Below are positions 1 through 38,972 of a stretch of 38,972 nucleotides of DNA, piece after piece. The position numbers and the translations under genes were made by a program. Source of the DNA: a virus (taxonomy: Duplodnaviria > Caudoviricetes); the IMG/VR virus record IMGVR_UViG_3300020138_000014, positions 1-38,972 of that record. One strand, written 5' to 3'. The notes beneath the pieces were generated by a model. The model ran no database searches. It had not been told where the DNA came from and worked only from the letters and a program-made list of their open reading frames with translations. Every line of letters begins with the position of its first letter. Position 1 is the stretch's first letter.

Positions 1-25
1 CCACCAACCGCGCGCCAGCGCCGCC

Positions 26-67
26 TGTAGCGGCGCGCGATAAATCCGGGCGCCGGGTGAGATAAAT
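26..67 (+). repeat. Phage end with two transposase-binding sites
   Basis: TGTAGCGGCGCGCGATAAAT...GTGAGATAAAT; GCGATA at 37-42 and GAGATA at 59-64, 22 bp apart, same register as the other end. Confidence 0.8.
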
Positions 68-120
68 GGGCCGCGGCGCGGATTGCGTGTCGTGCAATGA
101 AATTGCACCGGATGCCGGCT

Positions 121-141
121 CTGACCCCGCGCCGGGGTCAG
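121..141 (-). terminator. Hairpin at the end of the acr-like operon
   Basis: CTGACCCC-GCGCC-GGGGTCAG perfect 8-bp stem overlapping the stop of ORF 138-344; no clear U-tract. Confidence 0.4.
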
Positions 142-344
142 GGCTTTCCGGCCCCGCCCACAGCCGGGGCCGCCTTGATCGCGTGCTCCAGGGCGGCCCG
201 GATCGAGCCGTGCAGTTCGACCAGGGCGTCGAGCCGGGCCAGCGCCGCCGGGTCGCGCAGGACGACGGCAATCTGCCGGCCAGACTCGCGGTAGCGGGCC
301 TGCCGTTCGGCTGCGGGCACCGGGCCGAGCCAAGGGCGGGTCAT
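138..344 (-). CDS. Small ribbon-helix-helix-like DNA-binding protein (Aca-like candidate)
   Basis: MTRPWLGPVPAAERQARYRESGRQIAVVLRDPAALARLDALVE...; ATGA overlap with the upstream gene; AERQARYR followed by a strand and two helices. Confidence 0.6.
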   Translation of the reverse strand: MTRPWLGPVPAAERQARYRESGRQIAVVLRDPAALARLDALVELHGSIRAALEHAIKAAPAVGGAGKP

Positions 345-1405
345 CGGACGGGCCTCACTGTCGCCGGCAGGTCGTCGACGTCGTCGACGTTGACCGGGAT
401 CGGCGGCATCCACCGCAGCTCGCGCCGGCGGTCGGCCGCGTTGATCGGTGCGCCGTCGTCGCGGACGCGCGGGCCGCTGACGATCGTGTGCCAGTGCGCG
501 CGGCGGACGTGCGGGCGGACGTGGCGTCCGGTCGGCGCCGCGTCGCCGCCGGTCTCCTCGCGCGCGTAGGCGGCGCGCAGGGCGGCGCCCATGCGGGTGC
601 CGACGTCCCATACCACCGGGCCCGCGGCGGGGAACAGCCGCCACCCGCGAGAGCCCAGGCGCTTCGGCTCCGGGTTGGCCGGCATCGCGGCCTGTCCGCG
701 CCGGCTGAAATCGTTGCTGCTGGCGATGTAGAGCAGCAGGTTGAGGATCGGCCGCAGGTAGCTCAGGACGGCGTCGACGGCGCCGGCCGGCGCCGCCCCC
801 CACTCGCTGAATATCGCCCGGACGCCCGCGTCGACAGTCCCGGACAGCGGCAGATGCTGGTGCGCCATCGCGTCATCGCCCACTACGTTGAGCGCCACCG
901 CCAGCACGCGGCCGTGGACCGGGGCGATGTCCTGCCGCGCCCACGCGCCCAGCACGTCCACCTCGCCGCCTCCATCCGGCCGCGGCGTGCGCAGCCCGGG
1001 CGTCTCGACGTACACGCACCATTCCGGCAGCGCCTCCAGCGCGTGCGCGGGGATCTCGCCCTCCAGCGGCGTCTCCACCACCGCGTCGTACACCGCGGGG
1101 TCGACGCGGTAGATGCCCTGTGTCATGCGCCACGCCGCCATCGTGCTGAGCGGGTCGATCACGCGGGCCAGGCCCAGCGGCCCCTGCCGGTACAGCTCGG
1201 CCATTGCCGCGGGCCCGACGGCGCGCACGAGCGCATCGGGCAGAACATCGGCCAGCGCGTCGAGCGGGCAGTACACCGACGCGGGCCAGTCGATCCCGCG
1301 CGTGCGGCGATCGTCGATCGCATCGAACGCCCAGCGGCCGTGCCGCGAGACCTCGACCAGGCGCGCGCGCGCCGGATGCGTGTGTCGTTCGAACTGCGCC
1401 ATCAC
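341..1405 (-). CDS. AcrVA2/FinQ-family protein
   Basis: Motifs AWRMTQGIY, LPEWCVYV, RPHVRRAHWH and RWMPPIPVN parallel AcrVA2 (AWRNTLGIY, LPDWCVYV, RPHIRRGHWH, RWQPAVFVN) as recalled. Confidence 0.8.
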   Translation of the reverse strand: MMAQFERHTHPARARLVEVSRHGRWAFDAIDDRRTRGIDWPASVYCPLDALADVLPDALVRAVGPAAMAELYRQGPLGLARVIDPLSTMAAWRMTQGIYRVDPAVYDAVVETPLEGEIPAHALEALPEWCVYVETPGLRTPRPDGGGEVDVLGAWARQDIAPVHGRVLAVALNVVGDDAMAHQHLPLSGTVDAGVRAIFSEWGAAPAGAVDAVLSYLRPILNLLLYIASSNDFSRRGQAAMPANPEPKRLGSRGWRLFPAAGPVVWDVGTRMGAALRAAYAREETGGDAAPTGRHVRPHVRRAHWHTIVSGPRVRDDGAPINAADRRRELRWMPPIPVNVDDVDDLPATVRPVR

Positions 1406-1434
1406 ACCAACCTCAACTCCGTCGGATCACCATC

Positions 1435-1806
1435 TCACGCACAGTCATCGCAGCAGCGGGCCGACGGCGGCAGCGTGCTGAACGGGTAGCCGCCCTTGAC
1501 CCCCACGGTGCCGCAGTGCTGGCACCTGATCGTCTCGCGCCGGGGCGCGGGCGGCGGCACGTTGACCGTGGGCCGCAGGTCGTACCGCACCCCCGCACTG
1601 TAGGCGGCGACGCCGGCACCATCGAGCACGAGCTCGGTGCGATCGAACTGGGTGTCCGGATGCGCGGCGATGGCAGCCACATGCTCATCCGTCAGCGGAA
1701 CGCCCCGCGCGCGCGCCGCCGCGATCAGAGCATCCAGGTCGGGGAACTCCTCCCGGCTCAGGGTTTCGCCGGTCAGCAACTCGGTGCGGGTCAGGGTCCA
1801 GCTCAT
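1435..1806 (-). CDS. Hypothetical protein with C-terminal CxxC...CxxC zinc finger (candidate anti-defence)
   Basis: RBS GGAGA before ATG; CQHC...CCDDC; lies in the acr-like operon. Confidence 0.75.
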   Translation of the reverse strand: MSWTLTRTELLTGETLSREEFPDLDALIAAARARGVPLTDEHVAAIAAHPDTQFDRTELVLDGAGVAAYSAGVRYDLRPTVNVPPPAPRRETIRCQHCGTVGVKGGYPFSTLPPSARCCDDCA

Positions 1807-1819
1807 TGTCGTCTCCAGT

Positions 1820-1852
1820 CGAGGTATCCCGGCTACTCACCGCCGGTGGGTG
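1820..1852 (-). repeat. 33-bp direct repeat, copy 1
   Basis: CACCCACCGGCGGTGAGTAGCCGGGATACCTCG (minus strand), identical to 2108-2140, directly upstream of an RBS. Confidence 0.95.
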
Positions 1853-1879
1853 TGTTGAACTGCCTGTGCGGCAGGAGCG
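1852..1879 (-). ncRNA. Solitary type I-F CRISPR repeat-like unit (Racr candidate)
   Basis: CGCTC-CTGCC-GCACA-GGCAG-TTCAACAC; the 15-nt hairpin at 1860-1874 matches the Cas6f hairpin of I-F repeats (GTTCACTGCCGYAYAGGCAGCTWAGAAA); flanks are divergent. Confidence 0.55.
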
Positions 1880-1884
1880 GGGCA

Positions 1885-2094
1885 TTACCCCCGCGAGCGG
1901 CTGCGCCGCCTTTCCTCGTCCGCATCCATCCTGTCGACCCGCCGGTTGAGCGCGTCGATTTCCGCGGCGGCGGTCTTGATCTTCTTCATGTGTCGATCGC
2001 TGATGAACCCGGTCTTGGCACACTCGGGGCAATGCGCCAGGCCGTTGTCGTAGGGATTCATCGTCGTACCGTTACACACCGGGCATACGTGCAT
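1885..2094 (-). CDS. Small zinc-ribbon protein (candidate anti-defence)
   Basis: MHVCPVCNG...HCPECAKTG followed by a helical tail; RBS AGGAGA; first gene after the promoter. Confidence 0.75.
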   Translation of the reverse strand: MHVCPVCNGTTMNPYDNGLAHCPECAKTGFISDRHMKKIKTAAAEIDALNRRVDRMDADEERRRSRSRG

Positions 2095-2107
2095 GTCGTT
2101 CTCCTCG

Positions 2108-2140
2108 CGAGGTATCCCGGCTACTCACCGCCGGTGGGTG
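2108..2140 (-). repeat. 33-bp direct repeat, copy 2
   Basis: Identical to 1820-1852; contains a CCGGC-N8-GCCGG hairpin. Confidence 0.95.
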
Positions 2141-2169
2141 CCGGCCGGGGCATTCCCGACCGTGCCGCC

Positions 2170-2198
2170 ACCCTATCACGTCACTAGTAACGATGCAA
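2170..2198 (-). promoter_or_regulatory. Sigma70 promoter with palindromic operator in the spacer
   Basis: TTGCAT-17 bp-TAGGGT; spacer holds CGTTACTAGTGACG (2179-2192), a near-perfect palindrome. Confidence 0.7.
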
Positions 2199-2208
2199 CC
2201 CCTCGCCG

Positions 2209-2385
2209 CTATCGGCCGCCGGACCGCAGCGCGGGCCGGTCGAACGCCGGCTCCCAGGTCGCCAGCAGCTCGTCCTGCGGCCGCTTGACCAGCCGGCCCG
2301 CCGCCACGTCGTCCAGCACGTCGCCCAGCAGTTGCAGGCCCATTGGCCCCAGCTCGCGCCGCCAGAGGCTCTCCGGCGTGTCGGT
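2209..2385 (-). pseudogene. C-terminal remnant of a formyltransferase-like gene
   Basis: TDTPESLWRRELGPMGLQLLGDVLDDVAAGRLVKRPQDELLATWEP resembles the C-terminus of phage Fmt-like proteins; no start codon or RBS; begins abruptly after EPHH of the ATPase gene. Confidence 0.6.
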
Positions 2386-3073
2386 GGTGCGGCTCAAACG
2401 CCGGCCATTGGTGCCTGTCGGTTTGCCACAGCTCGAACGTGATCGGCGGGCGTCGCCGAAGACGCCTCCCGGCCGCGGCGCGCTCGAAAGCGCCCGTGGC
2501 CGTGTCGAAAATCCAGTCCGGCTCGATCCAGTCCAGGATGTCGTAGTGGCAGCTCAGCAGCACCGCCTGGCCATCGCCGCGCCGCCAGGCCTTGGCGAAC
2601 GCCATTGCGCCGATGCGCGCGATCTGCCGGTCCACCACGCTGCTGAACTCATCCACCACCGCGCGCGGCGGCCGCTCCGCGATCAATCGCGCGAGGTCAG
2701 CGCGGAACCGCTCGCCGTTGCTCAGCACGTGGTACGGCCGCAGCCATGCCGGCACCGAGCCCAGGCCCACGGCGGACAGCGCCGCCGGCACCGTGTCGAA
2801 CGATTCGCCCGGCGCGATCGCGTCGATGATCGGCGAGTCCTTCGGCCAGCGCGGCCGCCAGATCGCGCGCGGGCCGAACAGCCGCGCGCCGACGCTGGTC
2901 TTCCCGGAACCGGACGGGCCGACGATCACGCCGACGCGCCAGTCCTGGTCATCGATCGGGAGCTCGGCGGCGAGCGTGAAATTTGCGCCGCTCTCGCAGT
3001 TGAACAGCGACTTCACGCGCGCGGCGCGGTAGCTGTCGAACTCGCTGCAGGTGTGGTGCACGTCGACCCTCAT
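2384..3073 (-). pseudogene. ABC-type ATPase with truncated Mom-like GNAT region (DNA modification module); ORF reads on out of frame to 2072
   Basis: Walker A GPSGSGKT, LSNGERFR signature, Walker B VVDEF, SCH; followed by WPAFEPHH and then low-complexity read-through. Confidence 0.7.
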
Positions 3074-3261
3074 ACCGTCACCACCCTGAGCTTCTTGAAG
3101 CCCGCGCGCTGGAGCCTGGCATACGCCTTCTCCTGCGCCTTTTCGTTGTCACAGATCACGACGATGCCGTACTGCTCGCGGTACCTGTAGCCATTGCGGC
3201 CCGGCGGCGTCTTTCGGCGCGCGTCACAGTTCGCGGCCGTGTTGCTGCTGGTTTTCATCAC
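3070..3261 (-). CDS. Small protein typically preceding the phage ABC ATPase
   Basis: YREQYGIVVICDNEKAQEKAYARLQRAGFKKLRVVTV; ATGA coupling to the ATPase. Confidence 0.7.
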   Translation of the reverse strand: MMKTSSNTAANCDARRKTPPGRNGYRYREQYGIVVICDNEKAQEKAYARLQRAGFKKLRVVTV

Positions 3262-3400
3262 GTCTCAGCCTTTGCGATGTGGATTCGCCAGGCTTGCTGC
3301 ACTCCCGCGGGGGTGGCAGGGCCTTGGCCAACGGCACGCGGCTGATCGCGTGTACTGCGGCACCGGGCCGGCATTGCCGTGCCGGCTCGGGGCCCTGTTC
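3262..3400 (-). promoter_or_regulatory. Structured leader upstream of the DNA-modification module
   Basis: CACGCG-N6-CGCGTG stem (3335-3352), TTGGCCAA palindrome and a GCCGGCA/TGCCCGGC stem; position recalls the D12-methyl RNA motif. Confidence 0.3.
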
Positions 3401-3404
3401 TGTT

Positions 3405-4166
3405 CTAGTGACCGGCGGCAGCTTTAAGCGCTGCGTAGCTCATGCCGGCACCTCCGTTGTAGAGGTAGCTCCACTCGTCGGCCGTGAGCTGCGCGTCGAG
3501 CAGGAAAACCTCGTCGAGGACGCCGTCAGCGAACCACTCATGAAACACGTTGACCATGCGGCGGTTCATGCCCATTCTCACGCCCAGATTGATGTTCGGC
3601 AGGGTAGCCGGTCCGGTGACAGCCGCCCAAGGTCCGTTGTCGATCCTCGCGCGCAGCTCGCCGCCGGGGACAACCTCGCCCTGCAGAAAATGGAAAACAC
3701 CAACACTAGCGGTATTAGTCGTCGGCGCTTGAAACAGCGTTGAACCGTTGCCGGCCATCGCGATCAACTTGCCGTCTGCCCCCAGCCAGAGATTCAGGCG
3801 ACGGTCGTATCCATTGAGGTTCGACCGTAATGCCACGTTAACCAGCGAACAGCCCAGTAGCGACCTGGGCTTGTACCAGCATCCCCAGGTCATCGGCGTA
3901 ACGTTAGTGCGAGCCCCCGGCGGGTCGTTGTCGTAGTACAGCCCCTGTTGGCTGGACGTTTGAAAATCGACGCCGTTGCCGATTTTTCCGGCAGCGAGCG
4001 CCGGGGCGTTCAGTCGGGTGAGCGGTGTCCCGTTGTGAAGCCCCACCAGGTTCCCACCGTCGAGCGCGTCCATGCCCCACCACTCGGCCAACTTCGAGTA
4101 AATGGCCTGGGCAGTCGGATTGACGCTCGACGCCATCATCATCCCCTGCTGCGCCAGCAGGCTCAC
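3405..4166 (-). CDS. LamG/concanavalin A-like jelly-roll protein (probable receptor-binding or tail appendage)
   Basis: WWGMD...GKIGNGVDF...MTWGCWYK...ADGVLDEVFLLDAQLTADEWSYLYNGG LamG pattern; GTG start overlapping the upstream stop (alternative ATG 4142). Confidence 0.7.
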   Translation of the reverse strand: MSLLAQQGMMMASSVNPTAQAIYSKLAEWWGMDALDGGNLVGLHNGTPLTRLNAPALAAGKIGNGVDFQTSSQQGLYYDNDPPGARTNVTPMTWGCWYKPRSLLGCSLVNVALRSNLNGYDRRLNLWLGADGKLIAMAGNGSTLFQAPTTNTASVGVFHFLQGEVVPGGELRARIDNGPWAAVTGPATLPNINLGVRMGMNRRMVNVFHEWFADGVLDEVFLLDAQLTADEWSYLYNGGAGMSYAALKAAAGH

Positions 4167-4990
4167 GACTCGACCCTCGCGCTCGCATTCCACGCGCCGC
4201 CTGCGTTGCGGGTTGTGGCCACGACGAACAGCACGTCCCCGTCGCCGGTCGGCATAGTCGGCGCGGAGGCGCCGTCGCCCCATTCGAAGCCTGCGGGGAA
4301 CGCGAACGTCCACTCGCCGGCGCCCTGCGTCACCCAGAACCCGATCGTGCACACCGCGGGCGCGTTGGTGATCGTCAGCGTCGTGTCCTCCGTGAGCGTC
4401 GTCTGGAAATAGTCGCCGAGGGAGGCATCGAACGCGACTGCGCCGCTTGCGGAGCTGGCCGCGGTCAGCACGTTGCGATCGACGCCCGGCGACGGCACCG
4501 GCTGCTGGATGCAGATCCAGATTGCATCCTCGTCGGCGAACACGCCGCCGCTCGCCTCCAGCACGACGCCCAGCCGGGTGTAGCCCGTCGCCGCAGTCAC
4601 GCTGGTCACCCGCCAGCGCTGCAGCGCCGCGAGCGCATCGGCGTCCGCCGACCCCTGCACGTAGAGAATCCCGCCAATGTCGAGCGCGGCGAGCGCCGTG
4701 GCGATGTCATTGGCGTCGCCGTCGACGTCGCTCACGTACAGCTCGGTCGCTGCATGGGGATCGGCATCGTTCCAGCGCACGCAGCCCGCGCCGGGGTCTG
4801 CGTCGGTCGTCGCCGACAGGTCGGCCTGCGCGTTCGCATCGAGCACCAGGACCGCGCCGCCGAACGGCGCGCCGCTGGCGAGCAGGGGCACATTGCGCAC
4901 GGCGTCGACGCCGCCGCCTTGGTTCATCGGCACGCGCTCGAGCCCAGTGAGCGGGACGTCGGCGGCGGGCATTTGCCAGATCTGGGGCAT
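4163..4990 (-). CDS. Tail fibre or structural protein
   Basis: MPQIWQMPAAD...; C-terminal DASLGDYFQTTLTEDTTLTITN...WGDGASAPT beta module; follows the tail tip gene. Confidence 0.65.
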   Translation of the reverse strand: MPQIWQMPAADVPLTGLERVPMNQGGGVDAVRNVPLLASGAPFGGAVLVLDANAQADLSATTDADPGAGCVRWNDADPHAATELYVSDVDGDANDIATALAALDIGGILYVQGSADADALAALQRWRVTSVTAATGYTRLGVVLEASGGVFADEDAIWICIQQPVPSPGVDRNVLTAASSASGAVAFDASLGDYFQTTLTEDTTLTITNAPAVCTIGFWVTQGAGEWTFAFPAGFEWGDGASAPTMPTGDGDVLFVVATTRNAGGAWNASARVES

Positions 4991-4992
4991 GG

Positions 4993-7641
4993 TCAGCTCA
5001 TCCTGATTGGGTCGTCGGAGTTGTCGGTGATCGGCGCGCCGTGGCCATCGAGGAGCAGAGCTCCCAGCGCTACGACGGCAGCAGCGCGCTGCCAGCTTTC
5101 GAGGCCATCGCGGATGCTGTAGACCTCGATCCGGCTGAGCGCGGCGAGGTCGACGGCGGGCACGGTGTGGGTGGTGCCGGTGATGCCGTCCTGGTAGTGC
5201 GTTTCGGCGTCGGTCGTGACGTCGACGCAGCGGACGATATAGGTGGTGCCCGGCTCCGGCCCGATGCTGGCCATCGCCTGGTCGACCAGCTGGTCGGCCT
5301 GGAGCACGCGATCGCGGTGCGCCCATGCCAGAACAGCATCGCCGACGACAGTTTCCGGGTAGCTCTCGCCGTTGACCTGCAGCCCGGCAGGCGGATACGG
5401 CCGCGCCTGGCGGCCAGCGAACTCGATCGGCATGGCGGTGGCGTCTTCGAGCGCGAGCTGGCGGCTGCCGGTGCGCGGCAGCGGCTTGGCGTCGATCTCC
5501 TCGCCGTCGGTGTACTCCGTGACGTCGGCGGCGACGGCATCGCCGATGACCCACAGTCGCGCGCCGTCCGCGTGCTCGGCGGGCACGGTGTCTGCGCAGC
5601 CGCGGCCGAGGGTAGCAGTCATCGCATCGAGGTCCAGCGCGTCGAGGCGGCACCATTCATCGCCGAGGATGATGGCCTGGCCGACGGCGGCCTGCGCGAG
5701 GTGCGAGGCGTTGGCGAGATTGACGACAGTGGGCCCGGCCTCGCGCGGCACGACGCCGACGACGGTGGCGGTGGGGCACCAGTCGCCGCCGGCGACGCGC
5801 GCGTAGTCGCCGCCGGCGGGCTGCACGTGGAGGCTGTAGTCGATGCCGGCGCCGGGGTCGGCCGCGACCGCGCACAGGTAGCCGACATCGTCGGGCAGCG
5901 CGTCGAGCTCGGCGCGCGGCAGGGCGGCGCACACGTCGACGTAGGGCGCCTCGTAGACCGCCGCGGCGGCGACTGGCAGCGGCGTGTCCGGCGGCCGGGT
6001 GTCGACGCCGTATTCGATCTCGACATAGGCGGCATCGGCGAACCCGTAGACGTGCTGCGTGAGCACCCAGCGGATGGCGCCGCTGCGCAGCGTGCCGCCC
6101 TGTTTCTCGCCGATGATGCAGACCATGTCGTCGATGCCGCGCTTCGGGTCCTGGTAGCGCACGGTCTGGCCGGGATCGATGTGGCGATAGGCCTCGGGCT
6201 CGGTCGCGATCTCCCAGGATCGGGTGGGCGTGATGTACTCGCGCAGCAGGCGCTCGGCGACGCGCGCGGCGAGCGCGCCGGTGGGGATCTCGCGGAACTT
6301 GAACAGCTCCTTGACCTCGCCGAACTGCGCGACGAGCCCGGGCGCGCGCGCCCAGACCGTGAGCGCCTCCTTGCGCTCGACGTCGAAATACTGCACGCCC
6401 ACGACGTTGACAGCGCCGTACAGCGACGAGGGCACCTCGCGCACGGACAGGATGACGCCGTTGGCGTCGGAGAATACCGGCAGGGCTTCGAGGTCGTAGT
6501 CATCGCGCACCAGGTGCAGGCGCCACTTCCCGTCGACGATGCTGCGCTGGAAGCTGCCGCCGATGATGCGGCCGATGCGCTCGCACCAGGCGTCGGGCGT
6601 TTCGTTCGCCGGGTCGTAGATCCAGCACAGGCCGAAGCCCTCGGCATGCAGCCGGTCGGCGGCGGCGCGGAGGTTGGCGTCGTCGATGTTGTCGCGCGAC
6701 TCGCGGCCCTTGTCGCTGTCGTTGCGGACGTAGTACAGGGCGTGGGCGGCGTTCATGGCCACGGCGGCAATACCGCGCCCATAAAACGCGATGCCCGCAA
6801 AAATGTTGGGAGAGCCGCCGGGCACCCCATCAATCACCTGCATCGCTATCGTTGTGCGGCCGGCGACAGAAGCGGTGGCGCGAGAATGAAAATAGCTGAC
6901 GCTCTCCAGAGCGACGGGCGTGCCGTTGAGCCAGAGCCACGCGCCATCATCGTGATAGATGTCGAGGTCCAGCGTGCCGACAAAATCGATCTCCCGGCGG
7001 ATCCAGATTGCCTTTCCGAGCTGGCCGGGGACGGGGGTGCCGATCGTCATCCCTGAACCTGACGGCACCTGGCTGCCGAACGCGCCGTCGCCAACGTCCC
7101 ACCCGCTGTCGTCAACATCGGCCGCCGAATAGTCGGCGCTGCTGCCGGGAGCCTCGACACGGTACTTCCAGGGCCCATCGACGGGGGCCTCGATCGAACT
7201 GAGCGTGATCTCCGCTTTCTCCGGATACCAACACCCCTCCTCATGATCCCAACCCTTGATGATCTTCCGCACCTTGTGCGCCGGCTTGTGCGGGAACGGA
7301 TTCATCGCCCCCCAGCGCCCGCCTTCCCACACCCACGTCAGAAACCCCCGCCACGCTGCCGTCTGGTCGCGGCCGAGGCCGAGGAGGTACGGGCTGGGCA
7401 CCTGCGCGGGCTCGCCGAACATCACATGCGCGGTGCCGCTCACGCCGCCCTGGTCGGACTCGCCGCCGAACAGCTCGGGCTCGTTGACGGTGATCCTGCC
7501 GCTGGCGGTGAGCTCGCCGCGCCAGGCGGTTTTGTCGGCGGCGCGCATCTCGAGGTAGGCGTCGATCTCGCCGATGCCCAGGCAGCTGTGCAGCGCGAGG
7601 CGGTAGTGGTTGCCGACCTTGGTCTTGCTGCTCTTACCCAC
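4993..7641 (-). CDS. Tail tip / central fibre protein (lambda J-like)
   Basis: GTG start MGKSSKTKVGNHY; AWRG...GAMNP, GRGCADTVP and RQARPYPPAGL motifs typical of siphoviral Mu-like tails. Confidence 0.85.
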   Translation of the reverse strand: MGKSSKTKVGNHYRLALHSCLGIGEIDAYLEMRAADKTAWRGELTASGRITVNEPELFGGESDQGGVSGTAHVMFGEPAQVPSPYLLGLGRDQTAAWRGFLTWVWEGGRWGAMNPFPHKPAHKVRKIIKGWDHEEGCWYPEKAEITLSSIEAPVDGPWKYRVEAPGSSADYSAADVDDSGWDVGDGAFGSQVPSGSGMTIGTPVPGQLGKAIWIRREIDFVGTLDLDIYHDDGAWLWLNGTPVALESVSYFHSRATASVAGRTTIAMQVIDGVPGGSPNIFAGIAFYGRGIAAVAMNAAHALYYVRNDSDKGRESRDNIDDANLRAAADRLHAEGFGLCWIYDPANETPDAWCERIGRIIGGSFQRSIVDGKWRLHLVRDDYDLEALPVFSDANGVILSVREVPSSLYGAVNVVGVQYFDVERKEALTVWARAPGLVAQFGEVKELFKFREIPTGALAARVAERLLREYITPTRSWEIATEPEAYRHIDPGQTVRYQDPKRGIDDMVCIIGEKQGGTLRSGAIRWVLTQHVYGFADAAYVEIEYGVDTRPPDTPLPVAAAAVYEAPYVDVCAALPRAELDALPDDVGYLCAVAADPGAGIDYSLHVQPAGGDYARVAGGDWCPTATVVGVVPREAGPTVVNLANASHLAQAAVGQAIILGDEWCRLDALDLDAMTATLGRGCADTVPAEHADGARLWVIGDAVAADVTEYTDGEEIDAKPLPRTGSRQLALEDATAMPIEFAGRQARPYPPAGLQVNGESYPETVVGDAVLAWAHRDRVLQADQLVDQAMASIGPEPGTTYIVRCVDVTTDAETHYQDGITGTTHTVPAVDLAALSRIEVYSIRDGLESWQRAAAVVALGALLLDGHGAPITDNSDDPIRMS

Positions 7642-7858
7642 GTGCCGACTCCTGCGCCTCGCACGCGCGCGCCCATTCGACCAGCCGCGCGGCCATGCCG
7701 TCGCCAGTGGCCAGCAGCACGCGATCGTCGATGCCATCGCGCACGAACGCGCGGAAATCCAGCCCGTGCCGCGCGAACCACTCCGCGCCCTTGCCGCGGC
7801 AGTAGCCGATGCCGCCGCGCGAGGGAATCGTCCGGTAGTGGCGGTACGTCACGATCAT
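7634..7858 (-). CDS. Small tail assembly protein
   Basis: GYCRGKGAEWFARHGLDFRAFVRDGI...LLATGD; synteny. Confidence 0.8.
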   Translation of the reverse strand: MIVTYRHYRTIPSRGGIGYCRGKGAEWFARHGLDFRAFVRDGIDDRVLLATGDGMAARLVEWARACEAQESARG

Positions 7859-8298
7859 TTCTTGCCGCCCTTGCTGTAGATGGGGTCGCGGCCGACGACT
7901 TCGTAGAGCAGGATTCCGGTGTCCTCGTGCTCGAGCCAGACCGTGCCGCCGAAATCCTTCACCGCCGCGCCGTCTTCGACCGTCGGCGGCTCGTGCACCG
8001 GCTCCGCCGGCGGCTGCACGCGCGGGCGCAGGACGTAGGCCACGGCCGCGGCGACCACCGCAATGACCAGCTGCACCACCCACCACGCCACCGCGGCGGC
8101 CGGCTCGGCGGGCGACGGCGCGGCCGCCGGCAGCAACAGGGCCACGGCTGCGCGCAGCATCTGCCACAGCAGCACCAGCACGCTCACGACGAACAGCGCG
8201 GCATGCGCGCGGCGGCCGGCGTCGGTGTCCATCCACCAGTAGCGAATGCGCCAGCGGGCAACGTGGCGCAGGCGGCGGGCGCGGTCGATCAGCCCCAC
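7855..8298 (-). CDS. Tail assembly protein (start uncertain)
   Basis: Hydrophobic segment then PTVEDGAAVKDFGGTVW...IYSKGGKK. Confidence 0.7.
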   Translation of the reverse strand: MGLIDRARRLRHVARWRIRYWWMDTDAGRRAHAALFVVSVLVLLWQMLRAAVALLLPAAAPSPAEPAAAVAWWVVQLVIAVVAAAVAYVLRPRVQPPAEPVHEPPTVEDGAAVKDFGGTVWLEHEDTGILLYEVVGRDPIYSKGGKK

Positions 8299-9353
8299 GA
8301 CATCGACTCCCCGCCGAGGATGGGGTCTTTCGACGGCCTGTAGATCGCGCCGCCGTAGTGATTCTGCGGATCCGGCCGGCGCGCGGCGCACGCGGCCCAG
8401 GTGCCGGGGCAGTTGGGCGTGGCGTCGACGGCCGCGCCGCTCTCCAGGCCCTCGCCGGCCCACAGCAGCGTGATCTGCCCCGTCGCCTGGTTGTGCGCGG
8501 TGATCGGGCGAGACTCGCGCAGGCCGTCGGAGCGCGTCCAGGTGGCCCAGCCGGACTGCAGGGCGAACGGCGTGCCCACCCATTCCGCGGCGGTGAGCGT
8601 GAGCCCGCTCACGTCCGTCAGCGTGCCGCGCACGGTGAACTGCGGCGCGGTGTGCGCGGTCACCTCGGCATCGGCGGCGAGCCCCGTCGCATCATCGAGC
8701 GTCAGCGTGTCACCGGCCTGCGCCACGACGGCGGCGGTGTGCAGCACGTCGTCGTCGATCCACCACACGCCGACGAGCCCTGCCGGCGCGTCGGCGAACT
8801 CCGGCGCGGTGATGTCGTTGCCGACGACGGCGCTCAGCGTGCCGGCGACCTCGAGCGGCCCGGCGACGAGGTTGCAGCCGCGGATGCCGGTGCTGTAGAC
8901 GGTTTTGAAACAACTGCGCTGGAGTTTCGGCCCCTGGTTGCCGGCGGCGCCGGCCGGCGGGTTCGGGTCGCAGGTCAGCTCCAGCTGCGCGTCGTCGTAG
9001 ACCGGCTGCACGGCCCAGCCGGTCCACTCGACGCGCGGCGGGTCCTCGCTGTCCGGGTTCCACGACAGGCAGGTAACGGTGATCGGGTCGCTGGGGATGT
9101 AGGGGCGCCACCAGTTGCCGACCTGCTGCGTCGACGGCCAGCCGGTCGGCGGCTCGGTCACGCCGACGCTGTAGGCCATGCGGATCTTGAGCTTGTCCTT
9201 CGCGCGCTCGGCGGTCTGCCGGATCGCATCGCGCTCGATCTGCGCGGCGGTGTAGACGTGCTCGCCGATCGTGACGTCGCGGTCGGCCGAGGCGAAGCGC
9301 AGGGACACGCCCTGGCGGCGGAATACGAAGAGGTGGGTCTCGCGCTCAGACAT
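8289..9353 (-). CDS. DUF2163/BR0599-type tail hub protein
   Basis: LRFASADRD, QRSCFKTVYS..GC and CPGTWAAC...NHYGG cysteine motifs. Confidence 0.8.
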   Translation of the reverse strand: MSERETHLFVFRRQGVSLRFASADRDVTIGEHVYTAAQIERDAIRQTAERAKDKLKIRMAYSVGVTEPPTGWPSTQQVGNWWRPYIPSDPITVTCLSWNPDSEDPPRVEWTGWAVQPVYDDAQLELTCDPNPPAGAAGNQGPKLQRSCFKTVYSTGIRGCNLVAGPLEVAGTLSAVVGNDITAPEFADAPAGLVGVWWIDDDVLHTAAVVAQAGDTLTLDDATGLAADAEVTAHTAPQFTVRGTLTDVSGLTLTAAEWVGTPFALQSGWATWTRSDGLRESRPITAHNQATGQITLLWAGEGLESGAAVDATPNCPGTWAACAARRPDPQNHYGGAIYRPSKDPILGGESMSWG

Positions 9354-10557
9354 CGGGCACCACCGCCTGCCATGCCGTGATTCCGGTGGAGACGCCGTTG
9401 GTCAGGTGGCGGATCTCCGCGTTGTCGCTGGCCAGCGTGGATAGCGCCATGATCGACACCTGGCGGACCTGCGCGGGCGCGATCGCGCCGCTGCTGAGCG
9501 AGGCGTCGAGCGTCAGCGTCTCGGTCTCGCCGGCTTCGACGGCAGCGACGACCCGGCGGTACAGCACCGTGCCGTCGACCAGCTCGACGCACAGGTCGCG
9601 GCGGTTGGGCTTGTCCAGGCCGAACAGCGTGTAGCCGGCCCACTCGATCGAGAGGGCGGTACTGCCGCCGGCGATCGGCGCGGCCGCCTGCAGATCCGCG
9701 TTCCAGGACGGTACCCAGATCGGCCGCTGCCGCCCGCGCAGCAGATACAGCAGCGAGCGGAACCAGCCGCGGCGGGCGCGGTTGGGGAACGTCCAGCTGT
9801 CGCGCTGCACGCGCAGGGCGATGCCCGGCAGGTCGGCGGTCACCGGCAGGCCGGCGCCGAAGTCGACCGTCTCGCGCAGGCCGGCGAAGCCGTGGGTCGG
9901 GTCCTCGCTCTTGTCCGGCCGCGCGTTGAGCACCGGGTAGCCCAGGTACGCCGGCAGGTCCGCCAGCGGCGCCCAGTCGCAGGGCTCCAGGATGTCGAAG
10001 GTCAGGGAGCGCCGGCTGAACTGGGCCGTGCGCATCGCCGCCTCAGCGCCGTCCTGCGCGATGGCGCGGCGCAGGGGATACAACCGGGCGCCGCGTCCGT
10101 GGTCGGCCGCCGTGGGCGCGCCCAGGGCGATGTGGTCGGCCTCGACGGCGTCGATGTCCACAACCTCCCAGTCGTTGACCGCCGCGGCGCTGTTGGTGGC
10201 GCTGTAGAGCAGCGCCTGGCCGCCCGCCACGAAGTCGAAGCCCGCCGTCTCGCACGGCACCGCCTCGGCGCCCGCCGCCAGCGGCGCCGCCAGGCGCTGC
10301 ACGTCCGGCCAGACAGGCAGCAGCCACGTGCCGCGCCCGCCGGCCAGCAGCATGTCGACCACGCGATGCCGGCCCGCGGCCGCGGCCACCTCGAATGTCC
10401 AGCTGCGGCGCGGCCCCAGCCGGTACGAGCGCGCGTGCGTCGCCGCCGTGGCGCTCGACTGGCTCACGTCCGTCGCCCAGGCCAGCATTTCCGACATGCC
10501 GCCCGTCCAGTCCGGCGCCACCGGCCAGACCTTCGCGCTCGCGGACCCGAACGCCAT
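9346..10557 (-). CDS. Minor (distal) tail protein
   Basis: PDWTGGMSEMLAWATDV...PRRS, LRGRQRPIWVPSW; directly after the tape measure gene. Confidence 0.8.
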   Translation of the reverse strand: MAFGSASAKVWPVAPDWTGGMSEMLAWATDVSQSSATAATHARSYRLGPRRSWTFEVAAAAGRHRVVDMLLAGGRGTWLLPVWPDVQRLAAPLAAGAEAVPCETAGFDFVAGGQALLYSATNSAAAVNDWEVVDIDAVEADHIALGAPTAADHGRGARLYPLRRAIAQDGAEAAMRTAQFSRRSLTFDILEPCDWAPLADLPAYLGYPVLNARPDKSEDPTHGFAGLRETVDFGAGLPVTADLPGIALRVQRDSWTFPNRARRGWFRSLLYLLRGRQRPIWVPSWNADLQAAAPIAGGSTALSIEWAGYTLFGLDKPNRRDLCVELVDGTVLYRRVVAAVEAGETETLTLDASLSSGAIAPAQVRQVSIMALSTLASDNAEIRHLTNGVSTGITAWQAVVPDV

Positions 10558-13271
10558 CAGCCGCCCCACTGCGCGCGGATGGCGCTGCCGTTGTTGCCGG
10601 TGATCTCGACCAGCTGCTTTTCGCCCGCCGCCGACGACATGTACTCGCGAATGGCCGCCCCCAGGTTGGCGTAGAGGTAGAAGTTCGCCTGGCTCGTCGC
10701 GCCGCCCGCGCCGGCCGCGCCCTCGGCCGCCGGGGAATTGGGGCTGTAGGCGGTGATCGGCGCCGACACGCGCCCGCCGGCGGCGAAGCCGCGGCGCTGG
10801 TAGTCGAACACCGCCGCCATGCCGCGCGCGTTGAAGTCGTCGAGGAACGCGTAGGCGCCGGGCTGGCGCGCCGAGCGGGCGCGCACCATGAACTCGTCGT
10901 TCGACGCCCAGATCGGGATGCTGTCGCTGGTGCCGGTACCGGGCCCGCGGATCTTGCCGCCCGTGGCGTAGCCGGACGCGCCGGAGTAGTTGGCCCCGGA
11001 CAGGAGCGACGCGATCTGCGCACCCTGCGCAAACGCCGCGGCGATCAGCGGCAGGTTCTGCGGGAACCCGACCTTGGACGCCTCCGCGACGTTCTGCGCC
11101 AGGGCCACGGCCGCCTGCGCCACCGCGAAGCCCTTGCTCAGCGCGAACAGCACCTGGTAGGCCTTGCTCTGCTCGCCGGCGCCGTGGCGGGCGATCTCGG
11201 CCATCGACGCGAACATCGACTGCGTGCTGGCGATCGCCAGCTCACGCCGCGCGGTCTGCAGGGAAGCGAGCCGGTCCTGGTGCTCCAGCTCGAGCTGCTC
11301 TTCCTGCCGCCGCCAGAATTCCTCGGTCTCCTGACCCTTCGCGCGGCCGGCGGCGATGATCTGCGCGCGGGTGTCGTAATGCGCCTGCAGTTGGATCGCG
11401 TACTCATCCAGGCGGGCCTGCTCGCCGCCGAAGCCGGTCATGTCGGTCCAGGGCGCGTCCAGCAATGGTGCCTCGCCCAGTCCGCCCATGATGCGGGCCA
11501 GCCCATCGCGGTACTGCGAGGCGTCGACGATGCCGGACTCGAGCGCGGCGTTGAGGTCCTCGATCTGCGCGGTGGCCGCGGCGACGGCCGCCTCGGCCGG
11601 GGTGCGCAGTTCCTCGCGCAGCCGCTCGTAGGCGAGCGTGGTCTCTTCGAGTTCTTGCCGGCGCTCTTCCTCGGCTTTGATCTCGGCCAGCTGCGCGTCG
11701 CGGCGGCGGGCGGCAGCCAGCAGTGCCTGCTGGGTCGCCCGGATGGACAGCTGCAGGTTGCCGGACTTGATCTCGTAGCCAACGCGCGCTTCGTTGCTCA
11801 GTTCGCGCTCGCCGTCGGCCAGGAGGCTGGTCAGCGCGATCTGCCTTTCCAGGTTGTCCAGCTCGCGCTGCGCGGCCTGCTCGGCCTGCTGCGCCTCGGT
11901 CAACTTCGCGGCGCCGCGGCTGGTGCGCCGGGATTCGGCATCGGCGTAGCGCTTGCGAATCGCCGCCTCGCGCTTGGCTACTTCCTCGGCGCCGATGTCC
12001 AGCTTCAGCGCCTCGGCCTTCATGGCCCTGATCTCGTTTTCCATCCGCAGCTGGTTGGACAGCGTGCGCTCCAGGTCGCGCGCGGCCGCCTTTCTCCACT
12101 CATCGCGCGCGCGCTCTTCGGCGGCCACGACCGGGTCGGATGTCGTGGCGTTGGAGAAATCCGGAGCGCCATCGCGCCGCGCCAGGAGGGATGCGGCGAA
12201 GTTCCGCGCGCCGGCCGGGCCGCCGAGCAGATTGCCGATGCCCGGCATCATGCCGACCATGCTGGCCAGCCGATCGCGCGCGGCGCTGATCTGGTCGCCG
12301 CGGTAGATGCCGACCATCTCGTCCCAGGCCGTGGCCGCGGCGCCCTTCAGCCCGCGCCAGAACTCCTGCAGCGGGCTCAGCGCCTCGATCATGCGCGGCG
12401 CGCGGCCGTCGATCTCCGATGCGTAGATCCGGAAGGCCTCGGTCACGGCCTCCTGTTCGCGCCCTTCCTCGATCAGCGCGCGCACCCGCGCAAGCTGTGC
12501 CTCGGTGAGGAAATGCTCTTTCTCTGTCAGGTCGAGCAGCGCGGCCACCGGGTCGCCCTGCAGGGCGCGGAACCTTGCGATGGTGTCGTCGATCGACGCG
12601 CCGGTGGCCGCACTCCACGTGGTAGCCGCGCGGGTTGCCAGCTCGAACTGCTCGCCGGTGAACTCGCCGGACGCGGCCACCTGGGCCACGGCCTCGGCGG
12701 CCTTGCGCGTGGTCACGCTATCGATGGCGTCCAGCTCGCGCGCGAACGCGGCCAGCTCCTCGCGAGTCTTGCCCACGTAGCCGCCCGTGGTGATCAGCGC
12801 CTGGTCGTAGGCGGTGCTTTCCGCCCACGCCTGGCGCATGGCCTGCACGCTCACGGCGATCGCGGCGGCCAGCCCGCCGAGCGCGGCCGTGGTGCCGATG
12901 GCGCCGGCGCGCAGGCCGCCCTGCAGCAGCGCCTCGCCGGCGCCCGCGATGTCGCCGCCGCGCAGCTTCTTCGCCGTGTCCAGCGCGGTGCGCTGCGAGT
13001 TGGAGAGCCGCCGCGTCTTCTTCTCGACATCGTCGAGGGCGGCGGCCTCGTTCTTCAGTCCGGCCGCGGCCTGGCGCGCGGACTCGCCGACGGCCCGGTT
13101 GCCCTGGCCGAACGACTGCAGCGTCGCGGTCGCGCGTTGCAGCTCGCCCCGGGTCAGCCGGGTGTAGCCGGTGGCGGCCTGCAGGTCGGTGTTGAACCCG
13201 CGCACCTGCCGGCGCGCATCGACCAGGTCCGCCCGGATGCGGAGCGCGAGTTCAAGGTCCGGGGTGGCCAC
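10557..13271 (-). CDS. Tail tape measure protein
   Basis: 904 aa, Ala-rich and helical; GYATGGKIRGPGTGTSDSIPIWASNDEF motif. Confidence 0.92.
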   Translation of the reverse strand: MATPDLELALRIRADLVDARRQVRGFNTDLQAATGYTRLTRGELQRATATLQSFGQGNRAVGESARQAAAGLKNEAAALDDVEKKTRRLSNSQRTALDTAKKLRGGDIAGAGEALLQGGLRAGAIGTTAALGGLAAAIAVSVQAMRQAWAESTAYDQALITTGGYVGKTREELAAFARELDAIDSVTTRKAAEAVAQVAASGEFTGEQFELATRAATTWSAATGASIDDTIARFRALQGDPVAALLDLTEKEHFLTEAQLARVRALIEEGREQEAVTEAFRIYASEIDGRAPRMIEALSPLQEFWRGLKGAAATAWDEMVGIYRGDQISAARDRLASMVGMMPGIGNLLGGPAGARNFAASLLARRDGAPDFSNATTSDPVVAAEERARDEWRKAAARDLERTLSNQLRMENEIRAMKAEALKLDIGAEEVAKREAAIRKRYADAESRRTSRGAAKLTEAQQAEQAAQRELDNLERQIALTSLLADGERELSNEARVGYEIKSGNLQLSIRATQQALLAAARRRDAQLAEIKAEEERRQELEETTLAYERLREELRTPAEAAVAAATAQIEDLNAALESGIVDASQYRDGLARIMGGLGEAPLLDAPWTDMTGFGGEQARLDEYAIQLQAHYDTRAQIIAAGRAKGQETEEFWRRQEEQLELEHQDRLASLQTARRELAIASTQSMFASMAEIARHGAGEQSKAYQVLFALSKGFAVAQAAVALAQNVAEASKVGFPQNLPLIAAAFAQGAQIASLLSGANYSGASGYATGGKIRGPGTGTSDSIPIWASNDEFMVRARSARQPGAYAFLDDFNARGMAAVFDYQRRGFAAGGRVSAPITAYSPNSPAAEGAAGAGGATSQANFYLYANLGAAIREYMSSAAGEKQLVEITGNNGSAIRAQWGG

Positions 13272-13273
13272 AG

Positions 13274-13552
13274 TCAGGTCTCCAGGTCATGCATCAGCTG
13301 GTTGGCGTGTTTGCCGCCGGCGAAGGCGGCGTTGACGTCAGCGATGCGGTCCACCCGCCCGCGGCGATGCGCCGCCATCGCCTCTTCGAAGAACAACTGC
13401 ATCTGCCGCCAGGTGTGGCGCCCGCCGATGTCGGCCGGCGTGCGGCCGTGCCCGCGCGCGATCAGGGCGGCGTAGATCTCGGCGATGCCGACGACGCGTC
13501 GCTTGCCGCCTGGACGCTGCGCGCCCGCCGCTGCAGGCGCCGGGTAAAAAAA
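13274..13552 (-). CDS. Tail assembly chaperone -1 frameshift extension (gpGT-like)
   Basis: T TTT TTT slippery site at 13546-13552; -1 frame open to the stop just before the tape measure gene. Confidence 0.7.
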   Translation of the reverse strand, partial: FFYPAPAAAGAQRPGGKRRVVGIAEIYAALIARGHGRTPADIGGRHTWRQMQLFFEEAMAAHRRGRVDRIADVNAAFAGGKHANQLMHDLET

Positions 13553-13995
13553 CCGCGGTTCACCCCCCACCACGCGACCGAGAGCAGGTCGCCCTCGACG
13601 TCGTCGAGCTGCCCCACCCAGCGGGCGTTGTCCTTCACCGCGGCGTAGAACGCGTCGGGCTTCTCGTCGCTGAGCGGGGTGATCGCGTGCGCGATCAGCC
13701 ACTGCACGACGAAGATGTGCTTGCCCAGCACCGCGTTCACCTCGTCGATCATCGGCGCCGCGCCGTCCCGGGCGAACGCGAGGTACAGATCGTCCAGGAA
13801 CACGGCAGCGCCGGCCTGCAGGTACATCCCCTCGACGTACGTGTACTCGCGCACCACCACCGTACGGCCGGCGATCTCGATCGCCCGCTCCGGGTGCAGC
13901 ACCTCCAGCGTGGCGGCGTCGGCCGCGGCGGCCGACGCAGCAGCCGACGCCGCCGCCTGGGCAGGATCGACCGGCTTGTCGATCTTGACCGCCAT
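13462..13995 (-). CDS. Tail assembly chaperone (gpG-like)
   Basis: LEVLHPER...VREY...WWGVNRGFF; lies between tail tube and tape measure genes. Confidence 0.8.
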   Translation of the reverse strand: MAVKIDKPVDPAQAAASAAASAAAADAATLEVLHPERAIEIAGRTVVVREYTYVEGMYLQAGAAVFLDDLYLAFARDGAAPMIDEVNAVLGKHIFVVQWLIAHAITPLSDEKPDAFYAAVKDNARWVGQLDDVEGDLLSVAWWGVNRGFFTRRLQRRARSVQAASDASSASPRSTPP

Positions 13996-13999
13996 GCCG

Positions 14000-14755
14000 T
14001 CAGGCCGCCGCGAGGATGAACTTGCCGAACGGGTAGTTCGGGTCAGTGCCGTCGAAGAGCGCCTCGCCCTCCATCTCCATCGTGCCGACGCCCTCGTTGT
14101 TGATCAGCGAGAGGCTGCTCATGGGCCGGGCGGTGTGGCGCGGGATCTCCATGTAGCAGCGCGACTTGCTGACGGTCTCGATGCCGTCGAACACCAGCCA
14201 GTGGTCATCCGGGCGCGTGGTCAGCAGCGACAGCGCGTTGGAGTTGGCGTAGCTGTAGCTGGCCAGGACCGGCGGGGTCAGACCTTCCAGGTCGAGGATC
14301 TCGCCGTGCCCCGCGAAGGCGCTGACCTGCGCGTAGTGCGTGCCCGCGACCAGCGACACCGGCGTACCGGTCGAGTCCACCAGAGACCAGTCGGACGTGT
14401 TCTGGTGGTCCAGCGCGAAGTAGTCGCCGGCCACCAGGCCGGTCGGCAGCGCCTCGGCGCTGACCGTGCCGCCCTCCACCAGGTACTTGCTCGCCCACAG
14501 CCCGCGAGCCAGGTTGTCGATGGTGAAGCCGTGCAGCGTCAGCGCGGTGGTCAGACCCTTCTCGATCTCGATCACCAGGTCCTTCATCTTGTTGCCGGAG
14601 TGCGACTCCTTGATCGACTCCTCGTCGACCTGCATCGACACGTCCAGCCGCGGCACGTTCTGGGCCCAGACGCCGGCGCCCTTGCGGCCGTTGGACTGCC
14701 GCTTGAAGTAGCTCACGCGGCCCTGCAGCGAGTAGTACTTGGTCACGGTGGACAT
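14000..14755 (-). CDS. Major tail tube protein
   Basis: YYSLQGRV...ESHSG...FDGIETV; position. Confidence 0.85.
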   Translation of the reverse strand: MSTVTKYYSLQGRVSYFKRQSNGRKGAGVWAQNVPRLDVSMQVDEESIKESHSGNKMKDLVIEIEKGLTTALTLHGFTIDNLARGLWASKYLVEGGTVSAEALPTGLVAGDYFALDHQNTSDWSLVDSTGTPVSLVAGTHYAQVSAFAGHGEILDLEGLTPPVLASYSYANSNALSLLTTRPDDHWLVFDGIETVSKSRCYMEIPRHTARPMSSLSLINNEGVGTMEMEGEALFDGTDPNYPFGKFILAAA

Positions 14756-14928
14756 TACTGCGCCCCCTTCTTGGCGTCGGTGCCGGCGGCCGTCCCGATC
14801 TTGTTGTCGATCAGCCAGCGGGCGGTGGTCTCGTCCACGGTCAGCGTCTCGCCCTTGGCGATCGGCTTGCCCGCGTGGGTGTGCTTGTCGACCGTGATGG
14901 TCACGGCGACGGTCTTGGGAGTACTCAC
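14755..14928 (-). CDS. Small virion-associated protein
   Basis: HTHAGKPIAKGETLTVDETTARWL; GTG start overlapping the upstream stop. Confidence 0.7.
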   Translation of the reverse strand: MSTPKTVAVTITVDKHTHAGKPIAKGETLTVDETTARWLIDNKIGTAAGTDAKKGAQ

Positions 14929-15407
14929 GGTGAAATCTCCGGCTGGATGAGGTGTTGCGTGGCGTAAAGGTCCGTCCACAGCGCGACGGCGTTGTCGTAG
15001 GCGCCCAGGTCGCCCGTCAGGAGTTCGCAGGCGCGGCCACCGGCCACGTCCGGGGTCCAGCCGAGCAGCTGGTCGCGGGTCAGGCCGACGCGCAGCTCCA
15101 GTTCCTCGCGCAGCGCGTCGCCTTCGAGCTGGCGGTAGTTGCGGAAGGCGTGGATCACCGCGAAGGTCACGCTCATCACCTGGGCCAGCGGGTACTGCTC
15201 GCCCGGCATGCTCATGCCCTGCTCGGTGCGCACGCCCTTTTCCTTCGCCAGCAGCACGTAGCCGGCCGGCGCGGGAAAGTCGCCCAGGCGGCGCACCGAG
15301 GCATAGTCGGCGCGGCCGGCCACCATGCGCAGTCCGTCGTCGCCCTTCGACACCCGCGCGCGCAGGCGCTCGATCACCGGACCGACGCTGAAGGGCCGCG
15401 CGCTCAT
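14925..15407 (-). CDS. Tail terminator (Mu gp37-like)
   Basis: MSARPFSVGPVIERL...LLGWTP; synteny. Confidence 0.75.
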   Translation of the reverse strand: MSARPFSVGPVIERLRARVSKGDDGLRMVAGRADYASVRRLGDFPAPAGYVLLAKEKGVRTEQGMSMPGEQYPLAQVMSVTFAVIHAFRNYRQLEGDALREELELRVGLTRDQLLGWTPDVAGGRACELLTGDLGAYDNAVALWTDLYATQHLIQPEISP

Positions 15408-15931
15408 GCGCCGAAGTCCCGCAGCGTGCCCATCGTGAACCGGCGTTCGGGATGGCAGCTCTCGGGCGCGCCGGTGCTGGCCGGCGGCAGCGGATCCTCG
15501 GCGCCCAGGCTGAACCGGCCCTCGCGCGTCGCCTCCAGGAACTTGATCGCCTGGCGGTAGTCGCGAACGATCGGGTCGGTCTCCTCGCGCGTGTCGACGC
15601 GGTCCTTGTGCAGCAGGTAGCGCGCGATCCAGCGGGCCCAGACCGAGACGATCTCCGGCACCGGATCCAGCGGCACCGTGTACGGGCGCGGCTTGCGCAT
15701 CCGCAGGTAGCCGTCGATCACGCCATCGGCGTTGCGCAGCGCCTCCTCGATGTGCACCAGGGCCTGCGTGGCGACGGCCACGTCCGCGGGGTCGAAGCCC
15801 CCCACGTCGACGCCGCGCAGCACCGCCTCCATCAGGTCGTCGGCGACGATCGGCGAGCGCTCGGGCGTCGCGACCTGGGCCAGCTCGCGGGAGAGCCTGG
15901 CGTCGGCGAGGTTGATGGGCGTGCAGTACAT
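15404..15931 (-). CDS. Head-tail adaptor (Mu gp36/DUF1320)
   Basis: MYCT...ADGVIDGYL...IARYLL...RDYRQAIKFLE. Confidence 0.85.
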   Translation of the reverse strand: MYCTPINLADARLSRELAQVATPERSPIVADDLMEAVLRGVDVGGFDPADVAVATQALVHIEEALRNADGVIDGYLRMRKPRPYTVPLDPVPEIVSVWARWIARYLLHKDRVDTREETDPIVRDYRQAIKFLEATREGRFSLGAEDPLPPASTGAPESCHPERRFTMGTLRDFGA

Positions 15932-16012
15932 GTTGGCGGGGCGTCCTGGTGAAGTGATCGCGCGGGTCTGGCGGCGGCCCCATTGCCGCCGCCGGTCCGA
16001 CTTCGCGCGCGG

Positions 16013-16264
16013 TCAGGTATTCGTGTCGTCGGCGTCCGGCGCCGGCAGCTCGCCGGGCTCGGTGCCCAGCACGCCGGCCTCCTGGTACTCGCGCGCCTCG
16101 TCGGCGGTCATCTCGACGAACGCCGGCGGCTTGACCACGCCGCCGCGGAACTTGAACGGCCTCAGCACCTCGTACAGCGCGGTCTCGGCCTGGTCGACGG
16201 CCGGGGGCGCCGGCCGGGGCACGGGCGCGCGGCGGATGGTCTTGGCGGCTTTCTTGGTGGCCAC
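16013..16264 (-). CDS. Small head-associated protein
   Basis: GTG start with GAGGA RBS; MATKKAAK...YEVLRPFKFRG. Confidence 0.65.
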   Translation of the reverse strand: MATKKAAKTIRRAPVPRPAPPAVDQAETALYEVLRPFKFRGGVVKPPAFVEMTADEAREYQEAGVLGTEPGELPAPDADDTNT

Positions 16265-16388
16265 GGTGTGGTCCTCTGGCAATCGATGGGCGGGGGTGCC
16301 GTCTCTCCGGCTGTCACGCCAACCTGACGTTTGGGCGCCCCCCGGCATCTCGCTCGATGGAGGCACGCAGCGCTGCGCGCAGTTCGGA
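16265..16388 (-). ncRNA. Candidate structured RNA downstream of the major capsid gene (Mu-gpT-DE-like)
   Basis: GCGTGACAGCCGGAGAGACGGC (16298-16319) in the intergenic region after the capsid gene; family assignment from memory. Confidence 0.4.
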
Positions 16389-17345
16389 TCAGGTCGGCGA
16401 GGCGCCGGCGTCCTTGATCAGGTAGCCCGCCGTCACGCCGGACAGCACCGGGGTGCGGTCGTTGGTCACGCCGTACACCCACGAGCGCCGGTTCTGGTCG
16501 CGGTACGGCTGCTCCACGTTCGGCATGCCCGGGATCGTGTAGGTGTAGCCGTAGCTGGGCTCGGCGGCGTTGCGGCGGTTGCTGCCGGTCGGCGGCGCCA
16601 CGTAGGCCAGGATCACGTCATCGCCCCAGACGTCGCCGAAGTCGTCGTCCTGGCCGGTGGCCACCACCGCCTCGCCGACCACCACGTTCGGGATCTCCCA
16701 CATGTCGGCGAGGATCTGCGTGGTCAGCGTGCTGAACCCGCGGTGCTTGAGGTACTCGATGATCTTGGCGTTGGCCTTGGCCGCGGCATAGGCGCTGGCC
16801 GACAGCACGCAGGTGTTCGGGCGGATGCCGATCGAGGCGCGAATGGCGTTCTTGCCGGTCTCGATGTCGTCGGTCGGGTCGCCCGCGGAACCGCGCCAGC
16901 GGCTGGTGCTGGTCAGCGACACCTTGTGGTCGTTGTCGTAGTTCGCATCGTTCCGCGCGATGGTCGCCTGCTCGTGCTCGGTCTCGAGCTGGAACACGCC
17001 CAGCACCAGGTCGACCGCGTCGCTGGCCGAGTCGATGCCCGGCACCTTGAGCGCGTCGTTCGCGGTCTCGTCCGGCACCAGGGCCTCCAGCGCGCTGGGC
17101 ACGATGGCGTACTTCTCGCCTTCGTAGCCGAAGGCGACGCGCTTGGTCGCGCTGCCCGGCGCGCGCTTGGTGTTGTACAGGCGGAACGACTCTTTGCCGA
17201 ACGTGAGGATCTGGCCGCCGTACGTCTGCACCGTCGCCTGCGGGAACAGCATGTGGCCGACGTTGCCCGGGCGCTTGTAGCCCTGGGCGTGGGTGGTCAG
17301 GATCGGGTCGATGACGCGAGCCTGGGCGGGAGTCTGCTGGGTCAT
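16389..17345 (-). CDS. Major capsid protein
   Basis: MTQQTPAQARVIDPILT...FGKESF...PSYGYTY...AGYLI. Confidence 0.9.
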   Translation of the reverse strand: MTQQTPAQARVIDPILTTHAQGYKRPGNVGHMLFPQATVQTYGGQILTFGKESFRLYNTKRAPGSATKRVAFGYEGEKYAIVPSALEALVPDETANDALKVPGIDSASDAVDLVLGVFQLETEHEQATIARNDANYDNDHKVSLTSTSRWRGSAGDPTDDIETGKNAIRASIGIRPNTCVLSASAYAAAKANAKIIEYLKHRGFSTLTTQILADMWEIPNVVVGEAVVATGQDDDFGDVWGDDVILAYVAPPTGSNRRNAAEPSYGYTYTIPGMPNVEQPYRDQNRRSWVYGVTNDRTPVLSGVTAGYLIKDAGASPT

Positions 17346-17423
17346 GGTCTTTGCTCTCGGTAGCGGGTGATGACGCGGCAACGCCGCTCAGGTCGGTGGA
17401 TCGGTGGAATCGCGGTGCGGCGG

Positions 17424-17786
17424 TCAGCCGCCGCCGGCCGGCGCCGGCACGCTCTGGATGAGCAGCACTTCGATGCGGTCGCCGTCGGCGGCGGCCGCCT
17501 GCAGGGCCTGGCCCACCACGACGCCGGTGGTGGCGGCGACGGCCTTGCCGGAGGTGCCCACCTGGATGAACTCGCCCGCGTCGATCTCGCCGCCGGCGGT
17601 GACCACCGCGGTGCCGAGCACGTCGCAGGGCACCAGCTCGCCGATCGCGGCCTTGGTGGCGGTGACGCCGGTGGCGGTCTCCGCGGCGACCGCGTAGGTG
17701 CCGGTGGCCACGTCGATGAAGCGCTCGGCCTCCAGCTGCGCGGTCGCGGCGATGGCGAGGGTCAGGATGGAAATTTTCTGGGTCAT
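17424..17786 (-). CDS. Capsid decoration protein (DUF2190-like)
   Basis: Ala/Gly-rich, GQALQAAAADGDRIEVLL; between protease and capsid genes. Confidence 0.8.
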   Translation of the reverse strand: MTQKISILTLAIAATAQLEAERFIDVATGTYAVAAETATGVTATKAAIGELVPCDVLGTAVVTAGGEIDAGEFIQVGTSGKAVAATTGVVVGQALQAAAADGDRIEVLLIQSVPAPAGGG

Positions 17787-17826
17787 GGTCGTGCGCTCCG
17801 GCGCGTGCGATGGGTGGGACGTGCGA

Positions 17827-18966
17827 TCAGCCGCCGACGGCCTTCACCGCGGCGAGGTACGGGGTGTTCGGGTGCTGGCGCTGGTAGTCGAGCGCGCGCG
17901 AGTGCAGCTCCATGCGCCCGGCGTCCACGTTCATGCCGCCGGGGGCGGCGAACGCCGGCGCCTGGGCAGCGCCGCGCGCGTGGTCGCCCGACTTCTCGCT
18001 GAAATCCACCTGCACCGGCAGGTTGGTGAGCAGCTCGCGCAGCACGTCGGCGGCGCCGTGGTCGGCCGCGGCCTCGCCCTCGGCCTGGCTGAAATTCAGG
18101 ACCGTGCCGGCCGGCAGCGACAGCAGCAGCTCCACCACGCCGTTGCGCTGGCGCGGCAGCAGCTGGCCGGACTCGACCAGGCCGTCGGCGAACTCGGCGG
18201 CGTCGGCGCGCAGGGCGGCGGCCTCGCGCTCGCGCAGGGCCTGCTCGCGCTGGTCGAGTTCCTGCTGGCGGGTGTCGAGCTGGGTCTCTCGCTCGGCGAA
18301 CTGGGCGGCGGTGTCGTTGGACATTTCTTCGGCTCCGGTGGCGGTGGGCTCGGCGAACGCCGTATGCGTGCGCCAGTCGTCGTCGCGCGAGGTCACCTCG
18401 GCGATGGCGTTGATCTGGTACTGGGGGATGACGCGGTCGGCGGTCTCGGCCCCATCGCGCTCGATGACCCAGTCGCGCAGGCGCTGGAACACGTCGCGGA
18501 TCGACCAGCCCAGGTTCGACAGCGGGATGGCGAACTCGGGCGCTTCGCCGCCATCGGCGAACTGGGCGGACGGCAGGCCCTTCACTGCCGGCGCCTGGGC
18601 GCCCAGGAAGCCGATGTGCTTGAGGTAGAGCTTCCCGGGCTTCGGATTGCCGGGCGTGTCGCGCAGGTAGATCGAGGCGCTGATCTTCTTCAGGCGGCCG
18701 GCGTTGACCAGGCCGGCGAACTGCGCCTCCACCTGGTGCGGCTCGGCGAAGAGGATGCCGTTGTCGGCACGCAGGGCCTTGGCCCAGCCGTAGGCCGGCG
18801 CGTCGGTCTTCGGGTGCCCGACCACCAGCGGCGCTTCCGACACGTCGGGATCGTAGCTGTCGACGATCTCCTGGATATCGGCTTCGCTGAAGCTGTAGGG
18901 CTTGCCGTCGCTGGCCACGTGCGTGCCGGCGCCGAAGATCGCAAGGTTGCCGCGGGGTGTGTCCAT
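17827..18966 (-). CDS. Prohead protease I with in-frame scaffold (internal start ~18324)
   Basis: EAPLVVGHP...AYGW...KKISAS...LKHIGFLGAQAPAVKGL; internal GGAG-ATG MSNDTAAQFAER coiled coil. Confidence 0.88.
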   Translation of the reverse strand: MDTPRGNLAIFGAGTHVASDGKPYSFSEADIQEIVDSYDPDVSEAPLVVGHPKTDAPAYGWAKALRADNGILFAEPHQVEAQFAGLVNAGRLKKISASIYLRDTPGNPKPGKLYLKHIGFLGAQAPAVKGLPSAQFADGGEAPEFAIPLSNLGWSIRDVFQRLRDWVIERDGAETADRVIPQYQINAIAEVTSRDDDWRTHTAFAEPTATGAEEMSNDTAAQFAERETQLDTRQQELDQREQALREREAAALRADAAEFADGLVESGQLLPRQRNGVVELLLSLPAGTVLNFSQAEGEAAADHGAADVLRELLTNLPVQVDFSEKSGDHARGAAQAPAFAAPGGMNVDAGRMELHSRALDYQRQHPNTPYLAAVKAVGG

Positions 18967-18972
18967 GCCGCC

Positions 18973-19016
18973 ATCGTTGCGGCCCGACACCGGGGAGTCA
19001 TTTGAAGCGCTTCAAA
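18973..19016 (-). promoter_or_regulatory. Late promoter with activator site (head operon)
   Basis: TTTGAA-GCGC-TTCAAA at 19001-19016, 22 bp from a -10-like AACGAT; same geometry at 26471-26514. Confidence 0.65.
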
Positions 19017-19216
19017 GCGTGCGGGTCGCGCGCGCGAGGGTGGCCGGCAGGGGCGTACTGCGGGGCCATCCTGCCGCGGCCGGCGATGCACAGGCCACCA
19101 CGGCGCCACAGCCGCCACCGTTCGCGCTGGAACAGGTGTCTAACAGCATTCCAGGGCGACGGAGCCCCGATGATGCCACCCCGGGCGTGGAGGCGCGCAC
19201 AGCGCGATTGGCGCGG

Positions 19217-19693
19217 TCATCCCCGGAACCAGCCTTCGACGTGTTCGCGGGCGATGTCGAGCACGTCGGTCCGGTCCTGCTCCGACAGGCCCAGCCACGG
19301 CCGCGCGGGGATATGGCGCCAGCCGACGCCCGGGATGTTCCCGCGTCCGCCGAACTGGTGCATCGCGCCGTAGATGGCATTCGTGCCCACGAAGAGTTCG
19401 TCGCCGACAACCTGGTGCGAGAACTGGTCGAAGATCATGTGCTCGTCGCGCTCCAGGATGGTGCGCCCCGGATGGGTCTGCCGCTTCTTGCGGGCGTACT
19501 CGGGATTGAGGGGCTCGAACGGCGTGCCGTCCGGCGAGACCTGCCGCTCGCGCCGGTCGCGGGTGCTGTTGACCAGGTGGAAGCCGATGTCGTCCAGCAT
19601 CAGCTGCAGCTCGTCGCCTTCGAGCGCGGCGTGCGCCGAGGCGACGGCGGGCGTGGCGGTGTCGCGCGTGATCTCGAGGTAGACGCCAGCCAT
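19217..19693 (-). CDS. Virion morphogenesis protein (Mu gpG-like)
   Basis: SPDGTPFEPL...VGTNAIYGAMHQFG...IPARPWLGLS. Confidence 0.9.
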   Translation of the reverse strand: MAGVYLEITRDTATPAVASAHAALEGDELQLMLDDIGFHLVNSTRDRRERQVSPDGTPFEPLNPEYARKKRQTHPGRTILERDEHMIFDQFSHQVVGDELFVGTNAIYGAMHQFGGRGNIPGVGWRHIPARPWLGLSEQDRTDVLDIAREHVEGWFRG

Positions 19694-20922
19694 CAGAGTT
19701 TCCCCTGCAGCAGTTCGAGGTCGCCGCTGCGCACGCGGCGGCGCAGCTCGCCCAGGTCGAGCGCCGCATCGGCCGCCTGCGCGGGGCTGGCGCTGGTGTC
19801 GACGCGCAGCACGCGGCGGCTGCGGGCCGGCCCGACCACGTACAGCAGCGAGCGCGACGACTGCTCGAGCAGCACGGCCACGGGATCCGCGAGCAGCGAC
19901 GGCAGCGCCGCGCCGGCCGCGCTCGGCGCGGCGATGCCGATCGCGGCGGCGGCGGGCACTGCACCGCGGCTGGTCATCGCGCGCACGATCGTCGGCGCGA
20001 TCGCGCCGACCAGGTAACTGCCCGCCTGCTGCGCGGGCGGATCCTGCAGCCACTCGCGCAGGCCCGCCACCAGCGCATCGCGCACGCGCCGGAGGCCGAG
20101 GAAGCCGCCGGCGCTGTCGGCGCCCTCCTGCGCCGGCAGCCGGCCCGTGCCGCGCAGGCTGCGCTGCGCCTGGTCGACCATGCGCCCGCGCGACGCCGGC
20201 GGCGTGACCGGCCCGGTGGGCGACGACGGCCAGCCACCCAGGCTGCGGCCGGGCGCGTAGCCGAAGCCCGGGTCGATGCCCTCCGGCGTCATCACCGTAC
20301 GCGGCCCGCCGGGACTGCGCTGGCCGATGGTCACCGGCACCATGTTGACCGGCGGCGCCGTGTCCGGCCCCGACTTGCCCATGCGGCGCAGGTCGCGCTC
20401 AGCCAGCGATTCGACGTAGCACTGGCAGCCCCAGCCGTTGGCCGGAAAGTGCGTGTGCCACCACGGGTCGTCGACGTGCAGGATCAGCCCGTCCCAGCCC
20501 TCGTGGATCGGGCGCGGGTATTGCACGCTGTCGTTGTGCCGGTAGCGCAGGTACGGCCGCGCGCGCTTCGCCCGCTGGATCTGCGCCCACTGCCCGGCGT
20601 TGTAGCTCTGCCGCAGGTTGGTTTCGTAGATGATCCGCGTGCGCCAGTTGCGGCCGCCGGTGTAGTCCCAGCCGTAGCGCGCCACGATGCGGTCGAAGTC
20701 GATGCGGAACTGCTCCAGCGTGGCGCCTTCCTCGATCGCCTTGCGCACGGCCTCGCGCAGGTCGGCCAGCAGGTCGTCGCGGTTGGCGCCCGCCACCATG
20801 AAGGCCGTGTCGTGCTCGGCGCCGAAGACGTCGAGCCAGCTCTCGGTCAGGACGTTCCGCTTGCGGCGGAAGAACGCGATCTGCTCCGAGAACGGGAGGC
20901 GGCCGTAGCCGGTGCGCGCCAT
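19693..20922 (-). CDS. Head morphogenesis protein (Mu gpF-like)
   Basis: IYETNLRQSYNAG...HFPANGWGCQC...GIDPGFGYAPG. Confidence 0.9.
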   Translation of the reverse strand: MARTGYGRLPFSEQIAFFRRKRNVLTESWLDVFGAEHDTAFMVAGANRDDLLADLREAVRKAIEEGATLEQFRIDFDRIVARYGWDYTGGRNWRTRIIYETNLRQSYNAGQWAQIQRAKRARPYLRYRHNDSVQYPRPIHEGWDGLILHVDDPWWHTHFPANGWGCQCYVESLAERDLRRMGKSGPDTAPPVNMVPVTIGQRSPGGPRTVMTPEGIDPGFGYAPGRSLGGWPSSPTGPVTPPASRGRMVDQAQRSLRGTGRLPAQEGADSAGGFLGLRRVRDALVAGLREWLQDPPAQQAGSYLVGAIAPTIVRAMTSRGAVPAAAAIGIAAPSAAGAALPSLLADPVAVLLEQSSRSLLYVVGPARSRRVLRVDTSASPAQAADAALDLGELRRRVRSGDLELLQGKL

Positions 20923-20925
20923 CGC

Positions 20926-22461
20926 TTACCCCTGCAGTTCCTGCAGCAGATCGTAGCTGCCCGCCAGCTGCGCCGCGACCAGCGCCTCGGCCATCGCGTC
21001 GGCGTAGTCGTCGATGTCCAGGTCGAGCGCCAGCAGGCCGTCGCGCAGCTCCTCCAGGGAGCCGGCGCGGCCGGCCAGCTCGCGCACCTGGTCGACCCAG
21101 GCGCTGCCGATCGGCTGCAGGTTCCGGCCCAGGCGGCGGCTGTGCTCCGCGAGCGCGTCATGCCAGTCGGACGAGGCGAACGCCGGGGCGTGTCGGCGCA
21201 GCAGGTCGACCACCGTGTTCCGTGCATCCGCGAACTCCGGCCCCGCGATCGCGCTGGGCGTCTGCGCCTGGCCGGGCAGCGGCGGCGCCGGCGGATCCTT
21301 CTCGGTCCACTCGCCGCCGAACTTCTCCTGGATATCCGCCAGCGAGGGCCGGAAGCCGATGTTGTAGATCTTGCCGTAGCGCTCGGCCAGGGCGTCGATG
21401 TCCTCGGGCTCCTCGGTCACGCGGTAGACGCGCGGCGGCTCGGCCGTCGGGAAGTTCCACTGCATCAGCCACTTCAGCGGGCCGCGATTGAACGACTCGT
21501 CCACCAGGTCGGCCGCGGCCTTGACGATGTCGCCGCGCACGTCGCCCTGCAGGTCGTCGTTGCCCAGCCGTCCGGGCGTGCCCTGGGTGCTGGCCGTCTG
21601 CCCGAGCACCACCTTCTGGATCGAGGCGTTCATCACCTCCACCAGCGCCCGGTAGTCCGCCGTGCCGCTGCGACCGGCCTCCAGCAGCTCCAGTTCCATG
21701 CCCTTGGGCATGATGATGCCGCTGTCGGTCTGGATGGCGCGCGTGGCCTGCAGCAGCTTGCTGCGGTCGCCGTCGCTGGCCTCGGCCTCGTACCGGCCCA
21801 CGGCCGTGGGCATGCCGAACTTCTCCAGGAAGATCATCCAGAACTTGATGCCGTTGCGCTTGAACAGCACCGGCCAGTACAGCCAGTGCGCCAGGCCGAG
21901 GCCGTAGGGCTCGTCGTCGTGGTCGGCGCCGGTGCAGAAGTCCCAGAAGTACGGCCGCTCGCAGGGCACGCCCTCGAACATCGCCGAGGGCGTCAGCATG
22001 CGCAGCTCGCCCTCCTTGCCGTAGCGGAAGCGGCGGCGGTTGCGCACCTTGATCGCGTCGATGCAGACCTTGCCCTCGTCGACGCCGTAGATCACCTCGG
22101 CCACGGCGTAGCCGTAGAACTCGCCGAACAGCATCTTGGCGGTCACGTTGTCCCAGCGGATCCGGTGCAGCTGCCGGCGCAGCCACTCGGCCGCCTGCTT
22201 GTCGACACGCCGGTCGCCGCCGGCATCCACCTGCCACTCGCAGCTGGTCACCGCGGAATGGCGCTGGCCCAGCGTGGCCCGCACCTCGTCGTCGCTCAGC
22301 ACCTGCTCGTAGATCTGCAGGTCGTACTGCCCGCGGTTGCGCAGCACGCTGTCGAAGGGCAGCAGCAGCGGCCCGGTGTAGCCGCGGGTGATGTCGATGC
22401 CGTCGCCCGTGGTGGCGATCTCGCGGCCGAGTTCCGGCCGGGCCGGTACGTTGTCGGTCAT
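20926..22461 (-). CDS. Portal protein (DUF935, Mu gp29)
   Basis: PYGLGLAHWLYWP...FLEKFGMP...LGQT. Confidence 0.92.
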   Translation of the reverse strand: MTDNVPARPELGREIATTGDGIDITRGYTGPLLLPFDSVLRNRGQYDLQIYEQVLSDDEVRATLGQRHSAVTSCEWQVDAGGDRRVDKQAAEWLRRQLHRIRWDNVTAKMLFGEFYGYAVAEVIYGVDEGKVCIDAIKVRNRRRFRYGKEGELRMLTPSAMFEGVPCERPYFWDFCTGADHDDEPYGLGLAHWLYWPVLFKRNGIKFWMIFLEKFGMPTAVGRYEAEASDGDRSKLLQATRAIQTDSGIIMPKGMELELLEAGRSGTADYRALVEVMNASIQKVVLGQTASTQGTPGRLGNDDLQGDVRGDIVKAAADLVDESFNRGPLKWLMQWNFPTAEPPRVYRVTEEPEDIDALAERYGKIYNIGFRPSLADIQEKFGGEWTEKDPPAPPLPGQAQTPSAIAGPEFADARNTVVDLLRRHAPAFASSDWHDALAEHSRRLGRNLQPIGSAWVDQVRELAGRAGSLEELRDGLLALDLDIDDYADAMAEALVAAQLAGSYDLLQELQG

Positions 22462-23921
22462 TGCCCGAATCCTCCGAAGTCGTTGCCGCCGGACACCACC
22501 CCGAACCCGATGGATTCCAGGTAGGCCCCGGCGCCGCCGGCGTAGTCGCCCAGGCCGGCGCTGGTGGCGCGTTGGCCGGTCGAGGCGTAGTCGATCGGCG
22601 CCACCGGCGAGGCCGCGGCGTGGATCGCCAGCGCCAGCGCCCAGAAATGGTCCGCGTGGCCGTCGGGCGTGCGCTCGGCGGTGAACCGGATGTTGCCGGC
22701 GGCGGTGGTCTGTTTGGTCACCGAGCGCAGGTCGGCGCGGATCGGGTTGCTGTACGGGATGCGCAGCGTGCGGTCCTGCATGCGCCCGCGCACCGGGTAG
22801 GCCAGCGCCTCTTTCACCTTGGGCGTGAACGTGACCGCCTCGACCTTGTGCTCGCCGTACCTGTCCTGGGCGTCGTCGGCCCAGCCGATGCCCAGGCCCG
22901 TGGCGTCGATGCAGATCCGGCTGGCCCTGGCGAACCAGGGATGGAGGATCTTCTCCTGGTCGGACTTGCGCATGTTCTGCATCGCCTCGACGTGCCGCGT
23001 GTACAGCACGTCGCCCAGGCGCTCGACCACCCAGAGCACGGTCAGGTCCTTCTTGCGGCCGATGTCGACGCCGACGTACAGCTCGCGCCCCTCGGGCGCG
23101 CCCCACGCCACGTCGATCTGGTACTCGCAGCCGGCGATCAGGTCGTATTCCAGGAAGGCCACGTCGTCGTCGGCCGGCCGGCACATGTACTCCTGCTGGA
23201 ACGACTCCTCGTCGGCGCAGCCGGCGCGCACCAGGTCGAAGTAGGCCGCCTCGTCCATCGCCTGCCGCTCGTCGTCGGGCGGCAGCTTCTGCTGCAGCTT
23301 GTAGAGCAGGCCCTCCTCGAGCGCGGTCTGCAGCGTCACGCTGTGGAAGCTGATCCCCTTCGGGTTGCCGTTCTCGCGGATCTCGCGCACCAGCAGGTTG
23401 AAGAAGTTGTGGCTGCCGCGGTGCGTGGTGAACGCCTCCAGGCTGCCGCCCCAGGTGATGCCCGGGTAGGCGATCGACCAGAGCTTGCGCGGGTCGCGGT
23501 GCAGCGCGAACTCGTCCAGCACGCGCCCGCCGCGCTTGCCGGCCTGCGCGTCCGGGTTGCTGGACATGCTGTTGATCCGGCGCCCGCTGGCCAGCTGCAG
23601 CACGCGCGCGCTCTGCCGGCCGTCGGCGTCGATGACCTGCTCGCCGAGGTCGGAGGCGGCGATGTTGATCACGTCCGCCCACAGCTTGCAGTCCTCGACG
23701 AACAGCATCGCCTGGATATCGTCGCGGCTGCTGACCCACTGGTCCCACTTCGCGCCCTGCGCGCCGGTGACCTTGACGCAGCGGTACGCGGCGCACCAGG
23801 ACCAGCCCACCTGGCGCGGCTTCTCGGCCAGCTTCAGGCGGCTGTTGTCGTTGATCCAGCGCGACTGGAACGGCAGGAAGATCGCCTGCGGGTCGGCGGG
23901 GATGCAGCGGGCGTTGCCCAT
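22458..23921 (-). CDS. Terminase large subunit
   Basis: EKPRQVGWS, VLDEFA, GVDIGRKKD, IDATGLG, GHADHFWA. Confidence 0.93.
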   Translation of the reverse strand: MGNARCIPADPQAIFLPFQSRWINDNSRLKLAEKPRQVGWSWCAAYRCVKVTGAQGAKWDQWVSSRDDIQAMLFVEDCKLWADVINIAASDLGEQVIDADGRQSARVLQLASGRRINSMSSNPDAQAGKRGGRVLDEFALHRDPRKLWSIAYPGITWGGSLEAFTTHRGSHNFFNLLVREIRENGNPKGISFHSVTLQTALEEGLLYKLQQKLPPDDERQAMDEAAYFDLVRAGCADEESFQQEYMCRPADDDVAFLEYDLIAGCEYQIDVAWGAPEGRELYVGVDIGRKKDLTVLWVVERLGDVLYTRHVEAMQNMRKSDQEKILHPWFARASRICIDATGLGIGWADDAQDRYGEHKVEAVTFTPKVKEALAYPVRGRMQDRTLRIPYSNPIRADLRSVTKQTTAAGNIRFTAERTPDGHADHFWALALAIHAAASPVAPIDYASTGQRATSAGLGDYAGGAGAYLESIGFGVVSGGNDFGGFGQ

Positions 23922-24472
23922 CACACGATGCCCTGCAGCCGCCGGTCGATCGCGGCCATCGCCTCCTCGGAAATGCCGCCCTTGCTGGCCAGGTCCTGCA
24001 CCTCGCGGCGCGCCTCGTCCAGCTTCGTCCGCACCTCGGTGGCCCACTTGTTGCGGGCCACCGCCGCACGGGTGAGCGTGGCGATGTTCTTGGCCGCCTT
24101 GCTGTACAGCGCGATCCGGTCCGCCGCGGTGATTTCCTCGCTGTCCTCGGCCGCCGCCTCCTGGAACTCGACCAGGGCCTCGAACATGTCGGTCTGCAGC
24201 AGGCTGATGATGGCGTTGCTGCGGTCGTCGGTTTCGTCCGGCGCGGCGTCCGCGACCATCTTCATGGCCTCGGTGCTGGCGGTGATCGCCGCCAGCCGGC
24301 GCTTGAGCCGCAGGCTGCGCTCGCCCACGGTGCTCTTGCCGATCTCGAATCCCTCGGACTGCAGCCACTCGGACAGGGCCACGAATCCGCTGAAGCCGTT
24401 GGCCACCAGGCGGCGGTCGAGCTCGGCGCGCACATGCGGCGGCAGCTGGTCGATTTTGCTGGGAGGCGGCAT
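23921..24472 (-). CDS. DUF3486 / Mu gp27 (terminase small subunit)
   Basis: SKIDQLP...LSEWLQSEGFEIGKSTV. Confidence 0.85.
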   Translation of the reverse strand: MPPPSKIDQLPPHVRAELDRRLVANGFSGFVALSEWLQSEGFEIGKSTVGERSLRLKRRLAAITASTEAMKMVADAAPDETDDRSNAIISLLQTDMFEALVEFQEAAAEDSEEITAADRIALYSKAAKNIATLTRAAVARNKWATEVRTKLDEARREVQDLASKGGISEEAMAAIDRRLQGIV

Positions 24473-24478
24473 GGCGGC

Positions 24479-24781
24479 CTACCAGTACTTGGCGGGCCGG
24501 GCGATGCCCGGCTCGCAGTCGATGGTGTACTCGGCGATGTCGACGCCGTAGCGGGTCAGGTCCATGTGCCACGGACCGGACGGATCCTTCCGGATCTCCA
24601 CCAGCCGGCGCATCGCCAGGTACTCCAGCTCGCGCCGCACCTCCAGCGCGGAGGCGTCAGGAAACTCCCCCTGGACCGTGGTCAGCAGCAACAGCTCGCC
24701 GGCGCCGTAGGGCCGCGCGCGGTTGAGCGCGAGCAGCAGCATCCACCGGATGGCGCCGGTGCGGTTCTTGTCCATGCTCAT
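24479..24781 (-). CDS. Mu gp26-like winged-helix protein
   Basis: RRELEYL...LTRYGVDIAEY...PGIARP. Confidence 0.8.
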   Translation of the reverse strand: MSMDKNRTGAIRWMLLLALNRARPYGAGELLLLTTVQGEFPDASALEVRRELEYLAMRRLVEIRKDPSGPWHMDLTRYGVDIAEYTIDCEPGIARPAKYW

Positions 24782-25110
24782 CAGGTCTCCCCCCCGTTGA
24801 TTGCTCCCTGCAGGCGGAGGTTTTCCAGCCGTTCGAACACGCGGTCGAGCTTGGTCTCGATCACGGCCTGGTTGCGGATGTAGTCCTCACGCCGCACATA
24901 ACGTTCCGGCAGCTCGACCCGCAGCTCCAGGAGCTGCATTTCGACCTGCGTCCATTTCCTGCTGTCCTCCAGCAGGAGCTGAACCTGGGCATCGGTTTTT
25001 TGCTGCGCCTGCGCGATCAGCCAGCGGCCGACCGCAGCGGCCGCACCAACGAGGGAGAGACCGATGATGAAGAACCACCACAGGTGGATCGGTTCGACCT
25101 GGAGGATCAT
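24781..25110 (-). CDS. Mu gp25-like membrane protein
   Basis: N-terminal TM segment; LPERYVRREDY coiled coil. Confidence 0.75.
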   Translation of the reverse strand: MILQVEPIHLWWFFIIGLSLVGAAAAVGRWLIAQAQQKTDAQVQLLLEDSRKWTQVEMQLLELRVELPERYVRREDYIRNQAVIETKLDRVFERLENLRLQGAINGGET

Positions 25111-25607
25111 CGTTCGGCCCCGTCTCCGGTCGTGAGACCAGCGCCGGCGTACTCCCGGATCACGGCCTGGCAGGCTCGGAGCTGGTCGTCGGCGTCGCGT
25201 CCGGCTTGAACAAGATGTCCGATATCCGCCTCTCGGCGCTGGGCGGCCGCATCACGTTCGAGGGTGGCAGCGGCGCCCGCGGACAGGTTTCGGGTCTCGC
25301 ACGCGGCCCAGTGCTCCTGCAGCCGGCGATTGCCAGCCCGCAGATCAGCAACAACAGCAGCGGGCACGCCCGCCGCATCGCTTCGATCCCGCTCATGCGT
25401 CTCTCCGATGTTGGACATGGCGCGCGCGGCGTCGCGCTCGTACTGGAGCGATCGCTGCAGATAACCCACCGCATCCTCCGCAAGAGCCGCGCGCGACTCG
25501 GCCCGATCGGCACGGGCACCAGCCACAGCGGCATCCCCGCGAAACCAGACCGCGGCGGCGACCGCCAGCGCCAGCAGCACCAGCAGCGTGTAGACGACGG
25601 GCCGCAT
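25107..25607 (-). CDS. i-spanin (Rz-like)
   Basis: N-terminal TM segment, LRAGNRRL...ADDQLRACQ. Confidence 0.8.
   Translation of the reverse strand: MRPVVYTLLVLLALAVAAAVWFRGDAAVAGARADRAESRAALAEDAVGYLQRSLQYERDAARAMSNIGETHERDRSDAAGVPAAVVADLRAGNRRLQEHWAACETRNLSAGAAATLERDAAAQRREADIGHLVQAGRDADDQLRACQAVIREYAGAGLTTGDGAER
25160..25378 (-). CDS. o-spanin lipoprotein (Rz1-like), embedded in the i-spanin gene
   Basis: MRRACPLLLLLICGLAIAG-C lipobox; Pro-rich mature region. Confidence 0.75.
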   Translation of the reverse strand: MRRACPLLLLLICGLAIAGCRSTGPRARPETCPRAPLPPSNVMRPPSAERRISDILFKPDATPTTSSEPARP

Positions 25608-25813
25608 CACGCCGCGGCTCCCGCGATGAGGCCGATGCACAGGCCGATGCCGAGCGCGAGCATGAAGATCAGGGCGAACAGCGGCACCGAGGCCAGCCAC
25701 GCGCGGTCGGGCGGCGGCGGCGCCGGGCGCTCGCCGACCTGCAGCAGGCACATCAGCCCCACGCCCAGCAGGAAGCCCACCAGCCCCGCGCCGTAGATCC
25801 ACAGCGCCGTCAT
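25607..25813 (-). CDS. Two-TM membrane protein (holin candidate)
   Basis: Two hydrophobic helices; sits between endolysin and spanin. Confidence 0.55.
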   Translation of the reverse strand: MTALWIYGAGLVGFLLGVGLMCLLQVGERPAPPPPDRAWLASVPLFALIFMLALGIGLCIGLIAGAAA

Positions 25814-26382
25814 GCTACGTCCCTCAGGCACAGCTTCGACTCGGCGCGCCGCCGGTTCTGCAGGCCGCGCACGAAGCGGTACTCGGGCCGGCCGTTGGCC
25901 AGCCTGCGCCCGGTGCGCACGTAGCTCCACACCGGGTGGCCGGCGTCGGACTGGTACAGGCGGCGGCAGCCGGTGCGGTAGTCGCCGCGGTTCCAGGCCT
26001 CCATCGCCGCGCTGCCGCAGGTGGCGGACACGCCGAGGTTCCAGGCGTGCGCCGAGGCGGCGTCGAACACCGACTGCGGCGGCACCGCCGCGAAGCATTC
26101 GCGCAGCCGCGCCTGCACCCGGGCCACCGCGCGCGCGGTCTCGTCCGCGCACTGCTCGCGGGTCCAGCGCTGGCCGACCACGATGGGCGTGTCGGTGACG
26201 TGCCGGGTGAGCCCGTCGCACACCGTGGGCAGCCCGCCCGCCAGGCGGTCGGCGTAGACGATCAGCACCGGATTGCCGCTCGACTCCCAGAGCATCAGGA
26301 ACGCCAGCAGCACGCCCGAGCCCAGCGCAACGCCGCCGAGGACTAGGCCGGTGTTCGATCCGGGTTGTTCGACGGTGGACAT
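25810..26382 (-). CDS. SAR-type endolysin, GH24 lysozyme
   Basis: Gly-rich N-terminal TM then WE...YADRLAGGLPTVCDG, AWNLG, GLQNRR. Confidence 0.9.
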   Translation of the reverse strand: MSTVEQPGSNTGLVLGGVALGSGVLLAFLMLWESSGNPVLIVYADRLAGGLPTVCDGLTRHVTDTPIVVGQRWTREQCADETARAVARVQARLRECFAAVPPQSVFDAASAHAWNLGVSATCGSAAMEAWNRGDYRTGCRRLYQSDAGHPVWSYVRTGRRLANGRPEYRFVRGLQNRRRAESKLCLRDVA

Positions 26383-26470
26383 GCCGGCTCCTGGGGAAGA
26401 AGCCCGGCGGCGACACGAGGAGGAGCCGCCGCCGGGCGGAGATGCGCCCTGCCAGCGCATCTGAGCCTGC

Positions 26471-26514
26471 AGTGTTCCCGGCGGTCAGCGGTGCGTCATT
26501 TGAACCCGTTCAAA
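26471..26514 (-). promoter_or_regulatory. Late promoter with activator site (lysis operon)
   Basis: TTTGAA-CCCG-TTCAAA at 26499-26514, 22 bp from a -10-like AACACT. Confidence 0.65.
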
Positions 26515-26579
26515 AGATTTCCTCGCGCGCGCGCGGGAGCATGCGCGGGCTGTCGATACCCACCGCCTGGAGCGGGACG

Positions 26580-26645
26580 ATGGACAACCAGCACCGCCAG
26601 ATTCCCGGCTACCGCGAACTGTCGCAGCCAACCTACGTGAGGTAA
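26580..26645 (+). pseudogene. acb2: Truncated anti-CBASS Acb2 N-terminus
   Basis: MDNQHRQIPGYRELSQ matches the recalled Acb2 start MDNQH(K/R)KIxGYR(D/E)L(S/T)Q; stops after 21 codons. Confidence 0.7.
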
Positions 26646-27259
26646 TTGGTCGCTGCCTGCAAGTGCTCTTTCGCGCGGGTTTCGGCGGCTAGCGCTTTGT
26701 CCGCATCACCCTCACGCTCCCAGGCAATCCGCATCGCCTCGTAGATTGCGTGAAACCGTCGGTGAGACGCCTCCGCTAACCGCTCGTCCGTTGCGCCTTG
26801 GTAGTCCTCAATCACCCTGGGTATCGTGTCCTCGATCAACCAGTCGAACTCCACGGCGGCTTCTGACATCCGCCCGGCTCGCTGCAGGTAGAGCGGTAAC
26901 CGCACCCACCAGTCCATTCCGACCTTTCTGTGGTGACCAATCTGGATGCCCAGATCCCGCTGCCGTCGGAGACAAGCGACCGCTTCATGAGGGGCCGATT
27001 GCCCCAACTTCGTGGCCAGTAGGCCAAGCAGGCGAATGTGCCGCTCGGCCGGCGTCCAATCAAAGCACGTGATACGGCTACCGTCGGGCGCGGTGCTTTC
27101 ATACTCGCGCCGCACCCAGCGGCGATGCTCATCCACCAGAGATTCAGTGCTGCGATCCCCGAAGGGGAGATCTTCAAATCTCGCGGCCGTCGCCACCGGA
27201 TCGCCGACCTCAACTGTAGAGGCCGGAGCACGGGCAACCAGGCCAACGCGCAGTCGCAC
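26633..27259 (-). CDS. Hypothetical helical accessory protein (start uncertain)
   Basis: Lower GC than flanks; RLPLYLQRAGRMSEA TPR-like segment; downstream of the repressor operon. Confidence 0.55.
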   Translation of the reverse strand: MRLRVGLVARAPASTVEVGDPVATAARFEDLPFGDRSTESLVDEHRRWVRREYESTAPDGSRITCFDWTPAERHIRLLGLLATKLGQSAPHEAVACLRRQRDLGIQIGHHRKVGMDWWVRLPLYLQRAGRMSEAAVEFDWLIEDTIPRVIEDYQGATDERLAEASHRRFHAIYEAMRIAWEREGDADKALAAETRAKEHLQAATNYLT

Positions 27260-27269
27260 GACCGTTCGC

Positions 27270-27800
27270 CTAGGACGCAGTGGGAACCAAGGCGAGGAAC
27301 CGCTCAAGCGCGCCACGCGCCTTCGTCGCCTTTCGGCCACCCGCGAACGTGGCGTCCACCAGACCGCCCGCGGTCGTCACCCGCACCTTGACGCTTTGCG
27401 CGGCAAGCATGGCCTGCGCGAGGTCCAGCGGTATCGAAAAATCCTTCGTCGAGAACCTCGCCACCGGCGCGCGCGCCCTGACGCCCAGGTTGCGGAAGGA
27501 CGTGGGCCGCGATGCCTCCAGCGGCTCCAGGACGTGCACCGCACCGTCGATGTTCAACGCCACGCTCTCGATGGCCACGTATTCGTTCACGACCTCGACG
27601 ACCAGCACGGCCTCGTCGGGATAGCTGCTGGTCCAGCGGGCGCCGAATGACGCGCACACCATGCGCATCCCGCAGTCGAGGCCGTGCGGGTCGATCCACA
27701 CGCGCTGCGCTCCATCGAACTCGTCAACGGCGGTCTTCGCCTTGGCGGCAATCGCCGGCCCGCTGGCCAGCGCGAACAGGACGGGCACGATCCACTTCAT
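27270..27800 (-). CDS. Exported protein coupled to the repressor gene
   Basis: Signal peptide MKWIVPVLFALASGPAIAA; ATGA overlap with the repressor stop. Confidence 0.75.
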   Translation of the reverse strand: MKWIVPVLFALASGPAIAAKAKTAVDEFDGAQRVWIDPHGLDCGMRMVCASFGARWTSSYPDEAVLVVEVVNEYVAIESVALNIDGAVHVLEPLEASRPTSFRNLGVRARAPVARFSTKDFSIPLDLAQAMLAAQSVKVRVTTAGGLVDATFAGGRKATKARGALERFLALVPTAS

Positions 27801-28219
27801 TTGCCTTTGCTCCTTGCCTTCTTGGGTAGTCGCTCGGCGACGTAGTTTTCGATGGTCTCGCATATCAGCGCGGAACTCTTGATCGCCACCCCGTACAGCA
27901 CGTCGCGGACGAACTCGCCTTCCCGCGGCGGCAGTTCGAGCGCCGATGCGGTCCGGCTTGTTTCCCCGAGCGCGTCCAGGCGTGACGCAAGTTCCACCTC
28001 GCCTTTGCTCTGGAAGATCGGGACTTCGCCCGTAGCCAGGTAGTGACCGCGCACCTGCAGCTTTTCGACCAGGGCCTTGGCCTCGTCGGGCGCCAGCTTC
28101 TTTACGCGGCCGGCCGTGAGGCTCTTCACGCGATCCAGTGACACGCCCAAGACGTCGGCCAGTTCGCGCTGGCTGAGCCCCTTGGCATCCATGATCGCTC
28201 GAACAAGTGAAGAAACCAC
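27797..28219 (-). CDS. Phage repressor (XRE-type HTH)
   Basis: GLSQRELADVLGVSLDRVKSLTAGRVKKL...YLATGE; divergent from the ner-like gene. Confidence 0.85.
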   Translation of the reverse strand: MVSSLVRAIMDAKGLSQRELADVLGVSLDRVKSLTAGRVKKLAPDEAKALVEKLQVRGHYLATGEVPIFQSKGEVELASRLDALGETSRTASALELPPREGEFVRDVLYGVAIKSSALICETIENYVAERLPKKARSKGK

Positions 28220-28268
28220 GCCTCACCCCTTGCAAGGTGGAAAAATCACACTTAGGATTGGTCCTAAG
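28207..28268 (+). promoter_or_regulatory. Early promoter and operators
   Basis: TTGCAA(28230)-17 bp-TAGGAT(28253); GTG-N7-CAC boxes at 28207-28219 and 28237-28249; CTTAGGA-N4-TCCTAAG palindrome at 28251-28268. Confidence 0.7.
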
Positions 28269-28320
28269 GCTCCGGGCATCCCCCCGGACCCAAGGCCCAA
28301 GATTCCGAAGGATACACGCC

Positions 28321-28527
28321 GTGACCACTCCCGCCCCGAGCCTCGATCTGGTCCGCCAGGTGCGTGCCGGCTTCACCCTCCAGGGCACCAGCCTCAAGCG
28401 CTGGTGCCGCGAGAACGGCATCCGCTTCAACAACGCCCGCGACGCCCTGATCGGCAGCTGGAACGGCCCGAAGGGCAAGGCCGTCCGCACCCGCATCGTC
28501 CGCGCCGCGAAGGTCGATGCGGCATGA
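28321..28527 (+). CDS. Ner/Cro-like DNA-binding protein
   Basis: VRAGFTLQGTSLKRWCRENG...LIGSWNGPKG. Confidence 0.8.
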   Translation: MTTPAPSLDLVRQVRAGFTLQGTSLKRWCRENGIRFNNARDALIGSWNGPKGKAVRTRIVRAAKVDAA

Positions 28528-28778
28528 CCGTGCTCTCGACCTACGCGCTGACCCAGTGCGACGTGCCCGCAGTGGACGCCCAGGAGTGGGCGCGGCTCAG
28601 CCACCGCCAGCGCGAGCAGCTGCGCGCCACCGGCTACCGCCACGTGCTGCCGGTCGACGGCCTGCAGCGGCACAACGCCGACCTGCCGGCGCCCGAATGG
28701 GTGCCCACGCAGGTGCAGCCCGGCAGCACCCCGCTGCCGATCTACCCGCAGCCCTTCCACCTGCCACCGGGGGCCTGA
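28524..28778 (+). CDS. Hypothetical early protein
   Basis: ATGA-coupled in the early operon. Confidence 0.6.
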   Translation: MTVLSTYALTQCDVPAVDAQEWARLSHRQREQLRATGYRHVLPVDGLQRHNADLPAPEWVPTQVQPGSTPLPIYPQPFHLPPGA

Positions 28779-28779
28779 C

Positions 28780-28875
28780 ATGACCGAACAGGATTACGCA
28801 CGCCACCTCCTGCGCCTGCTGCGCGAAGCCGCGGCCGCCGCGCCCGCCATCCCGACCGGGGACCACTGGGCATGA
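28780..28875 (+). CDS. Very small hypothetical protein
   Basis: MTEQDYARHLLRLLRE...; fills the operon gap with coupling. Confidence 0.45.
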   Translation: MTEQDYARHLLRLLREAAAAAPAIPTGDHWA

Positions 28876-29024
28876 CCGCGCGCCTGGCCACCCGCAATCT
28901 CCGCGCGCGGCTCAACCTCGCGCGCTTCGCCGCTGCCCCGGAACGGCGGGTCACCGGCAGCTTCGCCAAGGGCCGCGAGTTCGCGTTCTTCGTCCGCCAC
29001 GAGCGCGCGAGGTACTCGGCATGA
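28872..29024 (+). CDS. Small hypothetical protein
   Basis: MTARLATRNLRARLNL...; ATGA coupling at both ends. Confidence 0.55.
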   Translation: MTARLATRNLRARLNLARFAAAPERRVTGSFAKGREFAFFVRHERARYSA

Positions 29025-29239
29025 CCGCGCGCACCTACGCCGCCCTGGTGGCCCGCCGCCGCGTCGCCGAGGACGCCTACCTCGCCGCCACCTACCACCA
29101 CCTGCAGATCCCCCGCGACCGGGGCCACCGCGACGAGCGCATGGAGTGGGGCCTGATCCGATCGGCCTGCGCTCGCGAGCTGCAGGCGCTCAAGGGCCAG
29201 ATCACCCGCGCCGCCCGCGCCGAGGGACTCCGCCAGTGA
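29021..29239 (+). CDS. Hypothetical protein
   Basis: Coupled ORF in the early operon. Confidence 0.6.
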   Translation: MTARTYAALVARRRVAEDAYLAATYHHLQIPRDRGHRDERMEWGLIRSACARELQALKGQITRAARAEGLRQ

Positions 29240-29529
29240 GCCGGCAAAGCGTTTACGCCCGCCTGCTGTTCGGCCTGGCCGGCTCCAGCTATCGCGGCCT
29301 GCGCCTGGGCCAGTTGGCCGAGGGCATCGGCGAGTCCAGCCCCACCACCCTGCGCAACCTACAGCGCATGGAGGACGACGGCCTGGTCGAGCGCTCGCCG
29401 CACGACAAGGACAACTGGCGGCTGTCGCCGCGCGTCGTCCAGATCGCACACGCCCACGCCGCCGAAGTGGCCCGCGAGGAGCGGGCGCTGGCGGATTTCA
29501 CGAACCGCTACACCCGTAGCCCCGATTGA
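29236..29529 (+). CDS. IclR/MarR-like winged-HTH protein
   Basis: LGQLAEGIGESSPTTLRNLQRMEDDGLVER...WRLSPR. Confidence 0.75.
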   Translation: MSRQSVYARLLFGLAGSSYRGLRLGQLAEGIGESSPTTLRNLQRMEDDGLVERSPHDKDNWRLSPRVVQIAHAHAAEVAREERALADFTNRYTRSPD

Positions 29530-29543
29530 ACGAGGAGACACGC

Positions 29544-30446
29544 ATGGCATCGAACAAGGGCCGCAAGGCACTGGCGCCGGCCAAGATCAGCGGCGACCAG
29601 CTGGATGGGGACAAACTGGCCGCGCGCCACGGCGAGCTGGTGGCGATGAACGAGCACCAGAGCGCCATCGTCGACCAGTTCGGCGACGGCCTGCCCTGGC
29701 ACCCGGACCACTACGAGGCCGCGATCCGCAGCGAGCTGCGCCGCGGCGCTGACGCATTCCTGCGGGCCGGCAGCTATCTCGTGGTCGCCCGCGAGTGCGC
29801 CGGACACGGCGAATGGGCCGGCATGCTGCAGCGGATCGGGCTGGAACCGCGCAGCGCCCAGCGGATGATGGAGGCCGCCCGCCGGGTCCAGGCGCTGCCA
29901 AATGCGTCGGCGCCGACGCATTTGCTGGCAGCCGCCAAGAACCAGACCAAGCTGGTCGAGCTGCTCTCCCTGCCCGAGGAGCAGTTCACCGAGCTGGCCA
30001 CAACCGGCGAAACGGGCGACCTGACGCTCGATGACGTCGAGAGGATGACGTTCCGCGAACTCCGCGCCGCCGTCCGCGAGGCCCGCGCCGACCTGTCCGC
30101 CAAGGACGAGCGCATCGCCAAGCTGTCGGCGGACGTCGAGAAGGAGCACGAGAAGCTCACCAAGGCCCAGCGCAAGTGGAAGACCGCCACGCCGGACGAG
30201 CGCCAGACCACGCTGGAGCAGCGCGTCGTGCAGGCGAAGCTGGACATCCTGGCGCAGGTGGGCAGCCAGAAGGCCGGCCTTGCCGCCGCCTTCATCGACC
30301 TGGCCGAGCACTGCAACGAGAACGACCTCGACAGCAGTGCCTTCATGGGCGATGTGCTCGGCGAGCTGCTCAATGCGGTGCGCGAGGTGCGCGACGGCTA
30401 CGAGTACGGCTTCGCCATCCCCGTGGTCAACGACGCGGGGGCCTGA
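29544..30446 (+). CDS. DUF3102-like protein
   Basis: GSYLVVARE..GHGEW...AQRMM; DDVERMTFRELR; precedes the transposase in B3-like phages. Confidence 0.75.
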   Translation: MASNKGRKALAPAKISGDQLDGDKLAARHGELVAMNEHQSAIVDQFGDGLPWHPDHYEAAIRSELRRGADAFLRAGSYLVVARECAGHGEWAGMLQRIGLEPRSAQRMMEAARRVQALPNASAPTHLLAAAKNQTKLVELLSLPEEQFTELATTGETGDLTLDDVERMTFRELRAAVREARADLSAKDERIAKLSADVEKEHEKLTKAQRKWKTATPDERQTTLEQRVVQAKLDILAQVGSQKAGLAAAFIDLAEHCNENDLDSSAFMGDVLGELLNAVREVRDGYEYGFAIPVVNDAGA

Positions 30447-30450
30447 TGCC

Positions 30451-32256
30451 ATGCAGGGGGAGGCGCTACTCCAATCAGCCGCAGGGGAACTGCTGGCGGC
30501 CAAGCACGGCGAGAAGCGGCGCATCGTCGAGCAGCTGGCCGCGCAGCTGGGCGTCAGCGTGCCCACGGCCTTCCGCCGGCTGAGCACCATCACCGGCGCG
30601 GTCAAGCCGCGCAAGCGCCGCAGCGACGCCGGCGCCCTGGCGCTGAGCCGCGAGGAGGCGGTGGCCATCGCCGCCCTGGTGGAGGAAACCCGCCGGCTCA
30701 CCGGCACCGGCGCGCTGCCGGTGGAGGAGGCGGTGCAGATCCTCCGCGCCAACGGCCGCATCGGCGCGGCGCGCGTGGACCCGGAGACGGGCGAATGGCG
30801 CCCGCTCAGCGTGTCGTCGATCTGCCGCGCCATCCGCCATTACGGGCTGCACCGCGACCAGCTGTCGGCGCCGTCGCCGGCAGCGCGGCTGTCGTCGCCG
30901 CACCCGAACCACCTCTGGCAGATCGACGCCTCGGTGAGCCGCCAGTTCTACCTGGCCGACGACGGCACGCGCGTCATGCCGAAGGTCGAGTTCTACCGCG
31001 GCAAGCCCGGCAACTTCGCAAAGATCGCCGACCGGCGCCTGTGGCGCTACGCCTGCACCGACCACGCCAGCGGCTGCATCGAGGTGTTCTACGTGCAGGG
31101 CGCCGAGAGCAGCGCCAACCTGCTGTCCGCGCTGATCCACGCGATGACGCTGCGGCCCGACGGCACGATGCACGGCATCCCGAAGGCGCTGATGATGGAC
31201 CCGGGCAGCGCGGTGACCGCCGCCACCACCCGCAACTTCGTCGCCGCCGCCGGCATCGACCTGATCGTCAATGAAGTGGGCAACGCCCGCGCCAAGGGCC
31301 AGGTCGAGAGCGCCAACTACATCATCGAGACGCACTTCGAGGCCGCGCTGAAGCTGCGCGATCCGGTGACATCGCTCGAAGAGATCAACCGCCTGGCGCA
31401 GCAGTGGTCGCGCGCCTACAACGCCACCCGCATCCACAGCCGCACGCGCATGACGCGCCGCGACGGCTGGCTGCGCATCACGCCCGAGCAGCTGGTGCTG
31501 GCGCCGCCGGTGGACGTGCTGCGCCAGCTGGCCACCAGCGCGCCCAAGCCCTGCACCGTACGCGACTGCCTGATCCGCTTCCGCGGCAACGTCTACGACG
31601 TTCGCGGCGTGCCCGGCCTGGTCAACGGCCAGCGCGTGGCGGTGGTGCTCAACGCCCTGGACACGGAGGGCAGCGTGCGCGTGATCATGCCCGGTGAAGC
31701 CGACAGCAAGCCGGTGCACTACATCGCGCCGCGCGTCGGCCAGGATGACTGGGGATTCCTGCAGACCGCCGCGCAGGTCGGCGCCGAGTTCAAGTCGCTG
31801 CCGGAGACGCCGGCCGACGCCGCGCGCAAGGAGCTCGACCGCGTGGCGATGGAGGTCCAGAGCGACGCCGAGGCCGCGGCCGCGCGCAAGGCCAAGCGCC
31901 TGGCGTTCGGCGGCAAGGTCGACCCGATGAAGCACCTGCGCGAGGCGGTCATCGCGCCCGCGCTGCCGCGCGCCGGCACCGCCGCGCCGCTGCAGGCGCC
32001 CGAGGTGATCGCCGCGCAGCGCATCGAGCCCGCGCCCGTACGCGCCGAGATCCCGCCGCTCAACCACGTCGACGCCGCCATGCGCCTCAAGCCGCTGGTC
32101 GAGCGCAGCGGCGCCACCTGGTCGGGCGACATGTACCTGCGCACGGAGCAGCGCTGGCCCGATGGCGTGCCGGTGCACGAGATCGAGGCCTGGGCCGCCG
32201 AGCTGGCGATGCCTGCGCGCGGCGGCCTGCGCCTGGTCGATGGAGGTGCGGCATGA
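30451..32256 (+). CDS. DDE transposase (MuA/B3-type)
   Basis: RKRRSDAG, HPNHLWQIDAS, MDPGSA, NARAKGQVE. Confidence 0.93.
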   Translation: MQGEALLQSAAGELLAAKHGEKRRIVEQLAAQLGVSVPTAFRRLSTITGAVKPRKRRSDAGALALSREEAVAIAALVEETRRLTGTGALPVEEAVQILRANGRIGAARVDPETGEWRPLSVSSICRAIRHYGLHRDQLSAPSPAARLSSPHPNHLWQIDASVSRQFYLADDGTRVMPKVEFYRGKPGNFAKIADRRLWRYACTDHASGCIEVFYVQGAESSANLLSALIHAMTLRPDGTMHGIPKALMMDPGSAVTAATTRNFVAAAGIDLIVNEVGNARAKGQVESANYIIETHFEAALKLRDPVTSLEEINRLAQQWSRAYNATRIHSRTRMTRRDGWLRITPEQLVLAPPVDVLRQLATSAPKPCTVRDCLIRFRGNVYDVRGVPGLVNGQRVAVVLNALDTEGSVRVIMPGEADSKPVHYIAPRVGQDDWGFLQTAAQVGAEFKSLPETPADAARKELDRVAMEVQSDAEAAAARKAKRLAFGGKVDPMKHLREAVIAPALPRAGTAAPLQAPEVIAAQRIEPAPVRAEIPPLNHVDAAMRLKPLVERSGATWSGDMYLRTEQRWPDGVPVHEIEAWAAELAMPARGGLRLVDGGAA

Positions 32257-32402
32257 AGCGCACCCCCGAGCAGCGCGCAGCGATCGAGCGCGCCAAGAAG
32301 CCCGGCCGCAGCCCTTTCGGCGCGTGGCGCGGCGAGAACGGCCAGCGCGAACGCGACACCCAGCTGATCGTGCCGAAGCGGCACAGGCTGGTGCGCGCAT
32401 GA
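32253..32402 (+). CDS. Small basic protein between transposase A and B genes
   Basis: MKRTPEQRAAIERAKK...; ATGA-coupled on both sides. Confidence 0.55.
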   Translation: MKRTPEQRAAIERAKKPGRSPFGAWRGENGQRERDTQLIVPKRHRLVRA

Positions 32403-33523
32403 CCCTGCGCCTGAAATCCGTGATGACCGCCGCCGGCATCCGCCAGGGCGCGCTCGCCGATGCGGTCGGGATCAGCCGTTCCGCCCTCAACGTTTTCATC
32501 AACCGCGGCGTGCTGCCGGTCGGTGTCGACCGGGAAAAGTTCTACGCCGGTGTCGACGAATTCCTGCGGTCGCGACAAGCCGACTGTTCCACGTGGCACC
32601 AGGACGCCACCCCTGCCAACGACGAATCCAACGAGGACCCTGCCATGTTGCTCCGCAAGCAATCCCTCACGCCGCAGGCGCGGCGCGCGTTCTCCCTGCC
32701 GGCCGATCCGTTCGCCGATCCGGCGACGCCCGAGGAAGTATTCCTCAGCCCCGACATCCGCTACGTGCGCGAGAGCATGTACCAGGTGGCGCGCCACGGC
32801 GGCTTCCTGGCGGTGGTCGGCGAGAGCGGCGCCGGCAAGAGCACGCTGCGCGAGGAGCTGTCCGACCGCATCCGCCGCGACGAGCAGGCGGTGATCATGA
32901 TCGAGCCCTACGTGCTGGCCAGCGAGGGCACCGACCTCATCGGCAAGACCCTGCGCAGCCACCACATTGCCGAGGCCATCATGGCCGCCGTCGCGCCGCT
33001 GGCGAAGGCGAAAAGCAGCCCGGAGGCGCGCTTCCGCCAGCTGCACGAAGCGCTGCGCGACAGCGCCCGCGCCGGCCATTCGCACGTGTTGGTGATCGAG
33101 GAGGCGCACAGCCTGCCGCTGCCCACGCTCAAGCACCTCAAGCGCTTCCGCGAGCTGAAGGACGGCCTGCGCCCGCTGCTGTCGGTGATCCTGATCGGCC
33201 AGCCCGAACTCGCGGTCAAGCTGTCCGAGCACAACCCCGAGGTGCGCGAGGTGGTGCAGCGCATCGAGATCGTCACGCTGCCGCCGCTCGACAAGGAGCT
33301 CGACGGCTACCTCGCGCACCGCTTCAAGCGGCTGGGCGTGTCGCTGGATTCGGTGGTGACGCGCGACGCGATCGACGCGCTGCGCACCAAGCTCACGCCC
33401 ACGCGCAGCAGCGGCACGCTGCTGTACCCGCTCGCCGTGCACAACGCCCTGGCCGCCGCGATGAACCGCGCGGCGGACCTGGGCGTGCCGGTGGTCAACG
33501 CCGATGTCGTGCGGGGGGTGTGA
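32399..33523 (+). CDS. Transposition ATPase (MuB/ExeA-like) with N-terminal HTH
   Basis: GESGAGKS, VIEEAH, LIGQPEL. Confidence 0.92.
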   Translation: MTLRLKSVMTAAGIRQGALADAVGISRSALNVFINRGVLPVGVDREKFYAGVDEFLRSRQADCSTWHQDATPANDESNEDPAMLLRKQSLTPQARRAFSLPADPFADPATPEEVFLSPDIRYVRESMYQVARHGGFLAVVGESGAGKSTLREELSDRIRRDEQAVIMIEPYVLASEGTDLIGKTLRSHHIAEAIMAAVAPLAKAKSSPEARFRQLHEALRDSARAGHSHVLVIEEAHSLPLPTLKHLKRFRELKDGLRPLLSVILIGQPELAVKLSEHNPEVREVVQRIEIVTLPPLDKELDGYLAHRFKRLGVSLDSVVTRDAIDALRTKLTPTRSSGTLLYPLAVHNALAAAMNRAADLGVPVVNADVVRGV

Positions 33524-33927
33524 TGGCGGACCACTATCCCAGCTTCATCGAACCGACCGTGCGCGAAGCCGAGCGCATCGAGCGGGGGGGGGCGATCGTG
33601 CCGAATGAGATCGCCGCGCTCCTGCGCCACAACGCCGACCAGATCGCGGACCTGGCCGAGGCGCTGCGGCAGGAGCGCGAGTCGTTCAAGTGGGCCGAGC
33701 GCGACTGCAATGAAATGGTCACGCGCCTCAACCGCCTGTCCGACCACCTGCGGACCGGCATCGTCAGCGATGTCATGCGCAAGCTGGCCGACTATGCCGG
33801 CGGATTCGTGGATTTCGAGCGCGGGATCGGCTACGACGACCCGAACCACCCGCCGCCCGACCCGTTCCCGGATCCCGTGCCGGCGCCGGCTCCGCGACGC
33901 GCCCGGCGCAAGGGAGGGCGGAGGTGA
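33523..33927 (+). CDS. Hypothetical protein
   Basis: MADHYPSF...; coupled; contains a G9 tract. Confidence 0.6.
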   Translation: MADHYPSFIEPTVREAERIERGGAIVPNEIAALLRHNADQIADLAEALRQERESFKWAERDCNEMVTRLNRLSDHLRTGIVSDVMRKLADYAGGFVDFERGIGYDDPNHPPPDPFPDPVPAPAPRRARRKGGRR

Positions 33928-34130
33928 TGCCCGTGCCCACCATCCGCCATTGCCAGGGCATGAAGCGCAACCGCGACGAGCACTCGCGCCGCCACGCGCC
34001 CGACCGCGACGACCTCCCGGTACTGCCGCAGATCGACGCCGCCGCCGTGGGCGACAGCATCGCCGCGGTTATGCAGAGCGCGTTCGAAGCCTCCTGCCTC
34101 GACTCCGCCAGCGCCGAGGTCGCCGACTGA
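33927..34130 (+). CDS. Hypothetical protein
   Basis: GGAGG RBS; coupled. Confidence 0.55.
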   Translation: MPVPTIRHCQGMKRNRDEHSRRHAPDRDDLPVLPQIDAAAVGDSIAAVMQSAFEASCLDSASAEVAD

Positions 34131-34513
34131 TGCAGCTCGGCCTGCTGCCGCAGGATCTGACGCCCGAGGCGGTGCTCGACGCACTGCAGGTGCGGCGCGG
34201 CGCGGCCAACGGCATCACCGCGCGCGACCTGGTCTACGTGATCACGCAGCGCGTCAACGCCGCCGACGAACGCAGGCTGCGCGACATCATCGTCAAGCTG
34301 CGCAAGGACGGGCACCCGATCTGCGCGCATCCCGCCCTCGGCTACCACTGGGCATCCAATCCCGGCGAACTCGACCAGGCCTGCATGTTCCTGGTCCACC
34401 GCGCCATGACTTCCCTGCAGCAGGCCAGCGCGATGAAGCGTATCGCGCTGCCCGACCTGTACGGGCAACTCGGGCTCAACCCGCCCGCCGACCACGAGGA
34501 AACCCCGGAATGA
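34130..34513 (+). CDS. Winged-HTH protein
   Basis: ERRLRDIIVKLRKDGHPICAHPALGY. Confidence 0.75.
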   Translation: MQLGLLPQDLTPEAVLDALQVRRGAANGITARDLVYVITQRVNAADERRLRDIIVKLRKDGHPICAHPALGYHWASNPGELDQACMFLVHRAMTSLQQASAMKRIALPDLYGQLGLNPPADHEETPE

Positions 34514-34803
34514 ACGACGTCCCCTCCAGCGTGATGCCCGACCACCTGCAGCAGGCCACCGAAGCCGCGCGCCAGCTGGTCGCCGCCTCCGCCGCCATCA
34601 TCGCCATGTACGCCAACGGCCGCCGGCCGGTGCTGATCATCGACGCGCCGCCGCCCTTCGTCACCGGCTCGATCAAGCGCCGCACGCCCAACGCCCTGGG
34701 CGGCGTGACCGAGGTGTACGCGGCCAGCTTCCACGGCTGCCAGCTCGAATGGATGCGCGACATCCCCGGCACCGCGCAGGTGCAGGCGGTGGGTCATGCC
34801 TGA
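34510..34803 (+). CDS. Hypothetical protein
   Basis: Coupled; ASFHGCQLEW. Confidence 0.7.
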   Translation: MNDVPSSVMPDHLQQATEAARQLVAASAAIIAMYANGRRPVLIIDAPPPFVTGSIKRRTPNALGGVTEVYAASFHGCQLEWMRDIPGTAQVQAVGHA

Positions 34804-35023
34804 GCGCTACATCATCATTCCGGAGCACGCCGTGGTCGGCGTCGACGGCGCCTTCGAGGACGCCTACAGCGCCGCCGTGCAGGCCTCCCGCCGGGTCGAG
34901 AAAGACCGGGTGCCGCGCGTGGTCGTCCAGGTCATCGCACACGTGCGCGAGAGCCGGGTGCCGAAGGTCGACATCGTGGAGATCGCGCAGATCGCCCGTA
35001 TCGCGGGGGTGCACGATGGCTGA
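34796..35023 (+). CDS. Hypothetical protein
   Basis: Coupled ORF. Confidence 0.6.
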   Translation: MPERYIIIPEHAVVGVDGAFEDAYSAAVQASRRVEKDRVPRVVVQVIAHVRESRVPKVDIVEIAQIARIAGVHDG

Positions 35024-35438
35024 GCCCCGCATCGTCCAGATCCTGCGCGCTCACGGCGAATGGATGCCGAAGGCCGAGCTGCTCGATCGCTACTGCCAGA
35101 AGGGCGCCACGCGCTCCACCGCCTACAACGCGGTTTCCCTGGCGCTCGACAACGGCTGGATCATGCGCAGGGGCAAGCGCGGAGCCTACGCGTTCGCGAT
35201 GGCCGACGACGCGCCCAAGGTGGTCGGCGGATTCCGCTGCCCCCGCGGGCGCGTGAGGGCGGAAAGTGACAGCCCGGCCGAGCCTGCCAGGCCCTACGTC
35301 GGCCCGGCGTTCGATCGCGCGCAGCTCGCGCCCTCGGTCGGGCTGGTGTGCGATCCCGAGGTCATGCCGCCAGAGGTCGGCCGGATCATCGACTCGCTGC
35401 ACCGCCACTTCGACGCCCTGTTCATGGGCGTGGAGTAG
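35016..35438 (+). CDS. Winged-HTH-like hypothetical protein
   Basis: TRSTAYNAVSLALDNGWIMRRG. Confidence 0.6.
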   Translation: MAEPRIVQILRAHGEWMPKAELLDRYCQKGATRSTAYNAVSLALDNGWIMRRGKRGAYAFAMADDAPKVVGGFRCPRGRVRAESDSPAEPARPYVGPAFDRAQLAPSVGLVCDPEVMPPEVGRIIDSLHRHFDALFMGVE

Positions 35439-35443
35439 ACGTC

Positions 35444-35671
35444 GTGCCGCGCGAGCAGGGCCTCCCGCTGATTCTCGCCGCCATGCGGTTCGCGCTGTGG
35501 GCGGCGCAGCGGGAAAAGCCGCCCACGTGGCGCGAGGTGCAGGGCTTCCTCGGCTGCACGTCGAACAAGGCGCGCAAGTGGCGCCGCAACTACCTCAAGG
35601 CGAAGGCCCTCCCATTCCACCCACACCCGGCGGCAACCGGCACCACCAAGCAAACGGAGACAGCACCATGA
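35444..35671 (+). CDS. Small HTH-like protein
   Basis: GGAG RBS; PTWREVQGFLGCTSNKARKWR. Confidence 0.6.
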   Translation: MPREQGLPLILAAMRFALWAAQREKPPTWREVQGFLGCTSNKARKWRRNYLKAKALPFHPHPAATGTTKQTETAP

Positions 35672-36294
35672 CCACCAACTCAGTTCCCGCCGGCTACCGC
35701 CTCGACCCGCTGGGCCGCCTCGTGCCCGAGTCGCAGATCAAGGGCATCGACCTCGCGCGCGACGAGCTCGTGCGCGAGATCGTCGGCAAGGCCCGCGAGC
35801 TGGAGCAGGCGATCGGCAAGTTCAAGCGCCAGACCTTCGACGACATCGCCGCCTTCGTCGACCTCAGCGCCGAGCGTTACGGCGCGCGCCTGGGCGGCAA
35901 GAAGGGCAACGTCAGCCTGGTGTCGTTCGACGGCCGCTACAAGGTCTTGCGCGCGATGGCCGACAACATCGTCTTCGACGAGCGCCTGCAGGCGGCCAAG
36001 GCCCTGATCGACGAGTGCCTCAAGCAGTGGAGCGAGGGCGCGCCGGCCGAGCTGCAGACCATCGTGCAGGACGCCTTCCGCGTCGACCAGGAGGGCAACA
36101 TCCGCGTGCAGCAGGTGCTCTCGCTGCGCCGCCTGGAGATCACCGACGCCCGCTGGAAGCGCGCGATGGACGCCATCGGCGACGCCATCCAGGTGACCGG
36201 CAGCCGCAGCTACCTGCGCGTCTACGAGCGCGTCGGCGATTCCGACCGCTACCAGCAGCTGGGCCTCGACCTGTCGTCGGCGGGGGGTGCGTGA
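35668..36294 (+). CDS. DUF3164 family protein
   Basis: GRLVP...GGKKGNVSLVSFDG...FDERLQAAKALIDEC. Confidence 0.88.
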   Translation: MTTNSVPAGYRLDPLGRLVPESQIKGIDLARDELVREIVGKARELEQAIGKFKRQTFDDIAAFVDLSAERYGARLGGKKGNVSLVSFDGRYKVLRAMADNIVFDERLQAAKALIDECLKQWSEGAPAELQTIVQDAFRVDQEGNIRVQQVLSLRRLEITDARWKRAMDAIGDAIQVTGSRSYLRVYERVGDSDRYQQLGLDLSSAGGA

Positions 36295-36539
36295 TGGCGG
36301 CCGCCTTCCACTTCGTGACCGTGCGTGTCCGCTTCCGCAACGGCACCTACACCTGCACGTTCCGCGGCCAGCGTGCCAGTTGCACGATATCCGCCCACGG
36401 CGCGGTGAAACGTCTGGCTGAGAAGCTCGGCTACAAGCCGGAAGCTCCGATCGAGCGCGTCGGCCAAGCCGCCGATGGCGGCGGCGAGGTCTGGAAGATC
36501 GTGGATCTGGGTGCGGGAGAAGCCCGTGGCCGCGTTTGA
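36294..36539 (+). CDS. Hypothetical protein
   Basis: GTY...RASCTISAHGAVKRLAEKL. Confidence 0.7.
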   Translation: MAAAFHFVTVRVRFRNGTYTCTFRGQRASCTISAHGAVKRLAEKLGYKPEAPIERVGQAADGGGEVWKIVDLGAGEARGRV

Positions 36540-36594
36540 GCTGATCGACAAGGTCGACCCCAGCATGGCTTGGACAGGCAAGTGCTTCACGTGA
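36526..36594 (+). pseudogene. Short ORF / probable remnant of a third cassette
   Basis: 22-aa ORF ending TGA-G-GTCTAAC, the same junction geometry as cassette A (TGA-G-GCCCAAC). Confidence 0.35.
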
Positions 36595-36595
36595 G

Positions 36596-36651
36596 GTCTA
36601 ACGCCTGAGTTAAGCCGCGCCGAAGGCGTCGGCTTGAATGAATTGTTGGGC
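36596..36651 (-). other. attC site 1 (integron cassette recombination site, 56 bp)
   Basis: Minus strand GCCCAAC-AATTCATTCAAGCCGACGCCTTCGGCGCGGCTTAACTCAGGC-GTTAGAC, very close to the aadA-type 59-base element. Confidence 0.93.
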
Positions 36652-36670
36652 AGCACACAAGGAGAACGAC

Positions 36671-36928
36671 ATGCTGAAAGCGTACCAATGCACCGACGAA
36701 GACCTGTACGCCGCCGAGAACGCAGAGCAGGCAGCCAAGCTGTGCGAGGAACAATCTGGCGAGCCGTGCGACGAGGGATACCCGCGCGAACTGGATGACG
36801 AAGAACTGGACAAGCCGCAACCGGCATTCGATGAGGATGAACGCCGCATCCCCGGCGAATACACCAGCGTGCGAGAAATGCTTGACCAGCAGACCGAACC
36901 GGGTTGGCTGGCTTGCAGTTGGTGGTGA
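36671..36928 (+). CDS. Cassette A acidic hypothetical protein
   Basis: AAGGAGA RBS; MLKAYQCTDEDLYAAENAEQA...; bounded by complementary cores GTTGGGC/GCCCAAC. Confidence 0.85.
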   Translation: MLKAYQCTDEDLYAAENAEQAAKLCEEQSGEPCDEGYPRELDDEELDKPQPAFDEDERRIPGEYTSVREMLDQQTEPGWLACSWW

Positions 36929-36929
36929 G

Positions 36930-36990
36930 GCCCAACACCCGGAGTTAAGCCGCGCCGCGAAGCGGCGTCGGATTGAATGAATTGTTAGCA
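36930..36990 (-). other. attC site 2 (61 bp)
   Basis: Minus strand TGCTAAC-AATTCATTCAATCCGACGCCGCTTCGCGGCGCGGCTTAACTCCGGGT-GTTGGGC. Confidence 0.93.
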
Positions 36991-37009
36991 CTCAAAGCGA
37001 GGTAACGAA

Positions 37010-37300
37010 ATGAGCGGGGGAAGCTTGGATTACGTCTACGGCAGGGTTGAAGACGCCGCATCGACAGTAGCTGCGCGGGCGGAGACGATGCTTCACCGCG
37101 CGTTTGCAGCCCACCTGCACAAGGTAGCCAAGGCTCTGAAAGACATGGAGTGGATGTTGTCGGGCGACAGGTCACCCGGCAGCGAGGAGCCTGCAATCCG
37201 CGCCGTGCTGCATGAGAGTGCAGAACTCGAAGCGGCGACTGAGCAGGCGCGCAAGGCGTTGGCTGACTTGAAAGCTGCATTGAGCGCTAACACGCGCTAG
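37010..37300 (+). CDS. Cassette B hypothetical protein (MSGGSLDY type)
   Basis: GAGGT RBS; MSGGSLDYVY...MEWMLSGD; reads through the core site at 37285-37291. Confidence 0.85.
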   Translation: MSGGSLDYVYGRVEDAASTVAARAETMLHRAFAAHLHKVAKALKDMEWMLSGDRSPGSEEPAIRAVLHESAELEAATEQARKALADLKAALSANTR

Positions 37301-37303
37301 GAC
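37285..37303 (-). other. Candidate attI-like primary insertion site
   Basis: Minus strand GTCCTAG-CGCGT-GTTAGCG: degenerate L box, 5-bp spacer and core, with no attC hairpin; core nearly complementary to R'' of attC2. Confidence 0.45.
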
Positions 37304-37359
37304 CCAACCCGCCGGCGTATCCATTGGATCCCTGGGCTATGCCCCACCAAGGCACCACT

Positions 37360-37914
37360 GTGAACCAGTCCCCCAACATTGCGACCCTCCGCAGCGCAGC
37401 CGAGTTGGCTGCCGACAAGCCGCACGGCGTGCGCGTGCGCTACATGGCCGGCTGCCGCTGCGATGCCTGCCGGAAGGCGAACTCGACCTACGAGAACGAG
37501 CGCCAGAAGGCAAGGCGCGCGGGCGACTGGAACGGCATCGTCCCGGCCGATCGCGCCCGCGCGCACATGCGCATGCTGTCGCGGCATGGCGTCGGCCGCC
37601 GCACGGTCCAGGCCTGCACCGACATCGCGGACACGGTGCTGCAGGACATCCGCACCGGCCGCAAGACGCACATCCGTGCCCGCACCGAACGCCTGATCCT
37701 GGCCGTCACGCGCGAGCAGGCAGCCGACCACGCCTACGTCCCGGCGGGCCGCTCCCACCAGCGCATCCGCCTGCTGCTCGAGGAGGGCTACACCGAGGCC
37801 TATCTGGCCAGGCGCCTGGGCTACGCGAACCGCTACCTGCAGTTCAACGAGCGCCGCATCACCGTGCGCAATGCCGCCCGGATCGAGCGGCTGTACCGGG
37901 AACTGACCGAATGA
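37360..37914 (+). CDS. Zn-binding/HTH phage protein
   Basis: HGVRVRYMAGCRCDACRKAN; start uncertain. Confidence 0.75.
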   Translation: MNQSPNIATLRSAAELAADKPHGVRVRYMAGCRCDACRKANSTYENERQKARRAGDWNGIVPADRARAHMRMLSRHGVGRRTVQACTDIADTVLQDIRTGRKTHIRARTERLILAVTREQAADHAYVPAGRSHQRIRLLLEEGYTEAYLARRLGYANRYLQFNERRITVRNAARIERLYRELTE

Positions 37915-38381
37915 CCCGCCGCGCCGCCAACCCCGCCCTGGTGCGCAAGCGCACCCTGGCCGCCATCCACGCCACGGCGCACCAGCTGGGCCTGGAGGAT
38001 GACGTCTACCGCGACCTGGTCGAGCGCGTCAGCGCCGAGCACGGCCCCGCCCAGCGCAGCGCCGGCAAGTGCACCCCGCGCCAGCTCAGCGCCATCGCCA
38101 ACGAGCTGCGCCGGCAGACCGGCAAGCCCGCCCAGGCGGCCGCCAGCGCCCGCGTATGGGCCGGCAAGCCGAAGGGCGTGCTCTCGCCCCAGCTGGCCAA
38201 GGTCGAAGCGCTGCTGGCCGACTCCGGCCGCGAATGGGCCTACGCCCACGCCCTGGCCAAGCGCCTGTGCGGCGGCGTCGCCCGCGTCGAATGGTGCGAC
38301 AGCCACCAGCTGTCCAAGGTCATCGCCGCCATGCAGATCGACGCCGACCGCCGCGCCCGCCGGGCCGACCCGGGGAAGTAG
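37911..38381 (+). CDS. gemA: GemA / Mu gp16 (DUF1018)
   Basis: LAAIH...LGLEDDVYRDL...KVEALL...WAY. Confidence 0.85.
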   Translation: MTRRAANPALVRKRTLAAIHATAHQLGLEDDVYRDLVERVSAEHGPAQRSAGKCTPRQLSAIANELRRQTGKPAQAAASARVWAGKPKGVLSPQLAKVEALLADSGREWAYAHALAKRLCGGVARVEWCDSHQLSKVIAAMQIDADRRARRADPGK

Positions 38382-38382
38382 C

Positions 38383-38739
38383 ATGAAGCCGATGGAAGCC
38401 CGCCGCGCCGAACTCCTGGAGCATGTGGCCGCCCGCGCGGCTGCCACGGCGGTGGACCTCGGCCTGGCGTCCGACCTGGCCGACCAGGTGGGCGCCGCCG
38501 TCGCCGACGCCCTGGCCGACGACTTCGGCGGCCAGGTCCTGTCCTTCCCCAAGGACTGTGCCTACCGCCTCTCCCAGCGCGACCGGGCCATCCTCGAAGC
38601 CCACCGCCGCGGCGCCTCGCTCGCCGAACTGGCCCACCAGTACAAGATCACCGACCGCGGCCTCCGCATGCTCCTCCGCCGAGCCGAATCCCGCGACCGC
38701 GACCTCCGCCAGCAGCAGCTGTTCGGGAATCCCCAGTAA
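38383..38739 (+). CDS. mor: Mor/C family transcription activator
   Basis: FGGQVLSFPK...RDRAI...ELAHQYKITDR. Confidence 0.88.
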   Translation: MKPMEARRAELLEHVAARAAATAVDLGLASDLADQVGAAVADALADDFGGQVLSFPKDCAYRLSQRDRAILEAHRRGASLAELAHQYKITDRGLRMLLRRAESRDRDLRQQQLFGNPQ

Positions 38740-38831
38740 CGCAATTCAGGCGGCCCCGCCGCATTGCAGCCAGTGCAATCTCTTTGCATCGGCGTCCGAG
38801 TTCATCCACCATCTTCCGGGCTCTTCCGGCT

Positions 38832-38873
38832 AAATATCTCGGTGGACCCCCCTGAATATCTCACCCCGGGTCA
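38832..38873 (-). repeat. Phage end with two transposase-binding sites
   Basis: Minus strand TGACCCGGGGTGAGATATT...CCGAGATATTT; GAGATA at positions 12-17 and 34-39. Confidence 0.8.
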
Positions 38874-38972
38874 GCAGCGGCTGCCGGCGCGGCCGCGGCG
38901 TCGCCGGCGATTTCCGCCAGCAGCGCCAGCAGCGACTCGGTGTTGAACGGCCGGCCAAGGCGGAAATCGGTC

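What the first reader, a model, noticed from the sequence alone, without database searches (positions are those of the whole stretch)
36526..37303. Integron-type gene-cassette array without an integrase inside a Mu-like phage early operon
Seen: two near-canonical aadA-type attC sites (36596-36651, 36930-36990) separate single-ORF, lower-GC units in the accessory region between DUF3164 and gemA. Core sites pair as expected for excisable cassettes: GTTGGGC/GCCCAAC is perfect for A, GTTAGCGC/GTGCTAAC is near-perfect for B. No tyrosine recombinase gene is present in the window. Known: IntI acts in trans on attC sites, and Xanthomonadales and pseudomonads often carry chromosomal integrons. Inference: the phage uses the host integron integrase to load, shuffle and shed early accessory genes, making it a phage-borne cassette platform.
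Basis: partly seen in the sequence, partly recalled or inferred. Interest (0 to 1): 0.92.

Follow-up and report, generated by a model that had tools for sequence, protein, structure and literature searches.

The report
Backwards integron cassettes in Mu-like phage
A Mu-like phage with no integron integrase carries two small genes boxed by integron recombination hairpins (attC) that face the opposite way to those in bacterial integrons, and the same two gene units sit between different neighbours in unrelated phages, which points to a likely phage-side pool of swappable cassettes predicted to be moved by the host's enzyme.

Summary
Both attC sites are real: 62.6 and 60 bits against a model built from Xanthomonadaceae integrons, next hit 11. 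No tyrosine recombinase was found in the phage. That is the rule in viral contigs (56 inverted, 5 forward, 34 unclear) and the reverse of chromosomal integrons (6, 134, 52). Both genes recur as inverted cassettes with self-matching cores and different neighbours in other phages and prophages, and also as plain phage genes. In this Mu-like lineage, activity is doubtful: the one close relative differs by a block whose ends lie outside the crossover points, the left cassette is a stump, site B has an L-box mismatch and the attI-like end scores weakly. Only 3 of 97 Mu-like loci examined had such cassettes. Best reading: a slice of a phage-wide inverted cassette pool, imported as a block. Phage attC clusters are published (PMC9892861); I did not find the inverted layout in seven searches. 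This scan noted it before in at least 18 other genomes.

The parts
35668..36294 (+). DUF3164 gene, native Mu-like early gene, left landmark
   Evidence: PF11363 E 1e-83
36294..36539 (+). orfX, 81 aa native early gene
   Evidence: phrog_16970 E 1.6e-7; weak homologue next to DUF3164 in L339
36526..36594 (+). 22-codon ORF, probably a chimera: 5' part shared with a close relative up to 36562, 3' part the stump of a third inverted cassette ending TGAG|GTCTAAC
   Evidence: joint at 36562 in runs X2, X3; the same stop-plus-core ending in L192 and L195 cassettes; chimera is inference
36596..36651 (-). attC site A, Xanthomonadales type; R'' 36651-36645, L'' 36639-36632, L' 36615-36609, R' 36602-36596, crossover 36602|36601
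   Evidence: CM 62.6 bits; boxes
36602..36935 (-). cassette 1 (334 bp): attC A plus ORF1 in inverted orientation, cores GTTGGGC/GCCCAAC
   Evidence: same gene as cassette in L096, L192, L194, L195, L203, L205
36671..36928 (+). ORF1, 85 aa acidic alpha/beta protein of a phage family without annotation; RBS AAGGAG
   Evidence: 77 proteins at E<=0.001 including itself; model pLDDT 94.7; fold matches only uncharacterised phage proteins
36930..36990 (-). attC site B; L'' ATTCAATC has one mismatch to L'; crossover 36936|36935
   Evidence: CM 60.0 bits
36936..37290 (-). cassette 2 (355 bp): attC B plus ORF2 in inverted orientation, cores GTTAGCGC/GTGCTAAC, 11 of 12 extended
   Evidence: DNA alignment with G371 (L356) and L112 holds from core to core and breaks down beyond the right core
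37010..37300 (+). ORF2, 96 aa helical protein of a phage family without annotation; RBS GAGG; its stop lies just beyond the crossover
   Evidence: 77 proteins including itself; Atlas neighbours all viral clusters; model pLDDT 94.5
37284..37342 (-). terminal core G|TTAGCGC (crossover 37291|37290) and an attI-like or decayed site at the promoter-distal end of the array
   Evidence: visible likeness to Xanthomonadaceae attI but rank 13 of 620 anchors, score -5.1 against 5.5-35 for true attI; no nhmmer or CM hit: inconclusive
37360..37914 (+). orfY, 184 aa native gene; its upstream region from 37341 is shared with the close relative
   Evidence: phrog_1590 E 1e-23
37911..38739 (+). gemA (37911-38381) and mor (38383-38739), right landmarks
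   Evidence: PF06252, PF08765

Best explanation
The region holds two integron gene cassettes whose genes are inverted relative to their attC sites, likely drawn from a cassette pool shared among phages, likely imported into this Mu-like early operon as one block, and predicted to be excisable only by a host integron integrase acting in trans. Shown: site anatomy, inverted layout, absence of an integrase hit, recurrence of both cassettes with other neighbours. Inferred steps: (1) IntI of a Xanthomonadales host recombines the folded bottom strands (here the plus, coding strand) and so assembled the array in some earlier phage, inserting cassettes at a G|TT core at the promoter-distal end; (2) because the genes face towards that insertion site they need no Pc promoter and are read as part of the phage early transcript, whereas in a host integron they would lie antisense to Pc and be silent; (3) a block with a cassette stump, two whole cassettes and the terminal site replaced an alternative accessory module between 36562 and 37341 by ordinary mosaic recombination; (4) cassette 1 would still be excisable, cassette 2 less well (L-box mismatch), and new loading is doubtful (weak attI). 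The cargo most likely serves early host takeover or counter-defence, by analogy with neighbouring cassettes, not by any test of ORF1 or ORF2.
For: Sites. Orientation: among distinct inter-attC units in viral loci found by attC motif alone, 56 inverted, 5 forward, 34 unclear of 95, leaving out one IntI-bearing isolate-derived contig (10 forward, 6 unclear of 16); in 17 chromosomal arrays next to intI, 6 inverted, 134 forward, 52 unclear of 192. Mobility: ORF1 is an inverted cassette in 6 of 29 loci printed, with four core types each matching its own partner at 6-7 of 7; contexts are terminase-portal, helicase-integrase, Sak-SSB-xis-int and ParB-integrase-tail fibre loci. ORF2 is bordered by an inverted attC in 7 of 80 viral loci and sits in a 7-attC inverted array between an integrase and a cI-like repressor in G371, whose intI lies about 107 kb away. 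Mu-like parallels: L008 and L029 have inverted cassettes ending just before gemA, L031 an inverted array downstream of DUF3164, with DNA methyltransferase cargo and different attC types. Block import; L008's relatives L010, L024, L033 also diverge before the core, not at it. IntI1 recombines phage-borne attC sites in vivo (PMC9892861, results read).
Against: No recombination or transcription was measured. The host is not identified; Xanthomonadales rests on best matches (phiSHP3; GemA 68-70% in that family, the only family searched). The block-import reading rests on one relative in one study, seen as 37-40 nt left anchors at 80% likeness, with the DNA between not seen; which allele is older is not shown. 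The orientation caller is home-made, a third of units were unclear, and units share arrays and kin, so the Fisher P values (9e-41, 5e-30) overstate independence. Neither ORF was found inside a complete chromosomal integron (1 of 400 genomes each, both hits prophage-like), so exchange with host arrays is not shown. Some viral contigs carry their own IntI, so the host enzyme may not be the one that built the array.
Confidence: 0.55

Rival explanations
1. Active platform in this lineage: the terminal site is a working attI, and host IntI loads, shuffles and sheds cassettes here during lysogeny or transposition.
For: A core with a 5-nt spacer and an L-like box sits where attI should be; cores of both cassettes are still 7 of 7 and 7 of 8 matched; L008 and L029 have the same layout before gemA; intI above cut-off in 99 of 151 genomes of the likely host family.
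Against: Terminal site scores far below true attI and ranks 13 of 620 anchors; relative differs outside the cores; 0 of 17 host-family prophage loci and 3 of 80 viral DUF3164 loci have cassettes, several loci being cut short; no excision joint listed in run X1.
Confidence: 0.27
2. Sequential off-target insertion: rare reverse-gene cassettes from host integrons were inserted by IntI at a GTT secondary (attG) site in the prophage, then at the resulting attC, and kept only because this orientation is expressed.
For: IntI inserts cassettes at GWT sites genome-wide with no strand bias (10.1101/2022.09.11.507474, passages); the attC sequences are 87-98% identical over 43-56 nt to those of host-family integrons.
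Against: The genes belong to phage families and were not found in chromosomal arrays; the 6 inverted calls in host arrays look like GC-rich shadow frames; the relative does not show an uninterrupted target at G|TT.
Confidence: 0.1
3. The hairpins are dead or co-opted as transcription or translation attenuators between phage genes and no longer serve recombination anywhere.
For: Many homologues of both ORFs are plain operon genes; site B and the terminal site show wear.
Against: Cores co-vary with their own cassette across phages, extra-helical bases are kept, and neighbours change at the cores; no terminator-like site was found in 36200-37600.
Confidence: 0.08

Closest known systems
CALINs in phage genomes (Qi et al. 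2023, PMC9892861; parts 2-4 of 7 of the text and supplement passages read, figures not seen)
   Same: Two or more attC sites without intI in a phage; single small ORFs between sites; methyltransferase cargo in related arrays; sites of other phages shown to be IntI1 substrates.
   Different: The passages read do not describe genes antisense to attC as a rule, nor one cassette family moving among phages; 'Mu-like' does not occur in the supplement searched.
Xanthomonadales-like attC clade, including aadA1a and aadA7 sites (Ghaly et al. 2021, PMC8352920, passages)
   Same: Sequence and structure of sites A and B.
   Different: In chromosomal arrays of that family genes are forward (134 of 140 called units); here they are inverted and the cargo is phage-type.
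SALINs and small CALINs from attC x attG insertion (Loot et al., 10.1101/2022.09.11.507474, passages)
   Same: Small array with no integrase, bounded by a bare G|TT.
   Different: No empty target in the relative; block ends lie outside the cores; strong orientation bias across phages.
B3-like transposable phages (Pseudomonas phage B3, Stenotrophomonas phage phiSHP3)
   Same: Transposase, MuB-like ATPase, DUF3164, variable accessory interval, gemA, mor at the genome end.
   Different: phiSHP3 and 17 prophage loci fill the interval with attC-free genes.

Membership tests
attC site (Xanthomonadales type) | R''/R' cores RYYYAAC and GTTRRRY, L''/L' boxes, 5-nt R''-L'' spacer | tested here: met
   B has one L'' mismatch, a T at the first R'' position and a 7-nt L'-R' spacer
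attC site (Xanthomonadales type) | Extra-helical bases that set strand polarity | tested here: met
   CM alignment on the minus strand; plus strand of A scores 10.7 against 62.6 bits
attC site (Xanthomonadales type) | Recombined by IntI as folded bottom strand | not testable with these tools
   needs a conjugation or excision assay
CALIN | At least two attC sites on one strand less than 4 kb apart | tested here: met
   two sites 278 bp apart; definition from PMC4889954 passages
CALIN | No integron integrase nearby | tested here: met
   the record is the whole window
Canonical gene cassette | Mutually complementary cores at both ends of the unit | tested here: met
   7 of 7 and 7 of 8
Canonical gene cassette | ORF on the attC top strand, upstream of its attC | tested here: not met
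   both ORFs are antisense; the forward rule held in 134 of 140 called control units
Complete integron | intI gene | tested here: not met
Complete integron | attI site | tested here: inconclusive
   likeness by eye; nhmmer no hit; anchored PWM rank 13 of 620
Complete integron | Pc promoter reading into the array | tested here: inconclusive
   no sigma-70 consensus in 36200-37600; a consensus scan cannot exclude one
attG-type insertion | Precise insertion at a GWT target that is intact in relatives | tested here: inconclusive
   one relative, breakpoints outside the cores, DNA between not seen
B3/Mu-like transposable phage | DDE transposase, MuB-like ATPase, GemA and Mor | tested here: met
   rve below cut-off (E 1e-4), AAA_22, GemA, Mor; best DNA matches phiSHP3 and B3-group phages

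The most novel reading that the evidence does not exclude
Phages run a mirror-image integron economy: ordinary early genes are converted into cassettes in the phage orientation, traded among unrelated temperate phages (lambdoid-like and transposable) by host or phage IntI, and kept apart from the host's defence-rich forward cassettes by strand polarity alone. The ORF1 and ORF2 families, seen both plain and boxed with close sequence kin on each side, would be caught in the act of cassette genesis, and the Mu-like DUF3164-gemA interval would be one of its docking sites.
Probability: 0.3. Interest if true: 0.9.

Novelty: new variant of a known kind. Interest (0 to 1): 0.66.

Why it matters
Integrons are treated as bacterial tools, lately as anti-phage libraries. 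A cassette pool with the opposite polarity, phage cargo (methyltransferases, a Mom-like gene and a weak Lar-like hit in related arrays) and host-type attC sites would mean phages use the same recombinase for their own accessory genes. Gene families that exist both plain and as cassettes give concrete pairs for the open question of how cassettes are made. This window adds transposable phages to the carriers and supplies short, near-canonical sites that fit existing recombination assays. Its own locus may be a partly worn import, which limits the claim for this phage.

Tried and rejected
Rfam has no model that hits the sites (1 chance hit elsewhere). The 99-nt right flank matched 111 of 150 family genomes, nearly all weakly; best 81% over 89 nt: not used to name a host. 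No RNA holder was listed: no evidence on expression. Run X1 may be the source of the window and is not independent; X6 gave only scattered pieces. GenBank phages: cassette DNA matches only attC sites of two class 1 integron records; ORF1 has one 36% hit, ORF2 none. orfY found no viral relative by pattern scan; the left stump pattern found nothing. ORF1: no Pfam, PHROG or PADLOC family, no PDB match (Foldseek; VIA best Z 3.5), Atlas lead to YosH_C under the bar. ORF2: none in the same libraries; viral fold search best E 0.027; not searched against PDB. ORF1 tree (28 loci plus window; L097-L099, L108, L109, L193 left out as near-duplicates): cassette state needs 5 changes, 51 of 500 shuffles as low, backbone unresolved, one origin not ruled out: no direction of change can be claimed. 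Reading the attC sites on the plus strand was rejected. A third, decayed attC at 37284-37342 was considered by eye; the CM and PWM do not see it. L008's site is missed by the CM and PWM and rests on box complementarity and matched cores; L031's sites were found by blastn and inspection; L031 runs into tail genes after the array and may be misassembled. The in-silico circle of cassette 2 was cut one base too long and was not used; coordinates were corrected.

Full report
Setting. The window is a 39-kb virus record with no further genome. It has a transposase, a MuB-like ATPase, DUF3164, gemA and mor; its best DNA matches over the early region are Stenotrophomonas phage phiSHP3 and B3-group phages at about 70%. 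GemA is 68-70% identical in prophages of Xanthomonadaceae-family genomes (15 of 400 genomes with a hit; family as centred on a Thermomonas genome). A Xanthomonadales host is therefore likely but not shown.

Observation. Two attC sites lie exactly where stated. A covariance model from 33 chromosomal attC sites scores them 62.6 and 60.0 bits on the minus strand; the next hit in the window is 11.1. The strand call was checked on the controls: in all 17 arrays with units the same reading points away from intI. The ORFs, each with an RBS, are on the plus strand. So cassette 1 is 36602-36935 (ORF1 plus site A) and cassette 2 is 36936-37290 (ORF2 plus site B), both with the gene antisense to attC, and the array ends in a bare G|TT at 37291|37290 on the promoter-distal side. 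The array is the lowest-GC stretch of the phage. No integrase was found.

Is the inversion general? Two motif scans of viral contigs gave 12 and 103 loci (flanks fetched for 80 of the 103). With a home-made ORF-fit rule, 56 of 95 distinct units were inverted, 5 forward and 34 unclear; by locus 28 inverted, 3 tied, 0 forward of 31 with a call. One isolate-derived contig with its own IntI was counted apart (10 forward, 6 unclear of 16). Twenty regions next to chromosomal intI genes gave 17 arrays with 134 forward, 6 inverted, 52 unclear of 192 units. Units are not independent, but the contrast is large, and the attC sequences are nearly the same in both sets.

Are these two units mobile? ORF1 has 77 database proteins including itself and 34 loci with DNA. 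Of 29 loci printed, 6 are inverted cassettes and the rest plain operon genes. The cores differ among cassettes yet match their own partner at 6-7 of 7. Four of the six lie beside phage genes of different kinds; two are short contigs. ORF2 has 182 viral loci, 80 kept; 7 of 80 border an inverted attC. In genome G371 it sits in a 7-site inverted array flanked by an integrase and a cI-like repressor; alignment to the window holds from core to core and breaks down beyond the right core, while the neighbours differ. That genome and the two MAGs with ORF1 cassettes have an intI elsewhere. Neither ORF turned up in a chromosomal integron. The ORF1 tree cannot order plain and boxed states.

Is this locus active? 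Evidence is against or neutral. Contigs in runs X2 and X3 (one study) join 36562 to 37341 with at most about 720-750 nt of other DNA between; in X2-X4 the 30 letters before 37341 show no attC end. Other pieces in these runs are 94-99% identical to the window, so this is a close relative. Both breakpoints are outside the crossover points. The 22-codon ORF left of site A looks like a native gene start fused to a cassette end (inference). Site B has an L-box mismatch. The terminal site resembles host-family attI by eye but scores -5.1 against 5.5-35 for true sites and ranks 13 of 620; several other phage array ends score as low, so the profile may be too narrow. No precise excision joint was listed in the probable source run. 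Among Mu-like loci, 3 of 80 viral DUF3164 loci carry inverted cassettes (L008, L029, L031, with methyltransferase cargo) and 0 of 17 host-family GemA loci do; several loci are cut short and my scanners miss divergent sites. L008's three relatives also diverge before the core.

Mechanism. IntI binds the folded bottom strand of attC, which fixes cassette orientation relative to Pc (10.1101/2022.09.11.507474, passages). For an inverted cassette the bottom strand is the coding strand and the gene reads towards the insertion site. In a phage early operon this needs no Pc; in a host integron the gene would be silent; host forward cassettes landing in a phage array would be silent too. That polarity barrier is my inference. 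Orientation to replication also changes excision rates (PMC5371416, abstract only) and could contribute; untested here. I favour assembly by IntI in another phage and block import into this one (0.55) over an active platform here (0.27), off-target insertion of host cassettes (0.10) or dead hairpins (0.08). Function of ORF1 and ORF2 is unassigned by families and folds; early host takeover or counter-defence is a guess from position and from neighbours in related arrays.

Comparison with print. Qi et al. 2023 (PMC9892861; text parts 2-4 of 7, supplement passages) report 17 phage CALINs and show that five of six sites recombine with IntI1. The passages I read do not state an inverted gene rule; their figures and the Dryad annotation file were not seen and might show it. 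Passages only were seen of PMC4889954, PMC8352920, PMC8618304, 10.1101/2025.06.18.660453 and 10.1101/2022.09.11.507474 (bioRxiv supplements closed). Seven searches listed no paper on inverted phage cassettes or on attC in transposable phages; subscription journals are mostly missing from the library. This scan's own notes record the inverted layout in at least 18 other genomes; none was retrieved with the word Mu. I had reached the inverted reading before the first look-up and tested the general bias myself.

Verdict. Observation confirmed; interpretation partly supported; new variant of a known kind; interest 0.66.

Noticed in passing
window 38865-38972: The phage appears to end at ...GGGTCA near 38873, followed by about 99 nt of host-like DNA; contigs in X1-X3 stop at 38873-38874.
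   Followed up: partly
L252:1904-7292: A 43-kb viral contig with its own IntI (46% to a chromosomal one) beside seven attC sites; the first genes read towards attI and intI. Phage hallmark genes were not checked.
   Followed up: partly
L029:8667-10430 and L031:8343-9260: Two Mu-like contigs share a long attC type and carry DNA methyltransferase cassettes; L008 and L031 share one methyltransferase family with the same core type but different attC bodies.
   Followed up: partly
L083:1653-1694, L286:1815-1854, L254: Ends of some phage arrays match the Xanthomonadaceae attI profile (18.9 and 13.4 bits by nhmmer; L254 18.4 by PWM), so some phage arrays keep a host-type attI.
   Followed up: partly
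L096:3001-3264: The ORF1 cassette sits between terminase and portal genes, a late-gene position, with a worn attC upstream.
   Followed up: no
L358:6000-6465: The last cassette of the G371 array encodes a protein also seen in the viral array L082, and its end resembles that of L284: more cassettes shared among phages.
   Followed up: no
window 2072-3261: ABC-ATPase-like gene and small ORFs at the left end of the phage, with the second-lowest GC dip near 3400-4100; possibly a DNA-modification module.
   Followed up: no
runs X2-X3 on window 36428-37159: Very many contigs match the attC sites (summed depth about 100,000), so these samples are rich in this attC type.
   Followed up: no

What the first reader, a model, noticed from the sequence alone, without database searches (positions are those of the whole stretch)
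36596..37300. Both cassette ORFs run antisense to attC polarity but sense to the phage early transcript
Seen: the canonical attC top strand (TAACAATTCATTCAAG...GCTTAACTC...GTT) is on the minus strand, while both ORFs with strong RBSs are on the plus strand. Known: ordinary cassette ORFs are co-oriented with their attC and read from Pc. Inference: such inverted cassettes would be silent in a host integron but expressed here, suggesting a phage-adapted cassette class, possibly formed from phage genes or stored silently in host arrays.
Basis: partly seen in the sequence, partly recalled or inferred. Interest (0 to 1): 0.8.

Follow-up and report, generated by a model that had tools for sequence, protein, structure and literature searches.

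The report
Backwards integron cassettes in a phage
A Mu-like phage keeps two small genes of unknown function in integron-type gene cassettes built the opposite way round from bacterial ones, so they are likely read from the phage's early promoter and would stay silent in a host integron, a layout that dominates among the viral sequences sampled and likely marks a phage-specific pool of swappable genes.

Summary
Confirmed. Two aadA-type attC sites (36596-36651, 36930-36990) carry their extrahelical T and G on the + strand, so + is the recombining bottom strand; the annotated aadA2 cassette shows the same polarity with its gene on the other strand. Both ORFs (85, 96 aa) lie on +, inside the co-oriented early gene run of a complete Mu-like phage without a tyrosine recombinase. 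Each unit is attC + RBS + ORF with paired R boxes; cassette 2 recurs in another contig with homology ending at both crossover points. The layout is general: 94 of 138 attC sites in viral contigs have a gene start on the bottom strand only (2 canonical only), against 0 of 46 in intI-linked bacterial arrays. ORF relatives occur as plain phage genes or reversed cassettes, never canonical ones. Some phages carry a true integron integrase or attI-like sites at the end of such arrays. Storage in host arrays was not seen; expression and recombination are untested; attC2 and the docking site are degenerate. Eight paper searches found no description of the reversed class; this scan has noted it on many other genomes.

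The parts
36526..36594 (+). 22-codon ORF ending 1 nt before the first R box; possibly the 3' remnant of an older cassette (same stop-to-AAC spacing as ORF1)
   Evidence: spacing seen in 6 of 43 reversed cassettes; no relative found; inference
36596..36651 (-). attC1, aadA type; top strand on -, bottom strand on +; crossover between 36601 and 36602; extrahelical T36629, G36636
36602..36935 (+). cassette 1 (334 bp): attC1 body + RBS + ORF1 + R-box end; R''/R' pair 7 of 7 in the circular form
   Evidence: fold improves from -11.1 to -17.6 kcal/mol when the ends are brought together
36671..36928 (+). ORF1, 85-aa acidic alpha/beta phage protein of unknown function
   Evidence: 76 relatives; no Pfam/PHROG/NCBIfam family; AF2 pLDDT 93; best fold matches are uncharacterised phage proteins, none in PDB by Foldseek
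36930..36990 (-). attC2, aadA type, slightly degenerate (7-nt L'-R' spacer, L-stem mismatch A36972); bottom strand on +; crossover between 36935 and 36936; extrahelical T36968, G36975
36936..37290 (+). cassette 2 (355 bp): attC2 body + RBS + ORF2; R boxes pair in the circular form; the same unit lies in L115 between other neighbours
   Evidence: (-12.4 to -16.5 kcal/mol)
37010..37300 (+). ORF2, 96-aa helical phage protein of unknown function; reads through the crossover AAC as an in-frame Asn and stops 2 codons later
   Evidence: 76 relatives, the closest 20 or so mostly ending in LSAN or a close variant plus a variable tail; AF2 pLDDT 86; Atlas clusters 100% viral
37284..37323 (+). terminal junction (crossover between 37290 and 37291) and putative docking site; loosely attI-like, not a statistically supported attI
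   Evidence: rank 398 of 620 under a bacterial attI model, 2 of 620 under a model of 5 phage array ends, within background
29146..38739 (+). co-oriented early gene run of a Mu-like phage (regulator, transposase A, transposition protein B, kil-like, DUF3164, ..., cassettes, phrog_1590, gemA, mor)
   Evidence: no terminator-like site on + between 27841 and 38761

Best explanation
These are two integron-type attC cassettes of a reversed, phage-associated design (attC, then RBS, then gene, all on the attC bottom strand), likely inserted and excised by an integron integrase supplied from outside this genome and likely transcribed as part of the phage's early operon. Shown: polarity, unit structure, paired R boxes, recurrence of cassette 2 as an exact unit, absence of a tyrosine recombinase in this complete phage, and the strong viral bias of the layout. 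Inferred: recombination at the bottom-strand AAC as in ordinary integrons (the upstream attC travels with its gene; array ends in other phages match bacterial attI); the array grows at its promoter-distal end (37290), the reverse of a bacterial integron; the integrase comes from the host or from a co-infecting phage, some of which encode IntI. Inferred reason for the reversal: it makes the phage and host cassette pools mutually silent, so a host cassette, often an anti-phage gene, lands antisense to the phage promoter, while a phage cassette lands antisense to Pc. In this genome the degenerate attC2 and docking site suggest that the array may now be slow or frozen.
For: Polarity. Unit mobility: window cassette 2 aligns with L115 from the AAC of attC2 to the AAC at 37289-37291 and not beyond; among 39 pairs of related reversed cassettes, 36 differ in context, with mean identity 0.74 in the upstream attC (background 0.58) against 0.44 before it and 0.46 after the 3' junction (backgrounds 0.40, 0.46); L006/L075 share ORF and upstream attC at 100% with unrelated flanks. 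R-box rule: 33 of 43 reversed cassettes with attC at both ends pair 4 of 4, 10 pair 3 of 4 (candidates were chosen for pairing only among AACs, the attC position itself fixed them). Viral bias: 94 inverted-only, 3 both, 2 canonical-only, 39 neither of 138 viral sites; 0 inverted, 11 canonical, 35 neither of 46 intI-linked sites; 9, 1, 51, 191 of 252 other bacterial-genome sites; chance rate 169 of 3160. Phage cargo. Machinery in other phages: G001 (complete; major capsid, primase, holin) encodes an integron integrase (TIGR02249, 347 bits, cut-off 265) as the last gene of a reversed array, with a junction AAC 26 nt before its ATG; four more viral loci show a similar motif before the integrase match; three phage array ends score 15 bits or more on a model of six bacterial attI sites, background maximum 5.8. 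No PF00589 match in the window. Anti-phage cargo of host cassettes: abstract of 10.1101/2024.07.02.601686.
Against: No empty site or precise cassette gain/loss was found for this locus: the one close relative (runs X2-X4, one study) differs between 36562 and 37341, boundaries 39 and 50 nt outside the crossovers, which fits ordinary module exchange as well. The window's docking site fails the bacterial attI model (-0.2 bits). attC2 departs from the consensus spacing. ORF1 relatives are almost all plain phage genes (14 of 15 distinct loci without attC, 1 at an edge; one of the 14 has only relic-like ends by eye), and 63 of 95 ORF2 loci show no cassette trace. Several near-identical ORF pairs (0.96-0.99) have different upstream attC bodies (0.46-0.76), so attC bodies also change by other routes. 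Not every phage array is reversed: TJE1 is canonical. The sample is limited to sites matching one aadA-type pattern and their neighbours; the start-signal rule misses most canonical cassettes. The mutual-silence reason is untested.
Confidence: 0.72

Rival explanations
1. Fossils: two reversed cassettes were once inserted here by a host integrase at a non-specific GTT (attG-type) site, were kept because the genes face the transcript, and no longer move; this locus changes by homologous module exchange. The polarity then reflects how the cassettes were made plus selection for expression, with no docking site.
For: Docking site not attI-like by the bacterial model; attC2 degenerate; a close relative differs outside the crossover points; integrases insert cassettes at GWT sites across genomes (passages of 10.1101/2022.09.11.507474).
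Against: Explains this locus but not the class: near-identical reversed cassettes in unrelated contexts, attI-like array ends and phage-borne IntI show recent movement elsewhere; attC1 is intact and both R-box pairs are kept.
Confidence: 0.3
2. Reversed strand choice: a phage integrase recombines the other strand, so that functionally each gene belongs with the attC behind it and the cassettes are canonical for that enzyme.
For: R-box pairing across a gene is the same under both models; top-strand recombination of aadA-type sites is possible at low rate (passages of PMC5027507); four phage integrases group apart from ten others (but they were fetched by likeness to one another).
Against: The upstream attC, not the downstream sequence, travels with the gene; ORF2 here has no attC behind it; array ends match bacterial attI on the AAC side; extrahelical bases sit where IntI reads the + strand as bottom.
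Confidence: 0.05
3. The genes are ordinary phage genes and the attC-like hairpins are solo elements (ORF-less cassettes or regulatory hairpins) dropped between them; there is no gene cassette.
For: Most relatives of both ORFs lack any attC; attC1 folds well as RNA on the + strand (z -2.8; attC2 does not, z -0.2).
Against: R boxes pair across each gene; homology with L115 spans attC + leader + ORF and stops at both crossovers; GC drop is confined to the units.
Confidence: 0.05
4. The cassettes are stored silently in host integron arrays and are picked up by phages from there.
For: The attC type is the same as in Lysobacteraceae and betaproteobacterial arrays, so a host integrase could in principle take them up.
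Against: 0 of 46 intI-linked sites inverted; inverted runs in bacterial genomes lie beside Erf, phage integrase or primase genes (L317, L357); no ORF1 or ORF2 relative in a canonical array. The bacterial sample is small (5 of 64 parts of the collection scanned).
Confidence: 0.08

Closest known systems
CALINs in bacteriophage genomes (Qi, Rajabal, Ghaly, Tetu, Gillings 2023, PMC9892861; read: parts 1-4 of 7 of the text, a term search, supplement part 1 of 2; figures and the Dryad file not seen)
   Same: Two or more attC sites in a phage, small genes between them, no integrase; five of six tested phage sites recombined with IntI1.
   Different: The text read does not remark on genes lying on the bottom strand ('opposite' and 'reverse' 0 hits). 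Its main example TJE1 is canonical. MW202573 of their Fig. 2D reads as reversed by eye at the one site seen whole and at partial views of others, so the layout may be visible in their figure or files without comment.
Bacterial integron cassettes, aadA/Xanthomonadales-type attC (anatomy as in Nivina et al. 2016, PMC5027507; passages read)
   Same: R and L boxes, two extrahelical bases on the R''-L'' arm, GAA loop, paired R boxes, one promoterless gene per unit.
   Different: Gene on the bottom strand, attC before the gene; no intI or Pc here. [quoted passage not shown]
SALINs and attG insertion (Loot et al., bioRxiv 10.1101/2022.09.11.507474; passages and abstract read)
   Same: Cassettes away from any integrase, inserted at GWT; expression from a nearby foreign promoter; excision outside the insertion point.
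   Different: Those are ordinary cassettes in either orientation as wholes; here two tandem units share one internal reversal, typical of viral contigs.
Reverse integrons of Treponema (PMC4909258; passages read)
   Same: intI points the same way as the cassette genes, as in phage G001.
   Different: By that description intI is turned relative to the array; in G001 intI keeps the usual geometry relative to attC polarity and the genes are turned.

Membership tests
attC site | R' (RYYYAAC) and R'' (GTTRRRY) boxes as inverted repeats, paired in the circular cassette | tested here: met
   7 of 7 for cassette 1, one A-C mismatch in 7 for cassette 2
attC site | L boxes with extrahelical bases on the R''-L'' arm, unpaired central spacer, terminal loop | tested here: met
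   attC2 has a 7-nt spacer and one stem mismatch
attC site | Recombined by IntI as a folded bottom strand at the AAC | not testable with these tools
   indirect only: likeness to aadA2/aadA7 sites; unit boundaries
Canonical integron gene cassette | Gene on the top strand, followed by its attC | tested here: not met
   genes on the bottom strand, preceded by their attC
Canonical integron gene cassette | Moves as a unit bounded by the crossover points | tested here: met
   cassette 2 versus L115; class-wide; for cassette 1 only relic-level evidence
Complete integron | intI gene | tested here: not met
   no PF00589 match in the 100%-complete record
Complete integron | attI site | tested here: inconclusive
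Complete integron | Pc promoter reading the top strand | tested here: not met
   no sigma-70-like site in 27500-38972 (the scan is insensitive at this GC); genes face the other way
CALIN | Two or more attC sites close together without integrase | tested here: met
Mu-like (transposable) phage | Transposase A, transposition protein B, GemA, Mor, head and tail genes | tested here: met

The most novel reading that the evidence does not exclude
Phages run their own mirror-image integron system: a shared pool of reversed cassettes, docked at attI-like sites at the far end of early operons and moved by host or phage-encoded IntI, whose polarity keeps it orthogonal to the host's defence-rich cassette pool. 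New cassettes would be born inside phage operons: an attC that arrived antisense puts its bottom strand on the coding strand, and IntI excision to a later AAC lifts out attC + RBS + phage gene as a new reversed cassette. Gene families that exist both as plain phage genes and as cassettes (ORF1, ORF2) would then record cassette genesis, the long-open question of integron biology.
Probability: 0.4. Interest if true: 0.9.

Novelty: new variant of a known kind. Interest (0 to 1): 0.74.

Why it matters
Integrons are known as a bacterial device whose function depends on cassette genes facing Pc. A reversed design that dominates in viral contigs, reuses the same attC and attI-like sites, and in some phages sits beside a true IntI would mean that phages exchange small early genes by integron chemistry. 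It offers a testable reason for the polarity (immunity to host defence cassettes) and a tractable route to the origin of cassettes, because the cargo families exist in both free and cassette form. It also means that attC-based surveys that assign genes to the upstream top strand mis-pair these cassettes.

Tried and rejected
Single-protein scans of viral contigs found 0 loci for ORF2 and 1 for ORF1; alignments were needed. Search for an empty site through the downstream gene: 47 loci, none with DNA likeness across the junction and none with an attC at score 10.2 or more; cultured phages gave only about 70% matches to DUF3164 or gemA-mor. No RNA holder listed; this says nothing about expression. 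Short joints between attC1 and attC2 in runs X1, X2-X7 have sides of about 20-30 nt and come from other attC sites; not taken as excision. Function of the ORFs: no family in PHROGs, NCBIfam or Pfam above cut-off; no PDB match by Foldseek; the wide structural search could not be run; the Atlas link of ORF1 to YosH_C (score 0.86, TM 0.59) is a lead only. A PWM and an HMM for attI did not single out the window's docking site; the five phage ends used were hand-picked for likeness. The first detector missed attC2 and 36 of 143 pattern hits; the second misses short sites such as TJE1's and found none in MW202573, 3/49 or the first 50 kb of PH101, so PH101 and 3/49 stay unclassified. P12002L: one tested site lies with its bottom strand on the coding strand and the other the opposite way. 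The integrase tree (14 rows) is too small and circular to claim a phage clade. Frame lock: 15 of 15 read-through cases use AAC as Asn, but the search window was 45 nt and rows are related; ORF1 here stops before the junction, so it is not a rule for all.

Full report
Setting. The window is a complete virus record (CheckV 100%) of a Mu-like phage: head, tail and lysis genes on the - strand, and from about 29146 to 38739 a tightly packed + strand run with a regulator, transposase A, transposition protein B, kil-like, DUF3164, phrog_1590, gemA and mor. No tyrosine recombinase is encoded. The finding lies in this run, between a phrog_16970 gene and phrog_1590, in a stretch of 60% GC against 66-75% around it.

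Observation. Two attC sites lie at 36596-36651 and 36930-36990. On the + strand each reads R' box, spacer, L' box, stem, GAA loop, stem with an unpaired T, L'' box with an unpaired G, 5-nt spacer, R'' box. By the rules in PMC5027507 (passages) this is the bottom strand. The fold shows the T bulge on the 3' arm; a detector that uses the spacer lengths and the extrahelical position calls both sites bottom-on-plus, with no false hit at 10.5 or more in 1.04 Mb of shuffled DNA (its first version agreed with the pattern strand in 107 of 107 scored sites and missed 36 of 143). An annotated class 1 integron confirms it without recall: the window's + strand matches the aadA2 attC on the strand opposite to aadA2. 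ORF1 and ORF2 are on +, each with a strong RBS about 19 nt after the R'' box. So the genes are antisense to attC polarity, as stated.

Anatomy. With the crossover at the bottom-strand AA/C, cassette 1 is 36602-36935 and cassette 2 is 36936-37290. Bringing the ends of each together restores the R box and deepens the fold (-11.1 to -17.6 and -12.4 to -16.5 kcal/mol). ORF1 stops just before its junction; ORF2 reads through the AAC as Asn, and most of its closest relatives end in LSAN or a close variant with variable tails, some of which read like the next attC. Cassette 2 aligns with a unit in L115 from AAC to AAC, with unrelated DNA on both sides. attC2 has a 7-nt spacer and a stem mismatch. The terminal site after 37290 has the look of a half-site but does not pass a model of six attI sites from intI-linked bacterial arrays (-0.2 bits, rank 398 of 620) and is second of 620, within background, under a model of five hand-picked phage array ends.

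Is it a class? I scanned viral contigs (107 loci) and bacterial genomes (153 stretches from 5 of 64 parts) with one aadA-type pattern, found all attC sites in them, dropped duplicates, sites under score 10.5 and sites with under 170 nt of flank, and asked symmetrically whether an RBS plus start opens 40 codons or more within 6-45 nt after the R box on the top strand (canonical) or the bottom strand (inverted). Viral: 94 inverted-only, 3 both, 2 canonical-only, 39 neither of 138. intI-linked bacterial: 0, 0, 11, 35 of 46. Other bacterial: 9, 1, 51, 191 of 252. By locus: 52 inverted and 2 canonical of 67 viral; 3 and 41 of 110 bacterial (Fisher p 1.5e-21; loci are not independent); chance rate 5.3%. 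Six of the nine bacterial inverted sites are in L317 and L357, beside Erf, a phage-type integrase and a primase. The rule is insensitive for canonical cassettes, which is why 'neither' is large there.

Cargo. Of 118 ORF2 loci, 95 are distinct: 10 touch a bottom-strand attC (one, L278, may be chance), 12 show only a paired R box (3 or 4 probably chance), 63 show nothing, 10 are at contig edges, none is canonical. The attC types beside ORF2 range from aadA-type to long AT-rich sites. Of 19 ORF1 loci, 15 are distinct: 14 without attC, 1 at an edge; L001 is a plain gene in a recombination module, and L191 has relic-like ends. Neither protein has a named family; ORF1 folds confidently and matches only uncharacterised phage proteins; ORF2's nearest clusters are wholly viral.

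Mechanism. Across 39 pairs of related reversed cassettes the upstream attC follows the gene while the DNA before it and after the 3' AAC is at background, which fixes the unit and the strand. R boxes pair 4 of 4 in 33 of 43 cassettes. Three phage array ends score 15 bits or more on the bacterial attI model. One complete phage, G001, with capsid, primase and holin genes, encodes an integron integrase above the family cut-off (44% identical to IntI1) as the last gene of a reversed array, 26 nt behind a junction AAC; four further viral loci show a similar motif before the integrase match, two of them with bottom-strand attC calls close by at 10.5 or more and one with several. So the geometry intI-attI-array is the bacterial one, but the genes point towards attI and would be read from a phage promoter at the far end. 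For the window I infer the same chemistry with an integrase in trans. The reason for the reversal is not shown; the simplest is mutual silence, given that many host cassettes are anti-phage genes (abstract). Excision outside the insertion point is reported for IntI (abstract passage), which makes in-place birth of reversed cassettes from phage genes plausible, though it leaves the R-box pairing to be explained.

Against. No empty site was found. Runs X2-X4 (one study) hold a relative (96% identical over 35600-36262 in X2) whose contig joins 36562 to 37341; from contig lengths I infer about 720 nt of other sequence between, with boundaries outside the crossovers. This shows a variable locus, not cassette-precise change. 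TJE1 shows that canonical arrays also occur in phages. No RNA data bear on expression.

Novelty. Phage CALINs are published (PMC9892861), without comment on gene polarity in the parts read; one of their records appears reversed, and their figures and Dryad files, which I could not see, may show it. Searches returned no paper describing reversed cassettes in phages; the library lacks most subscription papers. Earlier notes of this scan report the same layout on other genomes; they are not counted as evidence. Verdict: real, a new variant of the integron cassette system, with this locus a small and possibly ageing example. Interest 0.74.

Noticed in passing
L043:398-1390 (-) = G001:C1:30481-31407: Complete 43.5-kb phage with a true integron integrase (TIGR02249, 347 bits) as last gene of a reversed cassette array, junction 26 nt before the ATG; related integrases with a similar upstream motif in L453, L454, L455, L457 (L457 matched in pieces).
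   Followed up: partly
L048, L078, L028, L068, L133 (ends of reversed arrays): Array ends resemble attI sites of Lysobacteraceae/betaproteobacterial integrons (15 bits or more for three, about 7 for two).
   Followed up: partly
L317:8490-10480 (Rhodanobacter caeni) and L357:170-1180: Reversed arrays inside prophage-like regions of bacterial genomes; L317 is in a named cultured strain and could serve as a test case.
   Followed up: partly
L462:2280-3730 (MW202573): A published phage CALIN whose sites read as bottom strand on the coding strand by eye.
   Followed up: partly
window 36638-36670: An ATG inside the L''-R'' arm of attC1, directly after a TGA, is in frame with ORF1 and could allow coupling from read-through of the hairpin; the same ATG in attC2 runs into a stop.
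   Followed up: no
   Followed up: partly
L062/L111, L016/L071, L129/L133, L115/L357: Near-identical cassette genes (96-99%) with different upstream attC bodies: attC replacement by an unexplained route.
   Followed up: no
L191:2920-3290: ORF1 relative with cassette-like ends and a decayed attC, lying between terminase-like and portal-like genes rather than in an early operon.
   Followed up: partly
L006, L021, L024, L049, L075, L002: One 86-aa reversed cassette recurs in six viral contigs with different neighbours; function not examined.
   Followed up: no
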